A stretch of DNA of 64,000 nt from Callorhinchus milii (GCF_018977255.1 NW_024704742.1:23190001-23254000); one strand, 5' to 3'. Shown: positions 1 through 64,000, counted from the stretch's first letter. Notes: generated from the sequence alone by a model not told the origin. Program-made: numbers and translations.

Positions 1-939
1 GAACAGGAGAAGGTCATTTAGCCCATCGAGCCTGTTCCCAAATGATACTCATGGACGGAGCAGTTGATCAATGACGTCTCTCCTCCAGCTCTCCCTTCCC
101 ATACTGCGTGCCGTAGGTTGGAAATTGTGTTATAGTGCAGTCCTTCCTTGTGTTTGTACAGACCCACCAGGTAAAATGCATCTTTTTTACATTCAGAACT
201 AGAACTTCTTGTAAATCATTACAGTTTGTAAGACACCAGTTAAACATTGACTGGTGTTTTTTTCTGATAATGGAAATTCTCTACAAGTAGCAGTAGTCCC
301 TTTAAGGGACCTCTAACAGTATCAGTGTCATCCACTGTGGTGCTTGATGTAAACAGTAATCCTCCTAGCTCAATTACATTGCCAATCCTGTTTTCAAGAG
401 CTGATGCTTCAAGTGTTGGTTGTCCTGAAAGCAAGTCATGGCATAAACATGCCTGTAGATGGCTGAGGATTAGCATCTGTGTGCAATGCCTGTCAAACAT
501 TCAGTTTTTCTGTAGGAAGCCACCATTGCCAAAAAATCTGTCAAATGCATTGATTTAACACGGAGGTCTTGATGCATGCACACTGTGAAGCAGATGGTAC
601 AAATACAAAATAAGATACAAATCAGTGCAGTTCTCAGCTCATTTTGCCAAGGCCAGGCGAGTTGCTCAACAGGAAAACCTTGACTTGGTATCCAGCGATT
701 GAGTGGTTTGTGCTTGATTGCCCGCGGACATGAATGATAATCTCTCACCCGTTTGTCACGAGACTGAACCACCACTGAAAGGTTGATTTGTTTGGAGCGG
801 CAATAATCCAATCAGCAGCTTTAGCAAACGGAACCATTGGGCTGGCAGCAGGCTCCTGTAATTTCTTAGACTTAAGACCATTGAATTAAAATGTAAGATG
901 ACATGCTGAAATCAAGGACCCAACTGTCTGCTCGGATTG

Positions 940-1408
940 GACATTAACTGCTGTGTGCAATTGACTACCGTGTTTCACCCACAAAATACACAGGCACTCC
1001 ACTTTACAATATATTCTCTGAAGTGCTTTGAGACGTCTCAATAACATGATAAGGTGCTATATCAAATGCAAGGATTATTATTATTATTATTATTAAAGAT
1101 CCCATGGCACTGTTCGAAGGGAGAAGGGAGATTCTCTCCATTTCCTGGCCAATAAGCCCTCAGTTAAAAATTGGTCATTCACATTATAGCTGTCTTTGGA
1201 ACATTGCTATGCGGAAATTGTCTGCCACGTTCGTCAACAAAATACACTATAATACACAAAATATACTTTAGAGTGTATCCTTTGAAGTGCTTTGAGGCAT
1301 CCTCCCGATGTGAATTGCTCAATATCAAATGTATGTTTATTAAAGCTATTTGCGATCTCCCCCCGATGTGAAAGGCAATATATGAAACACAAGAATTATT
1401 ATTATTAA
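940..1408 (+). mobile_element. Adjacent partial Deu-type SINEs
   Basis: gctgtgtgcaattg.. body, tatcaaatgcaaggatta(tta)n tail, and a second copy starting aaagatcccatggcactgttcgaa. Confidence 0.8.
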
Positions 1409-2210
1409 GATCCTGCAGGATTGTGGAAAATTCCTAAATTCAGGCTGAATTTTGGAAGCTGATTTTCCGCAGTATATGGAATGAACTTTGGGAAACCAGC
1501 TGCCAAATTAAGATGGAATTTTTAAAAATTCAAAATTCTGTGTGATCTAATATGTTTAGACAGTGGTCTCAATGATAAGACTATTAAGAATTTCAGTAGT
1601 ATCTGGGCTCCTGCTCTCAGCCTCTGTGGAATCTTTACACTGTCTGCATTGGGACTCTGGCCGATCCCAGCTGCTGGGATGGACTTACTAATGATGTGCG
1701 TTGAGCAGCTTTTTCTCCAGCTTCTCCTAAAGGCCTCCTCCAATGGATTAAAATAAAAAATTACTTTACAAAGTAAGAAAACCCTTTGATGCTATTTATA
1801 TCTGAACACATGAGGAGAGTAGTTTACACTTGAAAGTACTTGCTGTTACACTGCCGCTTATAGTATTAATGAAATGGTGCCGATACTCTTACCCAGGACT
1901 AACTTCAGGGTCCCTGGTGGTTACAGACACCGAGGTCCTCTGTCAGTGACTGGCATGTCTAAGCGTTTCTGAAATTGCACAGGAGATTTAAGGTAGTGAA
2001 GTACATCAACATTTAGTCGTCAAGTAAAGGAACTTGGACTTCATGATGTTCTGATATACCACTTGCTTTCCCCCTTCTTTCATTTTTCCAATGGTCAGCA
2101 AATACGGCTTTTCCGTCCTGTGATATTTTAATCTCTAGATTATTTTAGGTCAGTAACAAAGCTGTCCTGTGGATGAAACGTTGAACCTGCTAAAGTGGAT
2201 GTTATAACAG

Positions 2211-2510
2211 TAATAATTAATAATACTTGCATTTGATAGAGCGCTTTTCACATCTTCTAGATGTCTCGAAACTATTCACAGAATATACTGTAAAGTAAAT
2301 TGATTGCACATTTGTGGGCGAAACCCGGCAGCCAATTGCGCACAGCAGTGTCCCACAAACAGTCGTGGATTAATGTGACCAATTTATTATTGTTCCTTTT
2401 CTTGAGGGATTATTATTAGGCGTGTGGAGTAAGGTTTTGCCTTGCCGGGAATCAAACCCAGGTCTCTCGCTTGGGAGGTGAGTGCCCTAACAAGTGAGCA
2501 ACAGGCTTCC
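2211..2510 (-). mobile_element. Full-length tRNA-derived SINE nested in an older + strand Deu-type SINE (~2160-2765)
   Basis: Reverse complement of the 9136-9443 element; the host SINE resumes at gatgttaaagattccc. Confidence 0.85.
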
Positions 2511-2897
2511 ACTGTTAAAGATGTTAAAGATTCCCATTTCATTGTTTAAAAAGAGAAGGGGCTTCTTGCTGTGTCCTGGTCAACAATCCCCCAGATAAAA
2601 TTGATCATTCACTTCATGGCTGTACATGAGACATTGCTTTCTACAAATTGGCTGCCAGGTGTGCTTACAATATAAAGTCAACTGGCTTTGCAGTAAATCC
2701 TGTGAAGCTCTTTGGAATGTTTTCACAACCCAATAAGGCTCTATAACAATTGCAATGACTTATTATAAAGCGTTATGTTATCGAAATTTGATCAAGTACA
2801 GTGTTTTCTATTATTTGCAGATAATCTTGTCCCACATCCTGCTCATCTGAGTAAAGAGGATTTAGATAAAGAAAAAAAATGTGCCTATCATAAGAAT

Positions 2898-3484
2898 CCA
2901 GGCTCAACTATGCAAACGCCCTGCTTGTCGGCCTTCCCAACTCTCCCCTCCACAGGCTGCAGATAATCCAGAACTCTGCAGCCCGCGTCCTCTCCGGCAC
3001 CAAACTCCGTGACCCCATCTCCCCCATTCTCGCCCGACTCCATTGGCTCCCTATCTTTCAGAGGATCCAGTTCAAGATCCTGGTCCTCACCTACAAAGCT
3101 CTCCATGGCCTCGCCCCACCCTACCTCTGCGAACTCCTAACCCCCTACCAACCCTCCTGCTCCCTCCGCTCAGCCGGCTCCGGCCTGCTCCAAGTCCTCC
3201 GACCCACCTACCCCACTATTGGTGGGAGAGCCTTCAGCCACTGTCCCCCCAACCTCTGGAATTCCATCCCCCAGTCATTCCGCCTCACCCCCTCCTTAGC
3301 CTCTTTCAAGTCCCGCCTCAAAACCATTCTCTTCGACCATGCCATCGTCCATCCCCCTTTCCCTGCCCTCCCTTCTCCCCCACTGACCCCAGTTCGGGTC
3401 TGAAATGCTGTACACTGTCCAGGGCCTTGGGACGTCCTCCTGACGTGAAAGGCGCTATACAAATGTAATCTTGTTGTTGTTGTT
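2898..3484 (+). mobile_element. L2-clade LINE 3' end
   Basis: Degenerate ORF2 C-terminus, C-rich 3' UTR, gggacgtcctcctgacgtgaaaggcgcta stem-loop and (TTG)n tail. Confidence 0.9.
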
Positions 3485-4943
3485 GAATCAAATAAAATTA
3501 AAATCCCCCCTCATAAAGGTTTATAATTAATATAAAAGAATGAGTTAAGCAGTGTCTCCTTGGTGCTAAGCTGGCTCTAAGGTGATATACCTGATAAAGG
3601 AATATCGGAATCAAGTCAATCCTCTGTGGGATATCGAAATATCAGTCACTCCTCAATGCAAAATCGGAAATTGAGTCAATTCCTCCTTCCAGGGAGAGAG
3701 TGCAGACTACGTTTTAGATGAACAAGAATTTCCATACATTTGTGAAACTCTCAGTAGTTTGGTTTGAGTAGTCTTACGTGTGGTAATGGGTTTCCATACC
3801 TGGCTGAACCAAAAAAACCTCACCAGGAATTGGGAATATAAGGTACATTGAAAAAGGTTAGCCCAGATTTGGTAGCCCAGATTTGTTTCCAATTCTTTCA
3901 GTTTTAATTATGGTTTAAAAGCTGTGAGCAGTGTGACAAATAACTGCACCTACAGCTTGATTGCTGAGGCAGAACATACAGAATGTAACACAGGACTGCA
4001 TATATTGTATTTGAAAGGTCCTGAAGGAAAATACATCGGCAATATTTTTAAGTTCTGAAAATGTGCCGACCGAGCTCAGTTACTATTGCACTCTCCTCTG
4101 AATTAGAAGATTGTGGGGCCTAACTCCCAAGTTGAGACTTTGAACTTCTTTTAGCTCCCATCCTTTGAGCTGCGATGACACCATGACATATTGCTTTGTG
4201 CAAATTCCCTGCCTCATTTACCTACAAATACACAGTCACTACGCTTTACAGAAAGACCAGATACAAGTAAAGAACTCAACGTATTGCAGGCAATATTGCA
4301 GGTAATGTTTGGGATGTTCCATAACGTGTTGCCTGTGAAATGCCACAGATTTCACCACATTGTATCTTCATGCCAAGAACTGTTTGGGTAACATTTAAAT
4401 TTGGGAATCAGTGGGCATGTCTTGACATGGCACACTAACACGAGAGTCCCTCCTTCCCTTTGAATCAAGCCCTTTTGTTACTGAAGCTGAAACAGATGGA
4501 CTTTAATTATTTGTTGGGCTCCTGCCTGCTGTGAGCTCCAGGACTTGTTGGATCTGACCTAATTTGCTAGACCGCTGTTGTCTTCCTTCATCAAAATGAA
4601 TGGCCAAAAGCAGATGTTAGGTGATGGACAATTTTGGGCATAATATTATGCTTTAATTTCATTTTCAGTGTTTCACAAATCTGGCAAACTATTGTCAAAT
4701 GTTAAGTCTGCACGAAGCAATTAAAAGTGGAACAGAGAGATTGTTCATCATTTCAACTTTTTTGGAATGGGACTCACATGGCGTAGCACTGAGAGGATGG
4801 TGGGGACGACGAAAAATGGATCAGGATCAGACTCAGCTGTGATGTACTCCACTGTAAGATAGTGTCTAAGCTCTCACAAGAGGAACGGGGACTTGGACAA
4901 GCTGGCCGAGGGATAGACACTGAATGTCCTTGGCTCCTGGCAG

Positions 4944-6445
4944 CTCTGTGACAGGGAGCCAGTGGAGTTTGCCAAGGACTGGGATAATCAAGGTGCGGAG
5001 TTTAGTGTGGGTGAGAATGCGGGCGGCGGAGTTTTGGATGAGATGAATTTTGTGAGTAGTGGAGGAGGGGAGTTTAAGGAGGGCATTTGAGTAGTCCAGG
5101 CAAAAGGTGACGAAGGCATGGACAAGAGTTTTGGCAGCTTGTGGAGTGAGGTATTGTCGGAGACGAGCAATGTGGTGGAGGTGGAGGAAAGTGGTCCTGG
5201 CCAGGGACCGCATGTTGGGGAGGAAGGATAACTGGGGATCGAACCTGATGCCTAAGTTGCGCATGGGTTCACAGAGTTTAAGGACAGGATCCGATAGGTT
5301 GAGGCGGTCTGAACCGCAGGACAGAAGACATCGACAGGAGCCAAAGAGTATGGCTTTCGCCTTGTTGATATTTAACTGCAAGAGGTTTGCGCTCATCCAG
5401 ACCTTGTTGTCTGTCAGACAAGCTGACAGAAAATCAGAGGACTGGGGGTCGCAGCTGGAGGAGAAGCAGAGTTGAGTATCAATCGCATACATGTGGAAGT
5501 TAACCCCGTGTCTGCAGATGACATCACCGAGAGGGAGCACATAGATGAGGAATAGAAGGGGGCCAAGGATGGAGCCTTGGGGTACCCACAGGTGACTGGG
5601 TGGGGGCGGGAAATTTTTTTTGCAGAAATGTAGTGCTGGTGGTTTGTAAGGTAGGACTCAAAACTAAGCAAGGGAGGTACCACTGAGGTGGATGATGGAG
5701 GAGAGGTGGTGGAGGAGGATCAACAGTGTTGAACCTGACAAAGAGGTCCAGGAGTACGAGGAGGCAGAGGGACCCCTGGTCACAGATAGAGAGGCATTGT
5801 TTGTGACTTTCACAAGCTGTCCCTGTACTGTGGGCAGGGCGGAAACCGGACTGGAGGGGTTGAGTAGGGAGTGGAGGGAGAAGTGTGTGCGATGTTGGTT
5901 GGCAACAATGCGTTCCAAAGCTTTGGCCAGGAAGGGGAGGTTTGAGATAGCGCAGTAGTGCACGAGGTTGGAGGGATCGATGGTAGGGTTTTTAAGGAGT
6001 GGAGTGATGATGATGGTTTTAATAATAATAATAATCCTTGCATTTGATATAGCGCTTTTCACGTCGGGAGGACGTCCCAAAGCGCTTCACAGAACACTGT
6101 AAAGTGAATTGACTGTATATTTGTGGGCGAATGTGGCAGTTTTGAGTGGGAGTGGGACTGATCCTGAGGAGAAGGACTGATTAACGGTGTCTGCCAGCAG
6201 TGGGCAGAGGAGGGGGAGCTGGGTGATCAGCAACTGGGTTTGGGAGGAGATCGAGGCAGCAGGTGGTGGGTTTCATCAGGGTGATGGAGGATGAGATGGA
6301 GAAAGTAGAGATGGCGGATAAGGAATGTAGGATGGGGGCCATGGTAGGAGCTGGGGGTGGGGGGGAGGTGAAGGAGATGGAATGGGGGGAGTGTTGGTAG
6401 GGGACACGGGGCAGGAGGATGAGGCTGCCAGGTGGATGTTTTCTA
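4944..6445 (-). mobile_element. L2 LINE reverse-transcriptase fragment, interrupted by a SINE 3' tail at ~6021-6139
   Basis: ORFs with L2 RT motifs ([39 protein letters not shown]); frameshifted. Confidence 0.9.
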
Positions 6446-7135
6446 TTTTAGTGGTAAGGTAATCAGGCTTTGGTTAGATCAGGAATGAGTGCTGTGGGGC
6501 CAGAGAGTGTTAAGGTAAGGTTAGGAAATTGATATCGTACCATTGTGCATGTTCACTTGCTGTGTTGAACCTCATTTGAAGGACAATACTGGTTGTAATT
6601 CATCTTCTTGCCCTTCTTACCATCTAGCTTTGACTCTGTCCACAATTTAGGGGGTAAATCTGTGATATTTTGCAACATATTAGACGTGTCAGAAGTTTCA
6701 CCACACATTGAAGATTTGCCTGACGTACACAAGCTCCTAATCATCACCCGTTTCCATTTCCTTCCACTCATGGTGCTTGCCTTCCTTACTTGCATATATT
6801 CAGCAGTTCCAATACAAAGTCTTCTTTATGTCTGGCCAGTCAACAATAAAAGTTAGTTCCCTTTGAAATCTCTCTAGCTCGTATATTCTGGTAAGATTCC
6901 CAGGCTTTTTGATTGCAACAAAACTGGCTTTATATCTGCTGTTATGGTTTCTATCATGTGCAGAATCTATGTGGTTGAGGATGCCAAGATTCTTGAATGA
7001 CGTATTGGACCAAACTTTTCTATCTCTGTCCTGCCATCAGCCACACAAGTGGAAGACGGGGCAGCCAGTGGAGCTGCTGCCATCCAGTAACTCTTCTAAT
7101 GCCGGTTGGGAAACTCAACAAGGATTAGGATCAGA

Positions 7136-7620
7136 ATACACACACACACAGAAACACACACACACACATACACACAGAAAGACATAGACACACACAGAAA
7201 CAAATACACACACACACAGAAACACATAGACACACATACACACAGAAACACACATACAGAAACACATACACACCAACATGCAGAAACATACACGCACACA
7301 TACACACACACAAAAACACACATGCACACAAAAACACATGTACACACACAGAAACACAAACACACACATGCACACACAGAAACACATATACAAACACAGA
7401 AACACATACACGCAGATAAAGATGCACACGCAAAAACACATACATAGACAAACAGAAAAAGATACACATACAAACACCAAAAAACTCATAGACACATACA
7501 CACAACACAAAATAGAGAACCACATCTACACACACTCAGATAAACACGCGCACAAACACATCTACAGATACAAGCACAATTACAAACACACACATACAGA
7601 AACACACACATACATACAAA
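7136..7620. repeat. Degenerate (CA)n-rich low-complexity tract
   Basis: acacacacagaaacac-type repeats; source of the HT/VC-rich ORFs. Confidence 0.95.
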
Positions 7621-9135
7621 TAAATAGAAACCTAGATTTTTGCGTTTCATCCACAAAATACAGTCAATTCACTTTACATTATATCCTGTGAAGCGCTTTG
7701 AGACGTCTCAACGACGTGATAAGGCGCTATATCAAATGAAATATTATTATTAGATATTCACACACATATAGAGAAACACATATACACATACAGGGACCCC
7801 AGCTATGTGCACAGACTCAACACAAATGTCTATGCACACACATACACAGAAACCTAGATTATGGTATACACTCGCACACACAGAGAACAGAATCATGAAA
7901 GTCACAGAATCCTTTATTAATACTATCTTAGTGAACACAATAAACTTACGTGAGATTAAAAAGAGAAATAAACTCTGAAAATATAGAGATACTTCGGCAG
8001 GAGGTTGCTTGTTGAGAATCCAATGCTGTGAATCACAGTGCTAAAACCTAACAGAATTGCAGGCCAATGGCCGGAACAGGCAGTATGTCCCTCCAGTTAT
8101 TCAGTTAAGAAATGAATAACTATTCAGACAGTCAGTTATCACTGGCACGTGGCTTTATTTAAAATAGTACTTGTATAAATAGAGAATATACACTTTGTGG
8201 GTAATTTCAGCATTAAGTTGCTTTGACAACTTTACCAACCCTGCGTTCACACTGGTGAATTCATTGTCAGGCTGCAAAAGACAGCAGCCCTTCAATCTGA
8301 CACTTCAGGGCCAAACTTCCTCTGCTCAAGGAAATTGGGAGAAAAGCCCATTTTGTGGATTTTTCCAAACGCTCAGTAATGAATTTGGAATCGCCTCAGT
8401 GCTAAATGTGCGACTAGAGATCTCATTCCCATAAACGAGAGTTTACGCAGCCAAGAAGGAGAGATCTCGAGCATCGTGTTTTCACACAGCTAAAGTACCT
8501 TGACAGTCTTGATAGATCCGTGAAGTCTGTTAGGCCAGTTACGCAGTGCAGAGCTTTTTGTAGCAATGAACCAACAGCAAAAGGAGATTTGGGAGAAAAC
8601 AGTGAGGAAACAGAAGGTTGGCGTCAAGCAGGAAGCTGCTTGGCATCACAATTTCTTTATCTGCAGCATACATAGCACTTTTCCACCATGGCATATCTGC
8701 GATCAGAAACTTAGCAACATGGAAGAAATCAAGACTCTGTCTAATGGTGTGGTGTCACTGAATGGACTCTTCTACCTCAATACATTCGGCTCAAGGGAGT
8801 CACTATTTACATTAATCGCTGTTAAATGGTTGGGGATGTATCTTCTGTTGTGCAGATACAGACTGTAGTTACACCAATGTTATTGATTGCTGGAGAAGGG
8901 ATATTGAATAAATGTCACCCGAAGTAATACTGAACTATGTTAAATAGTCCAATATTTAGCAAAAGTATTCCCACAGCACTGGCATGTCCTAGCAACTGAC
9001 TTGATGCAATTTAAGTAAGGTGTCTGTGATAAATACAGCAACACGCTCTTATTGTCTCACTTGTCTGAACAATGGATACAACCCTCAACAGAGATTTGTC
9101 CCCACATCGACACTGGCTTCAAAATATTTACTGAA

Positions 9136-9443
9136 TGTAGCTCAATGGTTAGAGCACTCGCTTTGCAAGCGAGAGACCTGAGTTCAATTCCAGACAGGGC
9201 AAAACCTTGGGAAAGTTTCCTTACTCCACACGCCTAATAATAATCCCTCCAAAAAAACAAAAACAATAATAAATTGGTCATTTTCAATACACGACTGTTT
9301 GTGGGACATTGCTGTGCGCATTTGGCTGCCGCGTTCGCCCACAAATATACAGTCAATTCACTTTACAGTGTGTTCTGTGAAACGCTTTGGGACGTCCTCC
9401 CGACGTGAAAAGCGCTATATCAAATGCAAGGATTATTATTATT
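9136..9443 (+). mobile_element. Full-length tRNA-derived SINE with Deu-like body and L2-type tail
   Basis: A box TAGCTCAATGG, B box GTTCAATTCC, body gtttgtgggacattgctgtgcgca, (TTA)n tail. Confidence 0.92.
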
Positions 9444-12400
9444 AAATATTGTCAGTCTGTACAGTCATCATAATTTCTTTTCTATTTTGGGGGGAGGAAA
9501 AAATAACTCAGGTTCTATCACAACACTAGCTGGCACTCTAACCATTAGGCAGTGCAAATAACCAAAGCAGAGAGAGTAATAGAGGTACTAGGGTACAACA
9601 CAATGCCAGGGACCTGATGGTATTCACGAGCCACTTGTACGTTGATAATAATATAATAATAATCATCCTTGTATTTGATATAGCGCCTTATCATGTCGTT
9701 GAGACATCTCAAAGCGCTTAACAGAATATATTTCACACGTAAAGTGACTCATAGTTAAAAAAGCGGGAGATCTAACGCAAGATATTCATAACAGGAGACC
9801 AAGTAACGAGTCCTGTTATGAAAATTAGAGTTTCAGAGGTTGTTGACTGATAGCACAGTTCCCGAACTTTGGAAGAAAACTTCAGGAACAGATGTCACAC
9901 AGGAGTCAGTGTGCGCGAGCGATCGAGCCTAAGATACCTTTCCCCCAAGAAACCAGAAAAGAGATTGGTTGGACGGTACACCTTCATACAAAATGTAAAA
10001 AAAAATACCAAATATAAAATATCTACAAATATACAATAAATTAACTTTACTTTATATTATGTGACAGTGCTTTGAGGTTCTCAATGATGTGATAAGGCAC
10101 TATGTCAGAATGCAAGGATTATTATTATGATTATGACAATAACTTTCATTTATATAGTGCCCTTCATGTGGGGTAGCATCACAGTGATTATACAGTGGAT
10201 ATTTGGAGTCTTGTTGGTCTTCGCTGGTCAGTAATAAAGGGAGAAGCAAGTGATTTTTCTTTCATCGATTTGCTTCAGTTCATGTGTTGCCAGGTTATAT
10301 CATAATCATAATAATGATCCTCGCATTTAAGATGAGTCTTATCTCATCGTTGACATGTCTCAAAGCCATCTTCACAGGATGATTTGTAAAAAGGTGTGAC
10401 TGTGTATTTTATGGGCAGTTGCTTATGAAATCCAGTTTGAAAGTTCCTTTGGGTGACAAACCCACTGTACACAAGGAAAAAAATATCATTTGAAAGCTGC
10501 AAACAGTATTCAGAGGTTACACAGTAATTGCTACTTGCAGAATCCAGATCCCCTGCATAAAACCCTTCAAACACATTATAAATGGGAACAGTACAGTAGG
10601 TTTGTAACCACATTCAAGAGTGGGGTAGGGGGATGGTGGGAGAGAAGTGACGTAGGGATGTGCCTGATTTTTCACTATATACTTATCTTTCAAGATCCTT
10701 TATCACGTCTCTTTACAGTCTCTTTTAGAGCCAGAATGACATGAATCGAGTACAATTAGTCGAAAATAACAATCTAGGTAATTGTCCAAATTCTTTATTA
10801 ACAAGTCCTTAGTGCCAATAAGTGCCTATCATCAATTTTATATATTGGTATTTCACCATGTTGATTTTCACTTGCAATGACTACTTGTAGTAAAGAGATA
10901 TATAGTTATTGATGTAAAAGTAATTGTCTGTATTAAGAGTCTCACTATTAATAACAGATTAAAATGACTAGATGTGGTTGCAGAATTCTCAGGAACAAAG
11001 ACAAATTTTCCCCTGATTCTACGAATGTTTTCTCAACATTTCTCAACAAGGTTTTTAATTTTGGATGTTCCCAAAATTTGTTCCCAGTATTTGTGGCCCA
11101 TTCTGCCTGTCCAAGTTGATGCTAAAGATCCCATGCCACCATTCGAAAAGCAAAGGGAGATTCTCCTGGTTAGCTGGCTGATAACAGATTGGTCGCTTCA
11201 ATCCACGATTGTTTGTGGGACACTGCAGTGCGCAATTGGCTGCAGTGTTTCGTCCACATAATATGCAGTCGATTCACTTGACAGTGTATTCAGTGAAGCG
11301 CTTTGAGATGTCTGGAAGACGTGAAAAGCGCTATATCAAATGCAAGGATTATTATTATTATATCCTGTGAAGTGCTTTGAGACACCCCTCGACATGAAAG
11401 GTACTATATCAATGGCAAAATTATTATTATTATAAATTTCTTAAACTGAGTCTGAATTTTGAAGCTAGTTTTCTGCGTGTTCTTTTTAGAACTACAGAAT
11501 TCCAGCTCCCAAACTAAGAGTGAATTTAAGAATTTGTCAACAATTGCAATGATCTGAAATGTTAAGAAAAGGGTAAGTGGAGAAAAAGGTAAAATTTCCG
11601 GCCTCAGTTTTTTTATTGTGCTGTGTGAGTTGGTTTTGACTGTAAGTCTGCATAATAATTAAATACACAGTGGCAGCCAGTCATTGCTGCCAATGTATTT
11701 GTGGCTGCATTGATGTAGAAACGTATCCTTATTATAAGCATCGCTGCTCTCCTATATCCATGACTAACCTCTTGTACAAACCATGCATGAAATCAAGAAC
11801 TTGGCAGCACGGAACATATTTGGAAGGGGAAAATGCAAGGTCTTTTATTCCTTTGTTTCTTGCTGTAGTTGCTGCTGGAAGGAATGGAGGAGGGGAACCC
11901 AGTTATTAGCAGAGGCTCTGTGATAATTGCCGGATTCAGAGAGCAATGATGCACTGTCATTATTCACTCCCCTGGAGCACATTCAGCTGTTGGGATCAGA
12001 GGGTTTAATTAACATCCTGCATCTCAGAGGCTCAGAGCAGAGGGAAATAAAGGCACATTTGAATGACATCCACCTTGACACACATTTCCTTTTAGATGAC
12101 TTTAGACAGGCCACACAAGGATGTGTCCATCCTTTCTCTCCTGAGCATCTGTCACCCAAACACTGAACCACCCTCATGCCCCTTGTTATGTACTTTTATT
12201 TAATTACAGACCCATTGGGCTCAGGATCGAGTGCTTGGGGGCTATCCGTTTGTACTTTGTTGACGTTTCATCCTTGAAGCAAAAATTGCACTTGGGCGTG
12301 GGGAACAAAATAAACTCTGGGCTTTCCTGATATCGATGCAAGAAAAATGTTGCTGTGAACTGGTCTCCATCCCTTTAAATAGGCTTCAGCTCCAATCCCA

Positions 12401-14669
12401 AGGTCGATGGGGGGGCGGAGAGAGGATTTACAGAAGGAGATGACCAATAGAGAAGCTTCTCCCGCTAACCTGGGGGCAGCTTTACCTCTGGCGTAATTGA
12501 CAGCTTCTGGAATGAGAAAAATAAGAGATGTCCTCTAATGAAATGTACACAGAGTTCGTGGTATAACTTGTTTAATAGTGAAACTGAAATATCAGCAACT
12601 CAGAATTGGGAGGGTGGAGTTGGGGGGTGTAAACATACTTCTGCTCCCCTCCCCCCACCTCATCCCCTCACCACCAAAGTTTTCACAGAACCGTTAGCCC
12701 CCCCCACTGCCACCTCTCATCCCCCTCCTGGTTCTGCAGCCACTGTCTTCTCTGACAATACAGCAACACCCACCCCCACCCAGCACTGCACTATAGCGTG
12801 AAGGGTGCTATATAAGTCCCAAGTTGTTGCTGTTGAGTGTCATCCTGGATAGTGAGTTCAAAGTCTCTTGATGTACGGCTTGAACCCACAATCTTCTGAC
12901 TCACAGGTGTGAGAGCTACCATTTAAGATAGGCTTAGTTGGCATCTTGAGCAAGAAGATGGACAATTATGCGCATCAGACCAAAAAGGCTCACCATAGAA
13001 CCAAAGCTAGAATCTCTTCTTCTTTCACCCAACACTGGCTCCCTCACATGGCTTCTCATTGAGGGTTGGGTGTCTGGACTACACTGACGCTGGTACTTTT
13101 ATTGTTATTTTATAAAATCAGACTTTAGGTATCTGCTGGCTTTCAGTTTAAACATTTCTGGACAGCCTTCAAAAAGATTGAAATATCAGGATTGGATATC
13201 AGGCAATGTGGCAACTTTAGTCTTATTTCCACTCTGTAACATATTCATAGGATCACTAGAGGTTCGGGTGAAGAAGCACCTCCAACCCATTTGATCACAT
13301 CCTTCCAGAATAGCCACCCCATCGTAATGTGCTCCCATCACAGAATCAAGCTGTTATTTCAAAATTGAGTTCAGCATCCTGGCCTCAAACCACCCCTTCT
13401 GGTAACATGTTGCAGTCCATTACCCCCTGTGAAAAGAAACACTTCTGAGTGTCTGTCCTGAAATAACTGTAAAGCCTGTTGGTAGAGGTGATTAGGAGGT
13501 GCCTGTGTTAAATTTATCAATGTTATCGCTCGCAACTGAAAAAGAAATAGGATGGCTCTTTTATATCAGGTCTGGGTGTAAATATCTAATCTGCCCCCTT
13601 CCTTTCCCAAGCTTGTACATAGACTCACTCATCTGATTAGACGTTTCTGTCGCTGTTGAATGGACTTGTGAATATGCTAATCAAGTGCAAATAGTATTTA
13701 AATAAGCTGTGCAGCTGGATGATCCTTTGAAGGAAGGGCTGATGCAGTTTTTGTGAGCAGAATGCGTTCTGGCAAACCAGTTTCTCCTACCTTAAAGTCC
13801 ACACACAGCAAAAGAAAACATCAGTTTCTTAGCTGCCTAGATGAAGATCTTGATTATCTATTACGTATGATGCGTATTTTATAACACGTCCTCGGGGAAA
13901 GAGGTGCTCAAGAAGAATTTGTCAGTCTTTAGAAAAGTGTAATTTGATGTATGTATCGTCCGGGATATGTAGATACAGTATTAATGTGTCTGTTGCAAAA
14001 AAAGAGTGTATTCAACGGGTCCCAGTCCTTTCTCGATGTCCATTTGCACTGAATGGAGCAGCACTGTTTATCAGAGTACCATCCATGGCAAAGTAGGAGA
14101 CAAAAAAATGCAAACCTTGTCATGTGGCAACTTGTGGTCACAAAATGTATCCTTGCACACTACAGTACATAGCGTTTCACACTGGAATAATCCCTTCTCC
14201 AAATCCCTCTTTTCTATAATCTCCATTCGCCATATTCCATTATTTCCTATAATCCCCTTCACTCAAACTCATTGTCTCCTATAATCTCCCTTTCCAATCC
14301 CTTAATGAAGTAATAAAGAGAACGCTTTAATTTATTTTACTTCCAAGAGCTGTTCATTGCAGGTCACTGCTTGGTTGAGGGTTACAGGTCTTGGAAAAAA
14401 AGGTCAGACAAAACGGAGAGCAGAAGTGAAGGCATTATTCAAATTTGTACAGTAGAAACAAACTTCTTTAAAAATTGCTCACCAGGAGCAAAATTCATAT
14501 TTACCTTTCATATCTTGCATGTGTTCAGGTAGCCACAAACATCAGTGTTTTTTGTAATGATTCAGTGAGTTGTAAGGTACAGTAAGAAGAAGAATCTCTG
14601 GACCATTTAAAGTATATAGCAAACACCTCCCCCACCTCATATCTTCTCAGATCCTGATTCAGTCTTAAC

Positions 14670-14880
14670 AGATCACAAAAGTGGTTTGGATGAAGAAGGA
14701 CCTTCGGCCCACGTGATCTCATCTCTCCAGAACACCAACCCCAATGTCTCCGCATCACAGCATCAAGCTGTTTCTTAAATGAGTTCAATGTCTTGGCCTC
14801 AACCAACCTTCCCGGCAACCTTTACAATTAATAATTACCCTCTGGGTAAAGAAAAACTTCCTGGTATCTGTCCTGAAATC
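14670..14880 (-). mobile_element. CR1 LINE 3' end fragment
   Basis: Translation PGRLVEAKTLNSFKKQLDAVM is typical of the CR1 ORF2 C-terminus; related pieces at ~13240-13470, 44170-44560 and 46860-46960. Confidence 0.75.
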
Positions 14881-15373
14881 GCCTGTATCATCTTGTTCCA
14901 CAGATTAACTCCTCACCTGATCTCAGTTAGCCTACCAGTAAAATCCTTTTCACCCCCTTGAAAAAACGCCACTGCAACACTTATATTGTAGCTTTTTCTA
15001 TGGTAGTGGTTTGCGGTAAGAGCCTAATACCTTATTTTATTTTGAGAGCATGACTAGAGGCGATAGTGGTTGATTTTCATGGCTGGTGCATGGCACTCAT
15101 TGTACTCTTTGAGACATGTTTGCATGTCAATAACTATAGATTATTTGCTCCTTAGCAGTGTAGTCGAATGTTCACAACACACTGACGAGCAGTGATGCTC
15201 TACTCACTGCAACTTGGCATTGCGTCAGCTGTCTCCTCATATATACAGCAGCAATCTTTGCAAGAGTAGGTTTATAAATAATCAAATAAAAAGCAATTTT
15301 ATTCAAACTTAGCAGTATGCCTTGAGAATTTCCCCAGGGAGAATCTGTGTTCTTTCAGTCACAAGCATATTCT

Positions 15374-15830
15374 GTGTCAGCCTGGCTCAGTGGTAGCACT
15401 CTCGCCTTGGAGTCAAAAGGTTGTGGGTATGATCTCACATAGTCTAAGGTATTCCTGGGACTTCATCTCACATAGTCTAAGATACACTCCGATGCAGTAC
15501 TTGGGGTGTGTGGCATTGTCGGAAGTGTCGTCCTTCGGATGAGATGTTAAACTAAGGTTCCATCTGCCTGTTTATGTGGACGTCAAAGATCCCATGGGAC
15601 TTTTCGAAAAGAGAAGGAAGTTTCTTTGGGTGTCCTAGCCAACAGTCTTCCAAAATGAAATTAATTATTCACTTCAAGGCTGTTTGTGGGACATTGCTTT
15701 GTGCAATTTCCCTGCTGTTTTCGCCAACAAATGCATAGCCATTCCACCACAGTATGTCTTGTGAAGTGCTTTGGGACATCCTTCTGACGTGAAAGGCACT
15801 ATACCAAATGCAAAGATTATTATTATTATA
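15374..15830 (+). mobile_element. Longer Deu-type SINE
   Basis: gtgtcagcctggctcagtggtagcactctcgcc head, gtccttcggatgagatgttaaac core, shared tail; relatives at ~17775-18140, 27180-27535(-), 35420-35830, 47320-47700, 53985-54360 and 55376-55710. Confidence 0.85.
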
Positions 15831-16752
15831 TTCGAATACAAGTCTTCATCACACTCTGCTTATTGTTACATTGTGACTGACAGTAAAGCAGCTTCCTGGT
15901 GTCAGGGAAGCTACAGGGCAACGTCTGAGAATGGGAGATGGAAAGGAGTGGTGTCAATCTTGCCATTGTCAATGGCTTTTACACTTTCATTTACTATGGG
16001 GTGAAATTTGCAGCCTTTCATAAATGCATTTGATGTGAAAATTAATGCGTCGAAGCACTGCAAATTTCATCCCTGCATATACAAGCCACAACTTCAGCTC
16101 TTGCAGAGCTTTCACTCCCCGCAAGAATGAAGCAAGTTAATTAGAAAATAAGCTTTCCACTCAAAAGCCATCAATCCTAGATTATAGTAAAGGGAGACTG
16201 TACTCTCCAAGTGGGCTGTAATGCTAGCAAAAAAATGTAATTGCACACAGACAGTCACTACATTTTACAGTAAAATCCTATGAAGTGTTTTGAGGTGTCT
16301 TCCTAACATGAAAGGTGCTATATCAAATGTAAAGATATTATTCTGTACGTTCAATGTAACCAGGCTTGTGATTTTACTTGAAGAGCGTGATCTTACCTGG
16401 TGATGTACATGGTGTTGGCTTCAAGCACTCTGCTTCAACCCAGAGTCAGCCAGAGTATAACCACTCTGCTTCTCCTGTCAATAAGATGTAGCCACAATAG
16501 ACCAGCTTATTCTGTTTAGCCAAAGTATAAAGTCAGGAACCCGGGAACAAAGTCACTCGTAGTCTATGTTGAACAGCTCATTTAATTATTGAGGCAAAAA
16601 GATATAGAGTTTCGCATTAATTCAATAAACAGCATTACAGTAAGCAAGGTTACAATAGGCAATATTGTGTATAGCAAGAGAAGTCTTGTGTGTTATGCTG
16701 AGGTGCTGTCACAAGTCATCCGATGAAATGTATTCTTAGGAATACAATCTAT

Positions 16753-17069
16753 GGAGTCCTGTAGCTCAGTGGTTAGAGCACTTGCCTTCCAAGCGAGTGA
16801 TCTGGGTTTGATTCCCGGCAGCGTGAAACCTTGGGTAAGTTTCCTTACTCCACACGCCTGATAATAATCCCTCAAGAAAAAAAACACAATAAGAATTTGG
16901 TCACTCAATCCATGACTGTTTTTGGGACACTGCTGTGTGCAATTGGCTGCAGTGTTTCGCCCACAAATATACAGTCAATTCACTTTATAGTATATTCTGT
17001 GAAACGCTTTGAGACATCTCAAAGACGTGAAAAGCGCTATATCAAAGCAAGGATTTTTTTTATCATTAT
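16753..17069 (+). mobile_element. Full-length tRNA-derived SINE
   Basis: Same family as 9136-9443; explains the start of the 223-aa ORF at 16831. Confidence 0.92.
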
Positions 17070-18242
17070 ACCAACAGTAACATGCGACTGGCTGTCCAGT
17101 CTGCTGGATCTGAGAGATCTGGACTTCAAAGACCATCCAGTTTCATCCCTATTGCAGAAACAATCTCTATATGTCACAAATGTCCTCTTCATTCAAAGAA
17201 ACATTTTGCATTTGAAGGCTTCAGAAAAAACAGATATTCGGGCCCACATTTGTTACTGTATGTTATGTTATAGAAAGGAAAATGTCACTTGCAGCAACCA
17301 TCAAGTGTACAGCAATAGTCTCAGGAGCTTCCTGACATTTCACATGAAAAATATCCTCAACTTTACAGTCATGGTGCAGAATCAGTCCTCCCTAGCCAGA
17401 CATTCTTTTATTGAAAGGTTGTTAATGGATCCTGTGTCCTTTATTATTGATGCACACGGGCAGCTTCACCTACAGGCAAGTAACACCTACATAATGAGAT
17501 AAACAAAGTACCTGTTGCAATTTAATCAGGCAAAGCAAAACATCAGAACTACTAGGTCTTTCACCTTCTGCCAATGCATTTAAGTGTCAGTCTTGACTGG
17601 GACACTCACTTCACTAGGACTCACCCTTCCGCTTCACTGTTAAGGTTCCCTCTTGAGCTAGGCACTGGCACTATACTGCAATAGTAAGTAAAAGAGCCAA
17701 ACTCTTTCAGGATAAAGGAGAATTGGAGAGAATATCAAATCACACAATTAAATTACTATGGCTGTGTTATTTTATGTCAGTCTGGCTCAGTTGGCAGCGC
17801 TCTCGCCTCTGAGTCAAAAGGTTATGGGTACAAAACCCATGTCACAACTTTGACTTCACAATCTAGGCAGACAGTCCAGTGCTAGAGTTGTGCTGCATTG
17901 TCAAAGGTGCTGTCCTTCGGATGAGATGTTGAATCGAGACTTTAAACGTAGCACTATTCAAAAAGAGAAGGGAGCGTCTCCTGGTGTCCTGGTCAACAAT
18001 CCGCCCCCATCCCCTCCAAAATGGTTATTTACTTGATGATTGTTTGTGGGATATTGCTGTGCGCAAATTAGCTGAGCTGAGTTTGCCTACCAATACAAAG
18101 TCACTATCCTCGATAGTAAATCCTGTGAGATACTTTGAGACAATATGATAAATTGTAATATTCAATGCATTGATCGTCATTTTAATAAATATTGTGAATG
18201 TCGGTGCAGCAACCAGTTAGTAAAGATTGCCTTCTCTTTCAG

Positions 18243-18345
18243 ATCATCTGTCTGCAGGACTTTTTTGGGGACGATGATGTCTTTGTTGCTTGCGGCCCAG
18301 AGAAATATCGCTATGCCCAGGATGACTTTGTGCTGGACAACAATG
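18243..18345 (+). CDS. DCLK2: DCLK2 exon, C-terminal part of second DCX domain
   Basis: tctctttcag|ATC...AATG|gtgag; 103 nt; [43 protein letters not shown] is DCLK2-type. Confidence 0.96.
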
Positions 18346-20436
18346 GTGAGGCTCTGTGGCTCATTTTGCAGCAGCATCTGATAGCTGCTCTCTTGTACAA
18401 AGAAACCACTAACAAAAGCGAGGACATTTTCCATTTGGTTGCATTTGAAGGGTCATTAATTGTCTTTCTAACTGTAATGAAATTGCTTGGTTTAAGCCCT
18501 GCTAAGCTCCAGGAATGATTTTGTAGAAAATTTCTAATTGACTCTCATCGTATTATCTTTATTGACCCAAATGATATTGTAACTCTATTTTATAACGCAT
18601 GGAATTGAAATCATTTGTGTCTCTCCCGGATAGACACAATTGCCACTGTTTGAATAGTTTATTTAGATTGGATTTGCAGACCTTGCGGTATTTATTAAAA
18701 ATATTTTTAAAAAAGCCCCATCACTTAAATAGCCAGTGTAGCTAGCACCAGTAATTAGAGAAAGGCTGTTCAATGATGATCTTAAAAGGGATTAGTGGAA
18801 GGGAGAATTATGAAGAGCTCTTTGTGACAGTCACAGGTCAATGGCCTAATATTACAAGTGTTTATTTTTATCATCAAGTCAGAGTTGTTATGCCCTGTAG
18901 CTATGCAAATTTCGATATCTTTTATTTTAAATTATTCCCCACTTTACGCAGTGTCTGCTTGGGCTTCTGGGAATAAAGAGAAGCCGGCAGACGTTGGGAA
19001 ATTAAATTTAAAACAGAAAATCCACAGCAGGTCAATCAGCATCTGAAAGAGAGAGATGGGCTTCCAATGATCTGTTTGATAACTCTTTCAGTTCAAACAA
19101 TGCCTGTGGTGTGGATGTGTACCCACTGCATTATTCAGTATAAACAATGTGGTGCTGACTGTTCATATTAGACTAATGCTGGGTCTCCTGCTGCCGCAGA
19201 TGATGGTTTTTCCATGCGATGCATCAACTGAGTGTCAAAGAGGTTGCATTAAATGGCTGACTTCTCTTCTGAAGGGAGCAAAAGCCAGGCATGCAGGACT
19301 CATCATTGCTGCAGTTCAAATGCTCTGAGACACTTTGGTTGAATTGTTTTAATGCTGTCCAGCGACGCATGATAAAGTGCAACAGTGAAGATCTTCCAAT
19401 GAGGAATTTGTTCTGGCAAAGGCTGGGTACAAACCAATAATATTTAATAGATTAATTCAATAAGCTCATTTTTCCTTAGCTGATCTAGTCATATATCAGA
19501 TCTAATTATTCCTACCACGAACATCAGTGATCTGTAACGACAGGCTTGCGATTCTGTTTTCCCAGCATTATAATGTGATGCTTTAAATAAAACATTGTGC
19601 TATTGTAATCATCAGCAGTCTACCTGGAGGAATTCCACCAGGTTTCAATCAGCTTATGCAATATAATACAATTTACATTTACATAGCACCTTTCACGTCA
19701 GGAGGACAGGCAGGGGAAACATGACTGAAAGCACTCAGAGGTACATCTTGAGATGGACTGTGAACAAGGGGAGGGAGGGAGTCAAAGGGAATCCAGGATA
19801 GAGTTCCAGTAAGCAGTATCAGAATGGCTAAAAGTGCACCCCCAATGGTGAGGTGGATGGGTCATGAAGCAGACCAGTGTTTACTGAGCAAAGGGAGTAA
19901 TCAGATTGGTAGGTTGAAGATGATCAAGGAAGTTTGATGGGGAAGAATCGTAGAGGAATTTGAATGTGAGTACAAGGGTGTTGAATTTTAAATGAAGCTT
20001 CAAAATTAAGACAGAATTTAAGAATCTGCCAAAATGTTGCATGTTCTGAAATGCTAGGAAAATAACATCCAGGTATTATAGTATTTTATTGACATAACAA
20101 TAAAATACTATAACATGTTTAGACCTGAATGGAATTCTCAATTTAAAAAAATAATCTTGTGCGAAAATAAAATTAATCCTGGTTTGAAGGTTATGGGATT
20201 AAGCCTCACATCATCACTTTGAGCTTCTAGTGTAGACTGAGACTTCACTGGGGGAGATCAATTGGTCATTCACTTCATGGCTGTTTATGTGTGCAAAATG
20301 GTCGACCAAGTGGTCTACAAGTACACAGTCACTACACTTGATAGCAATTGCCTGTGAGATGTCTTGACGTTCTAGGTGGAATATCAACTGGAAGGATTAT
20401 TATGAACATTATTAGGATTATTCTTTGTGGTTTCAG

Positions 20437-20541
20437 AGTGCCGTGTGATGAAATCATCCTACACGCGTTCTGCTTCTACATCACGGAATTCAGGATCAAA
20501 GAGCCCTGGGCTTTCACGGCGAAGCAAGTCTCCTGCATCAG
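20437..20541 (+). CDS. DCLK2: DCLK2 exon, Ser/Pro/Arg-rich linker
   Basis: tttcag|AGTGC...TCAG|gtacag; 105 nt, phase 1-1; ECRVMKSSYTRSASTSRNSGSKSPGLSRRSKSPAS. Confidence 0.95.
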
Positions 20542-21587
20542 GTACAGATTGCCAAATAGAGGCTAAAGAAACACACACCAGAAAAGTGAAGGGCCCCTTT
20601 TAACCAACTGTAAATACTCTGTGTGTATGTGAACAAGCCTGCAGGGAGAGACATGCCCCTCTGTGTCTGTGCTAACACTGTTCTCTTCCTCATGTATTAC
20701 TCTGACTTTTCTTTGTGTCTCAGAATTTATTCCTGACTCTTCACCTCCTGTTCACGTTATTGTTTCAAATACTTCTGAAAGTTTTTCCAAGCATCTATTC
20801 AGATTTTATCAGTCGGACAACTTGTTTTCGCACCTTAGCGTCACATAAACGATTCAGGGTCAGTAATACATCTTATTTCTCTAGTTTGAGAAAAGGTGTT
20901 TCTGTCAAAGGTGTTTTGCCTTTGAGACCATTGTAGCTCACACATTAATGGACTGGCTGCATCCCTCACACAAGTGAGATACATCCAGCATTCGCTTTGC
21001 CAGTACACTACAATATATTCTTCCATTCTGCACTTCCGCCCACAAAATATACAGTCAATTCACTTTACAGTCAATTTGCCTTTACAGGCGCTATGTCAAA
21101 TGCAGGGATTACTATTATTATTCATAGAAAAATGTCACTGATGTATGTAAAGAGCCATTCCTGTAGGTCTTTGAACAGAAACCAAAGCTTGATTTTGTGC
21201 TGTACCCACACACACACAGACACACACACAGACTGACTATCATGAAGTATTTTGTTTCATGCCTGTTTCTCCAAATGACTTGGCTCCACTTCAGAAAATA
21301 GTGGCATCCAAAACCACAAATATTCTGAGCTAAGACATGAGTTGCCCTCTGTGTGAATATATATCTGTGAATTATCGATGTATTTATTTTCCTTACAGTA
21401 TAGTCTCCTTGTGGCTCAGTTAAATGTTGTCTCTTACTGTTACTACAGTTGTTTGTGTTTAACTGTAACCACTGTTGTAACCCTTCCTTACGTTTGGACT
21501 TGATATTCTGTTCTATTTGCGACTGTGTGGTAACATCTCTCCTTAATGTTTTCTCCTTCTACTTGTGTGTTAACTGAATGAGTGCAG

Positions 21588-21638
21588 TTAAAAGAGGAGG
21601 TTACTATTCCACAGCTTATTCTCCAGTCAAATCTCCAG
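21588..21638 (+). CDS. DCLK2: DCLK2 51-nt in-frame cassette exon
   Basis: gagtgcag|TTAAAAGA...TCCAG|gtgag; phase 1-1; VKRGGYYSTAYSPVKSP, resembling the 17-aa insert I recall in a mammalian DCLK2 isoform. Confidence 0.85.
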
Positions 21639-23621
21639 GTGAGCCCCACTTTTCATACAATCCCATCTGACACTTGGTTGAGGATGATCAGGCGAGTCCT
21701 TGTGAACTAATACCATTTGCAAACAGGGCCCAAATTTCCCCTTGGTGCATCAGCTAGTGTGTGGCTCACCAGGTGTGGGGAGGGTGGTTGGGCTCTCAAT
21801 ATCAGACATTCAGTTTTTCTTCCCCTGCTATCATTGTGCATAAGCCCCAGTGTAATATTCTTAGTAGTTCATATTTCTACAAAATACAGTTACTTCACGT
21901 TAGAGAAATAGCTTTCTGATGGTTGCCTGAAATGAAAGGCGCTATATAAAACGTAATGAGTATTATTATAAATTACTTTTATACCTGGAAAGCAATTTGC
22001 AGTATGAAATATCTATTGAAATATCTACCTACATAACTGGTGAAATATCTACATACATAGTTCAAAAGCAGCCAATTGCAAATTGCATATTGGTAACGTG
22101 TAGACAGTCACTACACTTCACAGTAAATCTTGTGATGTTCCTTGAGACATTTTGGCAATGTGATAAGGCAAATCAAATGTAAGATTTGTTATTTTTAGAA
22201 TTTACAAGAAGTGAAAATTGTAACTTGTGATATATATAAACCACTACACAGTTGAAAAATGCAGGCGGCAGATGTCGAAGATGAGTGAAATTATAAGGGG
22301 GATAGGGAGGAGGTGTCTGAAGGAGCAGGCAAACAAATAGGTTTTTAGGTGGTTTTGAAAGCAGAGGGAGGGAACGAGGTGGAAGGATTTGGCTCCAATG
22401 CTGCAAGGAAGGTTAAGCCTCCACTGAGATTGGGGGAATCTTTCACCAGAGGCACCGGAGGGTAGTGCACAGTGGGGTCTGATTCCCTAACAAAGCACTT
22501 AATGCTAATCAATCAGCTTCAGTGTGATTAAAAACCTGAATAAATATGTAGTCAGGAAATGTTACAGGACGAGGTGTAACAGGAATATCCATGGCCTGAG
22601 ATGGACACATAATCAATGCAGTCTGTGCTATTGGGACAAGTGTAAGGTGGGCCCGTCAGGATTGATGATGAGATATTATAGGGGACTTTTTTTTTAAAAG
22701 GAGATCATGAGGGTAAATGAAAGTTTATTGTGGGTTATGAGGACTGTTCAAGAATTAGACTCTTGGCCCTCCCCTCACTCCAAGCTTTCAAATTTCCGCA
22801 TTGCATTGCTCCTACGGATTGGCATTGGTTCTCTAATCACCAACAAGCTTCCAGATCGTACAGAGGGATCTAAAATGTGGGGTTCGTAAAGGACTGGTAA
22901 ATAACCAACACTGCTGGTAACTGGATGTGCATCAGTGTCGACCTGCAGGAATGCTGCCACGACACACCTTTCCTGTCTTATAGCCGAAGCCAAACCCACG
23001 CCTCACCCGTTTCCTCATGGCTTAACTCAGGATACTTTGTTCTTGCAGTCCCAGTAGTGGCATCAAAACCTATATAAGCTCTCAAGCAATTCCCCCATCA
23101 TAGATGTCTGACCAACTGATGATCTATAATTCCCAGCTTCGTGTCTCGCTAACGGATTAAATAACAGGATAGAACATGCTGTCGCTCAACCTTCTGCTGT
23201 CGAGTTCTAAAACATATTATCCAGAGACTCTCCTATTTCCTATCGCATATTCTTGAAGATCCAACAGTGCACGTTGATGTTTTTCACAGCACATGCTCTA
23301 ATGATAGCTTCTTGTGTTAAAGTAATTCCCAAGCCCAAACGACTGGATCTGGAATTTGACCGCAGTTGTCAAACTGATGCAAAAAAAATCTGTTTAAAAC
23401 ATCTGCCATCTCTTAAGAAACAGACTGATTTCACTACAGCAGAGAAATGTGAGAGGAGACTCAAAGGAGGTCCTCAAAATCATGAGTCGTTTTGGTAAGG
23501 TAAATAAGGAGAAACTAGTTCCATTGATTAATGAGGATACAAATTTAAAATCATTGACAAATAAACCGAGGGAAATGTTAGGTGAGCGTTTTCTTTTGGC
23601 ACACAGTGGTTTATTTATTGT

Positions 23622-23974
23622 GAAGTCCTGTAGTGTATTCGGTAGAGCACTAGCCTCACACGCGAGAGAACTTGGGTTCGATTCCCGGGTAGAGCAAAAC
23701 CTTAGGAAAGTTTCTTTATTCCTCTGTTTACCTTGAAGTAAGTAGGAACCAATTGTCGATTGGTGGATTGCTTTCTGGAGGTTATAATCCTTTAAAAATA
23801 ATAATAATTTAGTCACTCAATGCACGATTTTTGGAGGACACTGACTGCCAATTGGCTGCCGCTTTCGCCCACAAAATGTACAGTCAATTCACTTTACCGC
23901 TTATTCTGTGAAGCTCTTTGAGACATCTCAATGACGGGATAAGGTGCTGTATCAAATGCAAGGATTATTATTAT
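23622..23974 (+). mobile_element. tRNA-derived SINE (longer variant) nested in a CR1 3' fragment (~23445-24060)
   Basis: tRNA-like head with gggttcgattccc B box, extra segment gtttacc..agtaggaacc..gtggattgcttt, (TTA)n tail; CR1-like flanks. Confidence 0.82.
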
Positions 23975-25334
23975 GTTTTTAGGACATGGAATAGCTCTTT
24001 CATAGTGCTGGTGTAGGCACGATAGGCAGAATGACCTTCTTTACTGTAAAATTCTATGGTTTATTGATCTTTTTGAGCTCTCACAGGACCCCCAAGTGCG
24101 GGACTTTATCCTCAATGCAATTCAAACTACACTCTTACCATGCAATGACACATTAATCTTCTAGAAACGCATCATTGTGTTGTCGGAAAACATCATTAAT
24201 CATTTGGCTTATTTCCTCTGGAAAGTCTCTCAGTTCCCTGAAAATTCTCCTTTAATCAGAGAGTGAGTTTGAACCCTGAGCCCTCTAGAGCTTTCTGACT
24301 CTGGACATTTGGTTCTTATGAGAGATAATAATTCCTGCAAAGTTAAAATGCTAAATAATAAAGTGTGGGATTACACATCCATGCTAGCACTCTGTACCAA
24401 ACCATGGTACAATGAATTGATTGAAGGAGATTATACGGGTTCTAACATGCATAGATCGCTAACAATAATGCAGGGCTTTCTCTGCTGGATATTTTCACTC
24501 AGCTGCCTTCTTGCCTCCACAACCTAGGAAACATTGGTACAAGAGTATTGTACCTGCTGTTTCATACAGTAATTTAAAATTTAAAGGTTTCTCCAGTGCT
24601 GTGAAGGCCTTTTAAAGGAAGAGGTTTTCATGGCCAGCATCTATGTTTCTTGGGATTAGATGGCCTGATTCAGACGGCCAGCCTGTGAAGTATTTTTTGT
24701 CACCAGACACCAACTGAAAGATTGGCACACCCAAATGCACACCGACATAATCCATGTACAGTAGTATTCAGTTGGTCTTAGCAAAAGCGTAATGGAGCCA
24801 GGTTCTCCAGTCATTCTGTTTTTTTTTTGTTCAGCTGGGTATCTGACACATGTGCAGACCCATTACTATGCTTAAGAGTATCCAAACCAAACTGAGAATT
24901 TTAAGCATCCCACCTACACATGGAAACTCCAGTGTTTGGAGTGGAATGTGTTCTCCTTCCCCGGATGGACGCATGCTGCTTACCCAGTACTAGAAAACAT
25001 TAGCCGCAAATTGGCAAGAGCCAATGCTCATACCAGAGTGGATGTTGGGGTACTGCTGTAGAATAACCAGCCAAAACCATGTAGCTTGCCATTGAAAGCA
25101 CTGCCTGGCAAGCTTTCCCGCTGCTTGTCCAGCTAGGACCACTCTATAGGCAAGAGTTTTGACTTGCAGGGTTAACAGAAGCTGCATGAGAAGCATCTAA
25201 AAGTCAATCTGTTTACTGAAATAGGTTGCCAGGCCAAAGATTGGGGCCAGGGCACTGGATTCATTTAAAAAGCTATTATGGAAAGACGGTAGGGTAGGTA
25301 TTATGGAAGAATGAGCTGTCCTTTCTTCCTTTCT

Positions 25335-26043
25335 TTCACAACTGGCACCGCCTTCCATCACCTCTGAAACATCGCCAGACTACGGCACTACCTCACCCCT
25401 CACGCTGCTGAAACTCTGGTCCACGCCCTTATCACCTCAAGGCTGGACTATGGGAACTCTCTCCTCGCCGGCCTTCCCGGCACCTCCCTCCACAAGCTGC
25501 AGGTCATTCATAACTCTGCAGCTCGTGTACTGTCCCGCACCAGGCTTCGCGACCACATCACTCCCACCCTCGCTCGCCTCCACTGGCTTCCCATCCCCCA
25601 GAGGATCGAATTCAAGATCCTCATCCTCACCTACAAGGCCATTCACGGCCTTGCTCCCTCCTACCTCTCCGACCTACTATCCCCCTACCTACCTGCCCGT
25701 ACCCTCCGTTCCTCTGGCTCCGGTCTGCTCCACATCCCCCACCCCAACCGCCCTACCATCGGTGGCCGGGCCTTCAGCCTCTCAGCCCCTAGGCTCTGGA
25801 ACTCCATTCCCCAGTGCCTTTGCCTTGCTTTCTCCCTTTCCTCCTTCAAGGCCGGTCTCAAGACCTTTCTCTTTGACCGTGCCTTCAGCTCCCCTCTCGA
25901 CTCTTTACCCCCTCCTCGCTCCCTCCCTTCCCTCCCCTCACCCTGACCATGTCCCCCCTGCTCGGGTCCTGACCCAACTGTCCAGCGCCTTGGGACATCC
26001 TCCGGACGTGAAAGGCGCTCTATAAATGAAATCTTGTTGTTGT
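25335..26043 (+). mobile_element. L2 LINE 3' end, well preserved
   Basis: ORF2 C-terminal region, 3' stem-loop and (TTG)n tail. Confidence 0.92.
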
Positions 26044-26492
26044 TAAATGCGATCTGGTGGGCTGAAAGGCCTTCATTGAAACCAATCTTATGATCTTGTG
26101 ACTAAGCTCTAGCAATCCTAGTCACATTCTGTTGGACCACATTCATCAACAATATGATAACTATCACTAGCGACAGTTAACACATCAGACACTGCAATTT
26201 CCTCCCCGCAGTGTTGCTTTCAGTTTATAGACTTCAAATTAAATCTGGTTAGAGATATTGTGAAATCTGTGAGGAGGGGATGGTTGGGGGAAGAAAATTG
26301 GGGCATAGTGCGAAACTGATTGAATTGTGAGTTTCCGATTAGGAATAAGCATATGGTGGTTAATGGAATCTGGGAATGTGAAGTCACCAATTTGCAAATG
26401 GTATCAGCTTCATCAGTAAATGTCCTGATGTTGTGTGCTTGAAGGTGTTTTTATACACATCACTGTTAAACTAACATGTTTCCTGTGTGCAG

Positions 26493-26587
26493 TTAATGGA
26501 ACTCCAAGCAGCCAGTTGTCTACACCCAAATCCACCAAATCGTCCAGCTCCTCCCCAACCAGTCCTGGCAGCTTTCAAGCTCACAAG
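26493..26587 (+). CDS. DCLK2: DCLK2 exon, Ser/Pro-rich linker
   Basis: gtgtgcag|TTAATGGA...CACAAG|gtaaat; 95 nt; VNGTPSSQLSTPKSTKSSSSSPTSPGSFQAHK. Confidence 0.96.
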
Positions 26588-28700
26588 GTAAATTCTTCTT
26601 GTCAAATGGATTCAATTATGTTTTTGTCACTTGTGTATTTCATGCTCTTAATCTCATTTGGGACAAACCTTTCCCACCCCTCTCCTGATGAGCCTTGTAA
26701 TGCTTCAGTTTTCCATGACATGCTGTGCGTCATCTCCTACTACATATAAGAAAATCATTTCACCCACAAAATACACAGCCAATCACTTTACTGTGTCCTA
26801 TGAAGCACTTTGAGATGTCTTTGAGATGTCTCAAAGACGTGATAAGGCACTTTATTTAAAAGCAAGATTATTATTATAAAATTGGCTTTTGTTGGACTTA
26901 CATTTTTTCCCTTAGATTTTTGGCTACAGCATATCCTTGAAATACCCTTTTAAATACACATCAATTTTCCTTGATTGAATGCCTTTCAACAGCTGTGCAA
27001 GTTATACTCCTGATCCACATTGATTAAATTCCATTCCATATCACATGCACCACTTGCCTCATTGATCCTCATATCCCTGTGAGCTTGAGAAAGAGTTCCT
27101 TATGACCTTCGCATACCCATTTTAAGTTTATTTGCAGTACTCATTTTACGGCTAAACTAGTTTTCTCACAGTTGCCTTGAAATTAATACTAATCCTTCCA
27201 TTTGTTATAATGCCTTTCACATCGGGAGGATGTCCCAAAGTGTTTTACGGGATTTAGTGTAAAGTGAGTGACTGTGTAAGTGAACGTGGCAGCCCAATTG
27301 TGCACAATAATATCCCACAAACAGGCATGGAAGGAGTGACCAATTTTATTTGGAGTACTTTTGGCCAAGACTCCTGGAGAAACTCCCTTTTCTTTTCAAA
27401 TAATTCCGTGGGATCTTTAACATCCACCTAAACAGGAAGACTGGACCTTGGTTTAACGTCTCATCCATGTTTAATGTGGGGCTTGAACCCACAACCTTTT
27501 GACTCAGAGGTGAGAGTCACTGAGCCAGGCTGATACCTGTTGTTGACATATTCAAGATTTGTCACTTTCTGACTCCATGTTATGATTCCACAAAGAATTA
27601 ATAAGTACACTGCACTGTGAATGTATTCCTAGTTGCTTAATTCTGGTTCACTCCAAATACACTTCCTACAATCCACCTCCCAACACCTTCACCCAATCTT
27701 AGTCAGTGGTTATGCTTTTATAATCTGATCCGGTTCAGTCCCATAAGGTGATTAATACCTGACCTCAATAAATCTTAACACTGGTATCTACTGATGTCAG
27801 CCAGGTCTCTCCGTCACCGATCAAAGTCGGAGTCTTCACAATGGTGAAACTAGCAATACCTAAATGTGGTCCGTTATGTTTTAATATTATCTAGTATTGC
27901 AATACTTAAGTTTTAATCAGTTTTTCTTTTTTAAAACAACTTATTCAATTTGCACCAAACTGTATTAACTGATTTGCTTACAAAATGCAGTCATTCCAAT
28001 TTATAGTAAATCCTGTGAAGCACTTTGAGATGTCCTCCTGATGTGAAAGGTTCTATATCAAATGCTATTATTATTTTCTATCAAATGCGAGGATTACTAT
28101 GTATAATTTTAAATCACTTTAGTCCATAAAGAGTTAACAGATCAAAAAGTTCTCAAAAAACTAATTCTTCAAAATGTTATTGAAGATACTGCAAATTATC
28201 TGAACTTATTATAGATTGTGTCATTCCTTCTGAGAGTAACATTCCAGTGACCAAAAAGAATTATCATTGAACTGTAATCCTTAAACATGACAGCACAGGA
28301 AACAACAAACATGGTATTGATTTGGGCTGTACCTTTGTCTCCTGCTATAAACAAGACATTGTTTCAGGTGTTTATCCTGTGTCCGTATAGTTCTGGATTT
28401 GCATGCTAAGTTTAGTTTTATGTAAAAATATAAAATTGATGGTACTGTAAATGCTCGAGCAGTATGCTTAGTATTGCATATGACAAGTGCTGTGAAACAA
28501 GGCTACCATTCCATCGATAGTCAATAACATTATCTATGGGAGTTAAGGTTGAGTCTGAACAACATCTGAGGCCCTGAGATAGTCTTAACACCTCACTGTC
28601 TGACAAATGGCTTAGACACTATGAAGGGGAGGGAGGATGGAAATGTGATTAAATGCAATGTGATAAATAGCACAACACATACCGCATTCTTCCTCCATAT

Positions 28701-29447
28701 TAGGAATGTAGGAACAGGAGTATGCCATTCAGACCATTAAGCCTGTCCCACCACTTTCAAAGATCGAAATTCCACCTCCTGCCCTCTCTCCATATCCCTT
28801 GATACCTCTTGTCTGTCAAGCGTATATCGATTTGCCTTTTAAATTCTTTAACTGACTCTGCCTGTACTGCCTTCTGGGGGAGTAAATTCCACACTCCCAC
28901 CACCTGCTGCGTGAAAAAATGCTTCCTTATTTCACTTCTAAACTGTTTAGCCTCAAGTTTAAGACTATGACCTCCAGGCCTCAATTCTCCTGCTAGAGGA
29001 AACAGATGCTCACTATTCAGCCTGTCAAATCTCCTTATGATTTTATATACACCTCAACCAGATCACCCCTCTAGCTCCTGAACTCAAGAGAATAAAAATC
29101 AAGCTTTTCCATTATTTCCTCATAATTTAGATCCTTGACATCTGTAATAATTCTAGTAATCTACTGCACACGGTAAGGCTAATATATCTTTCCTAAGGTT
29201 TGGTACCCACAATACTCCAAATGGGGCCTGACCCAATGTTTTATACAGCTGTAACATCACTTCCTGACTCTTGTATTCCAGCCTCCATGTGATAAAATCC
29301 AACATTGCAATAGCCTTTTTGATAACATTCTGCACTACTTTTTAAAGATCTATGAACTGAAAACCCAGATCCTTTTGCTCATGAACCCCACTAAATGTTT
29401 GTCCATCTGGAATGCTGTCTGACTTGGCATTCTTAAATCCGAATGAA
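28701..29447 (-). mobile_element. CR1 LINE 3' portion
   Basis: ORFs GHSLKLEAKQFRSEIRKHFFTQQVVGVWNLLP and LEYKSQEVMLQLYKTL. Confidence 0.88.
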
Positions 29448-29448
29448 C

Positions 29449-29593
29449 CACAACAACAACAACAAGATTTTATTTATAGAGCGCCTTTCACGTCGGGAGG
29501 ACGTCCCAAGGAGCTGGACAGTTGGGTCGGGACCCGAGCAGGGGGGAAATGGTCAGGGTGAGGGGAGGGAAGGGAGGGAGCGAGGAGGGGTAG
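29449..29593 (-). mobile_element. L2 3' tail, 5'-truncated
   Basis: Near-exact reverse complement of 25905-26043. Confidence 0.9.
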
Positions 29594-32500
29594 ATACTTT
29601 GCCACATTAAACTGTTTTATCATTATTAGATGATTGAACCATACTTCTCTTTAGTTGGAAGCAATCATTATTGAACAGAAAGAGATCCGTGAATAGTTAC
29701 ATCACAGTCTGTTTACTAAAAGGTCCTAGTGCATGTAGCAACCTAGAATCACAGAAACTGCAGTGTGGAGAAGGCCAATCGACCCATGGAGTGTAAACTG
29801 GAGGCATCTATTCTAATGGCTCTGCTGTTCCCTATGATATTGTTCTGCTTCAAATATTTATCTAATTCCCTTTTAAATGTTGTTCTGATTTGTGGTTTAA
29901 TGATCTGTGCCCCTCATGGTGAAAACTCCTGGAAAGCTTAGTGCAACCAGAGTTAGAAGGTCCTATTTTTGGGGCCATAATACTACAAAACAGTGGCTGG
30001 CAAAGCATGGAAGGAGAGGCTGTTAGTTGTCCTCCCTCCCTCACTATGGACAGTGTACAGTATGCCTTATCATTGGCACCACCCAACCTATTTACATTAT
30101 GCAAGACTTCTCTCAATTTCCCAACCTCCAGATATTTGAGGGAAACCTCCTGGAGATTAATCTAATCTACAGCCTACACACTTCATCAGTGACTGGTTGC
30201 TCTCCACACAAGGTCCCAGCAGCACAGAAGCTGCAGCGTCCCTTGGAGCATGTGACTGTCTCACTCAATTATTCTACAACCTTCAATCAGGTCTCATCCA
30301 GTTCCTTTTATCAAAAACAAGTTAATCAACGCACTATTAATTGATTTTGCTGGGAGTATATTCCGCATAACCTCCTGTGCTGAAAGTCTGCCCGCCTGTA
30401 TGACTATGACCAATCTGTGCTGGTGGTTGGGGGGGTTTGGGAAGCAGAATTCTTCTAATCGCTAGTCTTGCTTCAGGCCTGTTATATTAACATTTGTGTC
30501 CTCTAGTTCAATGCTTTCTTTGTTCAGGAGTGTTGTAAGAATAATGAAGGGAGGGGTTCCTTGTTGCAGGTATAATTCAGGTTTGTTTCAATGTAGCAAA
30601 GGTTTGCTGCTGTCCTGGTCACTATGCTCTGCTGTTTCCAAGCCTACAGGCTGGACAAACAAAATGGCCTATTAGGACGACAGTAACCTAGAAAAAGGAG
30701 GACGCCATTGAGCCTGTGCTGACTTGATCTTACTACAGAGGTGTCCTGCTTTCCATTATCAGACTACCATTAAAGAAAGACCTTCAAAAAGGTGCTAAGG
30801 CGTTCACATTGCACAGCACGACAGGTTATTTAATGGGTGGATAACCTTACTAGAATCTTATGAGACTGTGTTATAGTTATAAGAACTCATATGATTGTAA
30901 GGAAGAGAAACAGAAGTACCATGGCCAGATTGCTGGTGGGGGAGGGGGATAGTAAGAAAGAAGGTAGTGTTTCTCCCATACTCTGCTGATGCACATCTCC
31001 AAAACTGGTTACCTGAGCAACCACTGCACCATCTTAACCTTCCCCAGTTAAGGGGAACAGATAAAGAACTGAACTGAGGAATCACTTTAGAGGATTTACT
31101 ACAAAGCGGAGTAAAGTGTAGTGACTGTGAATTTTTTAGGCACCGTGGCAGCCAATTTGTGCGCAGCAATGGCCCACATACAGCCAATGCAGTGAGTGAG
31201 TGACCAAATAATTATTAATATTTGTTTATAAATGAATGATTGAAACCTTTGAGATATATTCCAAGCCTCTGCTTCTGATGCTGCCCATTTTTTGTATATT
31301 TTTTGCTTCACACATCCTAATTGAGGGATGGAGAGAAAAGCTGAACAACAGACTGACACACAACACCTTTGACATTCCTGGCATTACCATTTACTAGTAA
31401 TGATATCAGTATTTTTTTATTAGCCTTTGCCCGAAAAATTTTGGTCCATTTTCTCACCTGCTCTCTGCAGAAGGTGTTGAACTCCTTTGTCCTTTTATTG
31501 GGTTACCAAGGATCTTCCACGTCTGAGCCTGTCTTTCCCAACTTTCCAACCATGTATCTCCTTATCGGTCTGATCTCCTCCTACCCCACTCCACTGCTCA
31601 TCCCCTCTGCTCCGCTAACTTGGGCTTGCTGCTCATCCATAGCTTCAAAGCTTCAGGCCAAAGCTTCAGATTCTACACCCCAAACTTCTGGAGCTCCTGG
31701 CCTCTACCTCTCCATCACACCCCTTCTTTGTGTGCTTTGTAAGTCCCACCTTAAAACAACCCTCTTCAACGCACCTATTGCCACCTTCCCCTCCCCTCTG
31801 TGACCAAATAAAATTGTTCACACACTGTTGTGGGACATTGATGTGCACAACTTGGTTGCCATATTCGCCCAGAGAATACACACACTGTTCCACTTTACAG
31901 TAAATCCTATGAGATGTGAGAATGGGGGTGATGCGTTCAATACTTTAGATCCTTTTCTGTTATCTCAAGACTAGCCTTTATTGCTGCTCATTCACTGCTG
32001 TCTGGCTCCTGATTTCCATTTAATCGCGGACTGTGAGATGAGGGCTGTGATGCTGTCAGTGAGGTGTCTCTGCATGACAGATTTTAATTATCGCTTTAGT
32101 GTAAGAAATGCTAAAATCTTTAATTAAATGTGAGAATAAGGGAAACATTTAGACAAGCTCCACATCAGACGTTCCTGACACATCTAATGAAACACTCCCC
32201 AAGTTCCCACCTGGAGGTTTAAGAGTAGATTTGAAATTATGGAGACGGATGAGTCCAGTGTTCCTAATTTTTCTGTAAACAGTTTCTCCACAGCCATCCT
32301 AGCAGAGGACAGGCTGACACTTTGTGTTGATTTCAAGCTGGGATAGAAGCAGGCAAGCTTGATGAACTCCTGCTGAAATAATAATTATTTCAATTGATGA
32401 TATAACGGCTAGAACATTGAAACATCTCAAAGTGATTCACATGAAATTGCTGTCACGTGTACTGACTGAATATTTGAGGCAAACTTAGCAGTTAATATGC

Positions 32501-33352
32501 ACACTGCAATGAGGTGAATGCCCCACCCTCTGAAGCTCCTTTTCTCACCCTCTTCATTTGCCCCTCTCTATCCCTTTAACAAACTACCGCTTTAACCCAC
32601 CATCACCTCCCGCCTCGGAGTCTCTGTAAAGTAATAATAATAATAATAATCCTTGCATTTGATTCAAAGTGTTGTTGTTGTTGAATGATCTGGAGGATTG
32701 TTGGTCAGGCCACATCCAAAGCGTTGCCTTTACTGCAGTGCAGCACTGCCCCAGCACCTCATTGAAATGTCAGCCCACACTATGAGCTCAAGTCCTTGCT
32801 TGGGGCTTAGACTCACAAACTTTAAGCCCAGACATGAGAGCATTGCCAAGTGAGTCAGGCTGACACACTGGAACAGAAGCAACTGCGTGCTTTTTAAGTG
32901 AGATGGAAATGGGCAGCTTGACTTCTACTATACCATCTTTGAAAGCTGTTTTAGTGCTGCCAAGGCAAATGCGTGGACATTCAGTGCACATGTTTCAAGC
33001 TGTGCCAAGATTCGTCGATTAAATAACTCCTCCGTTCATTTCTGTCATTTCCTCATGTTTTTTCTATAAAAACATACGATGGAGATCACTTGTGTTCACA
33101 CGTGCCCTTTGAAAAGAATGCATATATATATATATAATATGAATAAGAAGTGGGCAGCTAGCAAAGCTGAAAGCCAGTGTTCACTGGGCTAAGGGTCTTA
33201 TTTACTGTCCCGAGTCTCAGTGAATCAATGCAAAAATACCCACATATATCATCTGCAAACAAGATTCTCAGTAAATTTCTATAGTTAAACCTTTCAGAGT
33301 GGAATGAAAGAAATTACGGAAATGAAGTGCATGTTCTGATTCACAAGCTCCT

Positions 33353-34414
33353 GGGATTGAGTGTAATCTTGCTGTGTTTTGGATTGGGATGTAAGAACAT
33401 CAGGAGGATCCCACAAGGATTAAGGAAGTGGCTCTGTCTGACCGCCAGTCAATTATCCTTTGAAGCTGCAGCTCAGCCACTGTTAAACTGGGACGCTTTA
33501 AACAAAAGTGTTGCTACTTTTCAGATTACTAGGGACTTTTTTGCAATGCTGATTGGGCTTTAAAACCAATGCAAAACGAGTATTTCCTACTGAGATTTTG
33601 CCTTGCAAACATGAATGCGATTTAAACTCTAGGTGAACTCTTACGCAAGAGCTGAAATGCAAGTCCTGTGTGAACAGACAGATCAGTTCAATTTCAAGTT
33701 GTACAAATTCACCTCCACTGTACTTGGGCCTTCATCTGTAGCTGTCCTGGAGCTAGGGGAAAGCCCTTCAGTCCCAAGTTATGAGGTGATAGGACACTGT
33801 GTGCCTCAGTACAATTTTTTTCAAACAAAGATTTTGGTGTGTCCCAGATATAAATGCCAGGGAAATAAATGGGTTGTGACGGTAAAAAAAGCTGCTATCT
33901 TCCTGTGTTGCAACAACAACAACAAAATTACATTTGTCTGGTGCCTTTCACATCAGGAGGATGCCCCAAGGCACTGGACAATCAATGTTTCAGACCCAAG
34001 CTAGGAGTCGGGGAGGGTGGCGGGCAGGTTACCAAGGATGGTAACCGAAGGCACGGTTGAAGTGGAGGATCTTGAGATGGGTCTTGAAGGAGGAAAAAGA
34101 GGGGGCAAAGCGGAGGGACTCCAGGATGGAGTTCCAGAGGGTGGGGGCAGATTGGCAGAAGGCTAGAAATTATAACATAGAAGGAATCTTATGCTGGTAT
34201 TAGCTCCAACATTGGAGCTCCATAGTCGAATACCAACTCATTTCCTGTGTTGTTTTAGATTGCTTCCCCTCAAATAATGATCCAGTATAGAAATTAGTAA
34301 AGGTTTGACTCACGCTTTTCAAAGACCAGACAGAGCCACTTCATTAATCCTTGTGGGATCCCCCTGATGTTCTTACACCCCAATCCAAAACGCAGCAAGA
34401 TTACACTCAATCCC
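33353..34414. repeat. 88-bp inverted repeat (33353-33440 / 34327-34414)
   Basis: Arms are reverse complements with 4 mismatches by manual alignment. Confidence 0.92.
33910..34165 (-). mobile_element. L2 3' fragment
   Basis: (CAA)n tail, gcctttcacatcaggaggatgcccc stem, G-rich UTR complement. Confidence 0.8.
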
Positions 34415-36152
34415 TTCCATGTGACAGTGGCTGACACTGTATTGCACAGTGTGTGCTGTTACTTCCGATCCAGTCCTGCTATCATTCTCACTAAAATTAT
34501 TGGTAACTCAATTTCAGTGTTTACCAAAGCCTTCAAAAGGGATATAGTGATAATGAGATTTAACGCTCTTGTTATCAGGAGAGTGGCACAGAATTGAACT
34601 GTCTTCATAAGAGAAAAGATCCAGGTCTATCAAAAGCTGAGAGACACAGATAATCTGGAGATAAGCAGATAACTATGATCTCACTTGGTGGACCCAGGTA
34701 CCGAGCTAACAAGCCTTAAGCAAGATTGGATACTGGAAGTAGTTTACCCAGTGAATAGTAATCTTGGGGAATGAATTGTCATCAAGAGTTTCCAATACTA
34801 TGTCAATTTGTTCCTTTAAGTAGTAGCTGGATCAATAGATAGGTTGTATTCTTGTAGCGAAAAAAAATCAAGCAAGACCATACAGGTTATGATAGTCCAC
34901 ATTAATAAGACAGACATTTGGCGGTTTTTCATTCATTTTACGTTCCTCAGATTGAACCCTTTGAATACGCTCTGCTCTATTAGCATTTCTCAAAATAAAC
35001 ATAACGAATAAAACCAGTTTCTATATCTCTCTGCTTATTGAGTAGCAGCAGTGTGAAGTTTTTCTGTGTTCATTTACACTTAGAGCTGTCTTAGGGTTGT
35101 GATTATGGCCATAGGTTACTGTCAGATTTTCACATTTAAACCCAATCGAAGACTGATATTTTTTTCCAGATTCAGGTTGTTTTAGAAGTGGTGTAGAATT
35201 GTTGGTGGGCTATGGGGGACTCGAGCTTTAAAGAAGAAAATGTGGTACTAAAAAGATAGTACATGTCAGTGGGTTGCTTACAGGCAGAGTATTGGGGTAC
35301 ACAGATTCATTGATCATTCTTCTGCTGCTATAATTCCAACCACCAACAAATTTAATGTGGGTGTCACTCCAAACCCATCCCTCTCCTCAACTACACAACT
35401 ACATTTTGTCGATGGTAATGTTCGGGGCTCAGTTGGTAGCACTTCCCTCTAAGTCAGAAGGTAGTGGGCTCAAGCCCCATTTGGGGACTCACAACTCACT
35501 GTCTGAGCTGGTAGTTTATTATTACGATTATTATTATTATTATTAATATGGTGTTGGGTGATTACGTCTCCCATAAGAAATTAAACCGAGGTTCCGCCTG
35601 CCTTTGCAGATGGACATTAAAGATCCCATGACTTTATTTAAAAAGAGAAATGGAGTTTCTCCCAGGGAACCTGGCCAACAATCACCCCAGGTAAAATCGG
35701 TCATTCACTTCACATTGTTTGTGGGTCATTCATGTGTGTAACTTGGTTGCTGTGTTCGCCCACAAAATAGCCACAGTCTTATCACTTTATAATAAATCCT
35801 ATGAAGTGCCAAAAGATGTGAGAAGGTGCCGTGTGTTGCATCCTTTTCTACTATCTCAGACTGATGCCTATATTGCTGCTCGTTCATTGTTTGTCACATT
35901 AGGAGAATGTCTCAAAGGGATTCACATGGCCGGCTGGGCACCCGAGCTGGGTACAACCTTTTGAATTAGGTCATGTTTGGATCTCCTTTAATCCAGAATG
36001 GACAAATTTGACCTCTTGTTTCCATTTGGTTTACAGCTCATCACTGTTGCAATCCTATCTCCAGCACCATCCCTGCTGAGTTTCTACTCTAATTGACATG
36101 ACTCTTCGAAGCTCTTTAACTATATGATGTTTTGATGATTGTTATCTTCTAG

Positions 36153-36225
36153 GTTCCTTACCATGTAAGTTTGTCCACCAATGTGAACGGGGTCCCTGAG
36201 CAAACCAACGGCCTCAGCCCAGAAG
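36153..36225 (+). CDS. DCLK2: DCLK2 exon, linker before kinase domain
   Basis: atcttctag|GTT...GAAG|gtaag; 73 nt, phase 0-1; VPYHVSLSTNVNGVPEQTNGLSPE; joins its neighbours in frame. Confidence 0.9.
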
Positions 36226-37489
36226 GTAAGGGAATTTGCTTTATTTGACTTTAATAGATGGTTCCTGTGTCTGTGATGCTGTTACTTATTTTTGTTAGCA
36301 GAAAAANTCTTGTTATGCGATCATTAAAGTCCTTTCAACAGAAATACAGTAAACTCCTGATATATCGTCACTCCAAGGGAAAAGATCTCAGTGACTCTAC
36401 ATCTGGGGCGACTATGTAGGCATGAGGCCTCTGGGGCCATTAGGGTGCGCTGTGGCTGGGAGGACCTACATCAACATACTCTGAGCCTGCCCAGAGCGGG
36501 CAGCTATCACTGTGACACAACGGCCCCATCCCTACTCCTGTCAGTTTATTAAAACTCATTTAAGCACAGTATAAGTTTATGTATAGGCATATGTGTCTAT
36601 AAATGGCCTTATTTTGTTTCCTATCAATTATTTCTGTGACTGTTTTGGAAACTGTGCACTTCTCAGGATATGTACTGTATTTGATGCATTAAAGAACAAT
36701 GATACCATATTTGCAGGTTGTATCTCAAAACTAAACATCTTTATGTATTAAACAATTTGCATACAACAATACACACCGTACTGTGTTTTCAACACGGTAA
36801 AACATGTCAGACAGACAGATATCACTCACCCATCCTACACATGCAGCAGTTTCCCTCCCCAACTTAAGGTACTGTGTGTCACACAAGAGCACAGGTTCAC
36901 CGGGTGAGTTTAAACCATCTTGCCACTCTGTCATTCTAGCAATACAATTAAAACAATACTACTGAAACCCACAAAACAATTGCAAATCAAAAATTTTAAA
37001 AAGTAGCTCACAAAAAGCTGTAATGATCTCAATGTTCTTGGGAAAAATAACCCATGGTAGTCAGATTCAGATAGTCGACATCTCATCGAGAGAGTTCGCT
37101 CTTGTGACTGAGCTGTGTGGGATGTATAGAATGTGACTTTATAGGTTGTAAGCAAGTGATGAAATAAAGGTGTGTGCGTGTGGGGGGGGGGGGGGGGGGG
37201 TGGGTTGCCGATCTTTCTGGAGTCACGTACGTGCTCAAGGCAGAGAAATCTTAGTGAGTATCATCACGAACATTTTAAAACCTTTGCTGCAATGGCATCT
37301 CTGTACCAGCATCCCTTGAGTGCTTGTGTGAAGGGGGAGGGGAGTAGTCGGAGAGGGGGTGTCAAAGCAAATCCTCCTGGAAAAGAAGCTGGGAATACCA
37401 GAGGGAGAACCAGTTCAAGAGCAGCACCGACTCTGGTCTGGAAGATGCAGACCTGGAGTATTAGGCAGGGCATAGCTCAGAAGGCTATG

Positions 37490-37793
37490 GCCTGCTCCTT
37501 GTCCTCCGCCTGGCCCGCTCCACCATTGGTGTTCGTGCTTTCGACATCTCTGCCCCCACACTTTGGAACTCCATCCCACAGACCCTTTGCTTCGCCCCCT
37601 CCCTTGCCTCCTTCAAGAAAAATCTCAAGACCCTCCTCTTAGACCGCACCTTGGGTCACCCGCCTACCCCTACCCTCCCCGCCCTCCACCTCTCCTGATC
37701 CCAACCATCAGCTCGGGTCCAAATCCCTGACTGTCCACCGCCTTAGTCCGTCCTCCCGAAGTGAAAGGCGCTATACAAATGTAATTTGTTGTG
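37490..37793 (+). mobile_element. L2 3' fragment
   Basis: tggaactccatccc..aagaccctcctctt..gtgaaaggcgctatacaaatgtaatttgttgt. Confidence 0.85.
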
Positions 37794-38141
37794 AAGGTAC
37801 TAAAAATCGGGCAAGACTCATAGTCAGAGAATAGAAGAAGGTTTTAACTAATATTAAAGAAATGATACTTTGAAGAACCAGGAATGAATGAGTTTAATCT
37901 GCCTTGAGCTGGTGTGGAATTATGGCTTATTACTAAGAGGTAAAATAGCTACAATTTACAGTCATTTTTGTCAAATAAAAATCAGTTCTGTGTGTAATGA
38001 TGAGATGAACTTAGGCCCATTTATTTAATAAACACATCCTGATAAGCAGAGTTTGTGGCTGGCCAGTGAGGGCGGTGCAGGAATACTCAGTGGGTAGAAG
38101 ACTGGGAAAGGTGACGTGGATTTTCTTGATTCTTCTCCCAG

Positions 38142-38250
38142 GGCTGAATGGAAATCGATCCTTTTCAGCTTCAACCATCCTCGACAAATACAAAATCGGG
38201 AAGGTGATTGGAGATGGGAATTTTGCTGTTGTTAAGGAGTGTATGGAGCG
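38142..38250 (+). CDS. DCLK2: DCLK2 exon, kinase Gly-rich loop
   Basis: tctcccag|GG...GAGCG|gtaagt; 109 nt; [37 protein letters not shown]. Confidence 0.97.
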
Positions 38251-39321
38251 GTAAGTCAGCGTTTCATCATTAACCTATGCCTCCCTTTTACTTCTGCTAC
38301 AATAGATCCTTTCCAATGTGATTCATTTCAGAGCTAAAGCTGCTCCATATCCTTACACTAATAGTTTTAACGTACCAGAGAGAGTGGCGAATATGCAACA
38401 ATGGCATCTAAAATGCACCCTATTAAAATTCACAAAGGGATTGCGTTAGGAACAGTTTGCTGTAACCTTATGTGATGTGCCCTAACAGGGCAACAGGGGG
38501 CACTATTTGTGATTTCCTCTTGAAAATATTTCCATCCCCAATCGGGTAGGTTTTGCGTGGTTTGTGAAAGGATTGAATATGACAAGCCAAGTGACCTCTC
38601 TCGTTCACATTTTCTTTCGTTCTTAGGATGTAAACAGAAGGTGGTCACACCAATGATGGTGCTTTTGCTGAATCTTTTGTTCATGAAGCAGAACAAGAGA
38701 AGAGTTTTTGTGTCACACTGCACACTGCCTCCTCCGCCTTATCTCCTATTTCATTGTTTCAGTTCAAAAGCTTCCTGCTGATTTGAAAAAGGTTGCCCAC
38801 TTTCTGGCGAGGTCACTGGCTGTGCGGTGTCATATTTAGCACAATGTGAGGCTTTAAGCTTTGTTCTTTCTGAAAAGGGGTTTGCAGATCTCCCGAAAGC
38901 TTTGTCTGCAAGACAGTGATAAGAAATTCAGCTTAGCTCAGCATTGATAAGAAGAGACTTCACAAATGTGCTGCACACTTGAGATCAACTTGATGTACAA
39001 TGAGGGGATAAGGTCAAGCTCCACTGGTTCCCCATCACCGAACGGATCGATTTCAAGATCCTCACACTTGTGTTCAAATTCCTCCACTCCCTGGCACCTC
39101 CCAATCTCTCCAACTTCCTCACTCCCAAATCCACCACCCGGCACCTTCGTTCAGCTGGCACTGGCCTCCTGCTTGTCCCTCACGCCCTCCGCTCCACCAT
39201 TGGAGGTTGCACTTTCAGCCACTACGCCCCGAAACTGGTAAATTGTTTTACCAGCATTTCTTCACTCTCTCTATCTCCTGGAAGGTGTTGGGTCATGCTA
39301 GGTTACAGTTCCCCAAATATG

Positions 39322-42128
39322 CGGAGTCCTGTAGCTTAGTGGTTAGAGCACTCACCTTGCAAGCGAGAGTACCTTGGTTTGATTTCGAGTTAGGCAAGCT
39401 TTCTTACTCCACACGCCTCTGTTTACCTAGCAATAAGTAGAACATAAGAATATAAGAACATAAGAATTAGGAGCAGGAGTAGGCCATTCGGCCCCTCTAG
39501 CCTGCCCCGCCATTCAATAAGATCATGGCTGATCTATTCTGACTCCACCTATCCGCCTTATCCCCATATCCCTTAATCCCTTTATCCACAAGAAATCTAT
39601 CAATCTCAGTCTTGAATATGTTCAAGGACTGAGCATCTACAGCCCTTTGGGGTAGAGAATTCCCTAAATTCACTATTCTCTGAGTGAAGAAATTTTTCCT
39701 CAACTCAGTGCGAAAGGGCTTACCCCTAATTTTAAGACTGTGACCCCTGGTTATAGTTTTTCCAACCAGGGGAAAAAGTCTCCCATTATCTATTCTGTCA
39801 TGCCGCTTAATAATCTTATAGGTTTCTATAAGATCACCTCTCATTCTTCTATATTCTAGAGAATATAGGCCTAAATTTCTCAACCTATCCTCATAACTCA
39901 TCCCCCTCATCCCAGGTACCAACCTGATGAATCTACAGTGTTCTCCCTCCAAGGCGAGTATATCCTTTCTTAAATAAAGAGACCAAAACTGACACAATAC
40001 TCTGGGTGCGGTCTCACCAGATCCCTATACAGTTGCAGCAATATTTCCCTACTCTTATATTCTAACCCTTTTGTAACAAATGCCAACATACCGTTAGCCT
40101 TCCTAATTGCTTGCTGTAGCTGCAAACTAACTTTTTGTGACTGGTGAACAAGGACACCCAAGTCCCTCTGAACGCTAACACTATCTTGTTTCTCCCCTTC
40201 TATAAAATAATCTGCTCTACTGTTTTTGCCACCTAGGTGCATGACCTCACATTTCCCTGCATTATACTTCATCTGCCACCTATTTGCCCACTCACCTAGC
40301 CAATCTATATCTTGTTGCATTTTTTTTATGTCATTCTCGGTGTTTACTCTCCCTCCTAGTTTAGTGTCATCCGTGAATTTGGATATATTAAGTTTGATGT
40401 CCTCATCTAGATCGTTGATGTAGATTGTAAATAGTTGAGGCCCAAGCAATGATCCTTGTGGCACTCTACTAGTCACATCCCGCCAATCTGAGAAGGACCC
40501 ATTTATCCCTACTCTTTGTTTTCTTCCCGTTAGCTATTCTTCAGTCCATGCTAATATATTCCCCTTAATTCCATGGGCCCTAACCTTGTGGATCAACCTT
40601 TTATGCGGCACCTTATCAAATGCCTTTTGGAAATCTAAATACACTACATCCACTGATTTCTCCTCTATCTAATCTACTTGATATGTCCTCAAAAACATCT
40701 AAAAGATTTGTTAAGCATGACTTTCCTTTTGTAAAGCCATGTTGACTCTGTCTAATCATATTGTGATCCTCTAAGTATCCCACTACGACATCCTTAATTA
40801 AGGATTCTAGAATTTTCCCTACCACCGATGTCAGACTAACTGGTCTATAGTTCCCCATCTTTTCTCTCCCAACCTTCTTAAATAGTGGTGTGACGTTTGT
40901 GATCTTCCAATTAATGGGAACCGTTCCAGAATCCGAAGAATTTTGGATCAGACACAAGGTCTCCACTATCTCATGAGCTACCTCTTTTAAAATCCTAGGA
41001 TGCAAACCATCAGGTCCAGGGGACTTGTCACTTTTTAATGCCAACAATTTCCCTAGCACCAATTCTTTGCTAATGTAAATTTCTCTACGTTGCTCCCTAT
41101 CATTAGCCCTTTGGTTCATCTCTATTTCTGGTAAACTTCTTGTGCTTTCTAACATGAAGACAGAAGCAAAGTATTTATTTAGGGACTTTGCCATATCCTT
41201 ATCCCCCATTATAATTCCTCCTGTCTTTGCCTATAATGGACCCACATTTATTTTTGCTAGCCTGTTCCTCTTAATGTATTTATAAAAACTCTTACAATCT
41301 GTCTTAATGTTCCTAGCTAGCTTGCCCTCATAATCCATTTTCTCACTCCTAATGAGCTTTTTGGTTTTCCTTTGTTGGTCCCTAAAACACTCTCAGTCCT
41401 CGGGTTTGCTACTCCTTTTGGCAGTTTTATAGGTCTTTTCTTTTAGTTTTATACTTTCTCTAACTGTTCTAGTTCGCCACGGATGAACTGCTTTCCCTGC
41501 GGTACTCTTATTCCTCAAGGGAATATGTGACCGCTGAGAATTTTGCACTACATCTTTAAACGTTTGCCACTGTTGGTCTATTGTCATATCCATTAATCTA
41601 ATTCCCCAGTCTATTTTAGCTAATTCTTCCCTCATACCTGCAAAGTTAGCTTTATTTAAATTTAAGACCCTTGCTTCGGATTTGACTATATCGCTCTCTA
41701 ACTTAACACTAAATTCTATCGTGTTATGATCACTCTGCCCTAGAGTAGCCTTAATATCTATATTACCGACTAGCCCTGTTTTGTTACACAAAACAAGGTC
41801 TAGGATGGCCTGTCCCCCAGTTGGTTCCTCACCATACTGTTCCAGAAAGCTATCTCTCATACACTCTATAAACTGTAGTAGGAACCCGGTTGTTAGTCGA
41901 TTGGTGGATTGCTTTTCCAGGGTTAATAATTCCTTCAAAAAAATAATAATCATTTGGTCACTCAATCCACGACTGTTTATGAGACACTGCTGTGAGCAAT
42001 TGGTTGCCACGTTTCAACCACAAAATATACAGTCAATTCACTTTACAATATATTCTGTGAAGTACTATGAGACGCTTAGAAGACGCAAAAAAACGCTATA
42101 TCAGATGCAAGGAATATTATTATTATAT
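39322..42128 (+). mobile_element. tRNA-derived SINE split by a CR1 insertion (head 39322-39440, remainder 41877-42128)
   Basis: The halves join to match the uninterrupted copies at 23622 and 49681. Confidence 0.85.
39441..41876 (-). mobile_element. 5'-truncated CR1 LINE (~2.4 kb), decayed ORF2 from endonuclease end through RT to 3' tail
   Basis: Four frameshifted ORFs: [60 protein letters not shown]; aacataag-type terminal repeats; AGTAG at both junctions. Confidence 0.95.
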
Positions 42129-42274
42129 TGGTCCCCTCATCCAAGTGGTCTTGATTCACCCTTAAACGTAGACAGAGAGTCCTGCCAGGCTAACTCAACA
42201 GTAGCAGAGCTGAGCCTGATCATGTCCTCACTCGAAGGTCACACTTGCACCTCCTCCAGTATGAGTCATTAGAT

Positions 42275-42432
42275 ATTGATCAGGAAGGTGGGAACCCTAC
42301 CTGATTTTTTTCTCCCTTCCGAGCATTAGAAACAAATGTAGCTCCTCTACTGTTGCCCCAGTAGAGATCAGGTAACTCAGGACAGAGCAGTGATCGACCC
42401 TGGCACCTTTTGGGTCTATGGCTCAATTTCAC
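42275..42432 (-). mobile_element. Possible ancient tRNA-like SINE fragment
   Basis: Minus strand tgagccatagacc..agggtcgatc..ctgagttacctgatctc..aaaatcaggtagggtttccc resembles an old vertebrate SINE head (from recall only). Confidence 0.4.
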
Positions 42433-43403
42433 ATTGATGTGATGATAAAAAGAAGCTTGATGCAGTGATGGGGGGGAGGAGCAACGGTAGAGTAGGTGTT
42501 CTGGAGGCACTTGAATGAATGGGCCAACCAATCTTGTGAACCCCTCTTCTTCCCCTTTTTGCCTCTGTGATGTTTGCCTCTGTTGGGCCCAAATGGACGT
42601 AGATAATAATCCTTGCGTTTGATATAGCGCCTTATCAGGTCTTTTGAGACATCTCAGTGTGCTTCACAGAACTTAATGTAAAGTGAATTGACTGCATATT
42701 TTGTGGGAGAAACACGCAGCTAACCGTGCACAGCAGTGTCCCACAAACAGTCATGGATTGAATGATCAAATTATTATTATTATTATTTTATTTGTGTAGA
42801 CGGGATGAACTGTCAATCAGAGCTCTCACCTGCCCCTTAGGTTAGGCTCCATTGCTGGAACTAACAAGCTGCCTCCTCAAATCTTGTTTTTTGTGAAGAA
42901 TTCAAGTGTTTAATACTTAGTTTGTGAAAATTTGAAGGAAAAATATCGAGAAGTCACCCTGTGGACTCTAGCAGATCAGATGCTAGCTTCTTGTCCTGCA
43001 ATCATGTTCCTGCCTCGGGCTATCTTTTCCAAGCAATGTGAAATGTTGCTCATCAATGTTCTGGATGTTGTAATTTTCATAAAATGTATTTTCAGGTGAA
43101 AACCTTTCACTATAATTCACCCTCGGAATAAAGGTTATAGACAAGTGATTGTTGATTAGCAATGGACCAGGTCAGAATCCAATGTCACCAAGTCTGGCTT
43201 CTTTGTTAACAGTTGTTGAGCCAAAAGCATTCCGTGTAAATACATGATGGAGCAGCGGAAGCATTTGACCACATTGTTAAAGATTCTCAGGAGAGTGAAA
43301 AATATTATCAGCTGTGCATGGTGTATCGTAAAAGATTCTCAGAAGATTGAAAATTTGTACCAGTTGTATAACAAAAGCACTTTTATATTTATCTTTTACT
43401 TAG

Positions 43404-43461
43404 ATCCAGTGGCAAGGAGTATGCACTGAAAATCATTGATAAGGCCAAATGCAGTGGGAAG
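43404..43461 (+). CDS. DCLK2: DCLK2 exon, catalytic Lys (subdomain II)
   Basis: ttacttag|ATCC...GAAG|gtaag; 58 nt; SSGKEYALKIIDKAKCSGK. Confidence 0.96.
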
Positions 43462-44933
43462 GTAAGAGAAATCCTGATGTCTATTGCATTGCTGCACCAG
43501 ATCTTACCTGAAGACTTTCCTCTTCGACCATGCCTGTGATCACCTTTCTCTCCCCAGTTCAGTGTTAAATGACCTATTGTTCAATACTTCAAATGCTACC
43601 CTTAGTGAAGGGCAAGTTGCTTCAGTCACACGATTAGTTATTTTTGGAAAACATTTAATAAGACATCTGACACCCACAAATCTACCGATTTGTTTAAAAG
43701 CCTGGAATACAGTGATAGAGGGCATTTGGGGGTTTTCTGCAGTGACAAAAGTGTCATCTTTAGTGAAGTGGAGTGGTATGAGGCACTCACTACTTCATCT
43801 GCATTCTGTTGAAGCTCAGCAATGAGAGAAACCTGGCACAAAATGCAGTAAAATTCCAATTTGGTACTAAGCCACAATTCTGGCACAGAGTCAGCCAGTG
43901 TTATACTGGCTTAATGGTCTCATCAAACAGTAATATAACAGCGAACTGGGCTTTCATTAAAGGACAGTCTGAGTCTTTGAATTTTTCAGGAATGCTTCAT
44001 TTTCTCTACGACCTCTTGGACTTCTGTCTCACTTTTTAGTCTCACAACTGATAATCATGACTTAAAGAATCTACATTTTACTTTTATGGCTTTGGGAGAG
44101 TGTATGTGGGGTGCATGTTGTGCACCACAGTTTCTTATTGTATTAGGTATCTTTGTTTTTTGATGTCTAATACAAGATCATGCAATTGGTTCAGATAAAG
44201 AAGGCCCTTCAACACATTTGAACTCATTCTCCCAGAATACCCACCTACTTATGATCCTCCCAACACAGCCTCAAGATGTTTTTTTTAAATGACTAGAGTC
44301 CTGGCTGCAATCACCATTTCATTGCAGTTCCAGTTCCAGTGTTCCAGCTTTTAAGAAGTATTTTTTGATGGCTGTCCTAAATTGCCCTTGGTGGCCCTAA
44401 ACCCGTGTTCTGCTATGTGAATGCATCCCAAAATATTATTCTGTGTTAACTTGCTTAATTCCATTACAAAATCTAGTGCACCTCTATAAAATCCCCTCTG
44501 TGAGGTGTTTTTTCAAGAATGAAAAGCCCAATCATTGCTCATAGCTCATTCTTTTATATTTTATATTCTATATATATTATATATTATAGTGAAAATCATT
44601 GCACATAGCTCATTCAATGATATATTATAGTGAAAAGCTCTATATCAAATGCAAGGATTATTATTATTATTCCTCCAACACTGGGGATCAAGCACAACAT
44701 ACAACTACTTGCTATACTGAAAGTGCTGATCCTCTCTGCAACTTGGCTGATTTGCAATATGATGTTTCAGATTATTTTGGCAGTATGAGAGACCATTGCA
44801 GTATTTCTCTTGATCTGAATGGGATGTGGAGGTGTGCTGCCTGTGCTGCAATTTGCCTTCTAACAGTAATATGTCAGCATGGCCTCACTGTTCTCATTGC
44901 TGTGAGATCTCGACATTATGTTTTGACATTTAG

Positions 44934-45053
44934 GAGCACCTGATTGAGAATGAAGTCGCAGTCCTGCGGAAGGTCAAACATCCCAATATCATCATGTTAA
45001 TCGAAGAGGCGGACACACCCACGGAACTGTACCTGGTGATGGAATTAGTCAAG
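44934..45053 (+). CDS. DCLK2: DCLK2 exon, kinase subdomains III-V
   Basis: catttag|GAG...AAG|gtaag; 120 nt; [40 protein letters not shown]. Confidence 0.97.
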
Positions 45054-46963
45054 GTAAGAGGGTTTAAGAGATTGGAAGTTACACAACACTGCCCTCAATA
45101 AATAAAGGATAGTAGGAATCAGCGGGCTAAGCCCTTGTGTAGAGAAACTTGTTTATTTTACCACAATAGTGTTTGATAAAGTGCACTCTATGCGATCAAT
45201 ATGTGGTTATTTCTAATGACTCGACAATAATCGAAATTTGTTGTTCAAAATTGATCATTCTTTTCACGGCTGTTCGTGGGACAATGCTGTGCACAAATTA
45301 GCTGCCACATTCGCCTACAAATATACAGTCACTACACTTCACAGTGAAATCCCATGAAGTGCTTTGGTATATTGTGACAAAGTGATAAGATGCTATATCA
45401 CTACAAGGATTAAGATATATTACTATCACATCACTGAGTTTCTTCTCTGGTTCTCAATTCACCCCTTCCTGACAAAATGTTTTAGTATTCAAAAAAACTG
45501 TTGTGGAGATGCACTAATAGTTATGGTGAACCACATTATGGCTCCCCCCTACCCCACCCCACCCCCACCACCCTTAATTTAGTTTATTTCCCTTTAACTA
45601 ATGACTAATTTTCTTCGCCAACATTTTGAACCTTTTTATTTAAAGAAAAACATACAATGCTCATATTAAATTCCGATTATTTTGTCTCTTCAATCTCAAA
45701 TGAAACCTTATCCTGAAAACAATTACACAGTTGAAGGCTGTTTACAGGAGCTTCATGATGAAAATGTAATTGTCCCCATCAAGCAAAAGCCATCAGTACC
45801 AGTATATTAGTAATAAAGTGGCTCCCGAGGGAGAGCCACCTATTAATCCCATCTCTGTTAACTGCCATCGACCACATTAAAGATGTTGCATTTATTAAAC
45901 TAGGGTTATATGCAAGAGTGTTTTATCTGCATGTCCATGGTTATTTAATGTGCCCCCTCTGGATTTTACCTTCAATTATGCTCTGCTTTTTATTGCTGTG
46001 CAATGGAAGCTCACTTTCCAGCACATGCTACACCATAGGCAGTGTGTGGAGACACTGTTTCTAACATTGCATTGGAAGGAAAAATGAAGAGTAGCCCCTG
46101 ATCAACCCCAACATGGGTTGTTTTGTAATCTCTTCATTCCTAATGAATAAACAGATATTGTACATGTCATTAACTGATAAGAAAAAGGATATTGGAGAAG
46201 GAATGTCAGGTGCAAGGGTTATTTCTAAATTTATCTTCCTAGTTAAGTTTTTTAAGAAATCAATATCTGGTACCACTGGTGGTCTGAGGTATCCCATTAG
46301 GTTCATCATTTGGCAGCAATCAGTGAAAGATGCCATTTGCCGGGTTTGGGAATCGAGATAATTCTTTGAATGTGGAATTCTGGTCACACACAGAAACATT
46401 CAATATATAGACAAGTTATGGCCTTTGTGTTCAATATGATTAACGTTCCCTGCAATTATTCGCTGAGCAGTCCTGAACGTGACTTTGCAGCCTGGTGTCT
46501 TAGTGGGAAGGCAGCTGGGAGGGTACTTTGAAAGGATGAGATCAAAGTGAAGCCCTTCTTCGTCTAAAGCTCCCTTGTGGTTTGTGAATGGTTTTGATCA
46601 GGTAAATAAAAAAGACTGTTTCCACTGATTGGCAAGTCAGTAAAAAGAGGGCACGCATTACCTTACGGAAAAGGGAGAGGAGGTTATAAGATTTTTTTTG
46701 TGTGTGTTTAAATGATGAATGCTTAATCACAGCGTCTGTTCATAAAAAGCACATAAAAGGGAATTCGACAAGGAGGAAAAATAATATTGGCGGGATCAGG
46801 TAATCTCAAAGCGCTTCACAGAATATTCAGAAAAGTGAATGGGATTATAGCTCCATTGGTTGGGTCAAGATTGGAAAAGAAGGCCTTTTGGCCCATCCGA
46901 TCTCATCCACCCAGGACACCCACCCTGTCTCCCAATCACTACATCAAGCTGCTTTTTAAATGA

Positions 46964-47188
<225 letters not shown>

Positions 47189-48964
47189 TGAGAGAAGTAC
47201 AATAAGCGATGCTATTGTATCTGCGTGCTGGAAATGAATGGCGAAGAACCAGCAAATTGTTCAATGATCATTTTATCAAGATTGAACAAAGTGTCAGAAA
47301 GATTATTTACTCACATTATACCTGGCTCCGTTGGTAGCCCTTTCATGACTGAGTCAGAAGGTTGTGGGTTCAAGCCCCATATCGGAACTTTAAACTCTCA
47401 AAGTCTAAGCTGATACTCCAGTACTTTGCTGGTGGTGGGGGGAGGGGGGTTGTAGTCAGAGGTGCCATCCTTTGGATAAGACGTTAGAGATCCCATGAAA
47501 AGAGAAGGGAATTGCTCCTGGTGTCCTGGATAACAATCCCCTGGATAAAAAAAAATGTATTCACTTTACAACTGTTTGAGAGACATTGCTGTGCTACATT
47601 GCTACTGCATTGCCAAATCTACAAAGTCCACCCGAAACTAAAAATTACCTAAAAATACAATCACTACATTCTCCAGAAAACTCTTTGAAGCACTTTGAAT
47701 AAACCATGTGCAAACATTTTATGGGTTGTAACCACATATTTAAAAGAACTTGTAAATCCCTCTGTCCGCACTGGTTTACACATTTTTTATACAACTCACA
47801 TAACGGAAAAATAGTGTACTTTTGCGCATGATATGCACAATGTGCTTAATGGACATCCACATGAATAAATAATAATCATTGCTTTGGTGTCATCACATCA
47901 TTGAAATGTTGTGTAGGCTACCGTGAATTATAGGTGAATGCGGCAGCCAATTTTTGCACAGCAATGGCCACAAATAGGCATACAAGACCAGAATTTAATG
48001 AATTTAACATGCCCTTCACCCTCCCCCATCCCGACTCCCAGCTCGGGTCCGTAACTTTGTCTGCCCAGCGCCTTGGGACGTCCTCCCGACGTGAAAAGCG
48101 TTATGCAAATGTAATTTTTTTGTTGTTGTTGTACATCTGTGTTATACTGGTTGCTGTCTCTCTGTGTTCCATTGGCTGTACATCTCTCTGTGTCACACTG
48201 TTACACTTACTAGCTATGTCTCATGTAAGAGAAGAAAGGAAGAGACTGAGCTCAGAGAATCAAGTGAGCTGAGAGTATATGAGAGAGAAAGAGAGAGAGA
48301 GATGGGGGGAGGGTTAGGTTTCTAACCAGCTATCTTCAGTGACCTGTTCAAATGCTGTTAGCCTGTTTTCACATTCCCTAAGGCTATCTGGAAGCACTCT
48401 TGTTAACCTCCTACATTTTGAACCCTTGCTGAACCTTCCTGTTCTTTACTACACGAGGTATCTGAGACAAAAGGACAGGTCACTGTTCCGAATCCGACTC
48501 TACAGTAGAAATGAACGAGTGGTGAGGCAAGCCCTTCTCGAAGTCTGATGCTTTGTGACAACCTTTCCCCAGCCATTGTTTTACTTCTGATTATAAAGAC
48601 AGCCCAAACTTTACCATTCTCGTTCAGATGCTCACTGACCCACTATTCATTTTGTATTTTTATTTGAGATTTTCCAGGCATTTGAAGCGTTTCTCATGAT
48701 ATTTTTAGGTAACAGGCACCAGCGTAAATAGCTCGTCTCATTCTATTCATGCGCCTAATGTTCAGCTGCTTTATGTAGGGTGACCACAAAGTTGTGATAT
48801 CATTACAATGTCTAATAAGTCTTAAAGAAATGATGATATTTTAATTTTATTTTGGATAATAGGGTAGATATCACGACTTTTTAGTCACCATGTAGAAGAG
48901 GAGTATTCAGTATATAAATATAACAGCACAGATTATCCAAATAGGAACTGCTTCTCGACTTCAC

Positions 48965-49475
48965 TAAGCATTGAATGCAAACTATCCAAAACTCTGCAGC
49001 CTGTATCCTCTCTCATACCAAGATCGTAATCCTATCACTCTCATCCTTGCTCGACTCCACTAACTCTCCATCCCCCAGTAGATTGAATTCCAGATCTTCT
49101 TTTGCTCCACTGTTTCGCCCCACTTTACCTCCATAACCTCCTTCAACCCTAGCATCCTGGTGTTCCCTTCATTCAGCAAATCCCAACCTGCTTTATATTC
49201 CCCCGTCAGAACCACCCCACCACCCAGTCAGTCTTTCAGCCATTCTGCTCCTTCTCTCTGGAACTCCATCCCGGAGTCCCTCCGATTTGCTCCCTCCATC
49301 ATCTCATTCAAGATCTGCCTCAAGACCTACCTCTTTGACCGTGCTTTCGGTCATTTATTGCCCTCCTCACCCCCTTCGTCTCCCACCCCCAGCTCGGGTG
49401 CCTCGCCAGCAGTGTCAGAAACTTTGAGCCATCCATTCAATGTGAAAGGTAAATACAAATTGTACTGTGTTGTAC
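48965..49475 (+). mobile_element. L2 3' fragment
   Basis: tccaaaactctgcagcc..ctggaactccatccc..aagacctacctctttgacc..gtgaaagg. Confidence 0.85.
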
Positions 49476-49680
49476 CTTGACGCAGAGAGCTTTTCAGATT
49501 ACAGTATAAAGATTCAGTCAATACCGGCCCTTCATTTAAAAAAACACTTTCCGGAATTATTTCCCACTGTTTGTCCAGCAAGGAATAACCGAACCTGTTC
49601 ATGCAACGGCTTGCAGGGTTTTCAGAGATCCAGAGGGAAGTATCCCAGCCCAGTCACATGACCTGTAGCATAATGGCATC

Positions 49681-50037
49681 GTGAAGTACTGGAGCGTATT
49701 GGTAAGAGCACTTGCTTTGCAAATGAGAGGATCTAAGTTCGATTCCCGGGCGGGGAGAAACCTTCAGCAAATTTCCTTATTTCAAATGCCTCTGCTAACC
49801 TAGTAGCAACTAGGAATCCAGTCAATGGGTAGATCACTTTCCGGGGTTAATAATCCGTTTTTAAAAAAATTTGGGTCAATCACTGTTTATGGGACACTGC
49901 TGTGTACAGTTGGCTGCCGTGTTTCACCCACAAAATATACAGTCAATTCACTTTACAGAATATTCCGTGAAGCCCTTTGAGATGTCCCAACAAAGTGATA
50001 AGACACTATCAAATACAAGGATTATTATCATTATTAT
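49681..50037 (+). mobile_element. tRNA-derived SINE (longer variant)
   Basis: gttcgattcccgg B box, Deu-like body, (TTA)n tail. Confidence 0.85.
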
Positions 50038-50300
50038 GTCTAACCCTCTTCATTGATGCCATGAAAGTTACAACAACAACTCACATTAATATAGAGGTCT
50101 TTACCCCGGATGACATCTCGGAGCACTTACCACAATAATCCCCCACTGCCACCACCAGATCATACTATCACTGTAATGCTTATGGCGTCTAGAAGCATGT
50201 CCTAGTTTAACGCAAATGCAGCCTGTAGTACAGCCCTGCTGAGTTGACCTCAATCCATGGAGCCTAACAACGAGCTCTCTGTAGCTCTATCAGCGCCATA

Positions 50301-50974
50301 GTGCGCTTACTAAATAAAATCACATTAACTTCAAAGCAGAGCATCACATCCAATTTCAACATCATATGTGTCCAGATTTTCAGCCCGGGACAGCAGTGAC
50401 GTTAACAAAACGGTCGATAAGACATGCTCCAGCGCCTTGGGACGTCATCCCGACGTGAAAGGCGCGATACAAATGTAATCTTGTTGTTCGTTGTTGTAGT
50501 GGCCGGACAGAATACCCGTTCTTTTAACAAAATTCTGCAAGGTCCATCCCGACACTCTGCAGACTCACCCACAGACCAGAAATCAATGGCAAGTTCCATC
50601 TGCTCACTTGAGTGAATAGACTGAAGGTTAAAAGCAAAGGTAGCCGCGAAACACATTGGCGGACGCACTGCAGTGGCTGCTCGGCTGATTGAACACTGGA
50701 AAATCAGAATTGGCTTCTACCTAAGACCACCTAATGCTTGTTCCTTTTATGGTATAGAGTGGGAAATGGCATCTGCTTCCACTTCACCCCACTACAGATT
50801 GTATATATATCACAAGGGATACTTCGCTTGTGGTAGCCATGGAAACAATACAGGTGCGCTTACTGAATAAAATCACGTTAACTTCAAAGCAGAGCACCAC
50901 ATCCAATTTCAGCATTTTGTCCAGATTTTCAGCCCGGGACAGCAGTGAATGTTAACAAAACGGTTGATAAGACA
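50301..50974. repeat. ~120-bp direct repeat (50301-50424 / 50854-50974)
   Basis: gtgcgcttact.aataaaatcac...cgg.tgataagaca-like block present twice. Confidence 0.92.
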
Positions 50975-51107
50975 AAGTTTACCTTCACATTTAGGTGTCA
51001 GCCTGGCTCCGTTGGTAGCACTCTGAGTCAGATGCTTACGGGTTTCAGTCTCACGTCGGGACTTTGAGCTCACAGTCTAGGCTGACACTACAATCCAACG
51101 CTCAGGT

Positions 51108-51459
51108 GTACAGCCAGTGTAACACAGAGAGATGTACAGCCAGTGTAACACAGAGACTGTACAGCCAGAGTAACACAGAGACTGTACAGCCAGAGTAACA
51201 CAGAGAGATGTACAGCCAGTGTAACACAGAGAGATGTACAGCCAGTGTAACACAGAGAGATGTACAGCCAGTGTAACACAGAGAGATGTACAGCCAGTGT
51301 AACACAGAGACTGTACAGCCAGTGTAACACAGAGAGATGTACAGCCAGTGTAACACAGAGAGATGTACAGCCAGTGTAACACAGAGAGATGTACAGCCAG
51401 GGTAACACAGAGACTGTACAGCCAGTGTAACACAGAGAGATGTACAGCCAGTGTAACAC
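51108..51459. repeat. Minisatellite, 25/26-bp unit, about 14 copies
   Basis: gtacagccagtgtaacacagagagat / gtacagccagtgtaacacagagact. Confidence 0.97.
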
Positions 51460-51917
51460 CAAGCCACTTTGAATAGCACCATGGGATCTTTAACGTCCAC
51501 CTGAACAGGCAGATGGGCCTTCGGTTTAACGTGTCGACCGAAAGACGGCACCTCTGACAATGCAGCACCACGCCTCCCTTCCCCCAGCACTGCAATGGAG
51601 TGTCAGTTTAGACTATGTCCCAACATGCGGTTTGGACCCACAACCTTCTGACTCAGAGGCAGGATCGCTCCCACTGTGCCAGGCTGACGCATGATTACTG
51701 TGTAATTACTGTAAAGCACTTTGAGACACTTCAATATTACAGACGCTGTTTGAAATGTCAGGATCATTACTATTATTATGATTTAAAAGGGACGGACAAT
51801 GCATCCTCTCAATCTGTACACTGAGCATCAGTGCGACATACACTTGCTGCCTGTCACCCACTTTCCATATTATTTTAGGCATTTGTTTCCTGTGCTGCAT
51901 TACTTGAGTTCTGTATT

Positions 51918-53355
51918 CAACAACAAAAACAACAACTTGCACTTATTAGCGATTGAGTAATCCAGGCGGGAGATGGCAAATGCATGCACGAGGGTTTCGG
52001 CCTCATTTGGGGTAAGGTACGGTCGGAGGTGGGCAATGTGGCGGAGGTGGAAGAAAGCGGTCCTGGTCAGGGCCCATATGTGGGGGAGGAGGGACAGCTG
52101 GGGATCAAATCGGACGCCTAGATTATGCACTGGTTTGGTAAGTGTGAGGGACGGGCCAGGAAGGTTGAGGAATTCAGTCCGCAGGAGTGAAGATGTTGGA
52201 ATATGGCTTCCGTCTTGTCCACATTCAGCTGCCGGAGGTTTGCACTCATCCAGGCCCTGATATCTGACAGAACATCGGCAGACCTGGAGTTTGTACTGGA
52301 GGAGGCAAAGTAGATTTGTGTGTCATCACAAACATGTGGAAGTTTACCCTGTGTTTGCGGATGACATCGCTCAGAGGGAGCATATAGATACTGAAAAGAA
52401 GAGGGCCAAGGATGGAGCCCTGGGGTATCCCGCAGGCGACCAGGCGGGAGGAGAAACCATTTGCCGAGATGAGATGGAGATGGTTGGTTAAGTAGGACTC
52501 GAACCATGTGAGTGTAGTCTCACTAAGGTGGATCAGGGAGGAGATGCGGTGGAGGAGGATGTTGTGGTCGACTATGTCGAACATGCAGAGAGATCCAGGA
52601 GGACCAGGAGGCAGAGGGAGCCCTGGTCATAGATAGAGAGAATGTCGTTTGTGACTTTGACAAGCGCTGTCTCTGTGCTGTGGGCAGAGTGAAACCAGGC
52701 TGCAGGGGCTCGAGGAAGGAGAGGTGTGACCGAAGTTGACCTGCAACAATGCAGTGCAGGACATTGGCAAGGAAGGGTAGGTTGGAAATGGGATGATAGT
52801 GTGAGAGATTAGAGGGTTCAAGGGTGTTTTTTTTGTGGAGGGGTGTGACAACAGTGGTTTTCGGGGGGAGTGGAACAGTACCTGAAGAGAGAGACTGGTT
52901 GACCATGTCGGCCAGCAGTGGGGAGAGGAGGGGGAGTTGAGTGACCAGCAGCTGGGTGGGGAGGGGGTCGAGACAGCAGGTGGTGAACTTCATGCGGGTG
53001 ATTGTGGTTGAGACGGAGGAGGGAGAAATGGGGGCAAAGGAGTGTAAGGAAAAAAAATAATAAATTGGTCTCTTCAATCACGACTGTCTGTGGGACACTG
53101 CTGTGCGCAATTGGCTGCCGCATTTCGCCCACAAAATATACAGTCAATTCACTTCACAGTATATTCTGTGAAGCGCTTTGAGACGTCTCGAAGACGTGAT
53201 AAGGCGCTATATCAAATGCAAGGATTAGTATTAAGAGGGGGGAGTGGCAGGAGCCGTGACAGAGGGAGAAGGTGGTATGGATGGTCTGGGTGGATTGGAA
53301 GGTGACATGGGCGGAGAAGTCGATGCAGTCAAGTGGATGTTTTCAATCTTCGAAG
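51918..53355 (-). mobile_element. L2 LINE RT fragment with a + strand SINE 3' part inserted at ~53050-53230
   Basis: ORFs [54 protein letters not shown]. Confidence 0.92.
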
Positions 53356-53640
53356 GTTATCGAAGGTGCCAGGTGAGGCATTGAATTATTGTTCGGGTAG
53401 ATGTTAAGTGGCAGTGCTTTGAAGAGAGGCAGTGAGCTCACCTGGTGTTCTGGTCAACATTGAGTGCTTGGAGAGGTTTGAGCATGCTGTACCAAATGTA
53501 GGTTTCATTGTAAAAGGATGAAAATTGTGGTCACAACTGTTGTGGTATCATTGATACAGATTCTGTTTACTGAGGAGGTTATAGTTTGCGTTTTGTTTTT
53601 AATAACAGTTGAAATGTAAAACAAAAGAGATTTTGCATTG

Positions 53641-54820
53641 AGAAACCTCTGAGAGTTGTAATATTTAAGGTAAGAGGAAATTGGTTCTGATTCCTGTTGG
53701 CGTTTGCTGTACATTGTGTAGATGTGTGAATCCTGGAGCCAGTCTGTGCTCCCCTCGCCTAATAAACTGGTGGCCAAAATTCCACCCTGAACGTTATTGG
53801 TGTAAATTAAGATGGCTGTTGTAATTTGGAAAGTTGATGGGAAAAGAAATGTTAATTGTAAGCACAAAATTCCAGCGCAAGAGAAAATTGCCTACTGAAT
53901 GACACTGTGAAATTAAATCATATTATCGGAAAGGATATGTGTTCAATAATGGAGAGTTGTCTGCTTTCCTTGCACATTTGTGTGTCAGGCTGGCTCACTC
54001 TCGCCTCTTGAGTCAAAAAGGTCGTGGGTTCAAGCCCTATGCCGGGGCTTTGAATCACAAAGTCTAACATAGCACGCCAGTGCAATGGTGGGGGCGGGAG
54101 TGCTGCATTGGTGGAAGATTATGCCATCCATCCACTGAAACGTTAAACTAAGATGCTGTCTGCCTGTTTGAATACTAAAGATCCCATGGCAGTATTTGAA
54201 AATAGAAAGAGTTTCTCCCGGATTCCTGCCAAAATTCCCGTAGATAAAATGGGTCATTCAAATCAGGGCTGTTTGTGAAACATTACTATATGTAAATTGG
54301 CTGCCGCGATCATCTGTAAATATTCAGTCATTACACTTCAAAGTATTTTGAGACATGTTCCTCACATGAGAGTCATTATGACGCAAGCAATTTAATTATA
54401 ATTTCACTCTCCTGTGGTTCACTCCCTGTCTCCTTTGGCAGGTTTGTGAGTATGAAGATGGCACCAAGTCGCTGAAGTTGGGAGACTTTGGCCTGGCTAC
54501 AGTGCTGGATGGGCCCCTCTACACAGTCTGCGGTACTCCTACCTATGTGGCTCCAGAGATCATTGCAGAGACTGGGTAAGCAGCGACCAGAAGCCTCTGA
54601 GAGTTGTAATATCTAGGGTAAGAGGAAACTGGTTCTGATTCCTGTCGGCATTTGCTGTACATTGTGTAGATGTATGAAGCCTGGAGCCAGTCTGTGCTTC
54701 TCTCGTCTAATAAACTGGTGGCCAAAATTCCATGCTGAACGTTACTGGTGTAAATTAAGATGGCTGACATAATTTAGAGAGCTAATGGGAAAAGAAATGT
54801 TAACTGTACACACAAAATTC
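53641..54820. repeat. ~230-bp direct repeat (53641-53872 / 54589-54820) flanking the DFG exon
   Basis: cctctgagagttgtaatat...gggaaaagaaatgttaa.tgta..cacaaaattc present twice. Confidence 0.95.
54442..54575 (+). CDS. DCLK2: DCLK2 exon, DFG-APE activation segment
   Basis: ttggcag|GTT...ACTGG|gtaag; 134 nt; [45 protein letters not shown]. Confidence 0.97.
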
Positions 54821-56103
54821 TTGCAAATTCTATCAAAACTGCTTAAAAGAGTTTTTCACAAGGTTAGGGCAGATTTGATTATAAATTGGAAAAGGTTGCC
54901 TTTTCCCCAGCGGGTGCTTACATCCATCTCTTTGGAACGCCACAGCTATAGTTTGTATTATTGCTAGTAACGTCCAGAGAACTTTATATAAATACATCCA
55001 TGCAGAAGATATGAATATATGCCAACAAACTAAAGGCAAAGGACAACCGACGACAGTCATGAATCTGAATGGTAGTAAAAAGATAGAAATGAGAAGCACA
55101 TGAGGACAAGTTTCGTTAACAATCCAGGCCTCCCCTATTGGAGGTCATTGCTGAAGCCAGGCACGGCTCCACAACCTTAAGCCAAACTCTCATTAGTAAC
55201 AGAGCATTTGGGTTGGTTCCAGTTTCTCCAAAACTCCTCCAATTCCTCTTTGGGTATGAACAAAGCTCTGGTCAGTTCAGTATTGTCAGTTGCTACATTT
55301 GGAAGGGTCCTCCACCTGCCCTCTTCATTAGCTGCTGTTGTGTAGCATCTTCCCAGGAGAAGAAAACAGGCTTGGGTGTCAGTCTGCCTCAGTTGGTAGC
55401 CCTCTCATCTTTGAGTTAGACAGTTGTGGTCCCACATTAGGACTTTGAACTCACAGTCAAGGCTGACACTCCAACTCAGTGCTGGGGCTGACCTGCATTG
55501 TTGGAGGTGCCATCCTTTGGATGAAATGTTAATGTGAGGTCCCACCTGCTTGTTAAAGTGGATGTTAAAGATCCCATAGAGCTATTTGAACAGAAAAGAG
55601 AGATTGTCCTGGTGTTCTGGCCAACCAATCCCCAAATAAAATTGGTCACTCACTTTGTGGCTGTTTGTGGGGACATTGCTGTGCGCAAATTGGCTGCTGC
55701 ATTCGCCTCCTCCTTTGCCTGGTCCCTTTATTGTAGGGTCATGTACGTACGAAGGCAACTTATCCTGGATCTATTCTTAGAGAGAGCTGCCTTCAGGGGT
55801 ATTCAGGGATACTTACCAATTCATTGAACTGTTGTGTTCAATAAGGGAATCAGCAGTTTATTAAAGCGCAAATGCCAGAGGGAGCCACAAGTGCATTAGT
55901 TCTTCCTGCAGACTCTTTGCACATGAGCTTTTCTTTATTGTTTTGTTTCATGTTAATGTTTTATGTGCGCTCGGTGTACTCAGTGTTCGCTATCCACCCA
56001 GGTACAGATTCCTGTCAGAAAGGGGTCTGTTCTTTCTGACCCCAGTAATTCCCTCTGCACCGGCTGTGGTTGATCTGATCCTCTGCTGTTACTATTCTTA
56101 CAG

Positions 56104-56181
56104 GTATGGCCTGAAGGTGGATGTCTGGGCTGCGGGGGTCATTACGTACATCTTACTGTGTGGCTTTCCTCCATTCCGCAG
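56104..56181 (+). CDS. DCLK2: DCLK2 exon, kinase subdomain IX
   Basis: cttacag|GTAT...CGCAG|gtaaat; 78 nt; [26 protein letters not shown]. Confidence 0.97.
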
Positions 56182-56869
56182 GTAAATCTGCAGCAAAATT
56201 CAACCCCACCCTCCGCTTCCAGAAATGGCTTGTGATTGTCTAAAATGGGGCACCAATTTGTGGGGCTGCCAAATTATGAGAGAGGGTGGGGGGTGGTGGG
56301 GGGGTGGGGGAGAACAAGCCAAAAAGCATCAAACATCACATTTAAAAACTTTGTTGAGTTTAAATGGAACTTATGAAGTAGATGCACAAGATGGTAAGTC
56401 TCAGAAGCCAATCACAGGGACACACAGGAAATTTCCCATATTCCCATCCCCTGCCCCTCATCTCCTTTAATCTTCAATGCTCTCTGTCGTCTAACAGCTA
56501 TTATAATATAATATGATAATCCTATTACATATGTGAAGCACTGACAGACGTTTCTTAGGAGTCGATCAAACCCGAGGAGGTTCCGACAAACTGGAAACAA
56601 GCAAACGTGGTTTCGGTTTTCAAGGACAGAGACAGGAACAGAAATGTACCTGATATTGTCCAGGAACATTCATTAGTCTGAACAGTTCATTGGAAAAATG
56701 TTAACGGAATCAACCATTAGAAACAAAATGGCAGATTATCTGTACAAAAGTGATAACCATAATCCTTGGTTATAGCACCTTATCATGTCATTGAGACGTC
56801 TCAAAGAGTTTCACAGGATACACTTTAAAAAGTAACTTACAAAATGGCAACCAACATGGCTATAAAGGG

Positions 56870-57295
56870 GCTTGACTTTGTCCGATCAGCCTCACAGTCT
56901 TTTTGTGGAGGGTAAACATCAAATTAACAGTGGGGAAGGATGTCATATAGTACACCCAAGCTTCCAAAGGGCATTTGATGAAATAGCACCTGAGAGACTC
57001 CTTACAAACTGGTGTTGCCGATTACCAAGTATAATAATAATAATAATCCTTACATTTGATAAAGCACCTGTCAAGTCTTCAGGACATCTCAAAGCGCTTC
57101 ACGAAATATACTGTCGAGTAAATTGACTGTGTATTTTGTGTGCGAAACAACAATGTAAACGATTGACGTGATTCAGTACTGGCTAAAGGAAAGGAAAGAC
57201 AAGAGTCATTAGAGGAGCTAGGTCTCAATGAGCGGAGATATTGAGTGGAGCACCAGCCTGTGCTGGGAGTCCTCCTGTTTTTGTCTACAAAAATT
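56870..57295 (+). mobile_element. Old CR1 RT fragment interrupted by a - strand SINE tail (~57030-57145)
   Basis: SFQRAFDEIAPERLL resembles CR1 DFQKAFDKVPHKRLL. Confidence 0.7.
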
Positions 57296-57603
57296 CAGAG
57301 CGAGTAAATTAAGCTATGGGGATTCTGGCATCAATCTACTACCTTCCTCCCAATCACTGTAAGCTTTAGGAATGTCATAAAATATTTTGTGTAAAATCAC
57401 CCTCAAATTATTTCCACGTCAGCTATTGACAGGGATAGTGCAATTACACAGTTTTGGAATATTCTGCACATTATCAGGGAGAGGCCGAGACCCTGGAATA
57501 AAAAGCTCCATCTGATATGCAGGAAGGTCTGGGAGAACTGAACGAGTTGGAAGACGTGGTTTCCCATCGCTCCAGAAATAATCCTATTATTCTGTTCCCG
57601 CAG

Positions 57604-57700
57604 TGAGAACAATCTCCAGGAGGACTTGTTTGATCAGATTCTCATTGGGCGGCTGGAGTTTCCCTCTCCCTATTGGGACAACATCACTGGCTCAGCCAAA
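57604..57700 (+). CDS. DCLK2: DCLK2 exon, kinase subdomain X
   Basis: cccgcag|TGAG...AAA|gtacgt; 97 nt; [32 protein letters not shown]. Confidence 0.96.
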
Positions 57701-58749
57701 GTACGTACAATACAATAAAATACAACTTAGATGGTGCCTTTCATGTCAGTAAGATGTCTCAAAGTGATCTACCCTGCTGGCTGGGAACCCAAACTGTTGG
57801 GGGGGAGGAGGGGAGGATTGACCCCAAGTGGGCTTTGAAGGTAGGAAGGGAGGGGGGAGACGGACGGCAACATGAAGGAAATAACATCAGCAATGATCTG
57901 ATGGCACGGAAATCGGCTATTTTCTCACCCGTCACTTATAAGGCAGGCTCTGAGATACTGGACCCTGAAATTGCCTGCAACAAATCCTTCCAATTAACCA
58001 GCAATTTATTGAAGTAAATTTCTCATTGAATTCTGGCTTCTAAACAGAAGGTATTTGTTTCTGGCGAGTTCAAACTTGGTTCATAGTTATGATGAGAGCG
58101 CAAGGTGGACAAAGTGCCGTCAACTCATGTTACCCAGAGGGAGAGCCGGAGGGAGAAGGTGCAGTGTTACAGTTGAATTGTTTCTCTACAAAGCAGCACG
58201 TGTTTCAAACGGCTTGGCAGAGCTTTGTTTATTAACGATTCACATCTTGAGTGAGTGTGAGCAGGGTGCAGGGCTCTCAACCCAAAAGCAATTTAGTGAC
58301 TCTATTGATCAGTGAATGGTGGACAGATTGGGGTCTGTTGAGTCTAGATCTTAGATGCTCCCCCCCCTCCCCAACACCCTCAGCACCTTCACAGACGTAG
58401 ATACACACACAGTGATGAGAGCAAACTTCGGAAACTCTGTCAGTCAAACTAGCATTACGGGAGAGAGAACGCTGCTGCTTTCTGGGAGAGAGCAGGACCA
58501 AGTATCAAAGCATCAAAATGGAAACTTTTAGCAGATTTCTTCACAGCGAGTGCTGCCACCTGTGTTTATTTCCTGTTTTGGTGAAACACTCTATGTGTTA
58601 CCAGTGGACTTTTGGTAGACAGAATAGCAGCAGGACTGGCCTAGACACCGCTGTCTCTCAGTCTCCAGGCCTCGCCTCACCTACAATTATTTCCAGCTTC
58701 TTTCCCACTTACTGCGATTGCACATTTCAATGCTGTCATTTTGTTGCAG

Positions 58750-58830
58750 GAATTAATTGGTCGAATGCTACAGGTAAACATCGAGGCTCGATACACCGCT
58801 GAGCAAGTTCTGACGCATCCCTGGGTGGCT
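58750..58830 (+). CDS. DCLK2: DCLK2 exon, kinase subdomain XI
   Basis: gttgcag|GAA...GCT|gtgagt; 81 nt; ELIGRMLQVNIEARYTAEQVLTHPWVA. Confidence 0.96.
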
Positions 58831-59601
58831 GTGAGTATGGAGGTGGTGAACCACGGGGTATCTGTGCCTCCTGAGTGAGGTGATGGCAAGTGCACCTGGG
58901 GTTATGCTGATGGCCTCATTCAGTGACAGGAGTGAACTGTGTGATAAGACGTTGCTTTTCCTCCTGGCCAGGCAGTGCCAGAACTCATGCTCATTGCAGA
59001 TACAAACTGATTTCAGGTAAAAAAAAATACCACTGGATGAACTGGCTCCAAGGTGACATGTTTGACAACGGAATGTCAGAATCGAGCGAGCCCTCTTGAC
59101 GGTCTCAGTAGTCCAGGTCCTGAGCCAGGCAGGTTCACAGTATTGCAGGGCACTGCTGATGACAGCACAGGGCAGACCAGTCACTGAAGGCAGGGACTCT
59201 TCCCATTCAGCTCCCATTCAGTTCCCGATAACCCTGCAAGCCAAAGCCCTCATGAGTAGCGTGGTCCTAGCTGGACAATCAGTGGGAAAGCTTGCCAGAC
59301 AGCGCTTTCAATGGCAAGCTACATGGTTTTAGCTGGTTATTCTCCAGCAGTACCCCAACGTCCACAGTCACCATGAGTTTTAAGTCCAAGGTTTGCTTAG
59401 CGTGACACTGAACAGCGTACCTCAAACTGTTTGGTGACACTCTTTGTGGATGGTTTGTGTTGTGATGCAAAACTGCTCTGTGGTCCATTCCATGGATACA
59501 CTCGTGGTGGTGAGGGACGGGGGTGGGGGGGGGGGTGTTGAGAGACGGGCGGGAGGGTGTAAGATGAGCCACTGGGAGTAATGGTCGCTTCCTGTCTGCA
59601 G

Positions 59602-59715
59602 GACGACACAGCACAAGAGAGAGACATGCAGGTCGCAGTAACCGGCAAGCTCAGAAAGCACTTTAACCCAACGGCAAAGCAGAGCAATACTGCGGCAAAT
59701 GTCAGCGTGATTATG
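59602..59715 (+). CDS. DCLK2: DCLK2 exon, start of C-terminal tail
   Basis: gtctgcag|GAC...ATG|gtaagt; 114 nt; DDTAQERDMQVAVTGKLRKHFNPTAKQSNTAANVSVIM. Confidence 0.95.
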
Positions 59716-61746
59716 GTAAGTGGGACACACACACGCGCACACTCCACACACTCGAGAGTGCCTCACATGACTCGAGTAGGCTAAAGCTTACCACCTCAGC
59801 TCCAACTGGAGTAGGAACTTCCCTGAGAGTGCCCCTAGAGTGAGGTTTACCGTCTAGCTGTAGGAGGGAGCTGCCATACTGGCTCAGGATAGGGAACGGT
59901 AACCAATAGCAACCCGCCTCACTTTCTCCGGGAGTGTAAGAGGCTTGTCTTCACCCTCAGGCAGACAGATTGAGACTGTGGCAACATGTCCTGTCGTCAG
60001 TGCTACCTCAGGCTGACGTTCTGGGCACTGTTACCTGTAGCGACTTTAATGGTGAGAGGGAGTCCCATTAGAATACCAGCAGGCCTGATCAGCCACATCA
60101 CAGCCAACTGACCTTTGAGATCCATCAATTCATATTTTACCTCTACAAAGGGTAAAGTTTTAAAGAGGTGGAGGGGATTTTGTGGGGAGGACAGGTCCTT
60201 GGTGTATATTAAAGGAGGGAGACTCAAACCTGCAGTGGAACACTGACCAGTCTCGTTTCCCCCCTCCCCCCCACCCCCACGCCTACTTTTGGTTTGTTGA
60301 TCTACGAGCATCTAAAACTCAACCACTGCAACCAGGGTTCACCACGGATGGGAACTGGAAGCTGGTGACCCTGACCTGTGGGAATTATGCTCTGGTGAGA
60401 TACACTTCTGGGCGTATGGGAGCTGAGTTCCCTCCGGTTGTGTAACAAACTTTGAATATATTATTGATTGTTCTGCTGGTGAATTTCCATTACCAGAACG
60501 AACAAGCAGCACATACGCATATACACACAGAGAAGGAAAACAATTGCTATTGATAAGAGAAAAAAATTATTAAATCCACTGTATTTTTTTCCCCTCGCAA
60601 ATTTTCTCCCTCCTTTACCATTCTAAATTTATGTGACTCTATATTCCCTCTACCAGGGTTTGGTTCCAAAGACAACCTCAGCTACTTTGTCCATTTTCAT
60701 GAACCTTGACATTTGACCACATTGGGCATCACCGAGGATACTTTCCTGCTCGATGTTCACACATTACATACCTCGAGCAAGGCTTGCTAGGCAGCAATGG
60801 AAAGATTGGCTGATTCTCCCTTTCCTTACCCAGGACAATAAGGCCAGTTTCAGGGGCCGCAATGCTGGTATGACAAAGATCAGCTACTCCAGCATAGCTC
60901 GGATGTCAAAAACTGGCAAATTAGGATCGCACTTTCCAGAATTCTGCCCGGTTTTAAATTTTAAGACAACCCTGTCTTACATGTTAAGGGTAGATGGAAT
61001 TTCGGGTATCCAATCACTAACCAGAGGTGCCCACTGGCAGGACGCATGGGGGTGGGATGGGGGGAGGTGTGGTTTTGGGTGGGTGGGGGAGAGAGTTGTG
61101 TGAGACCAAGATTGGCTTCTGCTGTGATCTTCCTTCCCCCAGTGGCACTCACTGTCACGGCTCAGGGGTGAATAGAGACCGCTTGGGTTAGGTACGGTGT
61201 AGGCCACTAGTGGGTGGAGACAGATCCCAATATGAGTCAGAACAAGAGAAAATTGGATTTTTTTTTGCAAAAGACAAATGTCAATAGCAATTAGATTAAA
61301 TTTTTCATATTGAAAGGCTTGAATTGTTTAACCCACAAATCTCACATGTTCCCTCCCTCACCACATTCCTAATATTTTCTTTCATTCTCCTGACTGTTGG
61401 TTGAAGATCCATCTGGTTATACAGGGACTTACGCCTCCTCGCCCTTCCCCACCCCACTCCCCTTGCCCCCAGCTGTCAGCACCTGATACAGCATAGTGTA
61501 ATGGATTGAGAGCCAAAATCAGCTCCACTTCCCCTGATGTGGAATTTGACCACATTGGGCATCATACACACTATGCCATACCCAGCAGCTGCCTGACACC
61601 TGGCAACATATCTGACCTTCACGGGCAACCCTGAGTCCTTCAGCTCCCCAGGTGCCTCCTCAGCTGGGGCCCCCAGTGGCCCACGGTATCTCACAGAGAC
61701 CAATCACATATCTCACCATGACTAAGTCTTGCACCTCAAAGAAAAA

Positions 61747-61830
61747 CAAGCTGGTAACTCACAGAGACCAAGCTGGTAACTCACAGAGACCAAGCTGGTA
61801 ACTCACAGAGACCAAGCTTGTAACTCAGAC
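61747..61830. repeat. Tandem repeat, 22-bp unit, about 3.8 copies
   Basis: caagctggtaactcacagagac repeated. Confidence 0.95.
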
Positions 61831-62108
61831 GCCTGACCTCCTTCCGCCTCCCCTCCACCCCCATCCCTAGTCAGTAATAGTACAGAGCAGTTTCATAGTT
61901 TCATAAACTGTAGTGACGGGATGTGCCGGTGTCTGCTCTATTTCCCATGTAATGTCCCATCCTCAACTTGACTCGGGCCAGGTTGGGAAGGGCTGAGTGT
62001 GTGGAATGGCCAAGCAGGATGGTCTCAGTGAATCTCTAACCTACAGCAGTTCTTCCGAATCTGGCCTGACATCTGTTTTGTTTGTGTGCATTTCATGTCT
62101 TTCGACAG

Positions 62109-62120
62109 TTTGAAGTGTAA
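62109..62120 (+). CDS. DCLK2: Candidate alternative stop-containing exon of DCLK2 (FEV*)
   Basis: U/C-rich tract then ttcgacag|TTT GAA GTG TAA; phase 0 fits the preceding exon; repeat-poor sequence follows. Confidence 0.5.
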   Translation, partial: FEV

Positions 62121-63793
62121 AGAGGGAGAGGTTAAAGCTCGATTCCTCGTCCTGAGAAACTGGAAAAACCCTGAAGGACACCATGGTATAGAATGCAGTG
62201 CTAAAACCGGGGAAGCTGGTCACTAACTCCCAGCCCATTCTAAATCTGCATGGCCCATTGCCTTGTGCCTCACAGCTCTTACCTACGCTTTGCCAGTTGG
62301 CTGGACTTCACACGGCGTGGACCAGACTGATGCCCCTGTGTAACCGGAGAGTGCAGAGCTTTCTTATCCCTTGTCTAGATGCTGGATTAAACTCATTTTC
62401 CCCCCACCCACCTTCCCCATCCCTCCCAACCTGCTCAAGATTCAAAGCACCACAAAAACCCTGGACTTCTGGACATTTGAAAGTCTACCGCTCGATAGAT
62501 CTCAGGTGGACTTTCAATCGGAAAGGCCAAAGTTGTGGAAACAGATTCCATGTCTGAACAAGGGCAAAACGTGGTTTAGGACAAGTCGTAGGAGAAATGT
62601 AACATTTCACAAATTAATGGAAGAAAATCCAGACCTTCCCAATAGGAATCCAGCCTGAAATAGTGTGGAATAGGTAGAATGGTCCTGAAGTTCCATCTAG
62701 TGGTAGAAATCAGGAATTACAGCTGTCAAAACTTAGAAGCTTTTGTTTGCTTTCCTTCAGGCTGTGCCTCCTTTTTTTTTAAAAAAAGTTTTATTTATAG
62801 CTCTATTTATTGGCCTTGCATCATGTATTTTCTTCATGTAAGCGCTTGGTTCTCTACGATGTGAGCATGTGCGCACAGTGATGAATTTATTATGGACTGT
62901 GAATTTTTTTTGTAATTATGGTGATGTCTGTATTGAGCTTATCGAAAGCTAACCGAATGTACTCAGCCCTGGTTAAAGGGCAGTTCTAGAGAACCAAGCA
63001 TTTTTCATGTTACAAGGAGGTGTTCTTTAGTGGAGTCCATTAATACTGTTCGGCAACATAGGTTGGAAAACACAAAAGATGAGAAATTCCACCTGGGTCT
63101 AGGTTTACTCTTATTTCATTAGCATTTCATTGTGGGGAATTTAGCAAATTCTTAAATACAGCTTTTAATTTTAAGACATTTTTTCTGTAAGTTATTTTAA
63201 GAACTATAGAGGGATATCTTCAAAGTTGAGACTGAGTTCAACAATTCTCCGAATTCTGGACACTCCAAAATGTTAAGAGTATAGAGTCAATCTTGTTCCT
63301 GGTGGAATTTCTGGTAGTCTAATAACAGGCAGAGATGACATATTCCGGGGAGGATAGTGTTGGGTAAAGAGAACTTCCTTCACTTTCTCGTTAAATGTTT
63401 TAAGTACAGTTGTCTGCTTTCAAAATGAAAAGGGACAAATATTCTTAATTTTGTGCAAAAAATCAGCGTAAAAACTACAGTAACTACATAAAAGAGGAGA
63501 GTGACAGAATTCAGATGAGCTCCGCTCCAGGTCCACTGTCTTTGCTGGATAGTGTTGAGTTTTGATGCATTCAGTGAAATGTCTGGATAGGAATGTGTAA
63601 GACACGCAGACAGTAATGTTAAACCGTTCACAGTGCTACCTGTAAACTGATTGAAGAGTTGCCCGCAGTCACGGTGGTAGTATTTTTTAATATAAATCTG
63701 TATAAACATGTATTAGAAGTATGACTAGTCTCTATCCCTGTGCTTCTTCCCTCCCGTCTCTGGCCTGCATCTGCATTGCTTCTCTCTGAGTAG

Positions 63794-63806
63794 ATCCAAG
63801 GCAATG
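63794..63806 (+). CDS. DCLK2: 13-nt frameshifting microexon of DCLK2 (IQGN+G)
   Basis: ctgcattgcttctctctgagtag|ATCCAAGGCAATG|gtatgt; UGC motifs upstream, TACTAAC and TGCATG downstream. Confidence 0.75.
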
Positions 63807-64000
63807 GTATGTACTAACTGCATTGGCGCTGCTTTGATCTGCTGCACGCATAAGGACTCTGCTGCTTCCTTTTTAAAACAATTTTCAACGTGGGAAAAGG
63901 AGAACTGATTTGTTCAAGACTGACTGAGTTCTCCTGCATGCTTTCCAACCCGATTAGTTCCGTGTTCACCCTGAATATTTTTAACCCAAAGTAGTCGAAG

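Follow-up and report, generated by a model that had tools for sequence, protein, structure and literature searches.

As described in a study on DCLK1 (PMC10602587, eLife 2023), the C-terminal tail of the DCLK proteins is an autoinhibitory switch of the kinase. In DCLK1, the VSVI segment occupies the active site as an ATP mimic, the last exon begins with Thr687/688, and Lys692 is a pseudosubstrate contact, a position that is taken by His in the splice form DCLK1.1, whose tail is more dynamic (PMC10602587). DCLK1.1 and DCLK1.2 differ by exon 16, a cassette that follows the VSVI exon, precedes the last exon and alters the reading frame of the tail, as the DCLK2 unit described here would do. Another related case is ARL6 (BBS3L), for which PMC4317164 describes an alternatively included 13-nt microexon, located towards the 3' end, that causes a frame shift and thereby a changed C-terminus. 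This microexon is like that of DCLK2 in length, 3' position and frame shift, but the gene is unrelated and inclusion yields a full different C-terminus rather than a stub.

For DCLK2 itself, a human 13-nt micro-exon is listed at chr4:151175577-151175590 on the plus strand (Li et al. 2015, Genome Res, PMC4317164, Supplemental File 1, row 177), in a file of 310 novel micro-exons that were detected in RNA-seq of GTEx brain, muscle and nerve, and according to Supplemental File 2 of the same paper it is located 55 kb downstream of a 51-nt micro-exon of DCLK2. Gene and length are as in the Callorhinchus unit, and the human entry was published as coordinates without sequence. Based on the extent of the gene and on the 55-kb distance, we take the human micro-exon to lie in the last intron of the gene. 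The supplementary code of MicroExonator (PMC7821500) has Dclk2 among its plotted genes, with the exon not specified. Dclk2 was absent from the supplementary files examined of PMC12868881, of the nSR100 mouse-mutant study PMC4387716 (all but one file) and of PMC5630039 (11 of 27 files), and a search of the full-text literature gave nothing relevant that joins DCLK2 with 'microexon' or Srrm4.

Here, we describe a unit of 13 nt from the last DCLK2 intron of Callorhinchus milii, which is very likely the orthologue of the 13-nt alternative cassette exon found in this intron in other vertebrates. Judged from its coding sequence, it is an unannotated member of an already known DCLK2 microexon type, the new part being its presence in a chimaera.

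Organization of the 3' end of DCLK2

The analysed window is a stretch of 64,000 nt of the Callorhinchus milii genome (GCF_018977255.1 NW_024704742.1:23190001-23254000), and positions are counted from its first letter, also for sites beyond its end (window scale). The initial annotation had named the gene DCLK2, and a protein-level match of the exon encoding VSVIM agrees with this, since two UniRef Callorhinchus milii DCLK2 records match the exon with 100% identity, with shark and ray DCLK2 coming next (11 of the 12 candidates in this search had E <= 0.001). Two coding features precede the unit:

59602..59715, plus strand: next-to-last coding exon of DCLK2; its end reads ...NVSVIM in phase 0 (reading frame, identity, and contig joints leaving at 59715)
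62109..62120, plus strand: TTT GAA GTG TAA, read as FEV*, with which the coding part of an alternative terminal exon begins (sequence, translation and contig joint)

The VSVIM exon ends at 59715 with ...GTCAGCGTGATTATG (codons GTC AGC GTG ATT ATG), followed by gtaagt. The last exon lies outside the window and starts at 65675 (L002 2675), 1675 bases past the window end, where ...ttttattttccag is followed by TCC ACG GCT CTC GAT AAA GAA... In the canonical frame this exon encodes STALDKESQIF..., 74 residues in total, and then TGA. The last intron thus measures 5,959 nt, and the 13-nt unit at 63794-63806 is located inside it, between the VSVIM exon (59715) and the xTALDK last exon (65675).

The C-termini of the five UniRef Callorhinchus DCLK2 models (P0001, P0002 and P0182-P0184) either run past the donor into intron sequence at window positions 59716-59790 (VSGTHTRAHSTHSR..., for example VSGTHTRAHS...), or continue in an odd exon, ILQFIFYLYKG. 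The canonical STALDK tail, the FEV tail and the microexon tail were found in none of these five records, and because none has the STALDK tail although the contigs described below show its junction, the 3' end of Callorhinchus DCLK2 looks mis-annotated.

Several other elements were noticed in the DCLK2 introns. A short interspersed repeat at 64595-64864 on the window scale (L006 5195-5464), in the last intron, has contig depths that rise to about 37,000 across all four runs, and is either highly expressed or highly repeated. Long open frames on the minus strand at 39500-42000 and 52100-53150 are reverse-transcriptase-like (...FTDDTKLGG..., ...LLFSIYMLPL...) and look like retroelement fragments, and a tandem repeat at 51077-51607, which is open in several minus-strand frames (...CYTGCTSLCVTLAVHLSVLHWLY...), looks like an intronic minisatellite.

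Transcript contigs and an alternative terminal exon

Transcript data consisted of the assembled contigs of four runs, presumed to be RNA, over positions 59401-65960. Since assembled contigs lose rare variants, they can show the presence of a joint and cannot show its absence. The joint from 59715 to 65675, which skips the 13-nt unit, was found in run X2 with a depth of 51.5. No 13 letters were present between the two sides of this joint in the assembled contigs, from which rare variants are lost, and the same limit applies to joints into or out of 63794-63806, of which none was found in the four runs.

A second joint with GT..AG borders links 59715 to 62109 (L006 315 to 2709), with a depth of 363 in X1 and 18 in X2, and leads to the exon encoding FEV*. 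Downstream of 62109, the X1 contigs are contiguous at a depth of 125-319, compared to 5.6-13 in the intron before it, and the 3' UTR of the FEV* exon continues at least to the window end. The transcript 3' of this joint spans at least 3.8 kb of contiguous sequence (L006 2709-6560), and overlaps both the microexon and the canonical last exon. Part of this long transcribed stretch is an X1 contig of 1,170 nt (L006 3781-4950, depth 168) that crosses the microexon and its two splice sites without being spliced.

Annotated FEV* tails were found in 19 records from sharks, rays and teleosts, and tails of the general form F..V occur in 31 of the 380 DCLK2 proteins that we gathered. The form FDLTV is present in 10 records (those checked by name being from lizards, crocodilians and chicken) and FGLAV in coelacanth. 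The hydrophobic-x-Val end of the F..V tails could, as we speculate, be a PDZ-type ligand.

A 13-nt unit with microexon splice signals

The unit and its immediate splice signals are as follows:

63780..63793, plus strand: CU-rich tract TTCTCTCT, followed by the tandem acceptors GAG TAG (sequence reading)
63792-93, plus strand: acceptor AG of the microexon, in the context ...ttctctctgagtag (sequence)
63794..63806, plus strand: candidate 13-nt microexon ATCCAAGGCAATG, encoding Ile-Gln-Gly-Asn and providing one base to the following codon (sequence, translation, pattern match and orthologous tails)
63807..63812, plus strand: donor (5' splice site) GTATGT of the microexon (sequence)

Use of the distal TAG of the tandem acceptors gives the 13-nt exon, and use of the proximal GAG, 3 nt upstream, would place an in-frame TAG right after VSVIM. 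We infer that the distal TAG is the acceptor in use, a choice that is based on the 9-residue tails of other species.

Units of the form AG-N13-GTRNGN occur 22 times on the plus strand of the window and twice in the 5,959-nt last intron, so an AG...GT pair that happens to be 13 nt apart in an intron or 3' UTR, with a fortuitous likeness to a microexon, has to be considered, and inclusion junctions among the assembled contigs, which would speak against such a coincidence, were not found. However, at least 70% upstream pyrimidines were found for only 2 of the 22 units, and the DCLK2 unit alone also has at least three TGC in its upstream region. The splice signals of the DCLK2 unit are therefore unusual for the window, and by themselves not decisive. 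The coding pattern is more specific: AG-NTN-CAR-GGN-MAY-G-GT has a single match in the 64-kb window, at 63794-63806, and none in 100 shuffles, with an expected number of chance matches to the tail pattern of about 2e-4 per intron by our own arithmetic, a pattern that was written after the window and the gar tail were known and is thus partly post hoc. Together with the tails of 16 other species discussed below, which agree with the predicted IQGN and VHGSR* in length and stop, this makes a chance origin very improbable. It is the coding match to other species, rather than the splice signals, that decides the identity of the microexon.

Regulatory motifs around the unit

Three groups of motifs flank the unit:

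63766..63779, plus strand: cluster of three TGC (UGC) at 63766, 63772 and 63777, i.e. -28, -22 and -17 from the exon (sequence)
63812..63818, plus strand: TACTAAC (with an ACUAAY core), starting 6 nt inside the intron that follows the unit (single plus-strand copy in the window)
63935..63940, plus strand: TGCATG, RBFOX-type motif, 129 nt 3' of the donor (sequence)

These motifs, as well as the unit itself (ag, ATCCAAGGCAATG, gtatgt), had been pointed out in the initial annotation, and all were found in the sequence at the positions given there. A UGC near the 3' splice site marks SRRM4-dependent microexons, and the combination of a very short exon with UGC is typical for the SRRM3/4 (eMIC) class. 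With its 13 nt and three TGC at -28 to -15, the DCLK2 unit has the sequence features by which SRRM3/4 (eMIC) microexons are recognized, and a fourth TGC is located upstream at 63741. Of the 4,202 AG dinucleotides in the window, 76 (1.8%) have at least three TGC within the preceding 40 nt, so the UGC cluster is enriched over the window background. The Callorhinchus genome contains two loci with an SRRM_C domain (PF15230), scoring 52 and 51 bits (cut-off 27).

The two downstream motifs are less informative. The first base of TACTAAC is the last base of the donor hexamer GTATGT, and ACTAAY occurs 22 times in the 64 kb (0.34 per kb), so a lone nearby copy is unremarkable. Exons regulated by QKI combine the ACUAAY core with a UAAY half-site no more than about 20 nt away, and no such half-site was found in the 20 nt on either side of ACUAAC (63813-18). 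In exons enhanced by RBFOX, a (U)GCAUG that is conserved between species is located up to a few hundred nt 3' of the exon. GCATG occurs 42 times in the 64 kb (0.66 per kb), and since a copy within 300 nt downstream is expected by chance in about 18% of cases, the TGCATG alone is weak evidence.

PTBP1 binding immediately upstream of alternative micro-exons has been described by Li et al. (PMC4317164), and the tract TTCTCTCT next to the acceptor is compatible with PTBP1-type repression. Further downstream, GCATG and CACTAAC occur at L002 2559-2585 (65559-65585 on the window scale), about 90-115 nt 5' of the last-exon acceptor and before a very long pyrimidine tract; these may serve the shared 3' splice site as a distant branch point and as a site for regulators.

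Predicted reading of the inclusion isoform

When the microexon is skipped, VSVIM joins the last exon in frame, and translation gives the 74-residue tail STALDKES... Inclusion is predicted to yield VSVIM-IQGN-VHGSR*, a stub of 9 residues instead of 74. In this frame the leftover G and the first bases TC of the last exon form a Val codon, followed by HGSR, and then by a TAA that is derived from the Asp-Lys codons GAT AAA. The initial annotation had proposed that the regulatory tail is replaced, since inclusion adds IQGN and brings the last exon into another frame; the added residues and the shift agree with our translation, but what replaces the tail is a 9-residue stub that stops after five codons of the last exon, and not a long alternative tail.

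A length that is not a multiple of three and a frame that stops early are also what is expected from a poison exon, whose inclusion destroys the mRNA by nonsense-mediated decay so that no protein is made, and Li et al. mention that non-symmetric micro-exons may act via decay (PMC4317164). The new stop is located at L002 2689-2691, within the last exon and 3' of the final exon junction. By the established rule, a stop codon downstream of the last exon junction should not trigger nonsense-mediated decay. Because of this position of the stop, the decay reading was dismissed, and an mRNA that includes the microexon is expected to be productive and not a target of decay. In addition, the stub is conserved as protein in 16 species, and we regard a poison exon as extremely improbable.

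The microexon tail in other vertebrates

For comparison, 380 DCLK2 proteins were gathered from cluster listings and one tail-directed search. This comparison used annotated proteins only, so that a 13-nt insert in other species is implied by four residues and one base. A microexon-type tail directly after VSVIM was found in 19 of the 380 records, representing 16 bony-vertebrate species. The gar tail reads VSVIM-LQGHEHGSR (XP_015200177.1 / UniRef W5MQ78). LQGNEHSSR is present in zebrafish NP_001139260.1 and NP_001139261.1 (RefSeq isoforms 3 and 4) and X9, and in Seriola and Odontesthes, and Clinocottus has LQGNDEHSSR. The tail VQGNEHSSR was found in chicken (XP_004941037.1), four other birds, three turtles, Crocodylus porosus, Anolis sagrei and Zootoca, and the tail of Xenopus laevis X3 is a variant, VHANEHSS. 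The remaining 361 records consisted of 241 with the canonical xTALDK tail, the 31 with F..V mentioned above, 70 with other tails, and 19 without a VSVIM-type motif, in which the tail could not be read. In the best 120 of 1,062 relatives, only canonical xTALDK and some other tails were seen and the microexon tail in none, which is due to the short-tail isoforms being contained within 90% clusters.

The Callorhinchus unit shares with the short-tail DCLK2 proteins of bony vertebrates the gene, the position after VSVIM, the build of four plus five residues, [ILV]QG[HN]-xH[GS]SR, and the stop. At the nucleotide level it is 13 nt long, is flanked by AG and GT, and encodes [ILV]-Q-G-[HN] plus one base, after which x-H-[GS]-S-R and a TAA within the Asp-Lys codons are read from the last exon. 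The predicted Callorhinchus tail is identical to that of gar in 6 of 9 residues, in addition to having the same length and stop, and differs in having Ile and Val where bony vertebrates have Leu/Val and Glu. The tail VSVIM-VQGHE that had been suggested for mammals in the initial annotation is close to the annotated VQGNE of sauropsids and LQGHE of gar. Its proposal that the switch is ancestral to jawed vertebrates fits the data, since orthologues in ray-finned fishes, sauropsids and a chimaera support an origin of the microexon at or before the jawed-vertebrate ancestor.

Among the matches listed, the microexon tail occurred in none of 60 elasmobranch DCLK2 records (two of the clusters being covered by 15 of 17 and 15 of 39 members), and 12 of these listed records have the FEV* tail. 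This, together with the lack of the microexon tail in the five Callorhinchus models, would fit a relic, i.e. a unit that descends from the DCLK2 microexon and is no longer spliced in chimaeras or cartilaginous fishes, with the FEV* exon providing the short tail; the FEV* junction is also the best supported one in X1, and the contig in that run is unspliced through the unit. However, chimaeras and bony vertebrates separated more than 400 million years ago, and an unused 13-nt unit is unlikely to retain its splice dinucleotides, length, open IQGN reading, polypyrimidine tract with UGC cluster, and downstream TAA for that long. Moreover, microexons of such a small size are often overlooked by annotation pipelines, as stated in the MicroExonator paper (PMC7821500). 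We therefore consider a relic unlikely, and prefer an orthologous cassette exon that is probably still in use.

Related cassettes in DCLK2 and DCLK1

The DCLK1 exon-16 type of cassette has a phase 2 junction, puts the last exon into the +1 frame and gives a long alternative tail, whereas the 13-nt DCLK2 unit leads to the +2 frame and a stop after 5 codons. An assignment of the unit to the exon-16 type was excluded, since its one leftover base gives the +2 frame. A cassette of that kind is seen in DCLK2 of Narcine bancroftii (P0014, P0015 and P0168), where VSVM-SGRSHTNDQNSKSPFPYMST-QLSIKK... carries an insertion, after which the last exon continues in its +1 reading (QLSIKKVRYSV...). From its frame and position, the Narcine SGRSHTNDQNSKSPFPYMST cassette is the DCLK2 counterpart of the DCLK1 exon-16 switch. 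The MQQ... or SGRSH... exon of elasmobranch DCLK2 was not found in the last intron of Callorhinchus DCLK2.

The last intron of Callorhinchus DCLK1 (25,817 nt) contains no 13-nt unit of the xQGx type, and a reading as 'FEV*' in this intron was dismissed because it is without an acceptor AG. A filter that asked for a YAG acceptor, at least 70% pyrimidines, a GTRAG donor, no stop, and a length of 4 to 28 nt leaving one base was passed by a single, well-signalled unit, again a 13-nt sequence at C4:72419945-72419957 on the minus strand, in which CTCAGTCATCTCA is preceded by ttatttag and followed by gtaagt, and which would give VSVIA-LSHL-NHRS*. This unit may be the unannotated counterpart suggested in a 2026 preprint, and hints at a device that would be older than the duplication of DCLK1 and DCLK2.

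Discussion

The switch that we propose for Callorhinchus DCLK2 would operate at the last intron: skipping of the microexon would lead to the long tail, and inclusion would add IQGN and the shifted last exon VHGSR*, from an mRNA that is predicted to be productive. The short form would keep the VSVI ATP mimic and lose the whole distal tail. Counted from VSVI, the positions of Thr688 and Lys692 would become Gln and His, with His present in all 19 orthologous tails. Because the ATP mimic would be kept while the Thr688 and Lys692 positions and the distal tail are lost, the short-tail kinase is expected to have an altered, and probably weaker, autoinhibition, by extrapolation from DCLK1. Inclusion is probably enriched in neurons, possibly aided by the UGC cluster of the SRRM3/4 type.

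A wider scenario, which we put forward only tentatively and regard as rather doubtful, is that a three-way tail switch of DCLK2, between the long autoinhibitory tail, the FEV stub and the 9-residue stub, was fixed in the jawed-vertebrate ancestor, with the microexon frame being kept by synonymous-site constraint on Ala-Leu-Asp-Lys, where GCT CTC GAT AAA is read as ...TCT CGA TAA in the shifted frame.

The finding opens no new question, as annotations of the exon exist for many bony vertebrates, and it is recorded for human. It adds a further example of the dual-coding last exon seen in the DCLK family, which the 2026 preprint discusses. A tail that is cut just after the ATP-mimic segment would be a compact route to a differently regulated kinase in particular cells, and the chimaera orthologue dates this device to the base of the jawed vertebrates.
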